Notes under the pieces: generated by a model
Told to the model about the DNA's origin: nothing
Seen by the model: only the letters and a program-made list of their open reading frames with translations
The model's database searches: none
IMG/VR virus record: IMGVR_UViG_3300007552_000001
Strand: one strand, 5' to 3'
Source of the DNA: an uncultured virus (IMG/VR IMGVR_UViG_3300007552_000001)
Lineage: Duplodnaviria; Heunggongvirae; Uroviricota; Caudoviricetes
Length of the DNA stretch: 64,000 nt
Program-made: the position numbers and the translations under genes
In this document: positions 1 to 64,000 of the stretch, one piece after another
Position numbering within the stretch: position 1 is the stretch's first letter
Layout: every line of letters starts with the position of its first letter

Positions 1-1
1 A

Positions 2-1144
2 GCTGAAATTGAAAAGTTAACAAAGGAAAACAAACATGGTTACGCTAAAGATATTAAAAGATTAAAGGTTAGATTATCTGCGGTTAATATGATGAAAAAG
101 TTTAATAAGAACAATGAATCAGTAGTTACTGAAGCTAAAAACGACGGTAACTTAGACACTATTGCCGATTACGTAAAACAAGTCTTAGATGATGGTAAAT
201 CATTTATGGATATTGGTAAAAAACTTAAAGGTTCATATAAGTATGATTTTAGTACAGGTATGATGCCAATGTATATTATTCCAGTATCTGGAAATAAGAT
301 CGTTATTATTAATAAGAAATATGTTGAAAACGGACAAGCAGATAGAGTCGTTGGAGATATTGCTATTGGCCTAATGGAATCAATGGTTACTGAAGCTAAG
401 GGTTTTAAAAACGATGAAGATTTCGAAGAATTTTTAAAAGAAATCGATGCTATGCCAGAAAGAGCAGTTAGAAAGATAATGGGTAAAGAATATATCGATA
501 CTCCTGGTTTTTATCAAGATGAAAAAGACGATTATGATGATGTAATTGACTTCATGATTTCAAACATGGGTGCAAATATTTATCACCAATTAGAACAGTG
601 GTGGGAATTAAACGTAATGAAACCGGGTCTTAGAGAATCTAAAATTCAAATAAAAAGAAGATATACCGATAATCATCCTGCACAAACTTCAGGTAGAACT
701 GCTAAAGTCAGAAACGCAATGATCGAGGCATTAGCGGATGGTGTATTAACAGAAGAAGAATTCAATAATATTCTAAAAGAAAAATCAATCGATAATAAAA
801 GATGGATGAGAAGAAATTCTAAATACTTTACAGTAAGTGAAAATGGAATTGGTCTTTCTAAATTTGGAAAAAGAATATTAACTGGAATTAAACCAGTTGT
901 TAGTTTAACATTAGAATCTTTTATTAACGAAGCTAATTATATTAAATTTAAAGGAAAGAAAGTAGATATTAGTTCATTAGAAATGGAAGATGTTGATATG
1001 AAAGATTATCCAGATTTTTCAGATGCATACTTTAGCTATGGTGAATATTCTAATGGAAAAGAAATGACTGACGAAGAATTATCAGATTTTACAGATGATA
1101 ATGGAGACTTAGCTAATGAATTAGCACATGATTCCTTACATTAA
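2..1144 (+). CDS. 5'-truncated modular putative internal head (capsid-packaged) polyprotein
   Basis: Frame is open from nt 2, so the 89 ATG is probably internal. Unrelated modules are separated by ESVVTEAK, ESMVTEAK, LRES and LESFINEA. Confidence 0.6.
   Translation, partial: AEIEKLTKENKHGYAKDIKRLKVRLSAVNMMKKFNKNNESVVTEAKNDGNLDTIADYVKQVLDDGKSFMDIGKKLKGSYKYDFSTGMMPMYIIPVSGNKIVIINKKYVENGQADRVVGDIAIGLMESMVTEAKGFKNDEDFEEFLKEIDAMPERAVRKIMGKEYIDTPGFYQDEKDDYDDVIDFMISNMGANIYHQLEQWWELNVMKPGLRESKIQIKRRYTDNHPAQTSGRTAKVRNAMIEALADGVLTEEEFNNILKEKSIDNKRWMRRNSKYFTVSENGIGLSKFGKRILTGIKPVVSLTLESFINEANYIKFKGKKVDISSLEMEDVDMKDYPDFSDAYFSYGEYSNGKEMTDEELSDFTDDNGDLANELAHDSLH
116..139 (+). repeat. Linker repeat GAATCAGTAGTTACTGAAGCTAAA (ESVVTEAK), copy 1
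   Basis: Identical to 1509-1532; near-identical copies at 377-400 and 3686-3709. Confidence 0.9.
377..400 (+). repeat. Linker repeat copy 2 (ESMVTEAK)
   Basis: GAATCAATGGTTACTGAAGCTAAG. Confidence 0.85.
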
Positions 1145-1146
1145 AA

Positions 1147-1154
1147 GATATATA
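1147..1154 (+). promoter_or_regulatory. Putative late promoter (GATATATA)
   Basis: RATATATA recurs just upstream of virion genes throughout the window. Confidence 0.6.
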
Positions 1155-1178
1155 CTATTATAAACAAAACAATATAAA

Positions 1179-2705
1179 ATGAAACTATATACTAACTTCG
1201 ATAATTTTATCAATGAAGCAAAGGTTATGAAGCAGAAAGATACTGCTAAAATAGCACAAAAATTAGCAGCTGCTCTTTCAAAAGCAGACGGAAAAGAATT
1301 CACAATTTCTAAAAATTCATTAGATGCCGGTGGTTTTGATCTAGATATGGATGGAGACGAATATGCAGGAGGAACTTATTTTATTGGTGATGCTGGTGAA
1401 ATAGTAAACGCAGCAACAAGTAATGATGTATATGGTAACATAGACGATAGTGAAGCAGAATTAGTTAAGAATATTAAAAAAGGTAAATTTTCAAAATACA
1501 GAGCAACTGAATCAGTAGTTACTGAAGCTAAATCTAAATTTAAAATAGGCGATAGAGTTTCTATTCTGAGCAAAAGTTCTAAAAAACCCTTTGATTCTGG
1601 TGAAGTTACTGGCATACAAAAGGATGGTACAATTCTAATTAATGGTTTAGAGACTATTTCACATGAAGTAGCTATAGATGCAGAATTAGTTGTTAAAGAA
1701 TCAGTAGATATTGAACTTAATGAAGCTCTAGCTTCTTCTAAGTTAAGAGGATTAATAGACATCAAAAAAGGTGGTAAGGAATTAATTAAAGGTATATATG
1801 GTCTTGCTAAAATAGCACTAGATAAAGTTACCGATGATATGATAATTTCTAATAGCAACCCAGTTGAAGTATATAAGAAAGCAAAAACATTCGGAAACGT
1901 AATTGTATTTTGGATTTCTAGAAATGAAAAAGAAAACGAATATGCTCCTTCTTCAAGATATGTTGAAATGATTCCTGGAAATTGTTTATTAGCTGTTTCT
2001 AATGGAAAAAATGAAATGTTTCAGAACGATTCAATATGGAATAGAAACGATGACATGAAAGGGAAGCAGAAAAACACAAGAAGACTTAAGAACATGGGTA
2101 AATACCCTGGATCTAAAGATACTGTTGGTGTTAACAAATCACACAACCAATATAGTGGAACGGGACTAGGTAACATTAAAAGAATTGCAGAAGTGTCTGA
2201 CGAATGTTACATTATTAATTTAGACGCATTAAGAGATTCTTTATCTACTAATGACAAAACATCTGCAAGAGCAGAGGCAAGGTCTGGAGCTACTGCACTT
2301 ACAAACCCTAAGAAAATCAAAGAGGATAACTTAACAAGGTATAACGATATTCTTGCTAAGAGAGCCGATAACCCAGATAAAATAGACAAAAAGGTTAAAG
2401 AAATTATCGAAGATGCACATCAATTCTTAATGGCTGGTTTAGCGAAGAAAGAACTTGGAAATTATAATGAATTAACAATAGGAAAAGATCCAAAGGGAAG
2501 AGAAATTAGACCAAGAGATTTAAATAACTATATTTCAAATATATTGTCAGATTATCAAGGATATGTATCAGCATACGTTAATATGAAAACTGAAGAAGAA
2601 CAATACGGAAAAGCCTCTTCATATTATATGAGAGATGCTAAACGTAAAGCCCTAGAGCTTAAGCAAAGAATCGCTAAATGGGATAACAAAAATATAGTTT
2701 GGTAA
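1179..2705 (+). CDS. Modular putative internal head protein with N-terminal capsid-targeting-like peptide
   Basis: N-term MKLYTNFDNFINEAK resembles T4 IP targeting peptides. Internal ESVVTEAK and ESVDIELNEA flank an SH3/KOW-like module (FKIGDRV). Confidence 0.6.
   Translation: MKLYTNFDNFINEAKVMKQKDTAKIAQKLAAALSKADGKEFTISKNSLDAGGFDLDMDGDEYAGGTYFIGDAGEIVNAATSNDVYGNIDDSEAELVKNIKKGKFSKYRATESVVTEAKSKFKIGDRVSILSKSSKKPFDSGEVTGIQKDGTILINGLETISHEVAIDAELVVKESVDIELNEALASSKLRGLIDIKKGGKELIKGIYGLAKIALDKVTDDMIISNSNPVEVYKKAKTFGNVIVFWISRNEKENEYAPSSRYVEMIPGNCLLAVSNGKNEMFQNDSIWNRNDDMKGKQKNTRRLKNMGKYPGSKDTVGVNKSHNQYSGTGLGNIKRIAEVSDECYIINLDALRDSLSTNDKTSARAEARSGATALTNPKKIKEDNLTRYNDILAKRADNPDKIDKKVKEIIEDAHQFLMAGLAKKELGNYNELTIGKDPKGREIRPRDLNNYISNILSDYQGYVSAYVNMKTEEEQYGKASSYYMRDAKRKALELKQRIAKWDNKNIVW
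1509..1532 (+). repeat. Linker repeat copy 3 (ESVVTEAK)
   Basis: 24/24 identical to 116-139. Confidence 0.9.
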
Positions 2706-2707
2706 TT

Positions 2708-3025
2708 ATGAAAAAAGTAAAATTATTTGAACAATACATTAATGAATCAGCTATCGATTTATTAGCAGATGAAATAGAAGATGCAAAAGCATTTGATGCG
2801 TTTTCAGATGGACAATCAGTTCAAGCAAGATCTACTAAAAAAACATGGGACGATGGTGTTCCAGTTTTAAAGTATATTGCTAGAGCTCCAAAAAAATCTG
2901 TTAAATTACCTAAGAAATTTAAAGTAGTAGACGACACTAAATATGGATGGTGGTATTTACAAGTATCAGGAGTATGGTATGGTATTGAACAAAGTGATTA
3001 TGGAACACCGCCATTTGAATATTAA
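2708..3025 (+). CDS. Small putative internal head protein
   Basis: ATG at 2708 gives MKKVKLFEQYINESA, a capsid-targeting-like N-terminus. Confidence 0.6.
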   Translation: MKKVKLFEQYINESAIDLLADEIEDAKAFDAFSDGQSVQARSTKKTWDDGVPVLKYIARAPKKSVKLPKKFKVVDDTKYGWWYLQVSGVWYGIEQSDYGTPPFEY

Positions 3026-3028
3026 GAT

Positions 3029-5077
3029 ATGGAATTAAACGAAAACGAAAACTTATCACTTGGCGATATGGCCGGAATGGGAGAAGTCTCTTTACCATCT
3101 GAAACATCAGTTGGATCAGGGGATATTCCAGCCGGAAAAGGAGATGCCGAAGAAGAGTATAAGAAGAAGAGAAATAAAAAGAAACAACGCGAAATGAAAA
3201 ACATTATATCATTTGAATCTTTCGGATCTACTAATGAAGCTAAGGCATATAAGTTAAAGGCTTCTGAATTTGGTGGAGATACTCATTCAGCACCTTATAA
3301 CGTAAAGGGCGAACCTACATGGAGAGTTCATAGTACTTATGCTATCGATCAAGTATCTGGTGAAAACAACCCAGAAGAAAGAGATGTAGTTTTCTTTGAA
3401 GCAATGCCTATTAATAATGACATATACATTAAGATTGGTGGAATCAATAACCTTAAAAGAACTAATGGTTCTACATACGGTAATAACTTTGGTACTACAA
3501 TTGATGAATGGAAAATAGATCCAAAGGGAATTGCAAAAGAAGCTTCTGATTTTCTTACCGATGCAACACACCTTAAATGGATAAACAAGAAAGCAAGAAG
3601 TGAAGGCCAAACAATTAAATGGGCTTTGAAGGACGATTATTCTAGCGTTATTGAAGATCTAGTTAATAAATCATTAGGTCTTAGTGAATCAGCAGTTACT
3701 GAAGGTAAATTTGACGGTATTGCAGATTTGGTAAAATCTTTACATTTCGAAATGGATCCTAAAACTGCCGAAGAAAAGAAGATTGAAATAGGTTACAGAC
3801 AAGGAGAAGTAACAAAGCGCAAACAAATTGAAGGTGGTAATTATTCACTAAGAAGATTCAGAAAAGAAATTAAATATTGGGACGGTAATAAAAGAGATCA
3901 AGAATGGGCAGAAGGCGTATTTGCTGGTCCAGACCATTATAATACTGTAAAGTCAACTTTAGGAGCAGGTCCTCATAAGAAAGCTGCTAAGAAAGTAAGA
4001 TGGACTCAAAAGAAATATGATCAATGGTTAGAAGATGTTGCATCGAACGACGGTTGGAAGAACGCCTATGATATGGCACAAAACGCACAATTCGAACCAG
4101 GACTTATTGATTGGGTGGAGAAAAACTTTAGAGGTGAAGATGCAATGCAAAGAATCCAATGGGATATTGAAGCATTTGCAGAATCAACAACCACTAAACT
4201 GACTCATTTAAAATCTATTAATGAAAGTGCTGTTTTAGATAAAGAAACAGACGATGAAATATTCGATTCAGAAACATATTATACAATAAGTAAGGTTTTA
4301 GCTATTTCTAGAAAATCTAAAGAATGTAAAGAAGCATACAAAAGAGAATCTAACTTCGGTAACGGTTTACAAATGGCAGAGCGTTTAAAAAAGGAATTTC
4401 CAAAAATTCAATTTAGATGTAGAGTTTATAGATCAGAATGGAATTATGGAGGTAATTTGTGTTTAGCTATTGATCTTCGAGGAAAATCATGGAAACATGA
4501 AGTATTTAAGTTTTCGTCTAACAACTCAACTCGTAGACCTAATTATTCATTTGCAAAATTATTTAATGGAACTAAAAAAGTATCTACTAATGAAGTAGAA
4601 GACGAATGGGGTATGGGAATTGTTCACGGATCATATCAATCTATTTCTAGCTTTGATAAATTTATGGATGATGTAGTTGGAGTTTTCAAAGATTACAAAA
4701 GAGTAAACGGAGTAGAATTTGACATGAAAACTATCTTAGCAGGTTTTAAAGCTAATGATAAAATATTAGCCGAATGGACTAGATTAAAGCCAAGAATCGA
4801 AAAGCAATATGACATCGCAAAGGCAAGCGGAAGAAAAGCACATAGAAGAATAGAATTAAGAATGCCTTATATTAGAACGGCTGAAAAGAAAGTTTATTAT
4901 AAGACTGACGAGCCAAGAGAATTAAGACATCCTGATGAATATGGAGAAAGCGCTTATAACATTATAGATGGAAAAGATTATGCTAAATACGAAGCTGCTC
5001 AAGCTAAGGTTTCAGATATGATTGAAAAGTTTTGTAAGAAACATAACTTTGAATTTGTATGGGCTGCTAGCTGGTAA
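3029..5077 (+). CDS. Modular putative internal head polyprotein
   Basis: Internal MKNIISFESFGSTNEAK, LSESAVTEGK and LTHLKSINESA delimit modules. Confidence 0.6.
   Translation: MELNENENLSLGDMAGMGEVSLPSETSVGSGDIPAGKGDAEEEYKKKRNKKKQREMKNIISFESFGSTNEAKAYKLKASEFGGDTHSAPYNVKGEPTWRVHSTYAIDQVSGENNPEERDVVFFEAMPINNDIYIKIGGINNLKRTNGSTYGNNFGTTIDEWKIDPKGIAKEASDFLTDATHLKWINKKARSEGQTIKWALKDDYSSVIEDLVNKSLGLSESAVTEGKFDGIADLVKSLHFEMDPKTAEEKKIEIGYRQGEVTKRKQIEGGNYSLRRFRKEIKYWDGNKRDQEWAEGVFAGPDHYNTVKSTLGAGPHKKAAKKVRWTQKKYDQWLEDVASNDGWKNAYDMAQNAQFEPGLIDWVEKNFRGEDAMQRIQWDIEAFAESTTTKLTHLKSINESAVLDKETDDEIFDSETYYTISKVLAISRKSKECKEAYKRESNFGNGLQMAERLKKEFPKIQFRCRVYRSEWNYGGNLCLAIDLRGKSWKHEVFKFSSNNSTRRPNYSFAKLFNGTKKVSTNEVEDEWGMGIVHGSYQSISSFDKFMDDVVGVFKDYKRVNGVEFDMKTILAGFKANDKILAEWTRLKPRIEKQYDIAKASGRKAHRRIELRMPYIRTAEKKVYYKTDEPRELRHPDEYGESAYNIIDGKDYAKYEAAQAKVSDMIEKFCKKHNFEFVWAASW
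3686..3709 (+). repeat. Linker repeat copy 4 (ESAVTEGK)
   Basis: GAATCAGCAGTTACTGAAGGTAAA, 2 mismatches to copy 1. Confidence 0.85.
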
Positions 5078-5091
5078 TCTTTAAAATATTT

Positions 5092-5118
5092 AAACAATTT
5101 AAGAATGCTCTGTATAAC
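5092..5118 (+). promoter_or_regulatory. Putative middle (ECF-type) promoter AAAC-N16-GTATAAC
   Basis: Exact 16-nt spacing shared by 12 sites. Confidence 0.7.
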
Positions 5119-5133
5119 TACAGAGCATTTTTT
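5104..5133 (+). terminator. Intrinsic terminator overlapping the middle promoter
   Basis: AATGCTCTGTA-TAAC-TACAGAGCATT followed by T run. Confidence 0.75.
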
Positions 5134-5144
5134 ATTAATAGAGT

Positions 5145-5537
5145 ATGGACAAGATGAGATTCGCATTAATTGCACACGATAACAAAAAAGCAGACATGGT
5201 AGCATTTGTATCTAAGAGATTAGATTTCTTTAATAGCGATGCAGTAGACATAGTTACTACAGGAACTACGGGGAAAAAGGTAGAGCATGCTGGAATTGAT
5301 AGAGTTTCTACTGTTCAAAGTGGTCCTCTAGGTGGAGATGCTGAAATAGCGGCAATGGTAGTTAGAGGAGAAATCACAGGCGTAATATTCATGAGAGACC
5401 CTCTCGATAAACATCCACATGATGTAGATATATCAATGCTAATGAGACTTTGCGATGTCCATGACATCCCCTTGGCTACCAACTACAGTACGGCAAGTAT
5501 TCTTATCAAGTGGTATAGATCTAAATATAAAATATAA
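5145..5537 (+). CDS. mgsA: Methylglyoxal synthase
   Basis: ALIAHDNKK, TTGTTG, SGPLGGD, DPL..HPHDVD and DIPLATN motifs. Confidence 0.92.
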   Translation: MDKMRFALIAHDNKKADMVAFVSKRLDFFNSDAVDIVTTGTTGKKVEHAGIDRVSTVQSGPLGGDAEIAAMVVRGEITGVIFMRDPLDKHPHDVDISMLMRLCDVHDIPLATNYSTASILIKWYRSKYKI

Positions 5538-5562
5538 ACAATTTAGTTTTTTTAAGTATAAT
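5536..5562 (+). promoter_or_regulatory. Putative middle promoter AAAC-N16-GTATAAT
   Basis: Motif match. Confidence 0.7.
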
Positions 5563-5567
5563 ACAAT

Positions 5568-5813
5568 ATGGATAACATTATTTTCAGACCCGAAAACTTT
5601 AACACATGGTCAATTCAAGCGATAGAGAAAATCGAAACTGTGATTGATTCATGTTCTAGTCTTTCTCATCTAGACGGAGCTAGAAAATTAGTTGATAACT
5701 TTACTATCATAACTGCACTCGAAGAAGATGATGAAAAATCTATTGAAATAATTATTCACCAGTTGTGGCTCAGAATTAAGTTGCAAGAAAATAAAATAAA
5801 TGGATCAAAATAA
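5568..5813 (+). CDS. Hypothetical protein
   Basis: ORF tightly packed in operon behind a promoter. Confidence 0.6.
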   Translation: MDNIIFRPENFNTWSIQAIEKIETVIDSCSSLSHLDGARKLVDNFTIITALEEDDEKSIEIIIHQLWLRIKLQENKINGSK

Positions 5814-6294
5814 AGGTAAAATAGGATTTACAGCAGGGAACTTCGATCTTCTCCACCCTGGATATATTTACACATTCGAAACAGCAAAAGAACACTGTGA
5901 TTACTTTATGGTATTTCTGCAAAGAGATCCGTCTGAAACTAGATTTACTAAATACAAGCCAGTAATTCCATTATATGAAAGATATAAAACTTTAATGGCT
6001 ATTAAATACGTAGACGAAGTAGTTACATATCAAACAGAAGAAGATCTTATTAACTTAATGGAATTTTATAAACCAGATGTTAGAATTTTAGGAGATGATT
6101 ACATTGGTAAAAGATTCACGGGAGATCACATGCCAATCGAAGTTATTTATACAACTAGATCACATAATTGGTCTACGACAAGAATTAAAGATTTAATAAC
6201 TAAGCAAACCATCTTGCAGAATCCTTCTATTATAGAAGAAAATGTAAAGTCATTAACAGCTGATGAAGCGGCTAAAATAATTAATAACAAATGA
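5800..6294 (+). CDS. Cytidylyltransferase-family protein (TagD/RfaE-like)
   Basis: GNFDLLHPG (variant HxGH), YVDEV, GDDY, R...STT motifs. Confidence 0.85.
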   Translation: MDQNKGKIGFTAGNFDLLHPGYIYTFETAKEHCDYFMVFLQRDPSETRFTKYKPVIPLYERYKTLMAIKYVDEVVTYQTEEDLINLMEFYKPDVRILGDDYIGKRFTGDHMPIEVIYTTRSHNWSTTRIKDLITKQTILQNPSIIEENVKSLTADEAAKIINNK

Positions 6295-7220
6295 GAATAA
6301 TAGTAACTGGTGGATTTGGATTTATAGGATCTGAATTTGTAAACACGATTGGTAGAAAAAACCCAACAGCGGAAATCGTAGTAGTTGATAAAATGACTTA
6401 TGCTGCAAATCCAAATAACATTAAAACTAAAGTAACATTAATTCAGAAAGATATTTGCGAAGTAACAGTAGAAGATCTAGGAGAATATGATTTCCTTGTT
6501 CACTTCGCAGCTGAGAGTCATGTAGATAATTCTATAAAAGACGGTAGACCTTTCGTTAGAACAAACGTTGAAGGAACTTTCAATCTTTTAGAGTGTGCTA
6601 GACAAAACCCTAATCTTAGAAAATTTATTCATATTTCTACAGATGAAGTTTACGGCGACATGGACGACATTAGTAAGGACGTAGTAGCGGATGAAGAATT
6701 TCCGCTAGTAGCTTCTTCTTATTATTCGGCGACTAAGGCATCATCAGACATGCTAGTCCTTTCAGCTAACAGAACATTTGATCTTCCATATATTATTACC
6801 AGAACATGTAACAATTATGGTGCTCATCAGCATAAAGAAAAATTTATCCCAACTATCATGCGCTCTATTAAAGAAGGAAAGAAAATTCCTGTTTATGGAG
6901 ATGGAAAGCAAGTTAGAGAATGGATGGACGTAACAGACAACACTTTAGTTATTTATAACTTAATGATGTCAGACCGAATTAACGAAGTATTTAATATTGG
7001 TTCAGAGGAAAGATACACTAATTTAGAAGTTATTGAAATGATAGGAAACATCATGGGCAAAACTCCTGAATTTGAATTTGTAGCAGACCGTCTCGGACAC
7101 GATAGAAGATACGCACTTAATAGCTCAAAGGTAAATGCTATTTTAGGAGAAATGATCCCTTTATCCTTTGAAGAATTTTTAAAAGAAGAAACATTTAAAC
7201 TACTAGAAACTCAATTATGA
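6291..7220 (+). CDS. rmlB: dTDP-glucose 4,6-dehydratase
   Basis: TGGFGFIGS, HFAAESHVDNS, HISTDEVYG, YSATK, DRLGHDRRY. Confidence 0.93.
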   Translation: MRIIVTGGFGFIGSEFVNTIGRKNPTAEIVVVDKMTYAANPNNIKTKVTLIQKDICEVTVEDLGEYDFLVHFAAESHVDNSIKDGRPFVRTNVEGTFNLLECARQNPNLRKFIHISTDEVYGDMDDISKDVVADEEFPLVASSYYSATKASSDMLVLSANRTFDLPYIITRTCNNYGAHQHKEKFIPTIMRSIKEGKKIPVYGDGKQVREWMDVTDNTLVIYNLMMSDRINEVFNIGSEERYTNLEVIEMIGNIMGKTPEFEFVADRLGHDRRYALNSSKVNAILGEMIPLSFEEFLKEETFKLLETQL

Positions 7221-7432
7221 ATAAGAAATTAATCGAAATGCTAAGAGCTAGCGCCTTAGCTGAAAAATCAAAAGCACTTTTATCTTTAGATCTTTTAGGA
7301 AATAAAGGATCTGGTATCGGAGATCACTCAACCGGCGATTTCTATAAAAATGCAGAAGAAGCTTTATCAATGTTAGTCGATGCTGATGATAAATTAGAAG
7401 CACTTGACAAGTATTTTCCAGAAGACTTGTAA
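7217..7432 (+). CDS. Hypothetical phage protein
   Basis: ATGA overlap with rmlB; GIGDHS motif. Confidence 0.65.
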   Translation: MNKKLIEMLRASALAEKSKALLSLDLLGNKGSGIGDHSTGDFYKNAEEALSMLVDADDKLEALDKYFPEDL

Positions 7433-7461
7433 AAAATTGCACTTTTTTTGAAAAAAAGCAG

Positions 7462-7490
7462 CCCGAGATTTTTTTATCTCGGGTTTTTTT
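7462..7490 (+). terminator. Hairpin/terminator fused to early promoter
   Basis: CCCGAGAT-loop-ATCTCGGG followed by T7. Confidence 0.65.
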
Positions 7491-7510
7491 GTTATATTAG
7501 TATAGTAATT
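7469..7510 (+). promoter_or_regulatory. Early-promoter repeat copy 1
   Basis: TTTTTTATCTC...TTATATTAGTATAGTAAT, shared with five other sites. Confidence 0.7.
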
Positions 7511-7527
7511 AATAAACAAAGCAATAA

Positions 7528-8469
7528 ATGAAAAGATATTCGAAAGGAATTAAAACCAACGACCACACGTTAACAGATGTATTTTCAGCCTATGAATGTA
7601 ATAGAGAAACTCAATTCGTAGAAGCCTTTTTTGGCAAAGAAGAAATGAACACTGTAATCGAAGCATGTGGTTTATCCAGTATTGAAGATATAGACAGAAA
7701 ATTAGAAACACCTATCACAATTGGAATGGCAACCAAAAGAGCTGATCTTACGTTTGAAGACGAAGGACAGATGTATTATTTTGAAGTGATGAGTCAATCT
7801 CAAAAGGGTAAATGGGACAATGATCACCATGAACAGTTCTATCTTAAATCTAATAGACTTAAACAGGACTACGAACAAGTATATTCATTTGCAATCGCGT
7901 TTAAAGAATTCGACGCACCCTATCTTAATGAATTTTCTAAGATGGAAGATTCTTACGCCATACACTTGAGGTTTAATGACCAAGGTTATTTTGCAGATGT
8001 ATATGGAATAGAAGAAAAGAAGGAAAAGGTTTCAGTTAAACTCGCTTCGCTTGAAGAGCTTGGTTTAAAATGGATGAAAGTCGCTTCATCTGAAATGGGA
8101 TTCAAAAATAGAAAAGAATTACCACACCGTAGTAGATACCTTTATATTGGAAAGGCTTATACTGGTTCTAGATTAGGTATCGAATGGGTTATTAATCAAA
8201 AGAACCATGACCTTGGAATTAAAATATCTGGATATTTAGTTAAAGATCATGGACTTACTAGAATCATAGATGAAACAGGAAAGATAATTGACAGTATAAA
8301 ATCTAAAGTTCCAGGTTTTGAATTCGTAAAAGAAAGCACAGGTGCAAATGATAAAACAATTTCATTTAAATTTGATAACACTGATTTCTCAGAAGAAAAT
8401 GTAAAGCTGCTAAAGGATATCACAGTTGCTTTCGCCGAAGAATTAGGAATAGAAAACTTACTAAAATAA
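7528..8469 (+). CDS. Putative PD-(D/E)XK-fold nuclease-like protein (NucS/DUF4268-like)
   Basis: RADL...YYFEV..Q...D.DH pattern. Confidence 0.45.
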   Translation: MKRYSKGIKTNDHTLTDVFSAYECNRETQFVEAFFGKEEMNTVIEACGLSSIEDIDRKLETPITIGMATKRADLTFEDEGQMYYFEVMSQSQKGKWDNDHHEQFYLKSNRLKQDYEQVYSFAIAFKEFDAPYLNEFSKMEDSYAIHLRFNDQGYFADVYGIEEKKEKVSVKLASLEELGLKWMKVASSEMGFKNRKELPHRSRYLYIGKAYTGSRLGIEWVINQKNHDLGIKISGYLVKDHGLTRIIDETGKIIDSIKSKVPGFEFVKESTGANDKTISFKFDNTDFSEENVKLLKDITVAFAEELGIENLLK

Positions 8470-8476
8470 AACAAAG

Positions 8477-8653
8477 ATGAGCAAAGAAGACGTAAAGGTA
8501 TTGGTTAATCTACTAACCAATGCAGCAGATGAAATTAAGTATGCAAACATGGACCACGAAACACAATTCGCATATAACGAAGGAATTGAAGATCTAATAA
8601 TTCTAGTAGAATCAAAATTAGAAAAATTAGCCGTAAACAAAACGCATATATAG
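8477..8653 (+). CDS. Small hypothetical protein (58 aa, not in ORF track)
   Basis: MSKEDVKVLVNLLTNAADEIK...KTHI* fills the gap exactly. Confidence 0.6.
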   Translation: MSKEDVKVLVNLLTNAADEIKYANMDHETQFAYNEGIEDLIILVESKLEKLAVNKTHI

Positions 8654-8661
8654 AGTATAAT
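8635..8661 (+). promoter_or_regulatory. Putative middle promoter AAAC-N16-GTATAAT
   Basis: Motif match. Confidence 0.7.
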
Positions 8662-8677
8662 AGTTAAACACATTCTT

Positions 8678-8944
8678 ATGAAAAGTATCTTAGAAGAAGC
8701 AAACGAAATTGTAAACAACAGGAGTGAAGAAGCGGATCGTAATTACGGTCCTTTTTCAGAAGGCATGGACAGAGCTGCCCTAATATTTAAAGGTATGACA
8801 GGCCATGATGTAAGTGGCGCTGATATGTTTAAAGCATTAGTTGCTCTTAAGTTTTCAAGAGAAAGTTACAATCATAAAAGAGATAATCTCTTAGATGCAG
8901 TAGCATACATTCAAGGTTTAGATAATTACGAAAACGGAAAATAA
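8678..8944 (+). CDS. DUF6378-like helical protein (nucleotide-modification associated)
   Basis: ILEEA..IV..R....YG...K.SR....K.DN..D...Y pattern. Confidence 0.6.
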   Translation: MKSILEEANEIVNNRSEEADRNYGPFSEGMDRAALIFKGMTGHDVSGADMFKALVALKFSRESYNHKRDNLLDAVAYIQGLDNYENGK

Positions 8945-9298
8945 ATGAAAGTACAGGTAAGAAGAACCGAGTATCGATATATTGCCGAAGCAACTCCTAT
9001 CGTAACATTAGACACTGAAAAATTCCCTAATTATAAAGGAACAACTGAAGAAGAATTCGTTCAATACTTAGCAGAAAACTATTGGGAGCTTGAAGGAATG
9101 GACGAATTAGTAGGAACTGATATCGGGGTAAATGACGAAGAAACCCATAACGCATTAGGAGATTTGGTCTATTCCGAAATGGACGTATATTCTGATTCAT
9201 CTGAAAAAGGATATGAAGGAGAAATACAAATAGGAGAAGAAGACCAATCATACAGAAAACATGGAGGATTTAACATAAAACACGGATCACAAATATGA
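8945..9298 (+). CDS. Acidic hypothetical protein
   Basis: Coupled ORF. Confidence 0.6.
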   Translation: MKVQVRRTEYRYIAEATPIVTLDTEKFPNYKGTTEEEFVQYLAENYWELEGMDELVGTDIGVNDEETHNALGDLVYSEMDVYSDSSEKGYEGEIQIGEEDQSYRKHGGFNIKHGSQI

Positions 9299-10518
9299 AA
9301 ATAGCATTAGTATTAGCAAAAGGAGTTGAAGGTTGTGGACTCACAAGACACACGATCGAATTTTATAATTGGCTTATAAAAGAAGGCCATGATGCCACGA
9401 TTTATGCAGCAGTAGAAAAGAAATGGCCTCGCCATAAAACTACAGATATTGTATGTACTGAATTTAAAAGAAAGGATATTCCTAATATTGCTAAAGAACT
9501 TGAAAAGAGCGATGTAGTATATTACACATCATATCCACATAAATCAGTAGGAGATGAATTCAACGAAGACTTTATTGAACATTGTATTTATGGTTTAGAA
9601 AATCCTATTAAAATAGGAAACTGCCTAGATCATAACACTGCAAACTTAGCAAAGAATTATAAGTATTGGGAAATCATGAAATCAATGGACGCTATGTTCA
9701 ACTATTCTGCAAGATCTAATTTTGCAAATAAATTAAGAGAACATGCACCTGATACTCCATTAATTGAAATGAATCTTAATCCTTATGACTATGATGCATG
9801 GTCTAATATCGTGGTTCCAGTCGAAGAACAAGAAAGAAGAACTACATACTTCGGAAGATTTGCTGGATTTAAAGATCCTTTTAGAATGTTCGATATTATG
9901 GAACTATTGAAAGGTAATAATTTCGTAACAGAATGTAGAGGAGTTGAAAGATCTATTGGAGCTCTTCCTATGTTTTTACAAGAAGATAGAAAAACTCTAA
10001 GAGAAGATATCTTTGAAGTTCATGAAATTAAAAACCCTGTTACATATCCACAGGTTGAAGACAGGATGTATATGTATGGGCCTTATAATTTAGCAGAAGG
10101 AATGGCTGAACTTGGAAAGTCAATGTTTGGTGCAGAATTCTTTAATTTACCAGAAAGACTTTATGGTTCAATGATTGAATACGCAATGTGTGAAGTTATT
10201 GCAGCGGGAACTATACCGTTATTTGACAAACACTGGGGAACTCACGTTATTCACAGAACAGAAGGAGTTCCTTTCATAGAACTTGAAGATTTTGCAATCT
10301 TCGTAGACAAAGAAGATATTGCAGCTTCTATTCCACAGATTTTAGAATTAGCAAACAATAACGAGAGAAGAGAAGAGTTTAGAAAAAACTCTTTAAGATT
10401 AGCTAAATTACACAACGCACCAGAAGTTGTTAACAATGATCTCTTTGAAGCTATTAACAATGTTAATAAAAGATCAGTAGAAAAACCAGTAGAATTAAAA
10501 ACAGATTCATTATTTTAA
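9295..10518 (+). CDS. agt: DNA alpha-glucosyltransferase-like GT-B glycosyltransferase
   Basis: N-term LAKGVEGCGLTRHTIEFYNWLIKEGHDA closely parallels T4 Agt (ARGLEGCGVTK...WFIKNGHEV); FGR...FK and EY...E..AAGTIP motifs. Confidence 0.8.
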   Translation: MKIALVLAKGVEGCGLTRHTIEFYNWLIKEGHDATIYAAVEKKWPRHKTTDIVCTEFKRKDIPNIAKELEKSDVVYYTSYPHKSVGDEFNEDFIEHCIYGLENPIKIGNCLDHNTANLAKNYKYWEIMKSMDAMFNYSARSNFANKLREHAPDTPLIEMNLNPYDYDAWSNIVVPVEEQERRTTYFGRFAGFKDPFRMFDIMELLKGNNFVTECRGVERSIGALPMFLQEDRKTLREDIFEVHEIKNPVTYPQVEDRMYMYGPYNLAEGMAELGKSMFGAEFFNLPERLYGSMIEYAMCEVIAAGTIPLFDKHWGTHVIHRTEGVPFIELEDFAIFVDKEDIAASIPQILELANNNERREEFRKNSLRLAKLHNAPEVVNNDLFEAINNVNKRSVEKPVELKTDSLF

Positions 10519-10525
10519 GTAGAAT
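10499..10525 (+). promoter_or_regulatory. Putative middle promoter AAAC-N16-GTAGAAT
   Basis: Motif match. Confidence 0.65.
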
Positions 10526-10554
10526 AATAAGTAACATTAAAAAGTAGCGAAAAA

Positions 10555-11022
10555 ATGGCAAACATTGACAACGAATGTAAAGATCTAGAAGTAAAAGATT
10601 TTTACGACCAATCAACAACACACTTGGCAGATATCATGGAAAACCAAAAGAAGATGCAAGAGCAGACCTATGGTTTTAACTTTGATGATATGACAATCCG
10701 AGAAATTATGGATTTCTGGCACTGTAACACACATGCAGTAGTTGACGAAATTCATGAAATGACAGATGCTCTAGGTGGTATTAAAGACGGAAGCGGTAAT
10801 GCAGTATGGAAATACTGGAAAAAAGACTTCACTAAATATGATAAGTTAAAAATTTCTGACATGTCCGAAGGCGACAAAAAAGAATTGTATATGGAATGGG
10901 TAGACATTCTACACTTCTTTATTAATTACGCCGCTTCAATTGGGCTAGATGCTAAAACAGCATACAACTACTACTTCGCAAAAGCAGAAGAGAATGTTAA
11001 CCGTCAGAAAAATAACTATTAA
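10555..11022 (+). CDS. gp56: dCTPase/dUTPase, T4 gp56-like
   Basis: DEIHE...LGG...AVWKYWKK, EWVDILHF, K..EN..RQ. Confidence 0.8.
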   Translation: MANIDNECKDLEVKDFYDQSTTHLADIMENQKKMQEQTYGFNFDDMTIREIMDFWHCNTHAVVDEIHEMTDALGGIKDGSGNAVWKYWKKDFTKYDKLKISDMSEGDKKELYMEWVDILHFFINYAASIGLDAKTAYNYYFAKAEENVNRQKNNY

Positions 11023-12419
11023 TGATATTAGATATTGAACAGAGAGACAGGGATGTTATCATCTCTTACTACGACACCGAAGGTAAAGTAGCATTTAAAC
11101 AATATCCAATTTCACAGTATCAGAACTGGTATGTATGTAATGATAATGATAAAGGCAGAAGTCTAGATCATAAAAACTGGGATGGCAGATCGGTCAAACT
11201 AGGAAGTGCAAGAAGATATAATAAGTTTTCTTTAACTTATTTCTTAGATTCATTACCTGCAAAGGATAAAGAAGAAATCTTTGCATACAATATGCCTAAA
11301 ACATACTTCGTCGATATTGAAACTGAAATCGTAGATGGCTTTCCAAAAGCCGAAGAAGCTAAAAGTAGAATCCTATCATTTTCCATAATTACACCAGAGC
11401 ACAAAGCTATTGTATTGGGATTAGAAGATATGGATTCTAAAAGCATTCAAAAAATTGAAGACGATACTAATAAGTATTTCAAAGATTTTGATCAGGATTG
11501 GGAATTCAAATATCAGAAATTCGAGTCAGAATATGACATGGTCTATACGTTCTTAATGAAGTTCCTACCTAAGTTTCCAATGATGACAGGCTGGAACTTT
11601 ATTAATTATGATTGGCAGTATATTGTAAACAGATGTAAAAGATTACAAATTGATATTGCTGAAGTTTCTATGACACAATCTTTGGATAGAAATGATAGCA
11701 GACCTTTACATATTGGAATCTTAGATTACATGCAATTATATGATAAGTATGATAGAAGTGTAAAGGTAAAAGAATCCAATGCACTTGATTATGTATCAGG
11801 TCAAGTTCTTAACGTTAATAAGATTAAATTTACAGGATCTCTACAGGATTTATATAGAGATGATTTTGTAAAATACATTTACTACAATGTAGTCGATTCC
11901 GTATTGGTTTATTATATAGATCAGAAGTTGAAATCGATGGAAGTTCTTTTAACCTTAGCAAACATTACAAAGATGCCTCTATATAAAGCAGCATCGCCAG
12001 TGGCAGTTACAGAATCCCTGATTGCACGAAAACTATCAGAAGAAGGTAAACGAATTGGATCTGAAAAGAAGGAAGACAGTGAAAAGAATGCACAATATGC
12101 AGGTGCTTATGTAAAAGAACCCATCACAGGATATTATGCAGGTGTAAGTGCATTTGACTTTGCATCACTATATCCTTCTATAATGAGACAATTTAATATT
12201 TCACCTGACGCCTTTGTTGAAAAGGTAGCAAAGCATGAAGTCGCTGAGCGAAGAAAGGATAAAGAAGTAATCGTTTGTGAAAACGGAGTAGTATATAAAC
12301 AAGAGACTTCAATGTTAAAGAAAATTCTAGGAGATTTATATGATCAGCGTAAAGATTATAAACAAACCTCATACGAATATTTCACTAAAGCCGACAGACT
12401 TAAAAAAAGATTAAGATAA
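11022..12419 (+). CDS. gp43A: Family B DNA polymerase, N-terminal subunit (exonuclease + motif A)
   Basis: DIETE, GWN..YD, YNVVD exonuclease motifs; GAYV and DFASLYPS; ends in the fingers (RKDYK); no motif B/C. Confidence 0.9.
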   Translation: MILDIEQRDRDVIISYYDTEGKVAFKQYPISQYQNWYVCNDNDKGRSLDHKNWDGRSVKLGSARRYNKFSLTYFLDSLPAKDKEEIFAYNMPKTYFVDIETEIVDGFPKAEEAKSRILSFSIITPEHKAIVLGLEDMDSKSIQKIEDDTNKYFKDFDQDWEFKYQKFESEYDMVYTFLMKFLPKFPMMTGWNFINYDWQYIVNRCKRLQIDIAEVSMTQSLDRNDSRPLHIGILDYMQLYDKYDRSVKVKESNALDYVSGQVLNVNKIKFTGSLQDLYRDDFVKYIYYNVVDSVLVYYIDQKLKSMEVLLTLANITKMPLYKAASPVAVTESLIARKLSEEGKRIGSEKKEDSEKNAQYAGAYVKEPITGYYAGVSAFDFASLYPSIMRQFNISPDAFVEKVAKHEVAERRKDKEVIVCENGVVYKQETSMLKKILGDLYDQRKDYKQTSYEYFTKADRLKKRLR

Positions 12420-12455
12420 TCTTTTTGTCTCGAGAGGCAGTCCATTATTCTACAT

Positions 12456-12465
12456 GAATATATAG
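12456..12465 (+). promoter_or_regulatory. Late-type motif (GAATATATAG) upstream of nrdB
   Basis: Matches RATATATA; hairpin AGACCAA...TTGGTCT follows at 12476-12500. Confidence 0.45.
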
Positions 12466-12547
12466 ACTACTAACGAGACCAATCTGTTACCAGTTGGTCT
12501 TTTGTAGACTTTAGGAACTAGTTAAAAAATTTAAGAAAACATAATTT

Positions 12548-13555
12548 ATGAAACCATCAATATTTAAAGAAAGAATAGAATACAAACCATTTGAATACCC
12601 AGTATATTATACTGAAGGATGGTTAAAACAAGCACAAGCGTTTTGGTTACATACCGAAATTTCAATGCAAGGCGATGTCAAGGATTGGAATGAAACACTT
12701 ACAGATTCTGAAAAGAATTTAGTTGGAAATATTCTTTTGGGGTTTGCACAAACTGAATGTGCAGTTTCAGATTATTGGACAGGGATGGTTACTGATTGGT
12801 TTCCTAAATGGGAAATCAAACACATGGCAATGTTGTTTGGTTCTCAAGAAACTATTCATGCAACCGCTTACTCTTATTTAAATGAAACATTAGGCCTTGA
12901 AGATTTTGAAGCATTCTTACATGAACCAACAACAGCAGAAAGATTCGATTATTTAATGAATACAGAAGCAGAATATACTCATGAAGACCTTTTGAAAAAT
13001 CCAACAGCTAGGAAGGATGTTGCTAGATCTTTAGCAATATTCAGTGCATTTGGAGAAGGAGTTGCATTATACTCTTCCTTCGCCGTTCTTTATTCTTTTC
13101 AAATGAGAAATAAACTTAAGGGAATCGGACAACAAATGAAGTGGTCAGTTAGGGATGAATCTCTTCATTCAAAAATGGGTTGTCAATTATTTAACCACAT
13201 GTGCGAAGAATATACTGATCTTAGAGATTCAGTTCAATCTCAAGTAGAAGAAGCAGCTAAGTTAATGGTTGAAATGGAAATGAAGTTTATTGATAAGATG
13301 TTTGAAATGGGAGATTTAGAAAATCTTAAGAAAGAAGATCTTAAAGAATTTATTAAGAAAAGAGCTAATGAAAAATTAGCAGAAATAGGATATCAATCTA
13401 TCTTCAAATACAATGAAGAAAGTGCTTCAGAATTAGATTGGTTCTATCACTTAACAGGTGGACATACACATACGGATTTCTTTGCAGTAAGACCTACTGA
13501 TTATTCTAAAGCAGGCGAAGATGAAAACTGGGATGAAGACGATTTGTTTTCATAA
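12548..13555 (+). CDS. nrdB: Ribonucleotide reductase class Ia beta subunit
   Basis: FW...E...D..DW, E.IH..AY, EG..L.SSF, RDESLH, DFF. Confidence 0.95.
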   Translation: MKPSIFKERIEYKPFEYPVYYTEGWLKQAQAFWLHTEISMQGDVKDWNETLTDSEKNLVGNILLGFAQTECAVSDYWTGMVTDWFPKWEIKHMAMLFGSQETIHATAYSYLNETLGLEDFEAFLHEPTTAERFDYLMNTEAEYTHEDLLKNPTARKDVARSLAIFSAFGEGVALYSSFAVLYSFQMRNKLKGIGQQMKWSVRDESLHSKMGCQLFNHMCEEYTDLRDSVQSQVEEAAKLMVEMEMKFIDKMFEMGDLENLKKEDLKEFIKKRANEKLAEIGYQSIFKYNEESASELDWFYHLTGGHTHTDFFAVRPTDYSKAGEDENWDEDDLFS

Positions 13556-13583
13556 CAAATCAATAATTCTAATATAAAAATAT

Positions 13584-15434
13584 ATGATGATAAGAAATTA
13601 CAACGACGCACCAAACCCCGAATACAATGAAAAGGGAAAAGAAAGAAACTTCGGAGAATCTGAAGGATGGAAATTAGGAGTAGACTTCCCTGTATGGGCT
13701 AATACTGAAGTTTATGTAAAAACCGTTTCTAAGGGATATTTACTAGAAGGAGAAACTCCAAAGGATGCATACTGGAGAGTATCGACAACAGTTGCACAAA
13801 GATTAAGAAAGCCAGAATTGGCAAGTAAATTCTTTGATTATATGTGGAAAGGATGGTTAAATCTTGCAACTCCAGTTTTTTCAAACACAGGTTCAGAAAG
13901 AGGTCTTCCAATTTCATGTTTCGGTATAGATGTAGCAGATTCAATTCACGATATAGGTTCAAAGAATTTAGAATTAATGTTACTTGCTAAACATGGAGGC
14001 GGTGTTGGTATCGGAGTAAATCAAATAAGACCAGCAGGAGCAACTATTACAGGAAACGGAACTTCAGACGGAGTAGTTCCATTTATAAAAATTTATGATT
14101 CTACTATTTTAGCAACTAATCAAGGTTCAGTAAGAAGAGGTGCAGCGTCAGTCAATATAGATATAGAACATGATGATTTCTGGGAATGGTTAGAGGTTAG
14201 AGAACCTAAAGGTGATGTAAATAGACAATGTTTAAACGTACATCAATGTATCGTAGTATCTGACGGGTTTATGCAAAAGATCGAGGCTGGAGATAAAGAA
14301 GCTCGTAAAAGATGGGCCGCTGTGATTAGAAAAAGAAGAGCAACGGGAGAACCTTATATAATGTTTAAGGGTAATATCAATAGAATGAATCCGGATGCGT
14401 ATAAGCAAAATGGTTTAAAGGTTTATATGACTAACATCTGTTCTGAGATTACTTTACACACTGATGAAAATCATTCATTTGTATGTTGTTTATCTTCTGT
14501 GAATCTTAAAAGATATGAAGAATGGAAAGATACTGATTTAATCTATACTGCAACTTACTTTTTAGATGGAGTTCTTCAGGAGTTTATTCATAGAGCGAAA
14601 TATATGAGAGGCTTTGAAAATGCAGTAAGATCCGCTGAAAAGGGTAGAGCATTAGGTTTAGGAGTTCTCGGATGGCATACTTATTTACAAGATAGAAATA
14701 TTCCATTCGATTCTTTGACAGCTCAATTTGAAACCAGAAAGATATTTTCTCAAATCAAAGTAGAAAGTGAAAGAGCAAGTAGAGATTTAGCTACAGAATT
14801 TGGAGAACCTCTTTGGTGTGTAGGAACTGGAATGAGAAACACACACTTAAGAGCAATTGCTCCTACTGTTTCTAATTCTAAATTAGCAGGAAATGTTTCA
14901 CCAGGTATTGAACCATGGGCAGCAAACGTATTTACTGAACAAACTGCAAAAGGAACTTTTATTAGAAAGAACCCTGCACTTGAAAATATGTTAACTAAGA
15001 TCAAGCAAAATAAGAAAACAGTATGGGACAAAATACTAGAAGACGGTGGTTCAGTTCAAGGCGTTGATGTATTAGGAGAATATTGGGTAAAGGAAGGAAG
15101 CAGCGATGCTCCGATTAAGCAAGTTGCTTATGACAAATTGGCAGATCATGAAAGGGATCTTTATATTTCTGTTAAAGATGTATTTAGAACCTTTAAAGAA
15201 ATTAATCAAATGGAATTAGTTAAACAAGCTGGTGTAAGACAACAATATATTGATCAAGCAGTTTCATTAAATTTAGCTTTTCCTACACAGGCTGAACCTA
15301 AATATATTAATCAAGTTCATTTAGAAGCTTATAAGCAGGGAATAAAAACTCTTTATTACATGAGAACAGAATCTGTATTAAGAGGAGACATCGCACAGCG
15401 AGCAATGGAAGATTGTTTAGCATGTGATGGATAA
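13584..15434 (+). CDS. nrdA: Ribonucleotide reductase class Ia alpha subunit (no evident ATP cone)
   Basis: ATPV, SCF, GGGVG, TNICSEI, CCLSS, APTVSNS, KTLYY, C-term CLACDG. Confidence 0.95.
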   Translation: MMIRNYNDAPNPEYNEKGKERNFGESEGWKLGVDFPVWANTEVYVKTVSKGYLLEGETPKDAYWRVSTTVAQRLRKPELASKFFDYMWKGWLNLATPVFSNTGSERGLPISCFGIDVADSIHDIGSKNLELMLLAKHGGGVGIGVNQIRPAGATITGNGTSDGVVPFIKIYDSTILATNQGSVRRGAASVNIDIEHDDFWEWLEVREPKGDVNRQCLNVHQCIVVSDGFMQKIEAGDKEARKRWAAVIRKRRATGEPYIMFKGNINRMNPDAYKQNGLKVYMTNICSEITLHTDENHSFVCCLSSVNLKRYEEWKDTDLIYTATYFLDGVLQEFIHRAKYMRGFENAVRSAEKGRALGLGVLGWHTYLQDRNIPFDSLTAQFETRKIFSQIKVESERASRDLATEFGEPLWCVGTGMRNTHLRAIAPTVSNSKLAGNVSPGIEPWAANVFTEQTAKGTFIRKNPALENMLTKIKQNKKTVWDKILEDGGSVQGVDVLGEYWVKEGSSDAPIKQVAYDKLADHERDLYISVKDVFRTFKEINQMELVKQAGVRQQYIDQAVSLNLAFPTQAEPKYINQVHLEAYKQGIKTLYYMRTESVLRGDIAQRAMEDCLACDG

Positions 15435-15484
15435 GATTAGTTGTGGTTAAGTCCACTTCTTAGGACCGAGATAGTTCTCGGATC

Positions 15485-15523
15485 GAGGCCAGGAGTTCGC
15501 TACTTCCTGGCCTCACTTTTTTT
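15485..15523 (+). terminator. Intrinsic terminator
   Basis: GAGGCCAGGA-loop-TCCTGGCCTC followed by T run; second small hairpin CCGAGA/TCTCGG at 15466-15481. Confidence 0.85.
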
Positions 15524-15527
15524 ACTG

Positions 15528-15554
15528 AAACTATTTGTGATTTTTGTGTAGAAT
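15528..15554 (+). promoter_or_regulatory. Putative middle promoter (TG)AAAC-N16-GTAGAAT
   Basis: Motif match. Confidence 0.7.
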
Positions 15555-15580
15555 AATAAACAAATAAAAATTATACATTC

Positions 15581-16336
15581 ATGAAAATTTCAATCAGTAA
15601 GGTCGATTCAAACAACTTCATCGGCTTCGTTAATAGACTTAAAGTAATTGATTCTTTTGTCTATTTTAAATTAAAAGACGGTGTCGTACAGGCATCCGCT
15701 TATTTACCACAAAGAGATGCTGTTAAGCATCACAGAATGCCGATTTCTCAAGTTTTTCAAATCGAAGATGGTGAAATCTCTACAGACAAAGAATTAAAGA
15801 TTGCATTCTTTGACGCTTCTAAAATAACAGATGCATTCAAACAATTTGACTATGATGCTATTTCAGCTGAAATCGAATTCGTTGAAAACGAAGAAGATTG
15901 TGTTGCAACTACATTCAAAATCTTTAATGATGAATTAGAAATTACACTTGCATGTTCAGAGCCATCTTTAGGTTATAAAGATCTAACTGATGCACAGATT
16001 CAAGGTATCTTTAACACCGAAGCTTCTACTTTTAAATTCGATTTAGATTACACTTCACTTGCAAAGGTAAGAAACCTATTCTCTTTAGATAAAGAAGAAA
16101 CGTTCTCAATTAATGCAAACGGAAATGGTGTAAAGCTTTTAGGAAAAACCTACAACATGTTAGTAACACCAGATTATGACGGTGAATCAGGAACTAACGT
16201 TACATTATTCAAAAAATATCTTAACCTTTTAGATAAAGAAGATTACACTGCACATGTATTAGATAATAGAGTAGTTCTTAGATCTAATGATTCAGAAACT
16301 TTGCTAACGATTGCAACTTGCCAAACAGCAGAGTAA
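15581..16336 (+). CDS. gp45: Sliding clamp (gp45/PCNA-like)
   Basis: 251 aa, acidic, alternating beta/alpha two-domain pattern, directly upstream of the polymerase subunit. Confidence 0.6.
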   Translation: MKISISKVDSNNFIGFVNRLKVIDSFVYFKLKDGVVQASAYLPQRDAVKHHRMPISQVFQIEDGEISTDKELKIAFFDASKITDAFKQFDYDAISAEIEFVENEEDCVATTFKIFNDELEITLACSEPSLGYKDLTDAQIQGIFNTEASTFKFDLDYTSLAKVRNLFSLDKEETFSINANGNGVKLLGKTYNMLVTPDYDGESGTNVTLFKKYLNLLDKEDYTAHVLDNRVVLRSNDSETLLTIATCQTAE

Positions 16337-16339
16337 TTT

Positions 16340-17539
16340 ATGGATATAAACACACTAATTAACAAGCCCGAAGACGACCTTACAAGGGATGAAATGCAAA
16401 TCTTGGCGGATCACTATCAGATGATGTCCGCCAAGTTTACTGCATACGAACAGGCCGTTAAAGTAACTCTTAACTCGATTTATGGTGCATTTGGTAATAA
16501 GTGGTTTCACTTTTTTAATATAGACATTGCAGAATCTATTACATTACAAGGACAGAATGCAATTCTATATTCTGAAAAGATTCTTAATAAATATTTTCAA
16601 GAGTTTTGGCCTAAAGATACTGTAGTCCACGAGCACTTTAATATTTCTATTAAGAATAAATTAGTAAGACCTTCCGTGGTTTATATTGATACAGATTCAT
16701 GTTACGTTCAGTTTGAAGAAATGTATGAATCTATTGAATGGCTAGGAGATAATAAACTACCAATTGATAAGTTTATTATGGAATTATATACGTTCAGAAT
16801 CAAAGACTATATTACGAAATGTATGGCAAAGTATGCAGAAGTTACGAATACGGACAACTTTTTATATTTCGATTTAGAAACAATTGCATATTCAGGAATA
16901 TGGTTAGCTAAAAAGAAATATTTACAAGACATTGCATGGGAAGATAAGCTCGAAGTAGACGATAGATACCCTTCTCTTAAGAAGATTAAGACGATCGGAT
17001 TTGATACTATTCAATCTTCTACTCCTACATTAGCAAGAAAGCATTTGACTGAAGCTCTTAAATTGATTTTATCTGAAAAGCCAACTGCAGAGATGTTAAG
17101 TAGATTAGTTTCTTTTTTGAAAACAGCAAAGAAAGAATTTAAGATGTCTAACGTTGATGAAATAGCTTTCAATAAAAGAACTAACAATATTGAAAAATAC
17201 ATTGTAGATGATACGATAGAATTTCAATATGGTTTAAAATGTCCTCCGAACGTTAAGGCAGCAGGATTCTATAACTTCTTGATGAATCAGAATCCAAAAT
17301 ATAAAAACAAGTATAAAATGATTGGTAATGGCGAAAAACTAAAACTATATCATTGTAAACACAATGTATGTGAAATGTATGCATATCAACCAGGTGCCCA
17401 TCCTTATGAAATTGCACCACAGGTAGATTATGAAACACAATTTGAAAAATCTGTAATAGATCCTATCAATAGAGTTTTATCCTCAGTAGGTCTTCAAAGA
17501 CTAAACAGGAACTTAATATATTCATCATCATTATTCTAA
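16340..17539 (+). CDS. gp43B: Family B DNA polymerase, C-terminal subunit
   Basis: KVTLNSIYG (motif B), ITLQG, YIDTDS (motif C), KKKY, SSTP; C-term SSLF. Confidence 0.92.
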   Translation: MDINTLINKPEDDLTRDEMQILADHYQMMSAKFTAYEQAVKVTLNSIYGAFGNKWFHFFNIDIAESITLQGQNAILYSEKILNKYFQEFWPKDTVVHEHFNISIKNKLVRPSVVYIDTDSCYVQFEEMYESIEWLGDNKLPIDKFIMELYTFRIKDYITKCMAKYAEVTNTDNFLYFDLETIAYSGIWLAKKKYLQDIAWEDKLEVDDRYPSLKKIKTIGFDTIQSSTPTLARKHLTEALKLILSEKPTAEMLSRLVSFLKTAKKEFKMSNVDEIAFNKRTNNIEKYIVDDTIEFQYGLKCPPNVKAAGFYNFLMNQNPKYKNKYKMIGNGEKLKLYHCKHNVCEMYAYQPGAHPYEIAPQVDYETQFEKSVIDPINRVLSSVGLQRLNRNLIYSSSLF

Positions 17540-17550
17540 AAATAAACAAA

Positions 17551-17736
17551 ATGGATTTTAAAAGTACAATAATAGAATTGGTTGAACAAACTCCTAATAA
17601 TTATGAATTAGGAGATAAGTTAAGAAAAATGGTTTGGCCGTTAATTTTCAAAGAAAAGCAAACTATACAAGACACTAATCAAATTAGTATCTTTGACGAA
17701 ATAGAAGAAAGAAAAAACAATGCTAGATCCAAATAA
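17551..17736 (+). CDS. Hypothetical protein (PNNYELG..LR motif; QISIF)
   Basis: Coupled ORF. Confidence 0.6.
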   Translation: MDFKSTIIELVEQTPNNYELGDKLRKMVWPLIFKEKQTIQDTNQISIFDEIEERKNNARSK

Positions 17737-17908
17737 TCTTACAGAAGAACAGAATGTATTTGTTGAAAAATACAAAACACTCTATAATAAGCTAGTTTCT
17801 CTTCAAGAAAAAATGGATTCTATGAAGAAAGAATCCGATGTTCTTATTAAAGAACTCGAAGCACTAAGAAAACAAGAAAAAAACATATTTAAAAATGGCA
17901 AAAAATAA
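17720..17908 (+). CDS. Small coiled-coil protein
   Basis: Heptad pattern; overlaps both neighbours. Confidence 0.6.
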   Translation: MLDPNNLTEEQNVFVEKYKTLYNKLVSLQEKMDSMKKESDVLIKELEALRKQEKNIFKNGKK

Positions 17909-19004
17909 AGACTTTACATTCGACGATTTAAATAAGCAATTAGCTGATTTAAATCCATTAGGATCTATCATGGAAACTTCAAACTTTTCAAAAGTAACAG
18001 ATTGGATTCACACAGGAAATTATCATTTGAACGCATGCGTATCAGGTTCATTATTTAAAGGATGGCCAAACAATAGATCATCATCTATCGCTGGTCCTTC
18101 AGGAACAGGTAAAACATTCTTAATGCTAAACACGGTTAGAGAAGCTATTGATAAAGGATATAGTGTAATTTATTATGATTCTGAAGCAGCCGTTGATAAG
18201 GAACAAATGGAAAAGTTTGGAATTGATACTTCCAAAGTAAATTACCAACCTACAAATACAGTTCAAGATTTTAGAACTTCTGTAACTACAATTACTAAGA
18301 AAATGCAAGATGCTAAAAGAGCAGGCGGTGAAGTTCCTAAAGTAATGATTATTTTAGATTCAGCCGGTAACTTAGCGACTGCGAAAGAAATAGCAGATGC
18401 AGCAAGCGGTTCTGACAAATCAGATATGACTAGATCTAAGGTTTTAAAATCTATCTTTAGAATTATAATGACTCCATTGGCAGATCTTAAAATACCTTTC
18501 TTATTTACAAACCACACATACCAATCTCAATCCTTTATTCCAATGCAAATCGCAGGTGGTGGAACAGGACCACAATATGCAGCATCAATTGTATTGATGT
18601 TAAACAAGGCTCAATTAAAGGACGGAGCTGAAAAAGTAGGTATCATAGTTACGGCTAAACCTGATAAAAATAGATTTGCAAAGCCACATCCTATTAAGTT
18701 TCACTTAAACTTTACAGAAGGTATGAATCCTTATGTTGGATTAGAACAGTATGCTACATGGGATATTTGTGGAATTACTAGAGGAAATATTGTAAAAGGA
18801 GAAAAGATTCCAAAGGCAACAGCAAGAACATGGATATGTAAACACCTAGATCATGTCGTTGCGAATAAAGATTTCTTTTCTGAAATGGTATTTACACAAA
18901 CCGTATTAGAGCAAATCGAATCGCACATTCAACCTCTGTTTAATTACAATACTGAAATTTCTGAAATTGACGTAGAAGAAATGTTAGAAGATAGTGAAGC
19001 ATAA
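17895..19004 (+). CDS. uvsX: RecA-like recombinase
   Basis: GPSGTGKT, YYDSE, ILDS.GNL, NHTY, GGG.GP.YAAS. Confidence 0.92.
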   Translation: MAKNKDFTFDDLNKQLADLNPLGSIMETSNFSKVTDWIHTGNYHLNACVSGSLFKGWPNNRSSSIAGPSGTGKTFLMLNTVREAIDKGYSVIYYDSEAAVDKEQMEKFGIDTSKVNYQPTNTVQDFRTSVTTITKKMQDAKRAGGEVPKVMIILDSAGNLATAKEIADAASGSDKSDMTRSKVLKSIFRIIMTPLADLKIPFLFTNHTYQSQSFIPMQIAGGGTGPQYAASIVLMLNKAQLKDGAEKVGIIVTAKPDKNRFAKPHPIKFHLNFTEGMNPYVGLEQYATWDICGITRGNIVKGEKIPKATARTWICKHLDHVVANKDFFSEMVFTQTVLEQIESHIQPLFNYNTEISEIDVEEMLEDSEA

Positions 19005-19315
19005 TGAAGTTGAACATAAACAAGATAAACGAAGATAAGCTTCCAATTAAATATATTCTAGGAATACAAGAAGAATTAGAATCTTTTCCCGATGCATTTG
19101 ACATTGTGCATATATTTATAACTAGAGCAGTAAGACAACCTGACAGACAAAAAGCTTCTTTCACTAAACACGCCCTTAATAAATATTTTGCAAAGGGAAA
19201 GAATGAAAATGTAGATTCAGGATTAGATGAAGCAATTGGCATGGGTCTAATAGAACAAACCAATTCAAACGAAGGTAAGGAAGCTTATAAAATATTAATT
19301 AACCCATTCCTATGA
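19004..19315 (+). CDS. Hypothetical protein, possibly winged-helix
   Basis: C-term L.....GLIE.....YKI pattern. Confidence 0.55.
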   Translation: MKLNINKINEDKLPIKYILGIQEELESFPDAFDIVHIFITRAVRQPDRQKASFTKHALNKYFAKGKNENVDSGLDEAIGMGLIEQTNSNEGKEAYKILINPFL

Positions 19316-19905
19316 TAACAATTAGAGACAACTTTATTAAAGATGAAAAACTCCTCAGAGATATTGCAAATGATAACACATTTTTTGCAGATCCAGGTGT
19401 TTATTACTGGTGGAAAGGATGGTTCAACGAAGAACCAGGCCATGAACCTACAGTAAAACAAAGGCTTATATCAGCTATTTGGGCAAATGATTGCCCAATA
19501 TCTGAAGTATGGGATATAGCAGGATTTGAATATTGGACAGGTATTCAGTCTGCTAATCCTACATTAGGACATAAAGACAATTTAGGATTTCATTTTGATA
19601 AAGATGAATCTTGGTTCAAGAAAACCAACGGAGAAGAAATAGTAAGACCTGTAATAGGCACTGTATATTATCCACCACAGCCTGAGTTTGAAGGAGGAGA
19701 ATTAATAGTTCATACTGCAGGAAAGGATAAAGCGCCTGATGTAATTCAAACCCGACCTAATAGATTAATTATATTTAGAGCAGGTGATGATGTCCATGCA
19801 GTCGATACAGTTACTAAGGGAACTAGAAAGGCAATTGCAATTAATTTATGGTCAGATGTACCTTTTGCAAAAACAAATGGTGATTTAGTGGTAGAACAAG
19901 TATAA
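19312..19905 (+). CDS. 2OG-Fe(II) oxygenase
   Basis: HFD...GGEL...NRLIIF...H.V..V..G.R. Confidence 0.85.
   Translation: MITIRDNFIKDEKLLRDIANDNTFFADPGVYYWWKGWFNEEPGHEPTVKQRLISAIWANDCPISEVWDIAGFEYWTGIQSANPTLGHKDNLGFHFDKDESWFKKTNGEEIVRPVIGTVYYPPQPEFEGGELIVHTAGKDKAPDVIQTRPNRLIIFRAGDDVHAVDTVTKGTRKAIAINLWSDVPFAKTNGDLVVEQV
19871..19897 (+). promoter_or_regulatory. Putative middle promoter AAAC-N16-GTAGAAC upstream of helicase
   Basis: Motif match within the 3' end of the upstream gene. Confidence 0.55.
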
Positions 19906-19915
19906 AAACTATAAT

Positions 19916-21229
19916 ATGAAATTTGGACCTGATTTTGAAAAAATATTCTTTAAATTATCTTTACAGAAACCTAAGTATCTAGGAAATATTAAACGAGGAT
20001 TCTACACCTCAGAAGATATTGACTTAATACACTTCCTTGCTACTAAGTTCTATGACAAATTTCATGAAACTCCTTCTAGTGAGCAAATGAAATTGCTTAT
20101 TAAGAATGATAAGATTTCAGGAAAGGTTGAAGAGTCGATTATAGATATTGTGTATAATGTAGACCTTGATCAATATGACGAAGAATGGTTAACTTCTACA
20201 GCCGAAGCATGGATTAAATGGCGTAACTTTGATAATACTCTTATAGATACTATTGAGTATATTAAAACAACTGAAGTAACACCGGATAATGCAGACTCGA
20301 TCATCTCTAAGGTTAAAACTTTAATTAATGATAGAAACTCTATCGTATTTAACTCTGACCTAGGATTAGACTTCTTTAAACCGGAGGATCACTCTTTCGA
20401 AGATGCCGTTAAAGTATCTACAGGATATAACTTTTTAGATCGAGCCTTAAACGGTGGTTATGATAAAGATGGTTCTTTAGTTGTTTATGTAGGTGAACAG
20501 AATATCGGTAAATCAATTTACCTTGCTAATGATGCTGCTAATTTTGTAAAGATGGGAACAAACACTGCAGTAATCACTGCAGAAATGTCAGCTATTAAAT
20601 TTATGAAAAGAATCGGTTCTAATTTACTAAGCATAAATATTTCAGAATACGAAGAAAAATCTAAAAATTCTGATTTGATCAAAAGAAAATTAGAAACAGT
20701 AGGAGACGGCTTTACTCCTCCTGGTCAATTATTTGTAAAACAATTTCCAACATCACAGGCGACTGTTCCAGATATTGAAGCATACTTGAAGCAAATTGAA
20801 GAAGAAAGAAAAATAAAACTAGGTGCAGTGGTTATTGACTATATTAATATTCTTTCTAATTTTAGAAATCCTAATTCTGAAAACACATATCTTAAGATCA
20901 AGCAAATTGCAGAAGATCTTAGAGCAATGGGTGTAAGAAACGGATGGCTAATTGTAACAGCAACACAGATTACAAGAAACGGTTATAATTCAAGCGATAT
21001 CACAATGACAGATGTTGCAGAATCAGCAGGTCTATCACATACTGCAGATATTATGCTTGGTATTATACAAGACGATATGATGAGAGCTAGTTATGAATAC
21101 TGGCTTAAAATATTGAAAATACGAGACGGTGAAGGTAGAGGATCTAAATGTAAATTAGGAATTAACTATAATTACATGAGACTTACAGAGACCGATGAAG
21201 TTACTAATTCTAACATACACAGCTTATAA
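19916..21229 (+). CDS. gp41: Replicative DnaB-like helicase
   Basis: GEQNIGKS, ITAEM, IDYINI, IAEDLR, TATQ..R, ES.GL..TAD, K.RDG. Confidence 0.92.
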   Translation: MKFGPDFEKIFFKLSLQKPKYLGNIKRGFYTSEDIDLIHFLATKFYDKFHETPSSEQMKLLIKNDKISGKVEESIIDIVYNVDLDQYDEEWLTSTAEAWIKWRNFDNTLIDTIEYIKTTEVTPDNADSIISKVKTLINDRNSIVFNSDLGLDFFKPEDHSFEDAVKVSTGYNFLDRALNGGYDKDGSLVVYVGEQNIGKSIYLANDAANFVKMGTNTAVITAEMSAIKFMKRIGSNLLSINISEYEEKSKNSDLIKRKLETVGDGFTPPGQLFVKQFPTSQATVPDIEAYLKQIEEERKIKLGAVVIDYINILSNFRNPNSENTYLKIKQIAEDLRAMGVRNGWLIVTATQITRNGYNSSDITMTDVAESAGLSHTADIMLGIIQDDMMRASYEYWLKILKIRDGEGRGSKCKLGINYNYMRLTETDEVTNSNIHSL

Positions 21230-21231
21230 TT

Positions 21232-21678
21232 ATGAGAACAAAAAGAGATAAAATATTTGACAACACTTTCGAAGACGGCGGAGACTTTGAACTAAATGGA
21301 ACTATTTCATTTAACCTTAATCCACAATACACGGATAACAGAGACGAAGAAGATAAAATAGAAAGTGAACAAATCAGAAATAAGATTCATGAATTAATAG
21401 AGGCTTCAAGATTTAAGAAGTTTAATGAGGTAGATGAATTTCAACAAATAACTAAATTAAGAAAATTAGACATAAACGAAGTGTATGGTTTTATGTATGA
21501 CGAGCTAAGTACAAAGTTTTCTATAATAGATTTATTTTCAGAACTATGCGACTACTTCAATATTAATCCAACTAAATTTTATTCTTCACTAAGTAACAAA
21601 TATAAGGAAGCCCTTATTCAAGAACTTGACAAGAAAACAAACGTCTTAAAAAGAAAGAACATAAATAAACTTTTCTAA
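21232..21678 (+). CDS. Possible gp33-like late-transcription coactivator
   Basis: IDLFSELCDYFNINPTKFYSSLSNKYKEALIQE resembles the gp33 core; ends in NKLF. Confidence 0.4.
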   Translation: MRTKRDKIFDNTFEDGGDFELNGTISFNLNPQYTDNRDEEDKIESEQIRNKIHELIEASRFKKFNEVDEFQQITKLRKLDINEVYGFMYDELSTKFSIIDLFSELCDYFNINPTKFYSSLSNKYKEALIQELDKKTNVLKRKNINKLF

Positions 21679-21680
21679 AA

Positions 21681-22796
21681 ATGATAGAGCCAAAGGTATT
21701 AGAGAAACCAGTAAATAGAATCTGGATTCTCGGAGATATGCACCTTGGAGTTCGTTCTAATTCTCTGGAATGGTTACAGACACAGAAAGATTTTTACGAA
21801 AACCAATTTATTCCAACACTAAAAAGAGATGTCAAAGAAGGCGACATTTTAGTTCAGGTTGGAGATGCATTTGATAATAGACAAAGTATAAACTTAAGAG
21901 TTCTGCACTATGCTGTAGATCTTTTTGAAAGACTAGGTGAAATTTTGCCAGTTCATGTTATATGCGGTAACCATGATATATGGGCTAAAAAATCCAATGA
22001 TGTAAGTTCGATAGATTCTTTAAAGTGGATTCCTAACGTTGCAGTATATAAGGAACCTAGGGAATTTAAATGGGGAGGAAAGAAAGTTCTCTTAATGCCA
22101 TGGAGAAGAGATTCCACACATGAAGCAGAAACACTTGCACAATTTCCAAATTCAAATATTGTATTTTGCCATTCTGAAGTTTCAGGAGTTTCTTTAAATT
22201 CTAAAGTTAAAAACCACCATGGAACAGATACTATTTCTTATAAAAACTATGATGCAGTTTATTCAGGACATATTCATTATAGACAAACTAAAGGAAAGTT
22301 AAGATTAGTAGGAACTCCTTACGAATTAACAAGATCTGATTCAGGTAACACCAAGGGCTTTGATATGGTTGATCTAGGAACCATGGAAGAAACCTTTTAC
22401 GAAAATACTATATCACCTAAGTTCGTAAAGTTTTATCTTACAGGTCTTTACAGTGTTTCTCTTGGTGAATTTAAAGATAAGATTAGAAATAATTATGTAG
22501 ATTTATATGTTCCTTCTAATATTGCAACAACAAGTGCACTGTCAAGATTAATAAACAAAATACAAAAAATAGGTAGAAGAATAGAACCAAACATATACGA
22601 ATCGGATTCTTTTTTAGACAAAGACCTTTACGATATGGATGAAATAGAAGATCTCTATAAGAACTATAACATTCTACACCTATGTAATACGTTCGTTGAT
22701 GGTCTACAGCATGACGATGAAACCCGAAAAAGAGTTAAGATCAGCTTAAAAAACTTGCATGATAAATGTGCATATAATTACGACAACGAAGCATGA
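21681..22796 (+). CDS. gp47: Mre11/SbcD-like nuclease
   Basis: GDMHLG, GDAFD, GNHD, GHIH. Confidence 0.92.
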   Translation: MIEPKVLEKPVNRIWILGDMHLGVRSNSLEWLQTQKDFYENQFIPTLKRDVKEGDILVQVGDAFDNRQSINLRVLHYAVDLFERLGEILPVHVICGNHDIWAKKSNDVSSIDSLKWIPNVAVYKEPREFKWGGKKVLLMPWRRDSTHEAETLAQFPNSNIVFCHSEVSGVSLNSKVKNHHGTDTISYKNYDAVYSGHIHYRQTKGKLRLVGTPYELTRSDSGNTKGFDMVDLGTMEETFYENTISPKFVKFYLTGLYSVSLGEFKDKIRNNYVDLYVPSNIATTSALSRLINKIQKIGRRIEPNIYESDSFLDKDLYDMDEIEDLYKNYNILHLCNTFVDGLQHDDETRKRVKISLKNLHDKCAYNYDNEA

Positions 22797-24466
22797 AAAT
22801 CAAATCAATAGAATTTAAAAACTTTGCATCATACGGTAATTCAATTCAAAAAATAGAATTCGAAGATGATAAGGCGGAATTGTTATTGACTCTCGGTAAA
22901 AATGGCCATGGTAAAACTACAATAGCAAATGCAATAGTGTATGCGCTTTATGGTAAAGTTGAAGGCGTTAAGATGGCAGACCTTCCAAATAGAATTAACA
23001 AAGAATTATGGGTAAGAATAGAACTTCAATGTAAAACGACAACAGTAGAGATTGAAAGGGGTTTAATGCCTAACAGATTTAAAGTTCTTTTAAATGGAAT
23101 TGAATTTGATAAAGCAGGTAAGAAATCAGTTCAAGATTATTTAGAAGAAGAGATATTTGGAATTCCATACCATGTATTTAAAAATATTATTATTTTATCA
23201 GTAAATGATTTTAAGTCTTTTTTGACAATGACAAATCATGATAAAAGACAAATCATTGATAAGATGTTTGGTTTCTCTATCCTTAATGATATGCAAAAGC
23301 AGATCAAAGATGAAAGAAGAGATCTTAAAATAGAATTAGATTCTTATGAAAAAGAATTAAGTCAGCTTAGTGAAAACATAGTTTCTGTTAATATGAAATT
23401 AAATCAATTATTAGCAGAAGCTGACACTAAAAACAAAGAAGAAATAGAATCTTTAAAAACCAGCCTTAAAAAATATGATTCTAATAGGCTTAAATTAGAA
23501 GAAGCAAGCACTAAGGTGTCAGGTATGATATCTTCTAATTCTTCTGACTTACAAGAAAAGCAATCTAAATATACTTCACTTAAATATGAGTTAGTAGAAT
23601 TAAAGAAAAAGCTTGCATTATACGAAACTGACAAATGCCCAACGTGTGAAGGTGAACTAACTTCTTCTTTTCACCAGGAAAGGAAAAAAGAAATAGAATC
23701 TAAGGCAGAATCTCTTCCATCAGATATTTCAAATGCTGAAGTAAAGGTTAACGATATTAAATCTAATATTGCAGATTTAAGAATTAAAGACAAGGCAATT
23801 AACGATAAGGTATCTACTATTAATACTAACATTAGAAATCTAAAGAATGAATTGGTAAAGATAAAGGATTCTTTAAACTCTAATAATGACTTTTCACATT
23901 TAAAACAAATCATTGAAGAATTTGAAACGCAAGAATCATCAAAGTCAAACTTAAAAGATGAAACTTCTGGTAACTATAACTTCTTAGAAATAATAGAAGA
24001 AGTTTTAGGCGAAGATGGTGTTAAAAACCTAGCGATACAAACTATTCTACCGGGTCTTAATGCTAACATAGCGGCGATGGGCCAAACGATGCACCTACCC
24101 TTTCATATAAGGTTTGATGAAAAGTTTAATTGTCTTATTAATCATTTAGGAGAAGAGATTAATCCACTTACACTATCAACAGGTGAAAGAAAGAAAGCAG
24201 ACTTTATTATAATCATAGCTATCATTAAAATACTTAAATTAAGATTTCCACAATTAAATCTTTTATTCTTAGATGAGTTATTATCTTCAGTAGATGCAGA
24301 TGGAGTTCACAACATTCTTAAAATTCTATCACAGGTTATTAAAGATAGTAAGATTAATACTTTCGTAATTAATCACACCGTTCTTCCACATGAATTATTT
24401 GATAAAAAGATACAAATATATAGAGAAAATGGATTCTCTAAACTCGATATAGAGGTTATAGAATAA
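22793..24466 (+). CDS. gp46: Rad50/SbcC-like ATPase
   Basis: GKNGHGKT, CPTC hook, LSTGE, LFLDE. Confidence 0.93.
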   Translation: MKIKSIEFKNFASYGNSIQKIEFEDDKAELLLTLGKNGHGKTTIANAIVYALYGKVEGVKMADLPNRINKELWVRIELQCKTTTVEIERGLMPNRFKVLLNGIEFDKAGKKSVQDYLEEEIFGIPYHVFKNIIILSVNDFKSFLTMTNHDKRQIIDKMFGFSILNDMQKQIKDERRDLKIELDSYEKELSQLSENIVSVNMKLNQLLAEADTKNKEEIESLKTSLKKYDSNRLKLEEASTKVSGMISSNSSDLQEKQSKYTSLKYELVELKKKLALYETDKCPTCEGELTSSFHQERKKEIESKAESLPSDISNAEVKVNDIKSNIADLRIKDKAINDKVSTINTNIRNLKNELVKIKDSLNSNNDFSHLKQIIEEFETQESSKSNLKDETSGNYNFLEIIEEVLGEDGVKNLAIQTILPGLNANIAAMGQTMHLPFHIRFDEKFNCLINHLGEEINPLTLSTGERKKADFIIIIAIIKILKLRFPQLNLLFLDELLSSVDADGVHNILKILSQVIKDSKINTFVINHTVLPHELFDKKIQIYRENGFSKLDIEVIE

Positions 24467-24467
24467 A

Positions 24468-24475
24468 GATATATA
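24468..24475 (+). promoter_or_regulatory. Putative late promoter GATATATA
   Basis: Motif match. Confidence 0.65.
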
Positions 24476-24502
24476 AACCAAATAAAAAGATTTCACTTAA
24501 AC

Positions 24503-25840
24503 ATGAATAACAAAATCTTAAAATACGATCAGTATTTAAATGAGGCTATGAAAACAGGTTCAATCGAACTTGTAAATCCTTCTCTAAATAAAGCAGCTAC
24601 AATAATCGCAAGATTTGTAAATAAGAAAACAAAGAAGGACTTTAAAAAGTTTCCATTTGAAATGATAACAGATATGGGTTCTGGAGTAATGTTTTACTCG
24701 AGTAAAGGTACAGAGGCATTTATGGTAACTGCCGCTGCGGCAAAAAACCCTGGTATTGTGGGTTCTATAATCTATTTCTCAGATGCAGCAAACGCTAAAT
24801 CTGATTTTTCTATTTCATCTGAAACATTCCCAATCGTTAAATTAGTTGGAGAATTCGTTAGATTAATGGATAAAAAATACGTTGCATCTATACAGGAGTC
24901 AATGTTATTAGAAAGAAGAACTAAAAGAGCATTCTCTAAAGAAGAAATTAAAATGATCGAGGCTAAATTAGCAGCTGGAATGGCCGTTAATAAAATAGCA
25001 GACGAATTAGAAGTTCCTTATTCTTCAATCATGAATATTAAGAAAGGACAACAGGTTGCAATAAAGCCTACTGCTGCTGAAACACAAAATGATATGACAC
25101 TTAATGATAAGGTTAAATATCTTGAAGAAACAATGGAAGATATTTATGAAATATCTAGAAGAGTGGCTGCAGGTGCATTTAATTCCTTATTTATTTCGGG
25201 TAGAGCAGGTACTGGTAAAACATATAATGTAGAAAGAGCAATGAAAGATGAAGGTCTTGTTGACGAAGAAGATTACGTTATGGTTTCAGGTGCAGCATCT
25301 GTTATTATGATGTATAAGAAATTCTATCAATATAGAAATAAGACATTAATCTTTGATGACTGTGATGCAGTATTTAGAGATGAAAACGGTAGAAACTTAA
25401 TGAAAGCGGCATTAGATACAAAGAAAGTAAGAAAAATCTCTTATTTAAAAAAGACTAAAGCAGTATACGATCCTAAAGACGTGAGTCCTGAAGAAGCATT
25501 TAATTTAGAAGAAAGCGGAATTGTTCCTAACTCATTTGAATTTGCAGGAAGAGTAATCTTTATTTCTAATTTAGCAAAAGAAAAGGCAGATCCAGATGGA
25601 GCTATTAGATCTAGATCTATTTTAGTAGATGTAAATCCTGACGATGCAACTTTAATGGAAAGAATGGAAAGGTTATTACCTCATTTAGAACCTACTGAGA
25701 TGCCACTTAAAGAAAAGGAAGAAATCTACGAATTTATGAAAAATGCAAACGATATCTCTATGAGAACATTCGTTAAAGCAGCTGGTTTAAAAATGTCCGG
25801 TTTACCAAATTGGCAAAGAGCAGCGACAAGATACCTATAA
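24503..25840 (+). CDS. HTH + AAA ATPase protein with capsid-targeting-like N-terminus
   Basis: ILKYDQYLNEA; HTH AVNKIADELEVPYSSI; GRAGTGKT; LIFDDCD; FISN; AIRSR. Confidence 0.75.
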   Translation: MNNKILKYDQYLNEAMKTGSIELVNPSLNKAATIIARFVNKKTKKDFKKFPFEMITDMGSGVMFYSSKGTEAFMVTAAAAKNPGIVGSIIYFSDAANAKSDFSISSETFPIVKLVGEFVRLMDKKYVASIQESMLLERRTKRAFSKEEIKMIEAKLAAGMAVNKIADELEVPYSSIMNIKKGQQVAIKPTAAETQNDMTLNDKVKYLEETMEDIYEISRRVAAGAFNSLFISGRAGTGKTYNVERAMKDEGLVDEEDYVMVSGAASVIMMYKKFYQYRNKTLIFDDCDAVFRDENGRNLMKAALDTKKVRKISYLKKTKAVYDPKDVSPEEAFNLEESGIVPNSFEFAGRVIFISNLAKEKADPDGAIRSRSILVDVNPDDATLMERMERLLPHLEPTEMPLKEKEEIYEFMKNANDISMRTFVKAAGLKMSGLPNWQRAATRYL

Positions 25841-25843
25841 TAG

Positions 25844-26659
25844 ATGGCTACATATAATCTTAAATATAATTCAGATGATTCAGTTGTTAGGCACATAATA
25901 ATTGGCCTAATAGCAGACTTAAATAATAAAGTATATTTTTATAGACAGTCTAGTGAGAGTGAAAGAAAAATAATTGATGTTCCTTTCTATTATTCAGTTA
26001 CGGGAGATGATCAATTTCTAAGAGATACTTTCTTATTTACTACACCAAGCGGAGAAGATTGCTATCCTGATCCTGGGTTCGCAGATGGAAATTATGATGC
26101 AATTCCAAGGGGAGTAGCTAGAATAACTTCAATGGCAATAGAATCCTCTAAACTAGTTAATAAAAGAATAATGGGAAATTATTCTAAACTAGATAAAGAT
26201 GGATCTTTACAAGCTTTTTCTGCTGAGGTTGAAATGATTCCAGTAACAGTTAGTTTTGATATAGAGATATTAGTATCTTCTAGTCTTGATTCATTTAAGA
26301 TCACTGAAATGATTATCAAAAGATTATATAAGTCAAATTATTTTAACGTAGAGGTAGGTCATTTAGACGAGGCAACATACAGATTATCTTCGTACTATTC
26401 TTTACCCGAGGATTATGGTCAAGAAAATCCAATAGACTTTGGATTTGACGACAAAGAAAATTATAAAATAACATTCCCAATAGAAGTAAACTCATTTATT
26501 CCTTCGTTTGAATTTGAAACAGAAGTACATGCAGGAAATAGAATGTTTGAAATAAAACAAAAATCAATTACATCTAATAAAGGAGAAGCAAAGGATGAGC
26601 AAATACAGGCACAACCTGACGATCCTAATATAATTGATGAAAACAATACAGATATATAG
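25844..26659 (+). CDS. gp15: Tail sheath stabiliser/terminator
   Basis: VRHIIIG..ADLNN...R.....IDVPFYY and IPRG...S...ES patterns. Confidence 0.7.
   Translation: MATYNLKYNSDDSVVRHIIIGLIADLNNKVYFYRQSSESERKIIDVPFYYSVTGDDQFLRDTFLFTTPSGEDCYPDPGFADGNYDAIPRGVARITSMAIESSKLVNKRIMGNYSKLDKDGSLQAFSAEVEMIPVTVSFDIEILVSSSLDSFKITEMIIKRLYKSNYFNVEVGHLDEATYRLSSYYSLPEDYGQENPIDFGFDDKENYKITFPIEVNSFIPSFEFETEVHAGNRMFEIKQKSITSNKGEAKDEQIQAQPDDPNIIDENNTDI
26651..26658 (+). promoter_or_regulatory. Putative late promoter GATATATA
   Basis: Motif match. Confidence 0.6.
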
Positions 26660-26688
26660 TTAAACAATAAAATTAAACGAATAACAAA

Positions 26689-27441
26689 ATGACAAACATG
26701 TTAGCACCTTTCGTAAAAATTGAAGAAAACGTTCAATTCTATTTAAATAATAGAGCTTACGAAATAAAAGAAAACAACATTGAAATTATCGAAAGACCAA
26801 CTAATAAAGAATTTTTAAACGCAATCACGGCTTTTGAAAATTTCGATATAGTAGGAAACGATATTAAATGGTATAACAAAGGTTCAAAATTTATTTACAA
26901 CATTGAAGAAGGAAAGTTCTACAATGGAACATCTGAAATTAATGAATCATTTTCAACATACGTATTAGCCAGCGGACTAGTTAGATATGAAAACAAAAAT
27001 AAAGCTGAATTATTTGAAAGCCTTTCTACTATTGTAGAAAATTTCATGTATTTAGACTTCGCTACCACGTATAAGAAGGGAGGTGTCACTGTTGATTTAT
27101 TTAAATTAGATGAAAATCTATTTATTTCAAGATTCAACAAAGACACCAAATTAAATAAATTCTTTTCAGCTACCGCTAATGAAGCAGTATCTTATATTAA
27201 AGCAGAAACTTCAGAAGACGCTTCAGGTGTAGTAATTGAAATGCTAGAAGGAGAAACTTTAGAACTTGCTAAGAAATCTGAAGAAATTTCAAAGTTTGAA
27301 GAAATGATTTCTTTCTTAAAAGATCAAAGAGATTTATTAGCTGAAGCTGATAAATCAATTGAAGAAATTAAAGCCGCTGATGCTTTAATTAATTCAGAGA
27401 TTAAAGTATGGGAAGATAAGATTGAAGCTTTAAACGCATAA
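26689..27441 (+). CDS. Hypothetical late protein with C-terminal coiled coil
   Basis: ORF between late motif and terminator. Confidence 0.65.
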   Translation: MTNMLAPFVKIEENVQFYLNNRAYEIKENNIEIIERPTNKEFLNAITAFENFDIVGNDIKWYNKGSKFIYNIEEGKFYNGTSEINESFSTYVLASGLVRYENKNKAELFESLSTIVENFMYLDFATTYKKGGVTVDLFKLDENLFISRFNKDTKLNKFFSATANEAVSYIKAETSEDASGVVIEMLEGETLELAKKSEEISKFEEMISFLKDQRDLLAEADKSIEEIKAADALINSEIKVWEDKIEALNA

Positions 27442-27463
27442 GACGTATCATCGTAAAATAGAG

Positions 27464-27486
27464 AAGGGACCATTGGTCCCTTTTTT
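27464..27486 (+). terminator. Intrinsic terminator
   Basis: AAGGGACC-ATT-GGTCCCTT followed by T run. Confidence 0.8.
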
Positions 27487-27494
27487 AGGTTAAT

Positions 27495-27521
27495 AAACTT
27501 TTTAACATTTTTGAGTATAAT
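27495..27521 (+). promoter_or_regulatory. Putative middle promoter driving the late sigma gene
   Basis: AAAC-N16-GTATAAT. Confidence 0.72.
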
Positions 27522-27545
27522 CTCTATAAATAAACCAACAACACT

Positions 27546-27929
27546 GTGGCTAAAAGAAGAAAATCAAAAAACTATTTAAATAACAGAGACCTCTTTGATC
27601 AAATGGTCCTTTCAAAAGAACAGGATAAATTAACAAGAGATGCTGAAAAAATGCTAATTCTCTTGGCAGAAAAGGCGATCAATAGAATGAGGTATGTTAG
27701 TGAAGATGATAGGAACGATTGTCTACAATTTGCTATATTAGACCTTTTAAAATATTGGAGAAACTTCAATCCTAAATATCCAAATGCATTTGCTTATTTC
27801 ACAGAGATAGCAAAGAGAGGATATGCCAAAGGATGGAATAAGATTCATCCTCAAAAATACAAAGGAACTCTATCTATAGACAAAGGATCAGGCAACTCTG
27901 AAAATCAAACAGGAATTTATAGCATCTAA
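27546..27929 (+). CDS. gp55: Late sigma factor (short, GTG start)
   Basis: NYLNNRDL and NFNPKYPNAFAYFTEI match gp55 motifs. Confidence 0.82.
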   Translation: MAKRRKSKNYLNNRDLFDQMVLSKEQDKLTRDAEKMLILLAEKAINRMRYVSEDDRNDCLQFAILDLLKYWRNFNPKYPNAFAYFTEIAKRGYAKGWNKIHPQKYKGTLSIDKGSGNSENQTGIYSI

Positions 27930-28417
27930 TGTCAATAAAGAATGTCAAACCAACTAAAAATTCAGGATTCAATCAAGGTTATTATAAACCTAATAATCCT
28001 TCTAAATATGCAGGACCTACTCCTATCATATATAGAAGCTCTTGGGAACGTAAGTTTATGATGTGGTGTGACAAAAATGAAAAGGTAAGTATGTGGTCAA
28101 GTGAACCTGTTGAAATACCATATTGGTCTAGACAAGATTCTACCAAAAGAAAATATTACCCTGATTTTTATTTTAAGGCAATTCAGCCTGATGAAACTGC
28201 TAAAGAATATCTAGTAGAAATCAAACCAAAGCAACAGATACAAAAACCAGAGCCTCCTAAAGTAAATTCTAAGAAGGCTCTTAAGTCATATAAATTTTTA
28301 GCAGAGCAATATGTTAAAAATATGGATAAATATAATGCAGCTAAAGAATTCTGCTCTCAAAGAAATTGGAACTTCATAGTTCTAACGGAAGAAACTATAA
28401 TCAATGGGCTACATTAA
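27929..28417 (+). CDS. gp4: Head completion nuclease (TnsA-like)
   Basis: P.KY.G....IYRSSWE, WSSE...IPY, YYPDF, VEIKP. Confidence 0.88.
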   Translation: MSIKNVKPTKNSGFNQGYYKPNNPSKYAGPTPIIYRSSWERKFMMWCDKNEKVSMWSSEPVEIPYWSRQDSTKRKYYPDFYFKAIQPDETAKEYLVEIKPKQQIQKPEPPKVNSKKALKSYKFLAEQYVKNMDKYNAAKEFCSQRNWNFIVLTEETIINGLH

Positions 28418-29000
28418 AGAAGAAATAAAGAAATTAATAAAGGGCAAAGGAAGGGCTAAGGCTTCTAAAGAATCGATAGCCTGGTTTGAAAGTGGTCTTA
28501 AAGATAGAAAAGAAAAGGCAGTAGGGTCTACTAGGAGCAGGTTTATACCAGGTAAATTATATGTATTTAATTATAAACCAGTCTCAGAAAATTTAATGTG
28601 GTTTGATGATAAGCCAGTAGTTCTTGCATTAGATCCTTATAACGGAGATGATATAGGAGTAAATATAACAATACTTCCTCCTAACATCAGAGAAGATTTT
28701 TTAGACGAAGTATATGAAAAGTATTCTGCGATAATAAAAGCAGCATCTAAAACAAAAAGTGCAGATGCACAGAGAGGATTACCTAAATTTTCATATATAG
28801 GTGCAAAAAAGTATTTAGAGAAATCCGGATATGATTTTGCAATAAGAAGGTATAAGAAAACTGGTAAATCTAATCAAGCTGTAGTTGCATATAAGGATTG
28901 GTGTAAAATGGCAATTATCGACTTTAATTCCTTACAGGGAATTAATAAAGAGCAGCTTATTAAATTATTTGAAGATCATCGTAGAAAAAAGAATATATAA
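28404..29000 (+). CDS. gp2: DNA end protector-like protein
   Basis: PGKLYVFNY, D..P.VL, G.N...LPP, IRRY. Confidence 0.7.
   Translation: MGYIKEEIKKLIKGKGRAKASKESIAWFESGLKDRKEKAVGSTRSRFIPGKLYVFNYKPVSENLMWFDDKPVVLALDPYNGDDIGVNITILPPNIREDFLDEVYEKYSAIIKAASKTKSADAQRGLPKFSYIGAKKYLEKSGYDFAIRRYKKTGKSNQAVVAYKDWCKMAIIDFNSLQGINKEQLIKLFEDHRRKKNI
28992..28999 (+). promoter_or_regulatory. Putative late promoter AATATATA
   Basis: Motif match upstream of portal. Confidence 0.6.
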
Positions 29001-29032
29001 AGAGAAGTATAATACAATTGTAATTTTAACAC

Positions 29033-30622
29033 ATGGCAGGATTTATAGAAAGAAACGGACCATTAAGTACTGGTAAAAGATCATTCACTTTAAGTGATAC
29101 ATTAAAAAGACTCTCGTCTTTCGGAATGTATTACGATGATTTAGTCTTAAGACAATCTCAGGCAATAGGTCCCGTAGAAGATGAATTTGGTTACGGCCAA
29201 ATGAATCAAATGGGTCTAGACGACGATAATATGTATGGAGCATTTGCTGCATTATCGATGGCGGACACAACAATGAGAAAAAATATTCCTTTCTTTGACC
29301 AGGGTTATGAAGGTAAAAGAGACGAATTAAGAAGATTTTCCACTCATGATGAAATAGAAGATATATTAGATATCTTATGTGATGAATCTATCGTATATGA
29401 CAATAAGAACTTTATTGGAAATCCAGAACTTATTGGAATGGATGTTTCAGAAGAAGTTACTAAATACTTAAATAAATCGTATAGAGATTTATACCAATAT
29501 TTTGGGTTTAATTCTGATCAATCTGCGTGGTATTTCTTTAGAAAATTCCTAATTGATGGATATTTGTCTTTTGAAATAATTTACAATCCAGAACAAGATC
29601 AGATTATAGGTTTTAAAGAAATAGATCCTATTACATTAATGCCAGGTTATAATAAAGATGACGGTAAAAAAGTATGGGTTCAATTTAAGGACGATCCAGT
29701 TAAGGAAAGAGTTCTATATGATGCACAGATCATCTATCTTTCTTATTCTTCAATAACCACTGCCTCGAGAGTAAGTTACTTAGAAAGACTTGTAAGATCA
29801 TTTAACTTAATGAGAATTATGGAACATACCAGAGTTATCTGGGCAGTTACGAATTCTTCTTATAGAATGAAGTTTATCATCCCAGTTGGTGGTAAATCTA
29901 AGACAAGAGCAAAACAATCTCTTGCACAATTAATGGGTAACTATAAAGAAGTTGTAGATTTTGATTGGGATTCAGCTACATTAGCAACTAATGGAAAACC
30001 AATGCTTCAGTTTAATAAAGAATACTGGTTACCATCTAAAGAAGGTGAATCTCCAGAGATTGAAACTCTAGGAGGAGAAGGTCCAGAATTATCAGATACA
30101 GAAGCACTTAAATATTTTAATGATAAATTAAAAATGGTTTCTAAAATACCATTCAATAGATTTATGTATGAAGACGGTGGTGGTGACTTTAACCTTGCAG
30201 CCGATGGTATGATTAGAGATGAAATTAAGTTTTCTAAATTTATTAAAAGATTACGTTCTTCTTTCCAAGAAATTTTAGTAAAACCGCTTCACATCCAAAT
30301 GTGTCTTAAATTTCCTGAATTCAAAGATGATGCAGGTTTTAAAACTCAAATAGCTATTCAATTTAATGAAGAAAACATGTTTGCTGAATTAAAGCAAATG
30401 GAAATCATGGAGAAAAGATTAGACTTTATATCTACAATGCAAGACTCCCTAATGAAAACCGATCCAGTTACGATGGAAGAAATGCCTTACTTCGATATGG
30501 AATTCTTAGTAGACAGATACTTAAAATTATCACCAGATGATAAAGTTTCAAACGAAGCATATAAGCAAAGACAGGCTAATATTGATGCCGAAGAACCGGA
30601 TGTTGATCCTATGGCAATGTAA
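29033..30622 (+). CDS. gp20: Portal protein
   Basis: F.IDG, SYL......N.MR.ME, YWLP..EG...EI.TL.G, RDEIKF.KFI.RLR. Confidence 0.93.
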   Translation: MAGFIERNGPLSTGKRSFTLSDTLKRLSSFGMYYDDLVLRQSQAIGPVEDEFGYGQMNQMGLDDDNMYGAFAALSMADTTMRKNIPFFDQGYEGKRDELRRFSTHDEIEDILDILCDESIVYDNKNFIGNPELIGMDVSEEVTKYLNKSYRDLYQYFGFNSDQSAWYFFRKFLIDGYLSFEIIYNPEQDQIIGFKEIDPITLMPGYNKDDGKKVWVQFKDDPVKERVLYDAQIIYLSYSSITTASRVSYLERLVRSFNLMRIMEHTRVIWAVTNSSYRMKFIIPVGGKSKTRAKQSLAQLMGNYKEVVDFDWDSATLATNGKPMLQFNKEYWLPSKEGESPEIETLGGEGPELSDTEALKYFNDKLKMVSKIPFNRFMYEDGGGDFNLAADGMIRDEIKFSKFIKRLRSSFQEILVKPLHIQMCLKFPEFKDDAGFKTQIAIQFNEENMFAELKQMEIMEKRLDFISTMQDSLMKTDPVTMEEMPYFDMEFLVDRYLKLSPDDKVSNEAYKQRQANIDAEEPDVDPMAM

Positions 30623-30634
30623 TCCAGAAAAAAG

Positions 30635-30646
30635 AATATATAAATA
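30635..30646 (+). promoter_or_regulatory. Putative late promoter AATATATAAATA (contains T4 TATAAATA)
   Basis: Motif match. Confidence 0.65.
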
Positions 30647-30649
30647 GCA

Positions 30650-31018
30650 ATGAAACACTTACAAACATTTAAAAACTACTCTAATCTAACAGAGGATGCA
30701 TTAGAGGTCGGAGACGATTCAGATGTAATAGTAGATGATATTCTTTTAGATTCAGGTGAAAAGATTAAATCTGCTGAAATTATAGGAGTAATAAATACAA
30801 GTAAAACAGAGAAAGAATTTAAAGAATATTTTTATAAAGAATACGGGAATAATGCATTTACTGAAGAAGATATGCAAACACTATTAAAGTATTTTTTAGA
30901 GGTTGAAACTGAGAAAACTGAAAAGGAAACTGAAGAAGAACAAGCCGGTGGAGATGATGGTGGAGAAGGAGAAGAAGGCTCAAGCCTAGAAGATGAATTA
31001 GGAGACTTAGAAATATAG
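30650..31018 (+). CDS. Acidic prohead core/internal protein
   Basis: MKHLQTFKNYSNLTED N-terminus; gp67/68 position between portal and protease. Confidence 0.55.
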   Translation: MKHLQTFKNYSNLTEDALEVGDDSDVIVDDILLDSGEKIKSAEIIGVINTSKTEKEFKEYFYKEYGNNAFTEEDMQTLLKYFLEVETEKTEKETEEEQAGGDDGGEGEEGSSLEDELGDLEI

Positions 31019-31047
31019 AAAAAATGAAAAATCATTATTCTTCAAAA

Positions 31048-31055
31048 GATATATA
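31048..31055 (+). promoter_or_regulatory. Putative late promoter GATATATA
   Basis: Motif match. Confidence 0.65.
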
Positions 31056-31077
31056 AACAAACATAGTATTAAAATAT

Positions 31078-33114
31078 ATGAATACAAAAAACAATCTATT
31101 AATCCTAGAAAGATCTTCTAGTGAATTAGAATTCAAACAAGATGGTGATGGGGCTTATGTCCTTGAAGGTATATTTGGAGAAATTGACAAAAAGAATAGA
31201 AATAATAGAATCTATACTGAGTCAGAATATGTTCCACAAATCGAAGCTCTTCAATCTAAAATAGGTTCTTCTAAACTTTTAGGAGAATTAGATCACCCAC
31301 AGACATTTGATGTATCTTTAAAAAACGTATCTCACGTTATTGAAGAATTATCCTATGATAGCGAAACAAAACAAGTAAAAGGTAAAATCAGATTACTTGA
31401 TACTGAAGCTGGTCGTCAGGCTAAAGCTTTGGTTGATGCTGGTGTTCCTTTACAAATTTCATCTAGAGCAGCTGGTACAGTTGAATCTAACGGGACTGTT
31501 AAAATTAAGCAATTATTTACTTATGATTTAGTTGCAGATCCTGGTTTTGAAAATGCTGAATTAAAAAGAGTTAACGAATCTTTCGGATTTGATAACGATT
31601 CTAGCATTCAAATTTATGAAATTGGAAATACAAAAGAACTTTTAACAACCGAAAATAAAACTGAAAACAAAATGGCTGAATCAAAATTCGTAAGTACTGA
31701 TGATTTTAATAAATATTCACAGTATTTATCAAGCGAAATAAAAACTATTAAAGAGGGAATGGAATCTTTAAATAGTGATGAATCTGTAAAGTCTGAAGTT
31801 GAAAGCGTTAAAGAATATTCAAACTATCTTGCTGAGAAATTAGAAAAGACTATCGAGTATTCTGCATACCTTGCTGAAAACTTAGATAATACAATAACTA
31901 CAAATAACGAAATATCTGAGAAATTAGATAATAGCGTTGCATATACTGAGCATGTTGCTGAAGGTGTTGAATCAATTAAAGAATATACTAATTACTTAGC
32001 AGAATCTTATAATGAAGGTGCAACAACTCATGAAGGCTTATTAAAGTATATTGAATACTTAAAAGAAAATTTAGAAAAAGTTACTGAATATGCAGAATAC
32101 GTTGCAGAAACAGTTAATTCTAATTTATTACTAGAAGATGAAGCTGGTAAAGAAGTTGAAGAAATTGAAGATGAAGACGATTCTACTGATGTTACTGAAC
32201 CTACAGTTGATGCTGAAGATAATGAACTAGATCATGGCGCAGAAGTTAAAGACAAATCTGACGAGTTAGAAGACGAGTTAGAAGATACAGTTGACGATGC
32301 AGGTGACGAAGAAATTTCTGAAGAAGAGGCTGCCGAAGATGTTGAAGAAACTGAAGAAGTTGAAGAAGTTGAAGAAGGAAATGCATTCGGTGCTGCAAGA
32401 GCTAAAGCAATCGCAGACGGAGAAAAAGAATTTACAGTAGACGGAGAAACTTTTAAAGTTGAAGACGTTGATGCTGAAGATAAAGAAAATGCTGAAGAAT
32501 TTGTTGAAGAAGCAACTGAAGAAGCTGAAGCAGTAGAAGAAACTGAAGAAGAAGAAGTTGAAGAAGTTGAAGAAGCTGTAGACTCATTAGACGCTTACAA
32601 ATCTGAAATTAGTTCTAAATTATCTGCTTTAATCGAAAAAGCAACTGTTAAAGAAAATACTAACCCTCATTTCTTTAGATTTATTTCTGAAGCTAAGAAA
32701 TCAGAATATAACGAATTAAATATTGAAGATCAATCTAAAGTATTAAAATCAATCGAAGGAAAAGGATTCTTAACTGAAGGACAAATTCTTACATTATGGA
32801 ACTCTTCATTAGTAAATAGCGTTAAAACTAACGAACCTAATGTTATTGAAATGATGCCAGAAGAATATAAAGAAACATGGTCTAAATTATCAGACAACAA
32901 GAAAACAGCTCTTTTAGCTCAATCTAAATACCATAAACTAGAAACTGCTTACCAAGTAAGAAACTTCTGGCAAACTAGAGATCTTAGAGATGTCAAAGTC
33001 GTTATGGAAAAAGTAGAGACAGTAAATGAAGCTGCTCCTGTTATTGAAGATAAGAAACCTTTATATGATTTAACTAATGTTAAGAAGTCTATTAACAAGA
33101 GATTCAACAAGTAA
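31078..33114 (+). CDS. gp21: Prohead protease fused to scaffold (gp21-gp22-like)
   Basis: LEGIF...NRNNRIY, GELDHP, VSH, SSRAAG, DLVADP, followed by a long acidic coiled-coil. Confidence 0.88.
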   Translation: MNTKNNLLILERSSSELEFKQDGDGAYVLEGIFGEIDKKNRNNRIYTESEYVPQIEALQSKIGSSKLLGELDHPQTFDVSLKNVSHVIEELSYDSETKQVKGKIRLLDTEAGRQAKALVDAGVPLQISSRAAGTVESNGTVKIKQLFTYDLVADPGFENAELKRVNESFGFDNDSSIQIYEIGNTKELLTTENKTENKMAESKFVSTDDFNKYSQYLSSEIKTIKEGMESLNSDESVKSEVESVKEYSNYLAEKLEKTIEYSAYLAENLDNTITTNNEISEKLDNSVAYTEHVAEGVESIKEYTNYLAESYNEGATTHEGLLKYIEYLKENLEKVTEYAEYVAETVNSNLLLEDEAGKEVEEIEDEDDSTDVTEPTVDAEDNELDHGAEVKDKSDELEDELEDTVDDAGDEEISEEEAAEDVEETEEVEEVEEGNAFGAARAKAIADGEKEFTVDGETFKVEDVDAEDKENAEEFVEEATEEAEAVEETEEEEVEEVEEAVDSLDAYKSEISSKLSALIEKATVKENTNPHFFRFISEAKKSEYNELNIEDQSKVLKSIEGKGFLTEGQILTLWNSSLVNSVKTNEPNVIEMMPEEYKETWSKLSDNKKTALLAQSKYHKLETAYQVRNFWQTRDLRDVKVVMEKVETVNEAAPVIEDKKPLYDLTNVKKSINKRFNK

Positions 33115-33160
33115 TATCTTAATATTTTAGGAAAAACGTAAAAAACGTAAATATAATAAC

Positions 33161-33168
33161 AATATATA
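33161..33168 (+). promoter_or_regulatory. Putative late promoter AATATATA
   Basis: Upstream of the major capsid gene. Confidence 0.6.
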
Positions 33169-33269
33169 GTATATCGATAATCAGATAAGAAGAAAAAATC
33201 TGACAAACATCGAGAAGATCGTTCAATCGATCAAATTTAAACAACCATTAAAAAAAAACAAATAATAAA

Positions 33270-34700
33270 ATGGCAAATTTAATTAACTCTGCAGAAGTTA
33301 GAGAAACTTGGGCTCCGATCATCGAATCAGCTACAGGTATCAACGAAGCAGAAAAACTAGCGTGGATGTCAGAATACTGTCATAACCACAAACTTTACGA
33401 AGATGCACACATCATGTCTTTAGGGACTGCTGGTAACATCTACGGTATGGGTGATGTATCTTTACCTTCTGCAACTGCAGACGGTTCAGGTGATAAAGCT
33501 CCTACATTATTACCATTAGCAATGCAAGTTGCTGCACAAACTATCGGTTTAGACTTAGTACCAGTTGTACCAATGGCTGGACCAATGGGTCTTTTATCTT
33601 ACTTAGACTTCGTTTACGAAGGTGGTAAATTAATCGGATCAACTGCTCCAACTTATGTAAAAGTATCAGGTACTAACTTAGTTGTTGGTGCTACTGCTGA
33701 AGGAGCTACCTTTGCAATTGCTCAAGGTGCTTCTAGATTAGACGGTATGGAAATTTACAAAATCACTGTAGCTGGTGAAGCGAAAGCTGATGCTGGTGCA
33801 GTTGCAGATTGTTTCTCAGCTGATAACGACGCTGATGGTATTTCTACTTTAAAGATCGAATTAGTGAAAGCTTTAGAAGATCATATTAAAGGATTCGCTG
33901 CTGCTGACAAGGATGGTAATGCATTCTCAAGAGGTGTTGGTGAACAAACTCCTGACAAAGTTATGGGTCTTTCTTTATTCTCAAAAAGTGTTGCTGCTGA
34001 AACTTTCCAAGTTGCTGCTGCAGTTACTAGAGAACAAGTACAAGATCTTAAACAATTCGGTGTAGATGCTGTTGCTCAAGTTGAGTCAGTATTAACTAAC
34101 GAATTAACTCAGTCAATCAACAACTTAATCTTAGCTAAACTTAATTCTTTAGGTAAATCTAACATTGCTCAATCAGGTGCTGACTTAGACTTAGACTTAA
34201 CTGATGGTGTATTAGGTGGTGAGACTATCGCTTCTAACCATAGAAGAATCTTAACTTCAATCCTTGCTGCTGCGAACTTTATCGCAAACAGAGGTAGAAG
34301 AGGTGCAGGTAACTTCTGTGTTGTAGGTCCTAAAGTGGCTACAGCTTTACAATCAGTTGCTGGTTTCGTTGCTAACCCAATGGCTAACACATTATCACAA
34401 GCAGCAGGTGCAATCTACCCAGTAGGTTCTGTAGCTGGTGTAAATGTATACACTGACCCAAGACAAGCATGGGAAGGTGCTGCTGACAATACTTATGAAG
34501 TAGTAGTTGGTAGAAAAGGTGATGGTAACGGTCCTGGATTAGTATTCATGCCTTACTTAATGGCTGAATCAGTACAAACAATCGCTGAAGGAACTATGGC
34601 TCCTAAAGTTGCTGTTAAATCTAGATTCGCATTAGTTGAAGCAGGTTTCCACCCAGAAACTCAATATGTTACATACAATGTATCTAACTTAGCTCTTTAA
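33270..34700 (+). CDS. gp23: Major capsid protein
   Basis: W.PI.E, VVPM.GP.G, E..QDLK, NELTQSIN, R.G.GNF, FMPY, P...KSR. Confidence 0.93.
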   Translation: MANLINSAEVRETWAPIIESATGINEAEKLAWMSEYCHNHKLYEDAHIMSLGTAGNIYGMGDVSLPSATADGSGDKAPTLLPLAMQVAAQTIGLDLVPVVPMAGPMGLLSYLDFVYEGGKLIGSTAPTYVKVSGTNLVVGATAEGATFAIAQGASRLDGMEIYKITVAGEAKADAGAVADCFSADNDADGISTLKIELVKALEDHIKGFAAADKDGNAFSRGVGEQTPDKVMGLSLFSKSVAAETFQVAAAVTREQVQDLKQFGVDAVAQVESVLTNELTQSINNLILAKLNSLGKSNIAQSGADLDLDLTDGVLGGETIASNHRRILTSILAAANFIANRGRRGAGNFCVVGPKVATALQSVAGFVANPMANTLSQAAGAIYPVGSVAGVNVYTDPRQAWEGAADNTYEVVVGRKGDGNGPGLVFMPYLMAESVQTIAEGTMAPKVAVKSRFALVEAGFHPETQYVTYNVSNLAL

Positions 34701-34728
34701 TTAGAACTAACTTTTAGATTTTAATATT

Positions 34729-34760
34729 AAAGGTCCTCTATTTTAGAGGACCTTTTTTTT
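34729..34760 (+). terminator. Intrinsic terminator
   Basis: AAAGGTCCTCTA-TTT-TAGAGGACCTTT followed by T run. Confidence 0.88.
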
Positions 34761-34780
34761 GTTTCGTTGAAACTTAAACA

Positions 34781-34788
34781 GATATATA
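34781..34788 (+). promoter_or_regulatory. Putative late promoter GATATATA
   Basis: Motif match. Confidence 0.65.
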
Positions 34789-34821
34789 GACTATAAGTTT
34801 ATAAACAAATCAATATAAAAG

Positions 34822-36249
34822 ATGAAAACATTTGAACAATGGTATAATTCTACAAAAAAGGCTAATATAATAGTTGAAGCCGCTGAAGATAATGTACCTG
34901 TAGCTAAATCATCAACTTCAATAGAATCAGATACAACTACTGTCGTAGCCTCTCCAGAAGCAACAACAGGAGAAGAGGGTTATTCTAAAATGATGCAAGA
35001 CTGTGATGATATTATTAATTCATTAAAAACACTTTCTGATCAGCTCACAGAATCAGAAGATACTCTAGTAAAAGAAGAAAACGCAATGGGAGCTGTGCTT
35101 ATGCAAGATCCTATTATCATGGGAGCAATTCTAGGATTAACGGCAATTATAGGTACGGTTGGTTTAGGTGCAAAGGCTATTAAAGATACTTCTAAAAATA
35201 AGAAGGTCATGAAGAGCGCTGAAAAAGATTACACTAAACTTAAGCAGCTAAAAATACAAACTGTTAAAATGGAAGTAGCTGTTTCTTCATTAGAAACTAA
35301 AAAAGCAGAATTAAGTACTACTGAATCCGTTGAAGAAGCCGATGCGCCTACAAAGGATGCTAAGGCTAAAGTTAAAAAGGATAAGGTAGCTGCATCAGCT
35401 AAGGCTAAAAAAGATGCTTTAGCAAAAATGAAAGTCAAATTAGATAGTCAAATATCTGCAATGACAAAAAAAAGAGACGGAATTAAACAGGCAACTTCTG
35501 ATTTTGAAGCATCAACTGAAGCTAAATATGCTGAAGTAAGTGGATTTGGATCTGGTAAAGTAAAAATCCTAATAGCAGATATAAAAGATTCTACTGCTCA
35601 GGAAATTGCAACATATAAATTAGATGCAATGGGAGATAAGATGAGTCCTGAAACTAAGAAAGATCTAAAAGAAAGAATTACAAAATCCAAACAGGCTCAG
35701 AAGGAGAGAATGGATAAAATTAAGGCCGAGCAGGAGAAGAATGCAAAAAAACTGGACGATGCAGCTGCAAATGATGAAAAGGTTAAAGCTGAATTAGAAA
35801 AAGTAAAGGCAGAGCAGGAGAAGAATAAAGCGAAAGAAACAGCGCCTGAAGAAACTCCAGAAGAAAATCCAACGGAGACTCCAGAAGAAACTCCAGAAAA
35901 AGAAGATGATTTCGATGCATTTGGAACATCGAACGACGAAGAAACTGAAGAAGAAAATCCAACGGAGACTCCAGAAGAAGAAACCGAAGAAGTCGATAAA
36001 ACAGATAATTCAAAAGAAGGTATGTCTAAAAGAGTTGATGCTGTTATTGCGAAAGCAGAAGAAAGTGGAGATGAAGCTAAAATCAAAAAGGCTAAAGAAC
36101 TTAAAGCTAAAATTCTTGCAAAAGAATCATGGCAATTAAACAATACTAAATTAGGTTTAATATTTGAATCTGATCTTAGAAAAATGGAAATGGAATCTTT
36201 AATACAGGAGTCTATTTCAGTTAAAGATCGTTTCTCTAAGTTAATCTAA
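34822..36249 (+). CDS. Putative internal head/ejection protein with one hydrophobic helix and coiled coils
   Basis: MKTFEQWYNS start; PIIMGAILGLTAIIGTVGLGA; K/A/E-rich coils; PEE repeats. Confidence 0.55.
   Translation: MKTFEQWYNSTKKANIIVEAAEDNVPVAKSSTSIESDTTTVVASPEATTGEEGYSKMMQDCDDIINSLKTLSDQLTESEDTLVKEENAMGAVLMQDPIIMGAILGLTAIIGTVGLGAKAIKDTSKNKKVMKSAEKDYTKLKQLKIQTVKMEVAVSSLETKKAELSTTESVEEADAPTKDAKAKVKKDKVAASAKAKKDALAKMKVKLDSQISAMTKKRDGIKQATSDFEASTEAKYAEVSGFGSGKVKILIADIKDSTAQEIATYKLDAMGDKMSPETKKDLKERITKSKQAQKERMDKIKAEQEKNAKKLDDAAANDEKVKAELEKVKAEQEKNKAKETAPEETPEENPTETPEETPEKEDDFDAFGTSNDEETEEENPTETPEEETEEVDKTDNSKEGMSKRVDAVIAKAEESGDEAKIKKAKELKAKILAKESWQLNNTKLGLIFESDLRKMEMESLIQESISVKDRFSKLI
35860..35979 (+). 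repeat. 30-bp direct repeat (35860-35889, 35950-35979) encoding EENPTETPEE
   Basis: GAAGAAAATCCAACGGAGACTCCAGAAGAA occurs twice. Confidence 0.85.
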
Positions 36250-36753
36250 ATTCTTTTTAGAATTTTTACGAGCTAAATTTAGAAACTCCTGTTGTTGATT
36301 CAATAGGAGTTTTTTTATGTGCTTACGAAACTCTATTGATGACTTAAGTATTCTAGCATCCACCATAGGAGCCAGTAATGCATCATGATACTCTGGATGT
36401 ACAAAGTTTTCCAAGCTAAAGTTATCAGTCTTAGATCTGATAGGTTTACCAGATAGTGCACAGACCCAATCTATCGTATTATAGTTTTCTTTAAGATCTT
36501 CCATCTTCACGAACGAATCAGTAGACCAATCATAATAATACTTATTTTTAGAGGAAGTATATCTATGTTGACATATATTGAATATGATATGAACGAACTG
36601 ATCACTTTCACACCTTTCACCTAGGATAGGATTTTCTATTAATAGTCTCTTCTGTTGTCTTGCAAGATTTGATAACTTAATTCCAAATCTATTAGAGTAA
36701 GGAGAATGAGGGGAAACCCTTTCCAATTTAGGATATTTTTTATTATATGCCAT
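36241..36753 (-). CDS. Hypothetical protein; only credible minus-strand gene
   Basis: 170 aa ORF fills a gap with no + strand ORF; Cys/His residues (CALSG...HPEY). Confidence 0.7.
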   Translation of the reverse strand: MAYNKKYPKLERVSPHSPYSNRFGIKLSNLARQQKRLLIENPILGERCESDQFVHIIFNICQHRYTSSKNKYYYDWSTDSFVKMEDLKENYNTIDWVCALSGKPIRSKTDNFSLENFVHPEYHDALLAPMVDARILKSSIEFRKHIKKLLLNQQQEFLNLARKNSKKNLD

Positions 36754-36769
36754 ATAGTATTTATTCGTG

Positions 36770-36796
36770 AAACAAAACAGCTATATTATGTATAAT
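36770..36796 (+). promoter_or_regulatory. Putative middle promoter (TG)AAAC-N16-GTATAAT
   Basis: Motif match. Confidence 0.72.
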
Positions 36797-36812
36797 TATT
36801 AAACAAATTTAC

Positions 36813-37763
36813 ATGGTTCACACACTGTTCACAGAAAAATATCGTCCAAGCAACTTAGACGAATTGATTTTACCAGAAAGAGTAATGTCAAAATTTAAAG
36901 ATGGTCTAACTCAAAATGTACTTTTAGCTGGAAGCCCTGGTACTGGTAAGACATCTACTGCGAAGGCGATTGTTAAGCAATTCGAACTTCCTTATATTTA
37001 CATCAACGCATCAACTGATACTTCAGTAGACGTTATTAGAACCAGGATTATGGATTTCTGTTCTACTATGTCTATCTTAGATGATCAAGGTAAGATGAAA
37101 ATAGTTATCCTCGATGAGGTAGATGGTGTATCTGATCAATTCTTTAAAGCGCTTCGTGCTACTATGGAACAATTTGCATCTAATTCAAGGTTTATTGCAA
37201 CCTGTAATTATGTAAATAAAATTCCAGATCCAATTCTTTCAAGGTTCGAAGTAATTAATTTCGACTTTGATAAAGAAGAAGAGAGCGAATTGACAAAGAA
37301 ATATATTAGACGAGTATATGATATATGTGGAAAAGAAGAAATGACAATAGAAAAACCAGCATTGGTTGAATTTGTCCGTAGAAACTTCCCAGATCTTCGC
37401 TCGACACTTAATAAATTACAAGGATATAAGTCAGAAGGAACGAGTAAGATTACATTAAATGATGTTAAAAAGTTTAACTCAGTCTATAAAGATGTTTTTG
37501 AATTAATCTTTAATGAAACTGACCCTGTTAAAAACTATAAGTATTTAGTAGGTGAATATTCAAATAGAACAGATGAAATACTTCAAACATTAGGAGAAGA
37601 GTTCATAGACTATATTCAATCAGAGAAAGGAAATAGCGCAAAGCATATTCCTCAAATTGCAGTAACTGTAGCAGAACATCAAGCACAAAGGGTTCACGTA
37701 ATTGACCCAGCGATAACCATGCTAAGTTGTATATATAAGCTACAAGAAATAATTAGAAATTAA
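36813..37763 (+). CDS. gp44: Clamp loader large subunit
   Basis: EKYRP, GSPGTGKT, INAS, ILDEVD, TCNY, SRF, FPDLR. Confidence 0.92.
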   Translation: MVHTLFTEKYRPSNLDELILPERVMSKFKDGLTQNVLLAGSPGTGKTSTAKAIVKQFELPYIYINASTDTSVDVIRTRIMDFCSTMSILDDQGKMKIVILDEVDGVSDQFFKALRATMEQFASNSRFIATCNYVNKIPDPILSRFEVINFDFDKEEESELTKKYIRRVYDICGKEEMTIEKPALVEFVRRNFPDLRSTLNKLQGYKSEGTSKITLNDVKKFNSVYKDVFELIFNETDPVKNYKYLVGEYSNRTDEILQTLGEEFIDYIQSEKGNSAKHIPQIAVTVAEHQAQRVHVIDPAITMLSCIYKLQEIIRN

Positions 37764-37810
37764 TTGCTGAAATATTTTTTTATCTCAGAAATTTTGCTTA
37801 TATTAGTAAT
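37761..37810 (+). promoter_or_regulatory. Early-promoter repeat copy 2
   Basis: TTTTTTTATCTCAGAAATTTTGCTTATATTAG. Confidence 0.75.
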
Positions 37811-37824
37811 ATAAAACAAAACAC

Positions 37825-39051
37825 ATGAAACTAGGAAAACATACATTGTTAATTGACGGTAACTATTTTTTACATAGTAGACTATTCGTTCTACCTAGGC
37901 CTAAAGGTAAACAATTATTAGGCGATAAAGAATCACAATCTCAACTTATGAGAAAGCTATGTATTGACTTCGCCTCAGAAGTTCGTAAAATGGCTCCTTT
38001 TGTAGATCAGATTGTTGTTGCAGTTGATGCTAAATCATGGCGTAAAGATCTTTTTCCTGATGCACAATATAAAGGAACTAGAACACATGACGATTCTATT
38101 AATTGGAAAGCAGTCTTCGGTGTTTATGCTGAATGGCAAAAAATACTAGAACAAAAGGGTATTATTATCCACCAAGTTCAAGGTGCAGAAGCAGATGATG
38201 TAATGTACGGCTGGTCTACTCAATTAAATAGTGAAGGTAAAAATTGCATTGCATGGACAGGTGATAGAGATTTAATTCAACTTGTAAACTACAATCAAGC
38301 TACAGATGCATATACTCTATGGTATTATAATTCTAAGAAAAAGCTTATTGCCTTTGAAGGTTTCGAAGATGTAATGGCATCTAGAAAAACATCTACAATG
38401 ACCAATGACGAATTGTTATTCAACATTGCCTCAGAAGAAGCAACATACGACAAGTTAAAGGAAGACTTCCAAGCATGGATGGATAAGAACAGAGTAGAAG
38501 TTCAAGAAATTAACTGTGACGACTTTGTATTCGGTAAAATCCTACAAGGTGACAAATCAGATAATATTCCTTCAGTTATTACATGGACTAAAGCTGCATC
38601 TAATGGCAAGATCAGAAACTATTCACTTACAGAAAAACACTGTGTAAAGATCTTAGAACAATATAAGAAAGAAGAAAGCGAATTTACAATAGAGCACTTT
38701 TTCAATAGAGGTCAAGTAAATAAGCTAGTAGATATTATCTATAGAGTTGTTGGTAAATCTGATCCTAAGGAAATCAGAATTAGATTTAATCAAAACCTAG
38801 ATCTAGTTCTTCTTCACTATAATACTATTCCCCTTGCAATTCAAAAAGGTATTTATAATAATATTGAAGTAGATAGAAATGTTTTACCAGAGTTCTCTAA
38901 TATCACCCAGATGGAAAAGATCTTAGAAGGAACAGATTGGATGGCAAAGAAATCACAAGGTGCTCCTAAAAGGTATGATGCCTTCGCAGGATTAAAAGAA
39001 GATAGTAGCAAGGAAAGACCTTCTACTAAGAAATTGAACGAACTTTTTTAA
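37825..39051 (+). CDS. rnh: RNase H / 5'-3' exonuclease (FEN-like)
   Basis: LIDGN, SWRK...YK..R, EADD, TGDRD..QL, GDKSDNIP. Confidence 0.9.
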   Translation: MKLGKHTLLIDGNYFLHSRLFVLPRPKGKQLLGDKESQSQLMRKLCIDFASEVRKMAPFVDQIVVAVDAKSWRKDLFPDAQYKGTRTHDDSINWKAVFGVYAEWQKILEQKGIIIHQVQGAEADDVMYGWSTQLNSEGKNCIAWTGDRDLIQLVNYNQATDAYTLWYYNSKKKLIAFEGFEDVMASRKTSTMTNDELLFNIASEEATYDKLKEDFQAWMDKNRVEVQEINCDDFVFGKILQGDKSDNIPSVITWTKAASNGKIRNYSLTEKHCVKILEQYKKEESEFTIEHFFNRGQVNKLVDIIYRVVGKSDPKEIRIRFNQNLDLVLLHYNTIPLAIQKGIYNNIEVDRNVLPEFSNITQMEKILEGTDWMAKKSQGAPKRYDAFAGLKEDSSKERPSTKKLNELF

Positions 39052-39052
39052 T

Positions 39053-39079
39053 AAACTTATAGCAAGTTTACAGTATAAT
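39053..39079 (+). promoter_or_regulatory. Putative middle promoter AAAC-N16-GTATAAT
   Basis: Motif match. Confidence 0.72.
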
Positions 39080-39083
39080 TTAT

Positions 39084-39515
39084 ATGCTAGACGAAACAAA
39101 ATTATTTGATTTTGTAAAGATTATGTTTACAAAACCTAATCAATACAAGAACGTAAAGAACTTTAATAAGAAGAGACACCACTTCATGATTAACAGGTTT
39201 TTTGCTATTAAATATCCATCAAATGCACAGTTATTTAATGTAAATGGAATTAATGGCAACGCAGTTATCGATAGTTGGCACATGGTATCTTCAAGATTTA
39301 GGTCAGTTCCAGGATGGATCTATACTAAAACCAAGAAAGCAGCTCCAAAACCTAAAAAATCAAAAAAAGAATATATACCTAAAGAAGAAACAATTAAATT
39401 CTTTTTACAAAGAAATGAAATTGGAATGAGAGAGTTCAATGATCTTAAGAAATTTAACCCGGTTGAATTAAATAAGAATCTATTGGAATTAGAAAACACA
39501 ATGCAGGTATATTAA
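39084..39515 (+). CDS. Probable clamp loader small subunit (gp62-like)
   Basis: LFDFV...FMINRFF....P..A...N pattern; near gp44. Confidence 0.5.
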   Translation: MLDETKLFDFVKIMFTKPNQYKNVKNFNKKRHHFMINRFFAIKYPSNAQLFNVNGINGNAVIDSWHMVSSRFRSVPGWIYTKTKKAAPKPKKSKKEYIPKEETIKFFLQRNEIGMREFNDLKKFNPVELNKNLLELENTMQVY

Positions 39516-40169
39516 ATGATTAGCTACTACGACTTTAATGATGTGGCCACTGTCGTTGACGCCACTCTATTCAAATATAATTATATCGACAATAAGATTC
39601 TTACATTAGTAAAGAATCAATTGGACTATAGGGTCGTTAATGATGGATCTCTTCTTGTAAGTAAAGAGCAATTATCTTTGTTTTTAAAGGAAAACTTTCA
39701 ATCCGATATTAATAGAATCAACGCAACTGGTTTTGAACAATTTCATAAAGAAGCAACTACTATTTATTTTCTACACAAGATCTTAACAGATTTTACAAAC
39801 TTAGAATATATTAAGCTGACTATCAATAAAAATAAATCTTATAGTAGATTATCCGACATAGATGGAATTAAGACTCTTCGATTTAATTTTAAAGTATTGG
39901 CAGGAACATTAAGGCTATATGATATATTTCAACAAGAAAAAGATTTACAAGAAATAAACTCTACTTTAATTTCACTAGGTCTTATGAAAAAGAATGTTCC
40001 TTATGCAAGGCACCATGCTTCTCATATATTCAATGCTTTAGATTCTTTTGTAAGATCGAGAGAAGGTTCAGATGAAAAAGAATTTGATACTGCATTAGAT
40101 CTAATGGACTGCATAGAAGCTAAGATCCAAGATGATAATCCCAAAATAATGTTAATCACTGATTACTAG
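39516..40169 (+). CDS. Hypothetical protein
   Basis: Coupled ORF. Confidence 0.6.
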   Translation: MISYYDFNDVATVVDATLFKYNYIDNKILTLVKNQLDYRVVNDGSLLVSKEQLSLFLKENFQSDINRINATGFEQFHKEATTIYFLHKILTDFTNLEYIKLTINKNKSYSRLSDIDGIKTLRFNFKVLAGTLRLYDIFQQEKDLQEINSTLISLGLMKKNVPYARHHASHIFNALDSFVRSREGSDEKEFDTALDLMDCIEAKIQDDNPKIMLITDY

Positions 40170-40181
40170 CTTTCTTTAACG

Positions 40182-40189
40182 AATATATA
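40182..40189 (+). promoter_or_regulatory. Putative late promoter AATATATA
   Basis: Motif match. Confidence 0.6.
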
Positions 40190-40210
40190 GACAAAAGAAC
40201 TAGATATTAA

Positions 40211-42160
40211 ATGGTAACAGGATATACTGCAAACGCAAACGGAGATCAACTTATAGCATCCCTACAAGATCCTTTTCAGAACGTAATAAAGATTACGGAT
40301 TGGGAAATTATAGCAGGTTTAACAACACCACAAACAAAGGGTGTAGTTATATTGAATGCAGGATCTCCAACGGTAATAGGAATGGGAACAGATTTTACAT
40401 TTCTAACCAATGGCGATGAAATTGTATTAGGAAATAAAATATTTCAAGTTAGCAGCATAACAGATGCATATACTTTGGAATTAACAACACCACCTCAGTT
40501 TTCAACACAACCATCTGGAATAGAATTTTTCTTAGTTCCTAATGAATCAAATAAATTTGATTATGAATTTAGATGGTCACAGACTGGTGGATCTTTTTCA
40601 GAATTTTCAGAATTAAATAAAACTTCAAACATCGGAGATTTATTCAGTTTAGATTTTAATAATACACTTCCACTTTACATTGACCTAAAAGCAGAAGTAT
40701 CTTCATTATCCGGAAGTAACTCTTTATCTCTTATTTCAATCACATACACTACACAAACCGAAGACGGTATTGTTGAAGCATGTCCTAACTTTTGCGTTGA
40801 GTGTTTAGATCCCTTTTCAATGGACGGATGTGCAAACATTATCGTAGAAGAATGTAATGATAATTTATTTAATCCATATAATTTAAGTAAATCTACTAAA
40901 TTCGTAAAACAAATTACAGGATTAGTAAGCAATATCTTTGGTCATGAAGTAAACTATTTTAGAACTGAACCAGATATGAGAACAGAAGACGTTACTCTTA
41001 TGGAATATAGTTTACATGATGTAGTAGATAATAAAAACATAAAGATATTAGTCCCAGGAAATGAATTTCCTGAAGAAAGTATAACTTTCGATATATTCGG
41101 AATGGATTTCGCAGACTTTGAAATTCATATTACTCAAGAAGAATTTGACAATGCATTTGGAGAAAGAGATTCAGCTGGAAATTTAATAAAAAGCAGATAC
41201 CCTAGATCTAAGGATTACATGTATATTCCTATTATTAATAGAATGTACGAGGTTCATACTATAGCTTTAGCCGATGAGTTTAATAAAACCAATTCATACT
41301 GGAGAGTAATGTTGAAGAAATATCAGGAAAGAACTTCAGTTAATAAAAATACGTTTGACGCTGCCACCGACGCATTAACCACTGGAATCGAAGAAGTTTT
41401 CGGAGAAAGACAAAGGGAAGAGCAGAAGAAAGATACAAATCCTCAGCAATTTAAAACAACTCTATCGACTTATAATGATGGAATTAGAAAATTTTATAAC
41501 ACTTCTTTAGAAATAAAAGATTTTGAATTAAAAAATAGATGGACAATTGTCAGTAAAAATTACTATGACCTATCTACTTTAGAGAACGAAGAATTATGTA
41601 TCGAATATGAAGCACCTTCTCAATTAGGCACTGATGAAAATATGGCAATTTCGGGATGGTTTAATCCTAGATTCAATACGGGATCTGGAGATCATTTTAT
41701 AATTGGAGATTCGACTGCATTAACAGGATTTAAATCATATATAAATGATTCAGAATTCAAGGTAATGTCTAATGGCAATACAGTAACGTTTAATCATGGA
41801 ATAAATTTACAAAAAGAATGGTATGCCTTTGTATTAAATATAAGTAATGAATTCTCTTCAATGAGTTTAAGTATTTATAATTTAAATGAAGTAGGTCTTC
41901 CTCAAAATAGCCCTACACAATTAATAGAATTATTTAATGAAGTTAAATCAGCAGGTATGGTTTGGAATTCAAATTCTAATTTCCAATTAAGAGGAAATGG
42001 AATGTATATGACAAATCTTAGAATATTTGAACAGGCTATAGAAGAAGAGCAAAGATCGAATGTATTAAATCAATACATTGTCAGAGACAACCAACGAGCA
42101 AAGATGATCGATAATGCAATACCGAGTATTGGATTTCAGAAATTCTTTCATTCTAAGTAA
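40211..42160 (+). CDS. Neck protein gp14-like core with extra N-terminal beta domain and C-terminal LamG-like domain
   Basis: FGHEVNYFR, FG......I....F, P..KD..YIP....YEV; C-term ISGWF...WY.FV...NLRIF. Confidence 0.6.
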   Translation: MVTGYTANANGDQLIASLQDPFQNVIKITDWEIIAGLTTPQTKGVVILNAGSPTVIGMGTDFTFLTNGDEIVLGNKIFQVSSITDAYTLELTTPPQFSTQPSGIEFFLVPNESNKFDYEFRWSQTGGSFSEFSELNKTSNIGDLFSLDFNNTLPLYIDLKAEVSSLSGSNSLSLISITYTTQTEDGIVEACPNFCVECLDPFSMDGCANIIVEECNDNLFNPYNLSKSTKFVKQITGLVSNIFGHEVNYFRTEPDMRTEDVTLMEYSLHDVVDNKNIKILVPGNEFPEESITFDIFGMDFADFEIHITQEEFDNAFGERDSAGNLIKSRYPRSKDYMYIPIINRMYEVHTIALADEFNKTNSYWRVMLKKYQERTSVNKNTFDAATDALTTGIEEVFGERQREEQKKDTNPQQFKTTLSTYNDGIRKFYNTSLEIKDFELKNRWTIVSKNYYDLSTLENEELCIEYEAPSQLGTDENMAISGWFNPRFNTGSGDHFIIGDSTALTGFKSYINDSEFKVMSNGNTVTFNHGINLQKEWYAFVLNISNEFSSMSLSIYNLNEVGLPQNSPTQLIELFNEVKSAGMVWNSNSNFQLRGNGMYMTNLRIFEQAIEEEQRSNVLNQYIVRDNQRAKMIDNAIPSIGFQKFFHSK

Positions 42161-42164
42161 TTAG

Positions 42165-42172
42165 GATATATA
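42165..42172 (+). promoter_or_regulatory. Putative late promoter GATATATA
   Basis: Motif match. Confidence 0.65.
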
Positions 42173-42192
42173 ATCCTATAAAACAATAACTT

Positions 42193-42843
42193 ATGTCAGA
42201 AGAAAAGAAGTCAATAAAAGACCAAGCAGAAGATATTAGAAAAGAGCTTGATGAACTTATTGGTGAAAGTGTAGATATAACAGAGGCCACGGATACTGAT
42301 CCGGCGTTTCTTCCACTTCAACCAAAGGAAGTTCTTCCATCATTTGGAGAACTTAAAACAAGATCTACTAAAACAGCTAAGAAGACTATAACAGCCCTTA
42401 TGAAATTTTATCTTGCAGAAGATATAATTGAAAAGGATGAATATATCGCTGCTAAGAAAAAGATGGATGAGATGACAATGTCTTCTTTAGTTTATCAATT
42501 ACAAGCAGGTGAAAGAGCTCTTACAACATTATTAGAAACTATCGAAGATGGTGAATTAGCTCCAAGAATGTTTGAAGTTCTTGCAACTTTACAGAAATCA
42601 ATGCTAGATATTATTAAATCCCAAACAATGTATTTAATGGCAACTGAAGAAAGTGCTAAACGAATTTCTAGAGATATAGAAATTTACAAGAAAAGAGATG
42701 ATGTTAGGGAAATAGAAGAATCAGGAGGTTCCACTGGTGATTCTGCGGTTCAAAGAGGAACTAAAGATCTTATGAGAATGATTCGTTCTGGAATCGATTC
42801 AGAAACTCAAGATATCGAAGATGTAGAACCTAACGAAGAATAA
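42193..42843 (+). CDS. Probable terminase small subunit
   Basis: Directly before terminase; PRMFEVLATL and G.T.DL motifs resemble gp16. Confidence 0.65.
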   Translation: MSEEKKSIKDQAEDIRKELDELIGESVDITEATDTDPAFLPLQPKEVLPSFGELKTRSTKTAKKTITALMKFYLAEDIIEKDEYIAAKKKMDEMTMSSLVYQLQAGERALTTLLETIEDGELAPRMFEVLATLQKSMLDIIKSQTMYLMATEESAKRISRDIEIYKKRDDVREIEESGGSTGDSAVQRGTKDLMRMIRSGIDSETQDIEDVEPNEE

Positions 42844-42845
42844 CA

Positions 42846-44672
42846 ATGAGCGATTACGTAGGAGATAATATGTGGATTCCGAAAGGAGACAAAAGCGATC
42901 CTGGTCAAAAGCTGGTATGGTCGACTAAGAATGTTGATGATCTTTTAGTAGCACTAGATAAAGGATATCGCCCACAAGTTTCTATGCCTTTTTATGAGGG
43001 TAAGCAGTTTTTACGTAAGGGTAATATTGTATTTGAATATACTGAAGAGGAAATTGCAGAGCTGGCTAAATGTGCAAATGATATTGTTTATTTTGCAGAA
43101 AAGTATGCAGTAGTAATGACAGATGAAGGTATTCAACAGGTAAAACTTAGAGAATATCAAAAAGAATTATTACATAACTTTCAAAACGAAAGATTTAATA
43201 TTGTATTAGCGGCCAGACAAATGGGTAAAACCGTAACAGCCTCTATTTTTAATGCATGGTATGTTACATTTAACTATGATAAAACTACTCTTCTTTTAGC
43301 CAATAAATCAGATTCAACAAAAGAAATTATAGATAAAGCAAAGGTAGTTATTGAAAACCTTCCTTTCTTTATGAAACCAGGTATTATTAAGTATGACGTT
43401 ATGAATGTACGTTCAGATAATGGATGTAGATTAGTAGGTCAATCAACTACTGCAAAATCAGGTATTGGTTTTACTATTCATAACTTATATCTTGATGAGT
43501 TTGCACACATTCATCCAACTATAGTTGATTCATTCTATGAAAATGTATATCCTACATTATCAGCTTCTAAGGTATCTAGAATTAATATTACTTCAACACC
43601 GAATGGATTTAATAAATTCTATGAAATTTATGCAGGTGCCGAAAAAGGAGAAAATGAATATACACCAACGAGAGTTGATTGGTGGCAGCATCCAGATAGA
43701 GATGATGCATGGTATGAAAGAGAACTTGGAAACTTAGGTTCTGAAGAAGCCTTTAATAGACAATATGGAAATGAATTCGTAAGTTCTTCTAATCTATTAT
43801 TAAGCCCAATGGTTATGAAAACCATGAGAAAGAATTCACATGAATTTATATGGCATGATTTAGAAGATTTCGAAAATATACAAATAGATACAAAGGGAGT
43901 TCTAGGATTTCATAAAGACTTCGATCCTGAAGGAGCAAAAGAATCTAATAGATTTTATTTGTTTTCAGTAGACATCGCAGAAGGCAACGGAGGTGATTAC
44001 TCTGTAATTAATGTTTTCGAAGTAGAACCAATGGAAGATAAGGACATTATTGATGCAGTGACACCCGGTGCAATGTATGACTTTTTTAGATTGAATCAAG
44101 TAGCAGTCTTTAGATCTAATGAACATGTTATTGAAGATTTTGCAAAGGTTCTATATACATTAGCTGTTGAGATATTTAATCCTGAAAATGTTAAGATGAT
44201 TATAGAATTCAATACATACGGTTCTATCTTATTAAAATATTTACAAACAGTTTATCCTTCAAGAAATGAATTTGAAGACGAGATGGTATTAAGGTTTAAA
44301 CATAGACATGATTCAAGAGCCTTAAAACCAGGTATAAAATTAAAAGCAGATAACAAATCAGTGTTTTGCCAAAATTTTAAAAAATTAATTGAAAATAATA
44401 GAATAAAAATAAATGACACAGAAACTGTAAATGAAGCAAGTCTTTTCGGTAGTCTTAAAAATGGAAGCTATGGTGCTCAAATGGGTAATGATGATATCAT
44501 TATGACAGGAATCACTGCCACTGAATTTTTTAACACTACAGATTATGCAGATTACATCGAAGAATTGCTAGATTTCATAGATCCTGAAAAGTATAAATTA
44601 ATGGAAACTACTCTATATCAACAAAATGATTCAGCCGGAGATATGCAGTATGATATTTATGATCTTATATAG
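42846..44672 (+). CDS. gp17: Terminase large subunit
   Basis: LREYQ, ARQMGKT, LYLDEFAH, STPNG.N.FY, VD.AEG.GGDYS, DD. Confidence 0.95.
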   Translation: MSDYVGDNMWIPKGDKSDPGQKLVWSTKNVDDLLVALDKGYRPQVSMPFYEGKQFLRKGNIVFEYTEEEIAELAKCANDIVYFAEKYAVVMTDEGIQQVKLREYQKELLHNFQNERFNIVLAARQMGKTVTASIFNAWYVTFNYDKTTLLLANKSDSTKEIIDKAKVVIENLPFFMKPGIIKYDVMNVRSDNGCRLVGQSTTAKSGIGFTIHNLYLDEFAHIHPTIVDSFYENVYPTLSASKVSRINITSTPNGFNKFYEIYAGAEKGENEYTPTRVDWWQHPDRDDAWYERELGNLGSEEAFNRQYGNEFVSSSNLLLSPMVMKTMRKNSHEFIWHDLEDFENIQIDTKGVLGFHKDFDPEGAKESNRFYLFSVDIAEGNGGDYSVINVFEVEPMEDKDIIDAVTPGAMYDFFRLNQVAVFRSNEHVIEDFAKVLYTLAVEIFNPENVKMIIEFNTYGSILLKYLQTVYPSRNEFEDEMVLRFKHRHDSRALKPGIKLKADNKSVFCQNFKKLIENNRIKINDTETVNEASLFGSLKNGSYGAQMGNDDIIMTGITATEFFNTTDYADYIEELLDFIDPEKYKLMETTLYQQNDSAGDMQYDIYDLI

Positions 44673-44693
44673 ACTAAACTCCAGATTTACACA

Positions 44694-44701
44694 GATATAT
44701 A
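44694..44701 (+). promoter_or_regulatory. Putative late promoter GATATATA
   Basis: Motif match. Confidence 0.65.
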
Positions 44702-44734
44702 GATTAACAAATAAAAAAATAAAATTAAATAACT

Positions 44735-47416
44735 ATGGCACTAAGTCCTCAATTATTACAATTCAAGAGTTCAGGCGTTTACAGATTGGAATTTGATAAA
44801 TCCCAAACTGCTAATATTGACGTTTCTACTCTTAGGCTGGTTGTTGGTCACTCAAGAAAGGGACCTTATAATACACCAGTATTAATCGAAAACGTTGAAG
44901 CATTCATTCAAGTATATGGAAACATCGACAAGTCGTTAGAGAAAAAAGGAATGTTCTTCCACAGATCAGCTAAGGCTGCTCTTTCAAGAGGACCTATCCT
45001 AGCTCTTAACCTTGCTCATTTTGGAGAAAATGATTTAGCTTCAGCTGCACAAATTTCAACAAATGGATCATATAAAACTGATGCCTTAATGGAAAGACCA
45101 GCTGGAAATACATGGGTGGCAGGAGATGCTATTCCTGGTACTGGATCACCTGCACAGGCTCCAGTTGCAACCGCTATTACAGACGCGGCAGCGGCTACAC
45201 TTTCAGTAGACGGTTTAACTTTAACATTAGCAGGTGTAGATTTAACATCTAGCCTAGTAGGTACTTTCTATTTACTTTCAGATGCAGGTAGTGAACCTCA
45301 TATCGAAGCAACAGCTGCGTTTGATGGTACAGATACTGTAATTACAGCTTTAGATGCTATCAATACAGCTCACGACGGTGCTTCAACAAGCTTTAATATT
45401 TATGATATGGCATCGACTATCGCTGAAGTATTACCAGATACATACTCAGAAGCTGATGTAGCTGCAGACTTTACTATTGCAACATATCCTGAATTAGGTC
45501 ACCAAACTGGAGACTATGCTTATGCTAATTTCTTTGACACAGATAAATTCATGATTCCTTCTGACGAAAAAGTATTACAAACACTGGGACAGGATTCTAA
45601 TCAAGTTTTAAACTTTGTAAATATTAAACAAACCCCAATCACAGTTTTCACAAGAAAAGCACAAGATACTGATGGCTTTAATGTTACTGCAAGAGAATGG
45701 TATGGAGAAGGAAATGTTCCAGCATATTTAGATAATAAAGATTTAATGTCAGATTATATGATTGACGTATTTGTATTCAAAGGTAAATTTGATGCTGCGG
45801 CAATGGACACTGATCCAGTTTATGGATATTACTTTGACAATAAAGGTTTAAGAAAAGAGCTAATAGAACAATTTGCAAATTTAAGACAAGTTGAAATGAT
45901 AGGTTCTTATACAGGTTCAATGCTTCCAGGTTTTAAAGACTTAGAAGGAAGAAACGTATATATCGAAACAATGATTAACGCTGAAGCAAGAAGAACAGGT
46001 TTATTCTGTGCAATTGCTGAAGATTTAGTAACTGACGAATCTGGAGATACTCCAATTGATTTAGTTGGTCACACATTTGACGAAGCCGCTCAAGATCAAG
46101 TAGTATTATCTTACGACATTGCAAATAGAACAATATTATTCCCTGGGTCAGATTTAACATACTCTGCTGATGGAACTAATGCAATATTTACCTACACTGG
46201 TGCACTATCTACATTTAATCCTGAAGTTAAAAAAGGAAATTATATCAGAACAGGTGAAAGATTAGCTCTAGTTGAGCAGGTTGCTGTTTCTAAAAACGAA
46301 AGCGGACAAATAGTATGGACTATTAAATTATCAGAAGCGGCTCCTTTAGTTGCCCCTACTGCATTTGTTGAATCTTTAGAAGATGCAGCAGTTTCATATA
46401 CTCCATTCGTATTAAATGGCGCAGATATTGAAGCAGAAACTATTACTTCATGTTTACAGGCTATTTCATTAGGAACAGGATTGGCAACTGGTTTAGTAGA
46501 TAAAGATGCAATTGACTTTAGATATATTGTTGATACATTTGGATCTTACGATTTAAATGGATTACAAAATAAAATTCAATTATCTCAATTAGCAAAAGAA
46601 AGACAAAACGCAGCAGCTATATTAAATGCACCAATGGTAAAAGACTTTAAAGAATCTACGGATCCTTCATTTAAAGATCAATTTGGCTCATTTAAAACTT
46701 CATACATTAAAGATGGAGGTAACTTAGATCAAAATCCAACATCACTATATACATTACCGAGTATCGCAGATGGTGCAAACTTTGCATTCTACTATGGTCC
46801 TGGTCTTATTGTAAGAGAAAATGGAAAAGATTTAATCGTTCCACCAGCTGCTTATGTATCTAATAACTATATTGATAAATACACAGACGCTTTACCATGG
46901 TCAATTGTCGCTGGTCCTAGAAGAGGTGTTGTTGCTGGAACTAACGTTGCAGGAGCTGAATATTCTTTTGACAAATCAGATAGAGACATTTTAGAGCCAT
47001 TTGGTTATAACCCAATTGTATTCCAAAGAGGAGTTGGTTTAACTATCTTAGGAAATAAAACTGCACAGCAATCTATTAAATCATCACTATCTTCAGCTCA
47101 CGTTAGAGAAGTGTTAATTTACATTCAAGATGCAATGGCAGATATCCTTAAGGATTACGTATTCGAATTTAATAATGCACAAACTAGATTAGAAATCAAA
47201 ACTTTAGCAGATTCATTAATGGAATCAGTTAGACAAGACGGTGGAGTATATGATTTCAAAAACGTAATGGATCAATCAAATAACACAGGTGAGGTAATTG
47301 ATAACAACATCGGTATCATAGATACATTTGTTGAGCCAGTTAAAGGTTTAGAAATAGTTGTACATAGAACAACGATTTTAAATACTGGTGAAATTTCAAC
47401 AGGAAACTTTAGTTAA
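44735..47416 (+). CDS. gp18: Contractile tail sheath protein
   Basis: SGVY..E.D, KGP...P, PWS..AG.RRG, NPI, G.KT, VFEFN...TR, N...VID.N. Confidence 0.92.
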   Translation: MALSPQLLQFKSSGVYRLEFDKSQTANIDVSTLRLVVGHSRKGPYNTPVLIENVEAFIQVYGNIDKSLEKKGMFFHRSAKAALSRGPILALNLAHFGENDLASAAQISTNGSYKTDALMERPAGNTWVAGDAIPGTGSPAQAPVATAITDAAAATLSVDGLTLTLAGVDLTSSLVGTFYLLSDAGSEPHIEATAAFDGTDTVITALDAINTAHDGASTSFNIYDMASTIAEVLPDTYSEADVAADFTIATYPELGHQTGDYAYANFFDTDKFMIPSDEKVLQTLGQDSNQVLNFVNIKQTPITVFTRKAQDTDGFNVTAREWYGEGNVPAYLDNKDLMSDYMIDVFVFKGKFDAAAMDTDPVYGYYFDNKGLRKELIEQFANLRQVEMIGSYTGSMLPGFKDLEGRNVYIETMINAEARRTGLFCAIAEDLVTDESGDTPIDLVGHTFDEAAQDQVVLSYDIANRTILFPGSDLTYSADGTNAIFTYTGALSTFNPEVKKGNYIRTGERLALVEQVAVSKNESGQIVWTIKLSEAAPLVAPTAFVESLEDAAVSYTPFVLNGADIEAETITSCLQAISLGTGLATGLVDKDAIDFRYIVDTFGSYDLNGLQNKIQLSQLAKERQNAAAILNAPMVKDFKESTDPSFKDQFGSFKTSYIKDGGNLDQNPTSLYTLPSIADGANFAFYYGPGLIVRENGKDLIVPPAAYVSNNYIDKYTDALPWSIVAGPRRGVVAGTNVAGAEYSFDKSDRDILEPFGYNPIVFQRGVGLTILGNKTAQQSIKSSLSSAHVREVLIYIQDAMADILKDYVFEFNNAQTRLEIKTLADSLMESVRQDGGVYDFKNVMDQSNNTGEVIDNNIGIIDTFVEPVKGLEIVVHRTTILNTGEISTGNFS

Positions 47417-47419
47417 GAA

Positions 47420-47427
47420 GATATATA
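47420..47427 (+). promoter_or_regulatory. Putative late promoter GATATATA
   Basis: Motif match. Confidence 0.65.
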
Positions 47428-47452
47428 ATAAAAAATAAAACAATAAAGACTT

Positions 47453-48007
47453 ATGGCTTTACCACACTATTCACAAGATCAAACTAGTAAGGCGGGTAGA
47501 CAATTCGAACCAGTACAAGGAAACTTATTTGAGGTAACTATTTTACCTCCTGCTGGAGTTGCTGATGCACCGCTATTACTTCAACATGTTAACACTGTTA
47601 GCGGGTTGGAATTATATAAAGCACCTGGAGAGGTAGCACAGAAATACAAATTCTCTTCACGTTCATACGCTGGAATGCCAGATGATACTACACTTACAGT
47701 GGGTATTAACTTTTCGTTAAATTTAAACGAGGCAAACCAAGCTTATTTATATAAAACAATGAGACAATGGTATAACTTAGCTTACGATCCACAAACTGGG
47801 GTAATGGGCTTAAAGAAAGACTATACTGGAACAATCGTAATCGTACAATTCAATAGAGCTGGAGATATTTACAGAACTATAACATTAGAAGATTGCTGGA
47901 TTAATTCTGGACTTCCATTCACTAACGACTTAAGTTATGAATCTCCAGAAGCTGCTGCTTTAGAAGTAACATGGAAATGTGATACTTTTAAAGAAGTATT
48001 AGCTTAA
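47453..48007 (+). CDS. gp19: Tail tube protein
   Basis: NLFEV, W...YDP.TG, Y..TI.I....R.G; follows sheath. Confidence 0.85.
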   Translation: MALPHYSQDQTSKAGRQFEPVQGNLFEVTILPPAGVADAPLLLQHVNTVSGLELYKAPGEVAQKYKFSSRSYAGMPDDTTLTVGINFSLNLNEANQAYLYKTMRQWYNLAYDPQTGVMGLKKDYTGTIVIVQFNRAGDIYRTITLEDCWINSGLPFTNDLSYESPEAAALEVTWKCDTFKEVLA

Positions 48008-48018
48008 TTTATTAAAAG

Positions 48019-48050
48019 TAGGACGACCTTAATTGGCTCGTCCTATTTTT
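48019..48050 (+). terminator. Intrinsic terminator
   Basis: TAGGACGA-loop-TCGTCCTA followed by T run. Confidence 0.8.
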
Positions 48051-48084
48051 ATGAAACTAAAATATAATATAATGATATAATAAT

Positions 48085-48303
48085 ATGTCCAGTAAACTAA
48101 CGAAGAAATTACAGGTATTACTCTCTGAAGAAGAAGTGTTTATCATAAACAGAATTATACTAAACGAGGCGATTGAAAATGGAGAGAGACCGGTTTCAGT
48201 TTCGGCGTTTATCAGAGACTTAATAAGACAAGAAATAGATAAAAAAAGCGATCTTCAAAAGAGTTGGGATCGAAACAGAATTAAACAACTCAAATCTAAA
48301 TAA
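48085..48303 (+). CDS. Ribbon-helix-helix-like DNA-binding protein
   Basis: KKLQVLLSEEE...SVSAFIRDLI; variant TGAAAC-type promoter at 48052-48081. Confidence 0.6.
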   Translation: MSSKLTKKLQVLLSEEEVFIINRIILNEAIENGERPVSVSAFIRDLIRQEIDKKSDLQKSWDRNRIKQLKSK

Positions 48304-48309
48304 TAAAAC

Positions 48310-49272
48310 ATGAGCGAAGACAAAAACAACCCAGTTGACCTTGACAAGCAATATAAAGCTATGATAGAGGATAACGAAAACAATGCACCTGTAGAAGCTG
48401 AAGAACCAGTTGATCTAGGAAAGGTGGACATGAATAAGTTTAAACCACAGGAAGCTAAGGAAGCAGATTTCCATTTAGGATATCATAGTGTTTCTCATGC
48501 TGAACTTCCTTCAGGTGGAATGTTCTATAATGAAAAATCAGAAATTTCTATTAGAGCTGCAAAGGTTTCAGAAATTAGACACTTTTCTACAGTAGACGAG
48601 AATAATGTACTAGATATTGATGAAAAATTAAATAACATAATTGAATCATGTGTAAGAATTACATCCGGATCTAAAAGAATGTCGTATAGAGATATTTTAG
48701 AGGAAGATAGATTCTATTTAGTTTTAGCTATTAGAGATCTTACTTTCCCAGAACCTGAAAGTCAATTGACAGTTCCTTATCAAGATAAAAAAGGAGGAAG
48801 ACACACTGCTGAAGTAAGTAAGAAATATTTTCAATATTTTAAAATACCAGTAGAATTAGATAAGTATTATGATCAAGAATCTAAGAGTTTTAAAATTGAA
48901 ACAAAATCCTTTGGTATAATTGAAATGACTCCACCTAGTATCGGGGTTATGCAAAAAATGACTAAACATATTAAAGATAAGCAGGAAAAAGGAGAAATAG
49001 CAGATCAATCTATTCTACAAATAATTCCTTATATCGTAAATGATTGGAGACAATATACTGATAAGACTATCTTTAATTTTGAAATGGAAGTTAATGGTTG
49101 GTCAAATAAGAAATATAGTTTAGTATACAAATTAGCAGAAAAATTAAAAGTCGGAATCCAGCCTGAGATGTTGGTACCGCACGAGGATGACGAGGTCCTC
49201 GTTCCGATTGGGTTTCGTGACGGAATCAAATCTTTATTCATTGTTCAAGATCTCTCTGGAGAACTTCTTTAA
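48310..49272 (+). CDS. Baseplate hub / tail assembly protein (gp26-like)
   Basis: LPSGG.FY, IR..KV.E, D..YL.L.IR; lies between tube and tape measure. Confidence 0.65.
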   Translation: MSEDKNNPVDLDKQYKAMIEDNENNAPVEAEEPVDLGKVDMNKFKPQEAKEADFHLGYHSVSHAELPSGGMFYNEKSEISIRAAKVSEIRHFSTVDENNVLDIDEKLNNIIESCVRITSGSKRMSYRDILEEDRFYLVLAIRDLTFPEPESQLTVPYQDKKGGRHTAEVSKKYFQYFKIPVELDKYYDQESKSFKIETKSFGIIEMTPPSIGVMQKMTKHIKDKQEKGEIADQSILQIIPYIVNDWRQYTDKTIFNFEMEVNGWSNKKYSLVYKLAEKLKVGIQPEMLVPHEDDEVLVPIGFRDGIKSLFIVQDLSGELL

Positions 49273-49489
49273 AACGAAGTTTCATATCTATAGAGTCTTA
49301 CATGTACAACCTTCCGAATTGGAAAACATGGATTATTATGAATTTTACTATCTCGTAAAAGATCTAACTGATCATTTACAGAAAGAAAATGAAGCTAATA
49401 AGGGACAACAAGAACAAAGTGAACAGATGCAACAGAATATGAAAATTCCAAAAATGAATATTCCAAAAATATCAGTTCCTAAATTATAA
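49187..49489 (+). CDS. gp51-like tail assembly protein; start uncertain (TTG 49241 or +1 frameshift)
   Basis: SLENFFKTKF......PSELENM.YYE pattern; overlaps the upstream gene in the +1 frame. Confidence 0.55.
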   Translation: MTRSSFRLGFVTESNLYSLFKISLENFFKTKFHIYRVLHVQPSELENMDYYEFYYLVKDLTDHLQKENEANKGQQEQSEQMQQNMKIPKMNIPKISVPKL

Positions 49490-49497
49490 TAAACTTT

Positions 49498-49531
49498 AAA
49501 GGAATAATGGGAACTGTCCCGTTATTCCTTT
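49498..49531 (+). terminator. Hairpin / terminator
   Basis: AAAGGAATAATGGGA-ACTG-TCCCGTTATTCCTTT. Confidence 0.7.
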
Positions 49532-49539
49532 AATATATA
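49532..49539 (+). promoter_or_regulatory. Putative late promoter AATATATA
   Basis: Motif match. Confidence 0.6.
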
Positions 49540-49571
49540 GACTATAAACTAAATAAAATTATAAGATTAGT

Positions 49572-49802
49572 ATGAAACGTGTAAAAACATATGAAGACAT
49601 TATTTCCGAAAAACAAGAACTTAGTACCTCATTAATTTTAGAGAATAAATTTAAGAAATTTATGAGTTCACTTGGTCGCCATGCCGTTTCTGCAATAATA
49701 AGTTATTTTCATGAAAATCCAGATGCCTTAAAGGAAGTTCTAGGTTCTATGAAATCATCAAAAGATCAAGGTGTACAAGGCGCCCTAAAAGAGATCAGAT
49801 AA
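49572..49802 (+). CDS. Small protein with capsid-targeting-like N-terminus
   Basis: MKRVKTYEDIISEK...ILEN. Confidence 0.55.
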   Translation: MKRVKTYEDIISEKQELSTSLILENKFKKFMSSLGRHAVSAIISYFHENPDALKEVLGSMKSSKDQGVQGALKEIR

Positions 49803-49816
49803 ATTTAGTTTAATCA

Positions 49817-52546
49817 ATGGCCAATAACGCAAAGGACAACATACTGTTATCTCCTTTACAGAGGATAGCTAAGGCAAGTGAAAATACAGACAATAAAATG
49901 TCTGCTGTCGCGTTAGGCGTAGATGTTCTAATCAAGGGTAGCGATAATGTTAAAAGTATCTTAGAAAGACAAACTGATGTATTATTAGATATTAAGACTG
50001 CAATTACAGATTTACATAATGATATTAAGGGAGGCAAGGCAGCTGGTAAAGCAGGAGGAGAAAAAGGAGGCTTTGGCCTTGGAGGTGCTGCTAAGCTAGG
50101 AATTATGGTAGTGTTAGCCGCTGGCGCTGTTACACTCGCTTCTTTTATTATGCAAGGAATTGCTCCAGTTTCGGTTGCTCAGTTAGCAACAGCCATTCTT
50201 ATATCACTTGCATTAATTCCATTGGTTAAAGCAATGGTAGAAATGTTAATGTTACTTTCACCCGTCAGAGGGTTGGGTTTCATGGCAGGTAAATTTGCGA
50301 TATCTAAATTTGGAGGAGCAGCTGGTAAAAGCGCACTAGGTCCAGGTGGAGATGAAATGTCTAAAAATGGAGCGATGAAAATGGCATTTATGGTTGTATT
50401 AGGTGCAGCTGTATTAATAACTGTTTCAAGTTATATTTTATCAGTAGTAAAACCCGTTGAATTAAAGAAATTAATATCAGCCGCTGTAATAGGATTTGCA
50501 CTACAACCCATGGCAATGGCATTTTTAGGTGTCGTAATGGCATTAAAGAAGGGCGGAATAGGAATGGATAAAAATGGAGCAAAAACAATAGCAATGTCGA
50601 TGTTAGTTATGGTAGCAATTACACTTGCAATAGCAGGTGTCGCAGGAGCCATGGCCATGATGCCAGAAACCTTTATCGCAGGACCTCCATTAGATTGGAT
50701 TTTTATGACAGGGTTAATGCTTTTTGTTTTTTCAATTCCACTTGCTATAATACTAAGATCGGTCAAAGGATTAAATCTTAAACAAATGATATTTGCTGCA
50801 CTTGCAATACCATTAATAGCTTTAGCAATTGCTGGAGTTTCTTACGCAATGGAAGGATTAAGCGGTAATTATGTGGCTCCACCTGCATCATGGACTCTAA
50901 AGGCAGGTTTTGCTCTTTTCATATTTTCTATTCCATTAGTGATGGTATTAAGAAGTATTAAAGGAAAAACATTAAAGGAGATACTCTATGCATCTTTAGC
51001 CGTCCCTCTACTTGCGGGTACTATTGTTGCTGTAGCTTTAATGTTTACTTTTTTAGCAAAAGTAAAGGCATATAATGCACCCCCAGCAAAATGGACTTTA
51101 AAGGTAGGTTTGGCTATGGCAGTATTTGGTATAGCATTTTATTTTATTTCTAAAGCAACTCGAGGAATGAGTATAAAGGAAATTGGACTTGCAGCATTAG
51201 CCATGGGATTCATAGCTTTAGGTATATTAGCAGTCGCATTCATATTCCAATATCTACCAGATGAATTTAAAACAGTACCGGTTGAATGGTCATTAAAAAC
51301 AGGATTAGCAGTAGCTATCTTTGGCCTTGGGTTTATGATAGTAGTTAAACTGATGAAAACGTTTGGAGTTGGCCTTAAAGATTTGGCAATGGGACTAGTC
51401 GGCATAGTAGCGATCGGTATCGCAGTACTTGCAACTGCATGGATATTCTCAGTTTTACCAGGAAGTTTTGTACCAATACCTATTGAATGGACTATAGGCG
51501 CTGTGTTTGCTATTTCTGCATTTGCAGTTCCACTTGGTGTTGTCGGCTTAATTGCTACGTCAGGTGTAGGTGCAGCAGCACTAGGATTAGGTGCCCTTGG
51601 TATGATATTATTAGCAGGTACTATATGGGCAGTTGCTTGGATATTTAGCAAATTACCAGATTTAGGAGCAATTGGTAAAAATTTCACGGATATGTTATTA
51701 GCTCCTGTTAACGGAATGATAGATTCATTTGTTAGAATAAAAGAAGAACTTGGAATAGAAAATTTATCAGCCCTAGGCGCCGGTTTAGTTTCAATTGCAG
51801 GCGGTTGGTTAGCATTAGTTGGTGCATTGGCTGGACAAGCAGTTGGTGGACTATTAACTGGCGTAGTTTCAGGTGCAGGAAAAGTGTTAGATTTTATGAC
51901 TGGTGGGTTAACTAAAACAGATGGACCATTTGAAGTCCTAGATAAATTAATAAGAAGAAAAAAGGGTATTACTAGTTTAGGACCAGCTGTAGCTGCTGCC
52001 GGAAGAGGTTTTGCAGAATTATCTAAATATCAAAGTAAAGGAATTAAAGCTCTTAATGCACTATTACCATTCTCTAACGAATGGAGAGTAAAATACTTAA
52101 GAAGTTCGGCAACACATGTTGGAACGCTTGCTAAAAATTATGGCCTATTGGCAAAACAATCCAATAAGATGAATGTTGGCGCAATCAACGCAACCACAAA
52201 GATGTTCGATTCTTTACGTAAATTAGCAGAACAGGATAATAATCCAATGAAAGTCCTAGCTGATGATCTATTGAAAGCTGTTGCAGAATTATCAACTGCA
52301 GTTGACGCCCTGGATAAAGCAGTTGCTAGACAAGGTAAAACTTCTGGCGAAGCCACTAGTGTAATTGGTAAGGCACTTAATAAAGTTAAAGATCTAGTCA
52401 CGAGCAATACTGCAGAAGTTAAAAAGAATACTCCAAAAGGAGGAGCTCCTAAAATGGACTTCTCTCCAGTCGTTGACGCTATATCAGAGTTAGAAGAAAC
52501 ATTAACCTCATCTGGAATCAAAGTTAAAAAGAATTCAGGTTGGTAA
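49817..52546 (+). CDS. Tape-measure-like protein with extensive hydrophobic repeats
   Basis: 909 aa, Ala/Gly-rich, downstream of tail chaperones; repeated P-P-x-W-x-L-K-x-G units. Confidence 0.65.
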   Translation: MANNAKDNILLSPLQRIAKASENTDNKMSAVALGVDVLIKGSDNVKSILERQTDVLLDIKTAITDLHNDIKGGKAAGKAGGEKGGFGLGGAAKLGIMVVLAAGAVTLASFIMQGIAPVSVAQLATAILISLALIPLVKAMVEMLMLLSPVRGLGFMAGKFAISKFGGAAGKSALGPGGDEMSKNGAMKMAFMVVLGAAVLITVSSYILSVVKPVELKKLISAAVIGFALQPMAMAFLGVVMALKKGGIGMDKNGAKTIAMSMLVMVAITLAIAGVAGAMAMMPETFIAGPPLDWIFMTGLMLFVFSIPLAIILRSVKGLNLKQMIFAALAIPLIALAIAGVSYAMEGLSGNYVAPPASWTLKAGFALFIFSIPLVMVLRSIKGKTLKEILYASLAVPLLAGTIVAVALMFTFLAKVKAYNAPPAKWTLKVGLAMAVFGIAFYFISKATRGMSIKEIGLAALAMGFIALGILAVAFIFQYLPDEFKTVPVEWSLKTGLAVAIFGLGFMIVVKLMKTFGVGLKDLAMGLVGIVAIGIAVLATAWIFSVLPGSFVPIPIEWTIGAVFAISAFAVPLGVVGLIATSGVGAAALGLGALGMILLAGTIWAVAWIFSKLPDLGAIGKNFTDMLLAPVNGMIDSFVRIKEELGIENLSALGAGLVSIAGGWLALVGALAGQAVGGLLTGVVSGAGKVLDFMTGGLTKTDGPFEVLDKLIRRKKGITSLGPAVAAAGRGFAELSKYQSKGIKALNALLPFSNEWRVKYLRSSATHVGTLAKNYGLLAKQSNKMNVGAINATTKMFDSLRKLAEQDNNPMKVLADDLLKAVAELSTAVDALDKAVARQGKTSGEATSVIGKALNKVKDLVTSNTAEVKKNTPKGGAPKMDFSPVVDAISELEETLTSSGIKVKKNSGW

Positions 52547-52561
52547 TTCCAACTTTAACTG

Positions 52562-52588
52562 AAACAACCCCCTCTTATTTAGTATAAT
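52562..52588 (+). promoter_or_regulatory. Putative middle promoter (TG)AAAC-N16-GTATAAT
   Basis: Motif match. Confidence 0.72.
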
Positions 52589-52631
52589 TAATAGTTCTTT
52601 GACAGCTATACTTAAAAATAAACACAAGTAT

Positions 52632-52961
52632 ATGGAAACAACTATTATTACATTCGGTCTGGGTGTGGTGCTAACTCTAATTATTTTAGGCGTAGTGTCA
52701 TTGTTCAGGTCAACTAAAAAAATCAGTGAATTAGATTCGTTGATTAATCACATTGAAAGCGATATTCAAGGTAGAATAGATTCAGTCGAACACTATTTAG
52801 ATAATTGTATAGATGATCTAGATAGAAGATTAGATTCTAGAGTAGATAGAGCAATTTCTCAATTTGAGAAAGAAATAGAAGAAATGGATTTAAGATTAGA
52901 TAAAATTATTGATAGTTTTAATCTTCAAAAATCCAAAGAAAAGGAAAACATTCCTAATTAA
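52632..52961 (+). CDS. Membrane-anchored coiled-coil protein
   Basis: ATG at 52632; N-terminal TM, then LDRRLDSRVD coil. Confidence 0.6.
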   Translation: METTIITFGLGVVLTLIILGVVSLFRSTKKISELDSLINHIESDIQGRIDSVEHYLDNCIDDLDRRLDSRVDRAISQFEKEIEEMDLRLDKIIDSFNLQKSKEKENIPN

Positions 52962-53001
52962 TTTAAATAAATAAACATTAACCCATAGTTGTTAAAGAAT
53001 A

Positions 53002-53086
53002 GGAGAAGTGGCAGAGTGGTCGAATGCACTGGTCTTGAAAACCAGCGAACTTCACGGTTCCAGGGGTTCGAATCCCTTCTTCTCCG
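53002..53086 (+). tRNA. tRNA-Ser(TGA)
   Basis: GGAGAAG/CTTCTCC acceptor; CTGGT-CTTGAAA-ACCAG anticodon arm; long variable arm; GGTTCGAATCC; no encoded CCA. Confidence 0.93.
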
Positions 53087-53092
53087 CAAATT

Positions 53093-53169
53093 GGCCTGGT
53101 AGTTCAGCTGGTTAGAATGCATGCCTGTCACGCATGAGGTCGCGAGTTCGAGTCTCGTCCAGGCCGCCA
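53093..53169 (+). tRNA. tRNA-Asp(GTC)
   Basis: GGCCTGG/CCAGGCC acceptor; CATGC-CTGTCAC-GCATG; GTTCGAG T-loop; ends GCCA. Confidence 0.95.
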
Positions 53170-53182
53170 CTCAAAGCACATG

Positions 53183-53209
53183 AAACATTGTGCTTTTAGG
53201 GGGTATAAC
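53183..53209 (+). promoter_or_regulatory. Putative middle promoter (TG)AAAC-N16-GTATAAC
   Basis: Motif match. Confidence 0.72.
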
Positions 53210-53228
53210 TAATAGAAAATAATTTAAA

Positions 53229-53465
53229 ATGAGAAAAGTACACAGAGGTAGTAGAGGAAAGATTGCTGGAATATGTGACGGTTTCGGATATTATTTTGGA
53301 ATTGATCCATTAATATTCAGACTTCTATTCATATTAGCTTTCTTTACACCCACAATCCCATCAATATTAATATACATTATATTTTGGTTAATATTGCCAG
53401 CAAATAAAAAAACAAAAACAAATGACAAGAGCGCAAATAGTTCAAAAACTACTAGACGAAAATAA
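53229..53465 (+). CDS. pspC: PspC-domain membrane protein
   Basis: KIAGICDGFGYYFGIDPLIFRLLF...YII.W..LP. Confidence 0.85.
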   Translation: MRKVHRGSRGKIAGICDGFGYYFGIDPLIFRLLFILAFFTPTIPSILIYIIFWLILPANKKTKTNDKSANSSKTTRRK

Positions 53466-53601
53466 GATAACAACAGCAGAAGCTGTAGTTCTTCTTACAC
53501 CGGAGGATTCATACACTCGTCCTACAACTTATTTACCTTACCAACCACAACGAGGAACAGATCCTTATTGGTTCACAACATCGACACATGATAACGCCTA
53601 A
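53422..53601 (+). CDS. Small SHOCT-like protein (59 aa, not in ORF track)
   Basis: MTRAQIVQKLLDENKITTAEAVVLL...; A-rich leader. Confidence 0.55.
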   Translation: MTRAQIVQKLLDENKITTAEAVVLLTPEDSYTRPTTYLPYQPQRGTDPYWFTTSTHDNA

Positions 53602-53986
53602 CTATACATTTAACGCAAAACTAATTAGAGTAGTAGACGGAGATACTGTATGGGCACATGTAGATTTAGGATTTGATATTTGGAAAAAGGTAAACGTTAG
53701 ACTACATGGAATAGATACACCTGAAACTAGGACTAGAGATCTAGTAGAAAAAAGAGCAGGTCTTAAATCTAAAGAAAGACTAGTGCAGTTACTAGAACAA
53801 GGAAACAATGAATTCGTATTGGTTTCTAAAGAAGTGGATAAATATGGAAGAGCGCTAGGAGAACTATATAATGGTTATCATGAAGTTCATGTCCATGAAG
53901 GTGAAACTAGACCTATATCAATTAGTATAAATCAAGTATTATTAAACGAAGGTTTAGCAAAACCTTATAATGGAGGAAAAAGATAA
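53588..53986 (+). CDS. Thermonuclease (SNase-like)
   Basis: RVVDGDT, VRLHGIDTPE, DKYGR.L, N..L..EGLA. Confidence 0.9.
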   Translation: MITPNYTFNAKLIRVVDGDTVWAHVDLGFDIWKKVNVRLHGIDTPETRTRDLVEKRAGLKSKERLVQLLEQGNNEFVLVSKEVDKYGRALGELYNGYHEVHVHEGETRPISISINQVLLNEGLAKPYNGGKR

Positions 53987-53989
53987 AAT

Positions 53990-54568
53990 ATGAAATCAAG
54001 AAAATTTAGCATTTCAGGATTATTAGAATTAAGACCTGGAAAATTTGAAGATGAAAGAGGAGAGTTTATAGAAACATTCAAATCTTCAAAACTTAAAGAA
54101 CTTGGAATTACAGAAGAATTTCTACAAGATAATCAATCTGTTTCTAAGAAAGGAGTATTTAGAGGAATACATTTACAAACCGGAGATAGTGCTCAAGGAA
54201 AATTAGTAAGAGTTTCTAAAGGAGCTGTTGTAGATTTCGCAGTAGATCTTAGGCCTGGTTCCCCATCCTATGGAGAATGGACTTATGTATTATTAAGTGC
54301 GCACATAGGAAATCAATTTTGGATTCCAGCCGGATTTGGCCATGCGTTTCTTGCCCTTGAGGATGATACAATCTTTTCATATAAATGTACTAAAGAATAT
54401 GATAAGAGTGCAGAGGAGTGTCTCCTATGGACCGACAAGGATATAGATCTGACTATAGATAAGAGTATACTTGCACAATTCAATATATCAGACATCTTAG
54501 TCTCTGAAAAGGATAAAGAAGGTATTACGCTAAAGGAATATACTAAAAAATATGGCGTACTGGTTTAA
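53990..54568 (+). CDS. rmlC: dTDP-4-dehydrorhamnose 3,5-epimerase
   Basis: DERG.F.E, QDNQSVS..GV.RG.H.Q, Q.KLV, VDLR.GS, P.GFGH.F, YKC. Confidence 0.93.
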   Translation: MKSRKFSISGLLELRPGKFEDERGEFIETFKSSKLKELGITEEFLQDNQSVSKKGVFRGIHLQTGDSAQGKLVRVSKGAVVDFAVDLRPGSPSYGEWTYVLLSAHIGNQFWIPAGFGHAFLALEDDTIFSYKCTKEYDKSAEECLLWTDKDIDLTIDKSILAQFNISDILVSEKDKEGITLKEYTKKYGVLV

Positions 54569-55037
54569 AAGAAAATACAGACAAGTTAAAAGAGTCTTAG
54601 ATTACCTGCCAATCATTTGGAAAGGTTATGATTTTGATTATAGATACGCAATTGATTTATTTAAACACCAATTAATACGTACTTCTAATTTTATGGAATC
54701 AGATAGAGCGTATGCCATCGATTCTGATATGAGAGCTAAGAGAATTAAAACCGCTATTGAACTTCTTGATAAAGTTTACGATGAAGAATATGGAATGGAA
54801 TACATGGATCAGATAAAAGATATTTATGGTGATAATGTATTAGATCATTGGTTTGAAGATACTGGTAATAATGATGGGAGTTCATTCTTAAGGTACGAAT
54901 ACGAGAAATGGGATAATTGTGAGGAAGTCGAACAAACTAAGAATAGGTTATTTAAACAGTCTAAAGAAAAGCAAATTAGAGCAGAGAAATTAGTATGGAA
55001 ATTTATATCCCATAACATCCGAGGATGGTGGGATTAA
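54552..55037 (+). CDS. Hypothetical phage protein (C-term WWD)
   Basis: Coupled ORF. Confidence 0.65.
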   Translation: MAYWFKRKYRQVKRVLDYLPIIWKGYDFDYRYAIDLFKHQLIRTSNFMESDRAYAIDSDMRAKRIKTAIELLDKVYDEEYGMEYMDQIKDIYGDNVLDHWFEDTGNNDGSSFLRYEYEKWDNCEEVEQTKNRLFKQSKEKQIRAEKLVWKFISHNIRGWWD

Positions 55038-55050
55038 AATAATTTGAAAA

Positions 55051-55110
55051 TAATTGCCTAAATATTTTTTTATCTCAGATATTTTGCTTATATTAGTATA
55101 GTAATAATCA
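55051..55110 (+). promoter_or_regulatory. Early-promoter repeat copy 3
   Basis: TTTTTTTATCTCAGATATTTTGCTTATATTAGTATAGTAAT. Confidence 0.78.
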
Positions 55111-55124
55111 ATAAAGCAAAAAAC

Positions 55125-55352
55125 ATGTCACTTAATTTAAACGTAGAAAAAGCTTGGGTAACCTTCTTAAATGATGGTTGGGAAAGCGTTTGGCATCCAG
55201 TAACAGACGTTCTTGGAAACCATTTAGACTGGTCAGACGAAATCATGGACCATTGTAGAAAACAATTTAATGACTCTGACAATTGGGTTAGTTTTGGAAT
55301 CGCTCCTACTTCTCAAATGTTAATTAAAAACTCAGTAAGAGATAACCTTTAA
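55125..55352 (+). CDS. Hypothetical early protein
   Basis: ORF directly after the repeat. Confidence 0.6.
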   Translation: MSLNLNVEKAWVTFLNDGWESVWHPVTDVLGNHLDWSDEIMDHCRKQFNDSDNWVSFGIAPTSQMLIKNSVRDNL

Positions 55353-55362
55353 AAATATAAAA

Positions 55363-55821
55363 ATGAAAACAGTAATTTTCGATTTAGATGGAACTCTCGC
55401 TCTTATCGACGATAGGAGAGCTATTTCCACAAAAGATAATGGTAAAATGGATTGGGACACTTTCTTCGATCCAGCAAACATTCAATTAGATAAACCGAAT
55501 TGGCCAGTTATTCACATGGCACGACTTCTTAAAAAAGATGGACATCGTGTTGTAATTTTTAGTGGAAGATCTAAAGCTACTAAAGACGCAACGAAAGATT
55601 GGTTAAACGATCTTGATATTCCATTTGATGTTTTAAAGATGCGACCAACTGGTGGAGGTTTTAAGTTTATGAAAGATGATGTATTAAAGAAAAAGTGGCT
55701 TGATGATTTATTTCCAAATACAGACGATATTACATGTGTCTTTGACGATAGAGATAAAGTAGTTCAAATGTGGAGAGATAATGGTATCACTTGCTTTCAA
55801 GTTGCACCTGGTAATTTTTAA
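55363..55821 (+). CDS. HAD phosphatase (PseT 3'-phosphatase domain-like)
   Basis: FDLDGTLA, FSGR, LKMR...D...K, FDDR..VV..WR..G. Confidence 0.85.
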   Translation: MKTVIFDLDGTLALIDDRRAISTKDNGKMDWDTFFDPANIQLDKPNWPVIHMARLLKKDGHRVVIFSGRSKATKDATKDWLNDLDIPFDVLKMRPTGGGFKFMKDDVLKKKWLDDLFPNTDDITCVFDDRDKVVQMWRDNGITCFQVAPGNF

Positions 55822-55831
55822 AATAAAAGAT

Positions 55832-56116
55832 ATGAAATTCAAAGATTTAACATTTAAGAAACAAACACACGGTGGTGTAGGCACCACTGCAAAATTCAAA
55901 GACGTTACAGTGAGTATTCAGGCTGGTAAGTTTGTTTACAGTAATCCTCGAGAGGATGGCTTAGACTCTACACAATACTCTTCATTCGAAGTTGCTATAT
56001 GGGAGAACTCTAAAGACGGAAGTTTTGTTACTTCTAAATTTATAGATACTGAAGATCAAGTTGCAGGATGGACTTCTAAAAAAGATATTGATAATCTTTT
56101 ACAAAAATTGAAATAA
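55832..56116 (+). CDS. Hypothetical protein
   Basis: ATG at 55832; SIQAG...YS.PR, FEVAI. Confidence 0.6.
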   Translation: MKFKDLTFKKQTHGGVGTTAKFKDVTVSIQAGKFVYSNPREDGLDSTQYSSFEVAIWENSKDGSFVTSKFIDTEDQVAGWTSKKDIDNLLQKLK

Positions 56117-56343
56117 TGGGAATAGAAGGATTATTTTTAACGATTTTCTTAGGAGCATTTGCATTCGTAATGGGATGGATGAAAGGATGTGAAGACGAGC
56201 AATCGAGAATTAGAGAAGCTTTCAGGTCAGAAGAATATGACTATGAAGGCTTCTTTAATGTTCTTGAAAAATATGAAGAAAGGAAGGAAGCCGATAAGCA
56301 ATGGGCTAAGTTTAATAAAAAAAGAGAAAAAAATAAAAAATAA
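56116..56343 (+). CDS. Small membrane-anchored protein
   Basis: N-terminal hydrophobic helix. Confidence 0.55.
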   Translation: MGIEGLFLTIFLGAFAFVMGWMKGCEDEQSRIREAFRSEEYDYEGFFNVLEKYEERKEADKQWAKFNKKREKNKK

Positions 56344-56400
56344 ACAGCTAAAAGTTTTTTTATCTCAGATTTTTTGCTTATATTAGTAGAGTAATAATTA
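56341..56400 (+). promoter_or_regulatory. Early-promoter repeat copy 4
   Basis: TTTTTTTATCTCAGATTTTTTGCTTATATTAGTAGAGTAAT. Confidence 0.78.
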
Positions 56401-56415
56401 ATAAAAGAAACCATT

Positions 56416-56616
56416 ATGGCAGAATTAAAAAACAAACAATATATGTTCACCTTTGAAGGTGGCGGTTGGAACACAGTGTGGGCCAAAACTAAACGCGGTG
56501 CAATTAAAGCCGCTCTTAAAGAATACTCAGATTCAGATACTTTGAATCCACGTATTGATTCTTTTCATAAAGCTACCGAAGAAGGTCTTCGAAATGCAAT
56601 GTCTCTTTTCTACTAA
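56416..56616 (+). CDS. Hypothetical early protein
   Basis: ORF directly after the repeat. Confidence 0.6.
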   Translation: MAELKNKQYMFTFEGGGWNTVWAKTKRGAIKAALKEYSDSDTLNPRIDSFHKATEEGLRNAMSLFY

Positions 56617-56625
56617 AAAATAAAA

Positions 56626-56970
56626 ATGAATAAACTACAATCACTTAAATGCGTTGAAGTAACTTCACAGACGCAAGCCGACAATGGAACTATTTGTTAC
56701 CATGACCCTATCACGAATACTGACTATCTTTCTTATGAAAGTGGATATATTCGTAGAGCATATACCCGTAATTACGAAAATTACAAAGGATATGAATGGT
56801 CTCATCGAACGATCTATCAATTAAATCCTACTAAGAAATCAATGCATGAATGGAATGGAACCACATGGCCTTCAACTGAAAGGATTATGATCGAAGATCC
56901 AAACGAGCGTTTAGACAGACTTGCAAAGGCTGTAGTTAATTATAGAAAAACCCTTAGCAAGAATGCGTAA
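56626..56970 (+). CDS. Hypothetical protein
   Basis: ORF track. Confidence 0.6.
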   Translation: MNKLQSLKCVEVTSQTQADNGTICYHDPITNTDYLSYESGYIRRAYTRNYENYKGYEWSHRTIYQLNPTKKSMHEWNGTTWPSTERIMIEDPNERLDRLAKAVVNYRKTLSKNA

Positions 56971-57079
56971 ACTAAAACACACACTTAAGCAGATTGATAG
57001 TGTAGACATCGTCCTAATTACTGCGTTTGGACTTTATATGATTCTACTTGTTTCTAACCTTTTAAAAATGGTAAACTAA
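56963..57079 (+). CDS. 38-aa single-TM peptide (not in ORF track)
   Basis: MRKLKHTLKQIDSVDIVLITAFGLYMILLVSNLLKMVN*; overlaps both neighbours. Confidence 0.45.
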   Translation: MRKLKHTLKQIDSVDIVLITAFGLYMILLVSNLLKMVN

Positions 57080-57312
57080 TGAGATATACAGTAACATTTG
57101 AAGTATACATTGATGCAGATGACGATAAACACGCTCTTTCAAAGGGTGAACTTATCGCCAACAATCAAGAAAATAAATACGGCCAATCATGGGACGTAAC
57201 ACAATTACACCAAACTCCTTTCGCTTCCTTTAACACAAAGAAAGTAGATATTCAAAAACTTAGAACGGAGCAAATGATTAAATCAATAGAAGAAGATCCA
57301 TTACCATTTTAA
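57079..57312 (+). CDS. Hypothetical protein
   Basis: ORF track; ends DPLPF. Confidence 0.6.
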   Translation: MRYTVTFEVYIDADDDKHALSKGELIANNQENKYGQSWDVTQLHQTPFASFNTKKVDIQKLRTEQMIKSIEEDPLPF

Positions 57313-57313
57313 T

Positions 57314-57493
57314 ATGATGACCTATTTGTACATTGGCGTTTTATTCTCTTTATTTTTACACATATCTCATGATATTCAGTCGAAATATATTGAAGACTAT
57401 GATGGAAAAAGATTTACCCTTTTAGAATCTATTTTCTTGACACTAGCATGGCCATTTTACTTATTTCATTTTATCAAAGGATTTTTCGAATAA
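57314..57493 (+). CDS. 59-aa two-TM protein (not in ORF track)
   Basis: MMTYLYIGVLF...LAWPFYLF. Confidence 0.5.
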   Translation: MMTYLYIGVLFSLFLHISHDIQSKYIEDYDGKRFTLLESIFLTLAWPFYLFHFIKGFFE

Positions 57494-57522
57494 ACTTTTT
57501 GTAAAACCCATATATAAACAAT

Positions 57523-58356
57523 ATGCCAGAATTAGCAGAATTAAAATTTACAGCAGACTACGTCAATCAAGTATCAGAAGGTGCAAACTATGTTAATGTT
57601 TCTAAAAACCCAGAACATAAGTGCGAAGACCTCGATATTCCATTTAAATCTTTCAGAGTTAAGGCAGAATCTAAGGGAAAGGAAATGGTCCTTATGATTT
57701 TAGATAATAATTCAGATCAGATTATTCCTATTAGAATGACAATGGGAATGAGTGGATATTTTAAACTTACTAATTCAGGACAAGAACCTAAGCACTCACA
57801 TCTAAAATTTAATAGAAGGGATGGAACTACACTCTCATTTGTAGATGTTCGCCGATTTGGCAAGTGGAAACAAGGGTTATGGTGGAATGATACACGAGGA
57901 GAGGATCCAACGACCTCCTTTGATTCTTTTTGGAAAGATATAATGACTAATCTAACGTCACGCGCTTTCAAGAAACCACTCTATGAAGTCCTGATGAACC
58001 AAAAATATTTTAATGGAATAGGCAATTACTTAAGAGCAGAGATAATTTTTAGAGCAGGTGACGTAGATCCTTTTTTACCAGCAGGAATGCAACTAGCTAA
58101 ATATCCTAAAATACTAGAACTATGTAAAGATATCCCAATGTTAGCATACGCAAAAGGAGGAGGAAGCATTAGGGATTGGGATAATCCTTTCGGAGAAAAT
58201 GCAGTTCAAGAAAGATTTATGTTATGTTACGGTAATAGTGAAATGTCAAAAAGAAAAGATAGAAACGGAAGGATGTTTTGGTATGATCCTAAATGGGACA
58301 ATGTTCCTACAAGTAGAGACGATTTAAAAGAATATTTCCATGGCGATAGAAGCTAA
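57523..58356 (+). CDS. nei: Fpg/Nei-family DNA glycosylase/AP lyase, NEIL1-like
   Basis: MPE start, GKE, GMSG, FVDVRRFG.W, FNGIGNYLRAEI, zincless finger DRNGRMFW. Confidence 0.9.
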   Translation: MPELAELKFTADYVNQVSEGANYVNVSKNPEHKCEDLDIPFKSFRVKAESKGKEMVLMILDNNSDQIIPIRMTMGMSGYFKLTNSGQEPKHSHLKFNRRDGTTLSFVDVRRFGKWKQGLWWNDTRGEDPTTSFDSFWKDIMTNLTSRAFKKPLYEVLMNQKYFNGIGNYLRAEIIFRAGDVDPFLPAGMQLAKYPKILELCKDIPMLAYAKGGGSIRDWDNPFGENAVQERFMLCYGNSEMSKRKDRNGRMFWYDPKWDNVPTSRDDLKEYFHGDRS

Positions 58357-58525
58357 GAAGTGGCTTAACGAAAACGAATGGCCAGATAATAATATAGACA
58401 GTGATGCATTTTCTCATTACACTAAAATGAGCAGTATCATGGAACAATATGCCAGAGAATATCATGCTAAGAAATTAGAAGAAGCTCGAAAAAAAGAAGT
58501 AACACAATTTAAAAAGTTCTTATGA
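58340..58525 (+). CDS. Hypothetical protein
   Basis: Coupled ORF. Confidence 0.55.
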   Translation: MAIEAKKWLNENEWPDNNIDSDAFSHYTKMSSIMEQYAREYHAKKLEEARKKEVTQFKKFL

Positions 58526-59154
58526 AGAAACTAGAACGCATGCAAAACCTAATCGTAGTTGGACATCCTGATAAAAAATCATTTTGTTATAACGGAATTT
58601 TTAAAACAATCCAAGAATCTCTATTAGATAGTGATTACCTAAATGAAATACAGGTAATAGATTTATATAGAGATGATTTTTCTCAACCAAGAAAAGATCT
58701 TATTAAGGAATATCAAGATGCTGTAACATGGGCGGATAGAATTTACTTTGTATCTCCTGTTTGGTGGTTTAGATTAACACCTAGAATGGAAATATTCTTT
58801 GACGAAGTATTTACCCCAGGTTTTGCGTATAAGTTTGTTCCCCTTTTCGGAGCATACGCATATCCAAAGCCATTCTTGAGTGACAAAAAGGTAAGGACAT
58901 ATATAACCCATGGAGCTCCTTCATTACCGGTAAGAACTCTATATTTAAACTCAGTTAAATTACGTTTAGTGATGGGAGTATTTACATTTGTATTTGGATG
59001 GAATATTTCAAGATGGTTAAAGACAAAACAATTTTGGTCAGTTCCCTTCGTGAGCGATGCAAAAAGAAAGAAATATTTAGACAGAGTTAAAAAAGATATT
59101 AAGAGAGATCTTAAAAAACATCAAACATTACCTATGCAACATGAAAACATATAG
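58522..59154 (+). CDS. Flavodoxin-like NAD(P)H:quinone oxidoreductase
   Basis: GHP...SF, DLY, WAD.I.F..PVWW, F..GFAY, T.G. Confidence 0.85.
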   Translation: MKKLERMQNLIVVGHPDKKSFCYNGIFKTIQESLLDSDYLNEIQVIDLYRDDFSQPRKDLIKEYQDAVTWADRIYFVSPVWWFRLTPRMEIFFDEVFTPGFAYKFVPLFGAYAYPKPFLSDKKVRTYITHGAPSLPVRTLYLNSVKLRLVMGVFTFVFGWNISRWLKTKQFWSVPFVSDAKRKKYLDRVKKDIKRDLKKHQTLPMQHENI

Positions 59155-59392
59155 ACCCACAAAAGAAATGAGAACTAATCCACTTTCCCTACAGGACGGA
59201 GGATCCATAGTAACAGTGATTTACGATGGTTACGTTGTTGAATTTACAAACATCAAATCTCCTTATTCGTATATTTCTTCTATTCGCTTTCGGAAGCGCA
59301 ATGATATTACTCTTAGAGGTTTTTTAATAAACGGTGAAGAATATGACATGTGTGGTGGTAATAAAGAAACAAAAATAAATAAATCAGTATAA
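59141..59392 (+). CDS. Hypothetical protein
   Basis: Coupled ORF. Confidence 0.55.
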   Translation: MKTYRPTKEMRTNPLSLQDGGSIVTVIYDGYVVEFTNIKSPYSYISSIRFRKRNDITLRGFLINGEEYDMCGGNKETKINKSV

Positions 59393-59393
59393 T
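59367..59393 (+). promoter_or_regulatory. Putative middle promoter AAAC-N16-GTATAAT
   Basis: Motif match. Confidence 0.68.
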
Positions 59394-59398
59394 AATAT

Positions 59399-60292
59399 AT
59401 GAAAAACGTATTAGTCACAGGTGGTGCAGGATTTGTTGGAAGCAACCTCATTAAACACCTACAGGAAACCTATCCAAAAATTAAAATAACTTCATTAGAT
59501 AATTACTTTACAGGAAAAGAAGAAAATCATGTTCCAGGTGCAACTTATTATAGAGGACATACTTGGGAAGCAGATACTATTTTTGAAAAATTAACAGAAG
59601 AAGAATATTTTGATACAGTATTCCACTTTGGAGAATATAGTAGGATTGTTCAATCGTTTGAAGATATTGATTTTGTTCATAGGTCTATTCTATCTGGAAC
59701 ACCTGTTATATTAGAACTATGTAGAAAATGGAATTCAAAGTTAATTTATTCTGCATCTAGTTCTAAATTCGGTAACAACGGTGAAGATGAGAATCTTTCT
59801 CCTTATGCTTGGATGAAATCTAAGATGGTAGAATTAATCAAAAACTATAATACATGGTATGATCTTCAATATGAGATCTGTTATTTCTTTAATGTATATG
59901 GACCTGGTCAAATTACATCAGGTGATTATGCAACAGTTGTTGGCATTTTTGAAAGACAATTTAAGGCAGGTGAAAAATGTTCAGTAGTTTCTCCTGGAAA
60001 TCAAAGTAGAGACTTCACACATGTTGAAGACGTAGTTACAGCGCTCGGATTAGCAGCACAGAGAAAGGACAATCACGAATGGCACCTGAGAAGCGGAGTT
60101 AATACTACAATGATAGAATTAGCAGAAATGTATGGTGATTGGGTAATGATTCCTGAAAGAAGAGGCGAAAGGTTTACAAGCGAAGACTTCCCATCAGACA
60201 CTGAAGAAAAATTAGGCTGGAAACCAACTTGGAAATTACAAGATTGGGTAAATTTAGTAACATCATCAAAACAAGAAAAAATTAATGCATAA
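59399..60292 (+). CDS. NAD-dependent nucleotide-sugar epimerase/dehydratase
   Basis: TGGAGFVGS, SASSS, PYAWMK, FNVYGP, RDFTHV.D. Confidence 0.88.
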   Translation: MKNVLVTGGAGFVGSNLIKHLQETYPKIKITSLDNYFTGKEENHVPGATYYRGHTWEADTIFEKLTEEEYFDTVFHFGEYSRIVQSFEDIDFVHRSILSGTPVILELCRKWNSKLIYSASSSKFGNNGEDENLSPYAWMKSKMVELIKNYNTWYDLQYEICYFFNVYGPGQITSGDYATVVGIFERQFKAGEKCSVVSPGNQSRDFTHVEDVVTALGLAAQRKDNHEWHLRSGVNTTMIELAEMYGDWVMIPERRGERFTSEDFPSDTEEKLGWKPTWKLQDWVNLVTSSKQEKINA

Positions 60293-60776
60293 AAAAGGTA
60301 AAATAGTATTAGTAGGAAAGGCAGCCGCTGGAAAAGATTATTTAAGAACTAGATATGAAAATAGAGGTTTCGTTTTTGGAGTCTCTTATACTACTCGTCC
60401 TCCTCGTAAGAAGGCAAACGAACAAGAAGGAGTAGACTATTATTTTGTAAACGAAGATAGCTTTAAAAACATGATCGATAATGATGAATTCGTTGAGTAT
60501 CAAAAATTTAACGGATGGTATTACGGAATCACAAAGGAAGAATTTGAAAGATGTGACGTAATGATTTTAAATGCGGAAGCAGTCGATTTATTAAATGAAG
60601 AATATCGAGGTAGATGCTTTGTAACTTATATAGATATACCAATTGAAGTAAGAAGATCAAGAATTGTTGAAAGAAACGATCCAGACGACAATTTCGAAAG
60701 AAGAATACAGGCAGATGAAGATCAATTTAGAAACTTTTCTAATTTTGATTGTAGAATAACTAACCACAACTTTTAA
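60285..60776 (+). CDS. gmk: Guanylate kinase-like NMP kinase
   Basis: GKAAAGKD, SYTTRPPR, GVDYYFV, WYYG. Confidence 0.85.
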   Translation: MHKKGKIVLVGKAAAGKDYLRTRYENRGFVFGVSYTTRPPRKKANEQEGVDYYFVNEDSFKNMIDNDEFVEYQKFNGWYYGITKEEFERCDVMILNAEAVDLLNEEYRGRCFVTYIDIPIEVRRSRIVERNDPDDNFERRIQADEDQFRNFSNFDCRITNHNF

Positions 60777-60798
60777 AACAACAATAAATAATAATAAG

Positions 60799-61311
60799 AT
60801 GGCAGATTTAAAGATGAACTTATCACAACTAGAAACAAAGAGAGACGAACTTATCAAAGAAATTGATGCGACTTCAAAGGATATGACTAATAAAACCTAT
60901 GATGTTGATTTCGTAAGTAACTCTAATATTAACAAAACATTATCTCATCTAGATAAAAATTACAAATGGACAGTTAAGAATGCTGCTCTTTTAATTAATC
61001 TTCACGAAGCTCTAAAGGCTGAAAAAACTAGAATTTCAAAAGAAGGTGGCGATGCAATAGTAGCCCTAAAAACAGTTCCACTTAATACACTATATAGCGC
61101 TTTGACAACACTTGAAGGAACAGGTGTATCTCAGGCAAAAGCATTTACAACTCTTCTTACGCAAGTTGGTTTCAATATTAGTGAAGCCATGAAAACTATG
61201 CAGGAATCAAATAAAGAAATACAAACTCTTCATGTTTCTTTAGCTGAAGTTGAAAAAGAAATAGAAGAGAATAACGTAGAAACAGTAACACCGGATGAAG
61301 TTAGCAAGTAA
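60799..61311 (+). CDS. Helical hypothetical protein
   Basis: ORF track. Confidence 0.6.
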   Translation: MADLKMNLSQLETKRDELIKEIDATSKDMTNKTYDVDFVSNSNINKTLSHLDKNYKWTVKNAALLINLHEALKAEKTRISKEGGDAIVALKTVPLNTLYSALTTLEGTGVSQAKAFTTLLTQVGFNISEAMKTMQESNKEIQTLHVSLAEVEKEIEENNVETVTPDEVSK

Positions 61312-61810
61312 ATCTAAAAACAGATTAGAACTCTTAGACGTAATTCAAGAAGGAATTACGGTCGAAGATACGACTCTATCTGTTGAAAAGATTAAACAAT
61401 TAGCCTATCCTAGCCTTTTAGAAAAGGTAAGTGGATGGGTTACTGAAAAGAAAGGTTTTAGTGGAGGTCTTGCAAAAGAGAAAGCTAAAACAATGATTAA
61501 ATTTGATAGTAGTAAAACAACAGGTGCAAGGAGTATGCATTTTATGGGAACTACTAACAAGCCCACTCTTACCGTAGAGAGTGCTGGAATTAAGGTTGCT
61601 ATAGAATTTATTAAAGGAGATAGAGGCTCAGATTTAAGAGAAGCTATCGGACAATCAATGATATACTCAACAGCGTATGATTTTGTAATGTGTGTATTTT
61701 TAGATTCAACCGATGATAAAAGAATTAAAGGAGGATCTTCTTCAATCACAGAGCATTATTTTTTAAACAACCTTTGGGATAATTTTAACGTAAAGTTTAC
61801 ATTAGTATAA
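61295..61810 (+). CDS. Hypothetical protein with restriction-endonuclease-like fold traits
   Basis: KP.L.V.....VAIE......LREAIGQ...Y pattern. Confidence 0.4.
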   Translation: MKLASKSKNRLELLDVIQEGITVEDTTLSVEKIKQLAYPSLLEKVSGWVTEKKGFSGGLAKEKAKTMIKFDSSKTTGARSMHFMGTTNKPTLTVESAGIKVAIEFIKGDRGSDLREAIGQSMIYSTAYDFVMCVFLDSTDDKRIKGGSSSITEHYFLNNLWDNFNVKFTLV

Positions 61811-61820
61811 CAAACCATAT

Positions 61821-62351
61821 ATGCAAATATTCGTAACATCAAACCAACAGTTTGGGAGACCTGGGGCTATCAAGAAGTATGATAGACCCTTTTCTTCGCT
61901 AGAAGAAATGAATGAAACATTAATAGAAAACTGGAACCTTACAGTTTCACCCGAAGACGTAGTATATGTTTTAGGTAATTTTGGATGGGATCCGACCACC
62001 GTAGAGAACTGTATTAATACACTAAATGGCCATATATATTTTATAGAAGGAGAATTTGATAAAGCGACTGTTGACGTTTCTATGCTTCCTAACGCAGATA
62101 AGAAGATGGAAGAAATAGGACAAATAGACTTTTTACCAGAAATGGACGCATGTATGTCTTATTGGCCTCTTTCAATTTGGCCTGGTAAATACTTATTAAG
62201 CGGCCATCCTTCTAAGAAAATTAAAACAAGTCCTTCTAAAAAGATAATTAACGTATCATGTGACCAATGGTCTTATAAACCAGTTAACATAAAATCACTG
62301 ATAGGGTTGTTCGAGGAAAATAATTTGAAAAAAAGTGAAAATAAACAGTAA
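61821..62351 (+). CDS. Calcineurin-like phosphoesterase homolog with degenerate metal ligands
   Basis: RPF.S.EEMNE.LIENWN..V...D.VY.LG scaffold intact; SNQQ, GNF and GEFD replace SD.H, GDF and GNHD. Confidence 0.75.
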   Translation: MQIFVTSNQQFGRPGAIKKYDRPFSSLEEMNETLIENWNLTVSPEDVVYVLGNFGWDPTTVENCINTLNGHIYFIEGEFDKATVDVSMLPNADKKMEEIGQIDFLPEMDACMSYWPLSIWPGKYLLSGHPSKKIKTSPSKKIINVSCDQWSYKPVNIKSLIGLFEENNLKKSENKQ

Positions 62352-62400
62352 AAAGTTTTTTTATCTCAGATATTTTGCTTATATTAGTATAGTAATTAAT
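62336..62400 (+). promoter_or_regulatory. Early-promoter repeat copy 5, upstream of ECF sigma
   Basis: 51/52 identical to 63442-63493. Confidence 0.8.
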
Positions 62401-62422
62401 TAAAAACCAAAAAATATAACGT

Positions 62423-63022
62423 ATGGCTACCTACAAACAACTAACTCAAAACTTTCTAGAAACAGGATCAGATCAAGACTTCGCAGCTCTTTACAACAAG
62501 ATAAAGCCAGGTCTAACTTCGTACATTTACAAAATAGTTAAAGATCGTGAAATGGCAGAAGACATTGCAGTAAACACATTAACTAAGATGTGGACCAAAA
62601 TCGAACAATATAACCCAAGTTACGGAATTACTACTTGGTTATATAGAATCGCATTTAACGACTCTTTAGGTTATATTAAAAAAAGAAATCAAACTACGTC
62701 TTTGAGTAAATTATCAGAATATGGCGTAGAAGTAAGTGGCACTGGATCGGTTTCAAATACTCTAAAAGATTTAGTCTTAGATCATGAAGAAAAAACTGAA
62801 CAAGATTATCTAGAAGAAGATGACGCTCTTCAAGACAAATACATTAAAACTCTAGAAGCTATGCAAAATCTAAAAGAAATGTATAGAGATATTCTAGTAG
62901 ACAGAATGGTAAATCATATGAAATATGACCAACTAGCAACTAAATATAAACTTCCACTACAGACTATTAAAAATAGAATTCGTAGAGGTAAAGCTTTAAT
63001 CGTTGAAGCTGTAGAAAAATAA
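62423..63022 (+). CDS. ECF-type sigma-70 factor
   Basis: F..LY, AEDI....L.K.W, TWLYRIA.N (region 2); L...YR, Y..LA....P..T.K.RI.RG (region 4 HTH). Confidence 0.9.
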   Translation: MATYKQLTQNFLETGSDQDFAALYNKIKPGLTSYIYKIVKDREMAEDIAVNTLTKMWTKIEQYNPSYGITTWLYRIAFNDSLGYIKKRNQTTSLSKLSEYGVEVSGTGSVSNTLKDLVLDHEEKTEQDYLEEDDALQDKYIKTLEAMQNLKEMYRDILVDRMVNHMKYDQLATKYKLPLQTIKNRIRRGKALIVEAVEK

Positions 63023-63117
63023 ATATGAAAGGAAGCACAGCATGCAAGAAGGAAAGAAGAATGACCCAGAGTTTGTGTTCTGTTATTGGGACGAATTTAA
63101 ACCTAACGTAGAAAAAG

Positions 63118-63330
63118 ATGATAGTAGTAGTTTACAAGAAGAGCAAGACGGCAAAGAAATTATACATGACAGTGTTCGAAAACGAAGCAACACCGGACAG
63201 GATAATAAATGCGAAAGCAAGAAAACCCCTGATTCCGAATGAATATGAAATCGTAGAATTAGGAATGGGTGCAGGTTTTATTGAAATGTATAAAGATAAG
63301 CATAAAATTAAAAAACATGAATTGGCGTAA
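63118..63330 (+). CDS. Hypothetical protein
   Basis: ORF track. Confidence 0.55.
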   Translation: MIVVVYKKSKTAKKLYMTVFENEATPDRIINAKARKPLIPNEYEIVELGMGAGFIEMYKDKHKIKKHELA

Positions 63331-63457
63331 TCAAATTGACGAATGGGACGAAGAACTTTACGAAGATCGTCCTAGGAAGGGTAAATTGCCTAAAATGAAA
63401 GACGTTGAAAAATCGCTAGCAAGCAAAAAAAGAAAAGATATTGAAAATAAACAGTAA
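63317..63457 (+). CDS. Small hypothetical protein
   Basis: ATG at 63317, MNWRNQIDEW...; ends inside the promoter repeat. Confidence 0.45.
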   Translation: MNWRNQIDEWDEELYEDRPRKGKLPKMKDVEKSLASKKRKDIENKQ

Positions 63458-63500
63458 AAAGTTTTTTTATCTCAGAAATTTTGCTTATATTAGATAAGTA
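63442..63500 (+). promoter_or_regulatory. Early-promoter repeat copy 6
   Basis: TTTTTTTATCTCAGAAATTTTGCTTATATTAG. Confidence 0.8.
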
Positions 63501-63516
63501 ATTAATTAAACAAGTA

Positions 63517-64000
63517 ATGAATCATCAAGAAACATCAATAGAAAAATTAGAATCAGCTCCTCAAAGTACAACTGAGAAAGCAATCGATACTCTATTTTCT
63601 GTACTATGTTCTTCTTCTAAAAAAAGCAAGAAGATAGTTTATGTGGATATGGATGGCGTCTTAGTAGATTTACATGCAAAACTCAGAGAATATCCTGAAG
63701 ACGTTGTAAAATCTCTAGGAAACGATATTGATAAATTACCTGCTCTTTTCCTCGATCCTCCTCCAATGGAAGGTGCGATTGAAGCTTTTAACATTCTTTG
63801 TTCTTTATTCGATGTGTATATTTTATCAACTGCACCGTGGGATAATCCTGAAGCTTTAATGCACAAAAGACTATGGGTTGAAAAGCATCTAGGAAAAAAT
63901 GCATACAAAAGATTAATCCTTTCTCACAACAAACATTTAAATGTTGGAGACTTTTTAATCGATGATAGAACTGCAAACGGAGCTGGTCAATTTACAGGAG
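63517..64000 (+). CDS. 5'(3')-deoxyribonucleotidase, HAD family (3'-truncated, not in ORF track)
   Basis: Manual translation: VYVDMDGVLVD, P..GAIEA, ILSTAPW, K..WV..HLG, GDFLIDDR; open to the window end. Confidence 0.85.
   Translation, partial: MNHQETSIEKLESAPQSTTEKAIDTLFSVLCSSSKKSKKIVYVDMDGVLVDLHAKLREYPEDVVKSLGNDIDKLPALFLDPPPMEGAIEAFNILCSLFDVYILSTAPWDNPEALMHKRLWVEKHLGKNAYKRLILSHNKHLNVGDFLIDDRTANGAGQFTG

Follow-up and report, generated by a model that had tools for sequence, protein, structure and literature searches.

Organization of the locus

Judged by its sequence, the phage from which the analysed DNA derives (the window, 64,000 nucleotides in all) is an uncultured T4-like jumbo phage, a giant relative of phage T4; it is known here from metagenome contigs alone. 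Four genes on the plus strand (2-1144, 1179-2705, 2708-3025 and 3029-5077) are members of a cluster of putative cargo genes, which spans about 14 kb, extends upstream of the window and lies about 24 kb away from the head genes. Gene 1 (2-1144) is cut by the window edge and open at its 5' end, and comprises the last 380 codons of a 1111-residue polyprotein; an identical contig (L008, 4631-7966) holds all 1111 residues and at least nine sites of the kind described below. Within the window, gene 1 contains the end of a 56-residue module (2-133) and the modules 134-394, 395-931 and 932-1141. Gene 2 (1179-2705, 508 residues) is composed of a leader (1179-1217) and the modules 2a (1218-1526), 2b (1527-1724) and 2c (1725-2702), of which 2b is missing from most relatives. 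Gene 4 (3029-5077, 682 residues) starts with 55 residues that are similar to the N-arm of the capsid protein (3029-3193), with 14 of 21 N-arm residues matched, and continues with an internal leader-like stretch, MKNIISFESFGSTNE (3194-3238), and the modules 4a (3239-3703), 4b (3704-4225) and 4c (4226-5074).

Gene 3 (2708-3025, 105 residues) is a fourth, small member of the set and an addition to the earlier picture of the locus. It consists of a 13-residue leader and one 92-residue module and represents a stand-alone form, as its module is found internally or C-terminally in longer open reading frames of three other loci (L059, L035 and L094), in L059 internally behind ESVVNE. The leaders of genes 2 and 3 end at residue 13 in F-I-N-E and Y-I-N-E, respectively, and thus have the form of a short propeptide ending in L/I-X-E, which we take to resemble the T4 leader sequence itself. 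A fusion of the four genes by stop-codon recoding was considered and set aside: the stop codons are TAA, and each downstream gene has a Met start of its own, with a leader in genes 2 and 3 and the capsid-like N-arm in gene 4.

A variant of the late-promoter-like motif RATATATAR, GATATATAC (1147-1155, plus strand), stands before gene 2, and the motif itself precedes the gene for an 832-residue polyprotein upstream as well as head and tail genes. All 14 copies are on the plus strand; their number is not above chance (10.0 expected, with 14 reached in 15 of 100 shuffles), and only strand and placement are informative for this motif.

A coding linker with conserved DNA

The 24-mer GAATCAGTAGTTACTGAAGCTAAA occurs exactly at 116-139 and 1509-1532 and, with three and two mismatches, at 377-400 and 3686-3709, always on the plus strand and in frame within the long open reading frames 2-1144, 1179-2705 and 3029-5077. 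None is expected by chance, and 100 dinucleotide shuffles yielded no match. In order of position, the copies encode ESVVTEAK, ESMVTEAK, ESVVTEAK and ESAVTEGK, corresponding to the pattern ES-x-V-T-E-A/G-K, and around the two identical copies both DNA and peptide are unrelated. The sequence-only reading had described these copies, their frame and their unrelated flanks correctly, and the further junctions that it named are likewise present (LESFINEA, 911-934; ESVDIELNEA, 1698-1727; FESFGSTNEA, 3212-3241; LKSINESA, 4208-4231). Putative cleavage after the Glu of the first linker would fall between 133 and 134. At 914-931, ESFINE is followed by Ala, with homology breakpoints at g1 1035-1039, and at 1698-1724, ESVDIELNE followed by Ala directly precedes module 2c. 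The junction at 4211-4225 reads KSINE followed by Ser, and in three relatives (L060, L061 and L062) module 4b ends with a stop codon near it.

The conservation of the linker extends to its DNA. Across 54 copies of the linker whose flanks differ, codon choice is fixed for each position, far beyond what genome codon usage would give: Val3 is GTA in 28 of 30 cases (binomial p = 2.5e-9) and Val4 is GTT in 39 of 40 (p = 1e-10), with GTT and GTA accounting for 0.51 and 0.41 of Val codons elsewhere in these open reading frames; Ser is TCA in 39/54 and Thr is ACT in 24/29. The identity at synonymous positions that had been noted from a few copies is matched by strong conservation in the larger set. 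An 18-mer of the linker has 80 DNA matches in 17 loci; every one lies on the coding strand and in frame.

Homology breaks at linkers

Comparing predicted sites with random positions after a tblastn search of the four proteins against 94 loci, we found 31 of 85 distinct internal homology end-points within 5 residues of a predicted site (random mean 6.6, maximum 19 in 10,000 trials) and 47 within 10 residues (random mean 12.4); an all-against-all BLASTP of 240 homologues placed 1291 of 6417 end-points within 5 residues of a site (random mean 424, maximum 488 in 1000 trials), all of these counts representing non-independent events because related contigs share ancestry. Breakpoints also cluster away from the pattern-predicted sites, at g1 ~593-609, ~928-944 and ~1100, and the cluster at 928-944 coincides with a degenerate junction, E-S-K-I-Q-I. 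A junction logo built de novo from BLAST start points was too blurred to be of use.

Our contig in IMG/VR was also compared with its nearest record, the 95%-identical relative G001. The two are ~95-100% identical except at two places. One is a block of differing sequence that starts at the 3' edge of a linker at window position -193, the identity breaking at the base after the linker, and ends within ~30 nucleotides upstream of the linker at 377-400, which marks its right-hand edge. The other is a 189-bp indel that removes or adds module 2b and is bounded by direct repeats of linker DNA, namely the first ten bases of the 1509 linker, GAATCAGTAG, which recur at 1698-1707; three relatives lack module 2b at that very junction. 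Compared with G001, the upstream gene for the 832-residue protein exhibits another module indel, again between two linkers. Cassette differences from G001 thus start and end at linkers. The alignment of relatives that had been proposed as a check on the linker as a joint for swapping modules supports the proposal, as do the clustering of breakpoints and the synonymous conservation, each of them a test that the proposal might have failed.

Modules in relatives

Among relatives, modules turn up on their own, in rearranged order and within different genes, as expected if they are the independent units that the sequence-only reading took them for. One and the same module may stand alone behind a short leader or within chains of up to 1104 residues. 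Modules 4a and 4b occupy separate loci of one contig (L059 and L060), and 4b stands directly behind a leader, or ends an open reading frame, in L092, L086, L060, L061 and L062. The gene 4 protein matches 543 proteins at E <= 1e-5, and among the 120 matches listed, many bear a single module at ~62-97% identity in proteins of 380-1155 residues. Module 2c, the largest module, matches 180 clusters (50% identity) at E <= 0.001, and a module-start signature is present in 114 of the best 150 of these. Among those 114 signature-bearing listed homologues, the module stands alone after a leader in 37 and is internal in 77; Glu occupies P1 in 98 of the 114, and P3 is taken by L, I or V in 101. In most of these distant homologues the putative site before module 2c would accordingly obey the L/I-X-E rule of T4 gp21.

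Searches for known families gave little. In Pfam and PHROG, none of the four proteins has a family above cut-off, no homology of the cargo to IPI, IPII, IPIII or Alt was found, and ten separate modules searched at lax thresholds returned sub-threshold noise only; conflict or effector domains (peptidase, ADP-ribosyltransferase, nuclease, MuF and others) do not reach the Pfam cut-off. Neither the DNA of window positions 1-5100 nor, by tblastn, modules 4b and 2c matched any of 50,697 phage records. Foldseek with the gene 2 model against PDB and BFVD returned nothing at E <= 0.001, and modules 2c and 4c had no usable match in the ESM Atlas. Per-module searches, proposed earlier as a test, thus reveal stand-alone modules in relatives and no Pfam, PHROG or fold match. 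Recognised domains in relatives are limited to DUF5824 and DUF3008, and a 623-residue protein upstream has a cytidylyltransferase-like domain. The AlphaFold2 model of gene 2 (pTM 0.36) has pLDDT below 50 at residues 1-15, 105-142 and 155-182, which correspond to the three sites; module 2a is modelled at pLDDT 77-90 and 2b poorly. The model of gene 4, based on an alignment of colinear homologues, has a mean pLDDT of 46 and is too poor for domain boundaries.

Head genes and their processing sites

The window encodes a gp20-type portal protein (29033-30622, plus strand; Pfam Portal_T4, E = 3.7e-68; PHROG portal), a prohead protease of the S77 family fused to a scaffold-like region (31078-33114, plus strand) and a gp23-type major capsid protein (33270-34700, plus strand; Pfam Gp23, E = 2.9e-43; PHROG major head protein). 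The protease domain that had been read into the 31078 gene is supported by Peptidase_S77 (PF03420, E = 7.4e-10, 39.1 bits against a cut-off of 27) and by phrog_207, head maturation protease (E = 5.2e-42), and it is the sole protease that Pfam and PHROG recognise among the window proteins scanned.

Essential head proteins themselves bear conserved sites of the linker type. R-V-N-E directly follows the protease domain in 59/59 relatives of the protease/scaffold protein, a V/I/L-x-E motif that is kept in relatives lies ~25 residues from the C-terminus of the same protein, and K-L-Y-E is found in 45/45 capsid proteins compared. The extended motif E-S-V-V-T-E is absent from the capsid protein. Its nearest look-alike there, I-N-E-A near the N-terminus (residues 24-27), was rejected as support for the motif, because Asp replaces Glu at P1 in 25 of 45 distinct relatives, and Asp at this position blocks processing in T4 (PMC9026906).

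Discussion

What might such genes be for? We consider it rather likely that all four encode phage head cargo, namely chains that are loaded by a leader, cut by the S77 protease at the linkers, and varied by the exchange of modules at the linker DNA. The T4 analogy on which the sequence-only reading was built is sound in that an S77 protease is encoded here and T4 gp21 cuts after Glu in L/I-X-E; in T4, an N-terminal targeting sequence of ~10 residues loads the internal proteins (PMC9026906). We envision that each gene opens with a short leader like the one that serves T4 for loading internal proteins into the prohead core, in gene 4 behind a capsid-like N-arm, and that one to about ten unrelated modules would follow, each preceded by a hydrophobic-x-Glu site, here mostly E-S-V-V-T/N-E and then A, G, S or K. 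The protease encoded at 31078-33114 would cut after that Glu inside the prohead, and the freed small proteins would remain associated with the DNA and probably reach the host along with it. That the proteins are loaded into the prohead, cleaved by the protease and then injected is what we infer. Were every site cut inside the prohead, one leader would therefore deliver a whole set of separate small proteins. Being constant in its DNA, the linker might at the same time provide an in-frame homology patch under T4-type recombination, such that modules could be inserted, deleted or exchanged while reading frame and cut site stay intact. Since no module has a recognisable function, calling these proteins effectors is a guess by analogy.

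Might the chains instead travel whole? They could be uncleaved multi-domain virion proteins of the polyvalent type, with the linker acting as a hinge or as a short repeated motif for binding to the scaffold core or to the inside of the capsid. The account in PMC5512222 describes polyvalent proteins of 2-15 domains whose genes adjoin virion genes, and it notes that the virion RNA polymerase of phage N4 is packaged unprocessed. A hinge, however, needs no invariant Glu with L/I/V at P3, and Glu stands right before module 2c in the 98 of 114 signature-bearing listed homologues whatever lies upstream. It also speaks against an uncut chain that N-terminal leaders and internal linkers end in a single motif, which is the processing site of T4 (PMC9026906), and that modules occur alone behind a leader as well as in chains. 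We regard whole-chain packaging as unlikely. A cytoplasmic destination, with the proteins cut by another protease or left uncut and the T4 resemblance coincidental, seems to us very improbable. The distance of the cluster from the head genes (~24 kb) and the chance-level count of the late-promoter-like motif would fit it, as would the fact that presence in virions is a deduction of the head-cargo explanation. Against this stand the leaders of genes 2 and 3 and of the 37 stand-alone homologues, which lie at the extreme N-terminus and end in hydrophobic-x-Glu, the S77 prohead protease as the only protease recognised, the copy of 14 of 21 capsid N-arm residues in gene 4, and the like motif kept in the protease/scaffold protein itself.

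A further alternative concerns the linker DNA alone, and is compatible with our main explanation. Its conservation might reflect a constraint on mRNA or translation, for example a folding pause, or a nuclease target rather than recombination, with boundaries lying there since in-frame joins elsewhere are lethal. Selection on RNA could also produce position-fixed codons (GTA, then GTT) in 54 copies, and if joins that break the frame are selected against, this alone would leave viable boundaries enriched at the edges of domains. Yet the indels bounded by direct repeats of linker DNA and the loss of identity with G001 at the first base past the linker, a signature of homologous exchange, point to recombination, for which T4-type phages need no more than short homology patches of less than 50 bp (PMC2839356). 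We consider a pure RNA or translation constraint quite unlikely. A more far-reaching view is that the linker is dual-purpose, its peptide being the cut site of the prohead protease and its DNA a maintained in-frame recombination joint, which would amount to a cassette system within reading frames, comparable to integrons, by which a widespread lineage of aquatic jumbo phages reassorts injected small proteins that one leader loads together. We offer this tentatively, at somewhat less than an even chance.

Several known systems share features with this one. As in T4 IPI, IPII, IPIII and Alt, a short N-terminal leader ends in hydrophobic-x-Glu and an S77, gp21-type protease is encoded; the T4 cargo is likewise described as diverse, fast-evolving and mutually unrelated, with only the leader in common (PMC9026906, PMC3012670, PMC12373910). 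Whereas T4 has one cargo protein per gene and leader, up to about ten modules, each with an internal site, follow one leader here, and the site is an extended motif of six to eight residues whose DNA is conserved at synonymous positions. Polyvalent proteins, which are found in tailed phages and conjugative elements, also combine many unrelated domains in one polypeptide with extensive mosaicism, and their packaging and co-delivery with the DNA have been proposed (Iyer et al., 2017, PMC5512222); several unrelated domains per polypeptide and mosaic architectures among relatives are what we find as well. As portrayed in that account, however, they are defined by conflict domains and processed, where this is proposed, by peptidase domains of their own (PMC5512222), whereas no known domain was detected here and the uniform site between modules fits the prohead protease.

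The exchange at linkers is reminiscent of PeSL cassettes. PeSL cassettes of T4-type phages are reportedly the subject of work by Comeau et al. from 2014. As described by Arbiol et al. (2010, PMC2839356), each of these cassettes is flanked by a short, conserved stretch of DNA, which supplies the patch of homology at which cassettes are inserted, deleted or replaced among close relatives. Here, too, one conserved DNA element recurs at the ends of the insertions, deletions and replacements by which close relatives differ. PeSLs, however, are ~100 bp long, unite an intergenic promoter with a stem-loop terminator and move whole genes (PMC2839356), whereas the linker is ~18-24 bp long, coding and in frame (80/80), and moves protein modules within genes. 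In the giant phages phiKZ, 201phi2-1 and SPN3US, a gp21-like protease processes many of the head proteins, cleaving after the Glu of a short motif, and a single protein may be cut several times (PMC10052503, PMC9026906). Apart from self-cleavage of the protease, all cleavages identified in SPN3US yield N-terminal propeptides, and multiple cuts, as far as that report describes them, fragment propeptides and release no series of independent folded modules (PMC10052503). A literature search found no description of a system like the present one, which looks like a variation on T4 internal proteins, polyvalent proteins and PeSL shuffling. RNA virus polyproteins (picorna-like, potyvirus-like) are single products cut at a repeated extended site by their own protease. 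They are similar in the proposed working only and share no descent: here the genome is DNA, the protease fold differs, and the products would be cargo, not parts of a replication machinery.

Should the chains be loaded and cut in the proposed manner, a tailed DNA phage would employ a polyprotein strategy in which one targeting leader serves many proteins. A corollary is that simple homologous exchange at a joint of 20 bases could alter the make-up of the set, and this would explain the rapid diversification of injected cargo in giant phages. It would also imply a large catalogue of small, uncharacterised proteins that probably act during the first minutes of an infection and might, for example, counter host defences, and it would offer a ready template by which a single construct could bring several foreign proteins into a T4-type head. 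At the locus itself, a hairpin followed by a T-run just 3' of gene 4 (5101-5132, plus strand; -17.2 kcal/mol, z = -7.76) is probably the end of the transcription unit.

Modules Are Exchanged at an In-Frame Linker Conserved as DNA

Genes 1 to 4 (2-1144, truncated 5' by the window edge; 1179-2705; 2708-3025; 3029-5077), all on the + strand and closely packed in a single region, encode a set of modular polyproteins, and we are confident that their modules are exchanged at an in-frame linker that is conserved at the DNA level. The 24-mer GAATCAGTAGTTACTGAAGCTAAA is present as exact copies at 116-139 and 1509-1532 and as near-copies at 377-400 (3 mismatches) and 3686-3709 (2 mismatches), always on the + strand, and none of 100 shuffled sequences contained a match. 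All four copies keep the frame of long + strand ORFs and encode ES(V/M/A)VTE(A/G)K, and nothing is shared between the sequences on either side of the two identical ones. A repeated in-frame 24-mer between unrelated flanks had been noticed by the sequence-only reading and is confirmed, and the additional junctions named there were found at 911-934, 1698-1727, 3212-3241 and 4208-4231.

The closest genome pair displays this exchange. Identity between our contig and G001, a relative of ~95% identity, stays at ~95-100% in a sliding profile everywhere save two places: a block that extends from a linker at window position -193 to the linker at 377, and a gap from 1509 to 1707. Resolved to single bases, the block breaks on its left at the first base past the linker, and the gene 2 indel, the short form of which is common to three relatives, is flanked by the direct repeat GAATCAGTAG (1509-1518, 1698-1707). 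The 832-aa gene upstream of the window differs by an additional module, again bounded by two linkers. Thus, each cassette difference observed between these two genomes has a linker at either end.

Relatives were further collected as 30, 30 and 29 loci in three scans of viral contigs. When the four proteins were compared with 94 loci by tblastn, 31 of 85 distinct internal homology end-points fell no more than 5 aa from a predicted site, against a mean of 6.6 and at most 19 for random placement (10,000 trials), and 47 fell within 10 aa (random mean 12.4). When 240 homologues from a protein database were compared all against all, 1291 of 6417 end-points came within 5 aa, against a mean of 424 and at most 488 for random placement (1000 trials). 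The end-points in both counts are non-independent events. Breakpoints also cluster away from predicted sites, at g1 ~593-609, ~928-944 and ~1100, the second of which is the position of a degenerate E-S-K-I-Q-I junction. These counts support the claim that modules swap at the linker, and single cases support the claim that they exist apart from their chain. Two loci (L026, L029) show clean loss of module 4a, the first module of gene 4, between sites 70 and 225, and one contig carries modules 4a and 4b in separate loci (L059, L060). Module 4b stands immediately after a leader in L092, L086 and L060 and at the ORF end in L060, L061 and L062, and the gene 3 module follows ESVVNE as an internal part of an L059 protein and forms the C-terminus of a 712-aa ORF in L035. 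In a large protein collection, gene 4 matched 543 proteins at E <= 1e-5; among the 120 listed, many carry one module inside proteins of 380-1155 aa, such single-module matches covering 22-32% of the query at ~62-97% identity.

Might the constancy of the linker DNA simply reflect codon usage? In the seven E-S-x-V-(T/N)-E copies of our own phage, Ser is TCA and the second Val GTT in 7/7. Across relatives, collapsed to 54 linker copies with differing flanks, Val3 is GTA in 28/30 and Val4 GTT in 39/40 (binomial p 2.5e-9 and 1e-10), Ser is TCA in 39/54 and Thr ACT in 24/29, as against frequencies of 0.41 for GTA and 0.51 for GTT among Val codons outside the linker in the same ORFs. Codon preference cannot explain how neighbouring valines are each fixed on their own codon, and the proposed constancy at synonymous positions holds beyond the window. 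Matches to an 18-mer of the linker DNA (<=3 mismatches, 17 representative loci) were on the coding strand and in frame in 80/80 cases. The phage also encodes a tRNA-Ser (anticodon TGA) and a tRNA-Asp (GTC) at 53002-53169; the cognate codon of the former is TCA, the favoured Ser codon of the linker.

Leaders and Modules of the Polyproteins

Two site patterns fixed beforehand, E-S-x-hydrophobic-x-E and hydrophobic-(N/T)-E-(A/G/S), partition gene 1 into one leader and ~10 modules of 47-298 aa, gene 2 into a 13-aa leader and modules 2a-2c of 103, 66 and 326 aa, gene 3 into a 13-aa leader and a single 92-aa module, and gene 4 into 70 N-terminal residues and three modules (155, 174 and 283 aa). In genes 2 and 3, the last four leader residues are F-I-N-E and Y-I-N-E, respectively. 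In the N-terminal 55 residues of gene 4 (3029-3193), 14 of 21 positions are identical to residues 55-75 of the capsid protein (33432-33494), a match centred on G-M-G-(D/E)-V-S-L-P...G-S-G-D (E 6e-08 for a single comparison), and the leader-like MKNIISFESFGSTNE follows this capsid-like start. Many polyproteins of relatives begin with variants of the capsid-like segment and lack the short leader, and the capsid proteins of relatives are variable in the segment that resembles the gene 4 N-terminus. The capsid-like segment may represent a second type of head-targeting signal.

When gene 2 was modelled with AlphaFold2 from a 42-row alignment (mean pLDDT 67, pTM 0.36), pLDDT dropped below 50 at 1-15, 105-142 and 155-182, which are the three sites; module 2a reaches 77-90 and module 2c mostly 70-89, and module 2b is poorly modelled. 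The gene 4 model, with a mean pLDDT of 46, is too poor to be informative. The modules matched no Pfam or PHROG family, and neither fold comparison nor the Atlas gave a hit.

The Linker as a Putative Prohead-Protease Site

How might such chains be used? In T4, gp21 cleaves after Glu in L/I-X-E, residues 1-10 of IPIII are enough for head loading, and processing is blocked by Asp at P1, the residue just before the cut (PMC9026906). For the polyproteins, the mechanism with the best support, and a reasonably likely one as judged from sequence, is that they are loaded into the head and that the prohead protease cuts them. Evidence for the linker as a protease site is indirect, and its strongest comparative part comes from module 2c, for which 150 of 180 clusters (50% identity; E <= 0.001) were listed. 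The module-start signature is present in 114 of these 150; 98 of the 114 have Glu immediately before the module and 101 have L, I or V at P3, two residues further N-terminal than P1, and the pattern holds both after a leader (n=37) and inside a longer chain (n=77). The protease/scaffold protein (31078-33114) has R-V-N-E right behind the protease domain in 59/59 relatives and keeps a V/I/L-x-E motif ~25 residues from its C-terminus, and the capsid protein (33270-34700) has K-L-Y-E in 45/45. Its I-N-E-A, the closest look-alike of the linker, counts against the protease-site reading, since P1 is Asp in 25/45 relatives. Of the sequence-only reading, module exchange at a DNA-conserved linker is supported by breakpoints, the G001 pair and codons.

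Several known systems invite comparison. The proposed system would act as T4 internal proteins do, by a leader and gp21-type processing, but here one leader serves many modules. Polyvalent proteins are alike in architecture, whereas their defining domains are absent here (PMC5512222). PeSL cassettes, the T4-type intergenic elements, have DNA joints that act alike, yet the joints here are in frame and within genes (PMC2839356). Multiple cuts in SPN3US fragment N-terminal propeptides instead of freeing modules (PMC10052503). A full-text literature search found no phage polyprotein of this kind, and the accessible sections of a paper on a Lak-related aquatic lineage do not mention polyproteins (PMC12619734).

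The Phage and the Setting of the Cluster

Among the products of the window are a T4-type portal (29033-30622), a gp23-type capsid protein, a tail sheath and a fusion in which an S77 prohead protease is joined to a scaffold-like region. The phage is a jumbo phage, because its capsid protein best matches that of an uncultured phage of 462 kb (50.5% identity), followed by Lak megaphages (46%), and because G001, the nearest record, has 123,787 bp at an estimated completeness of 44%. An IMG/VR contig (L008/L066) is identical over the region and reaches further upstream, where gene 1 is complete at 1111 aa and lies downstream of genes for 359-, 623- and 459-aa proteins and of the 832-aa gene, which is built alike; the three genes between the polyproteins lie at L008 277-1656, 1667-3538 and 3531-4610. 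In the 459-aa protein, F-D-E-Y-I-V-E forms a site behind a short N-terminal segment, and the 623-aa protein has V-N-L-N-E then Ala immediately ahead of a cytidylyltransferase-like domain (E 2.8e-08); these sites suggest that enzymes may share the same delivery route.

A 445-aa protein (24503-25840; phrog_1250, with a weak D5-like match) has a leader-like N-terminus ending in Y-L-N-E then Ala (nt 24536), with GATATATAA just upstream at 24468, and may be a further head cargo. Among the tail genes, 42193-42843 encodes 216 aa with ESVDITE then Ala near residue 30, a junction of the type seen in gene 2. Immediately downstream of the putative cargo cluster, 5145-5537 encodes 130 aa that include an MGS-like domain (E 5.5e-13).

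Expression Context

RATATATAR is a candidate late promoter of the lineage: all 14 of its sites (12457-49540) are + strand and lie a short way 5' of the genes for portal, protease, capsid and sheath and of their neighbours, and their number shows no excess over chance (14 vs 10.0 expected; at least 14 in 15/100 shuffles). GATATATAG lies ahead of the 832-aa polyprotein gene and GATATATAC (1147-1155) ahead of gene 2, and a strong hairpin with a T-run is found downstream of gene 4. A separate 15-mer, TTGCTTATATTAGTA, occurs on the + strand just 5' of genes, exactly at 37794, 55084, 56374 and 62375 and nearly so at 63481 and 7488, with 11 matches at <=2 mismatches vs 3.2 expected. Hairpin-like sequence and a T-run precede several copies, and the element resembles a PeSL-type cassette that combines promoter and terminator.
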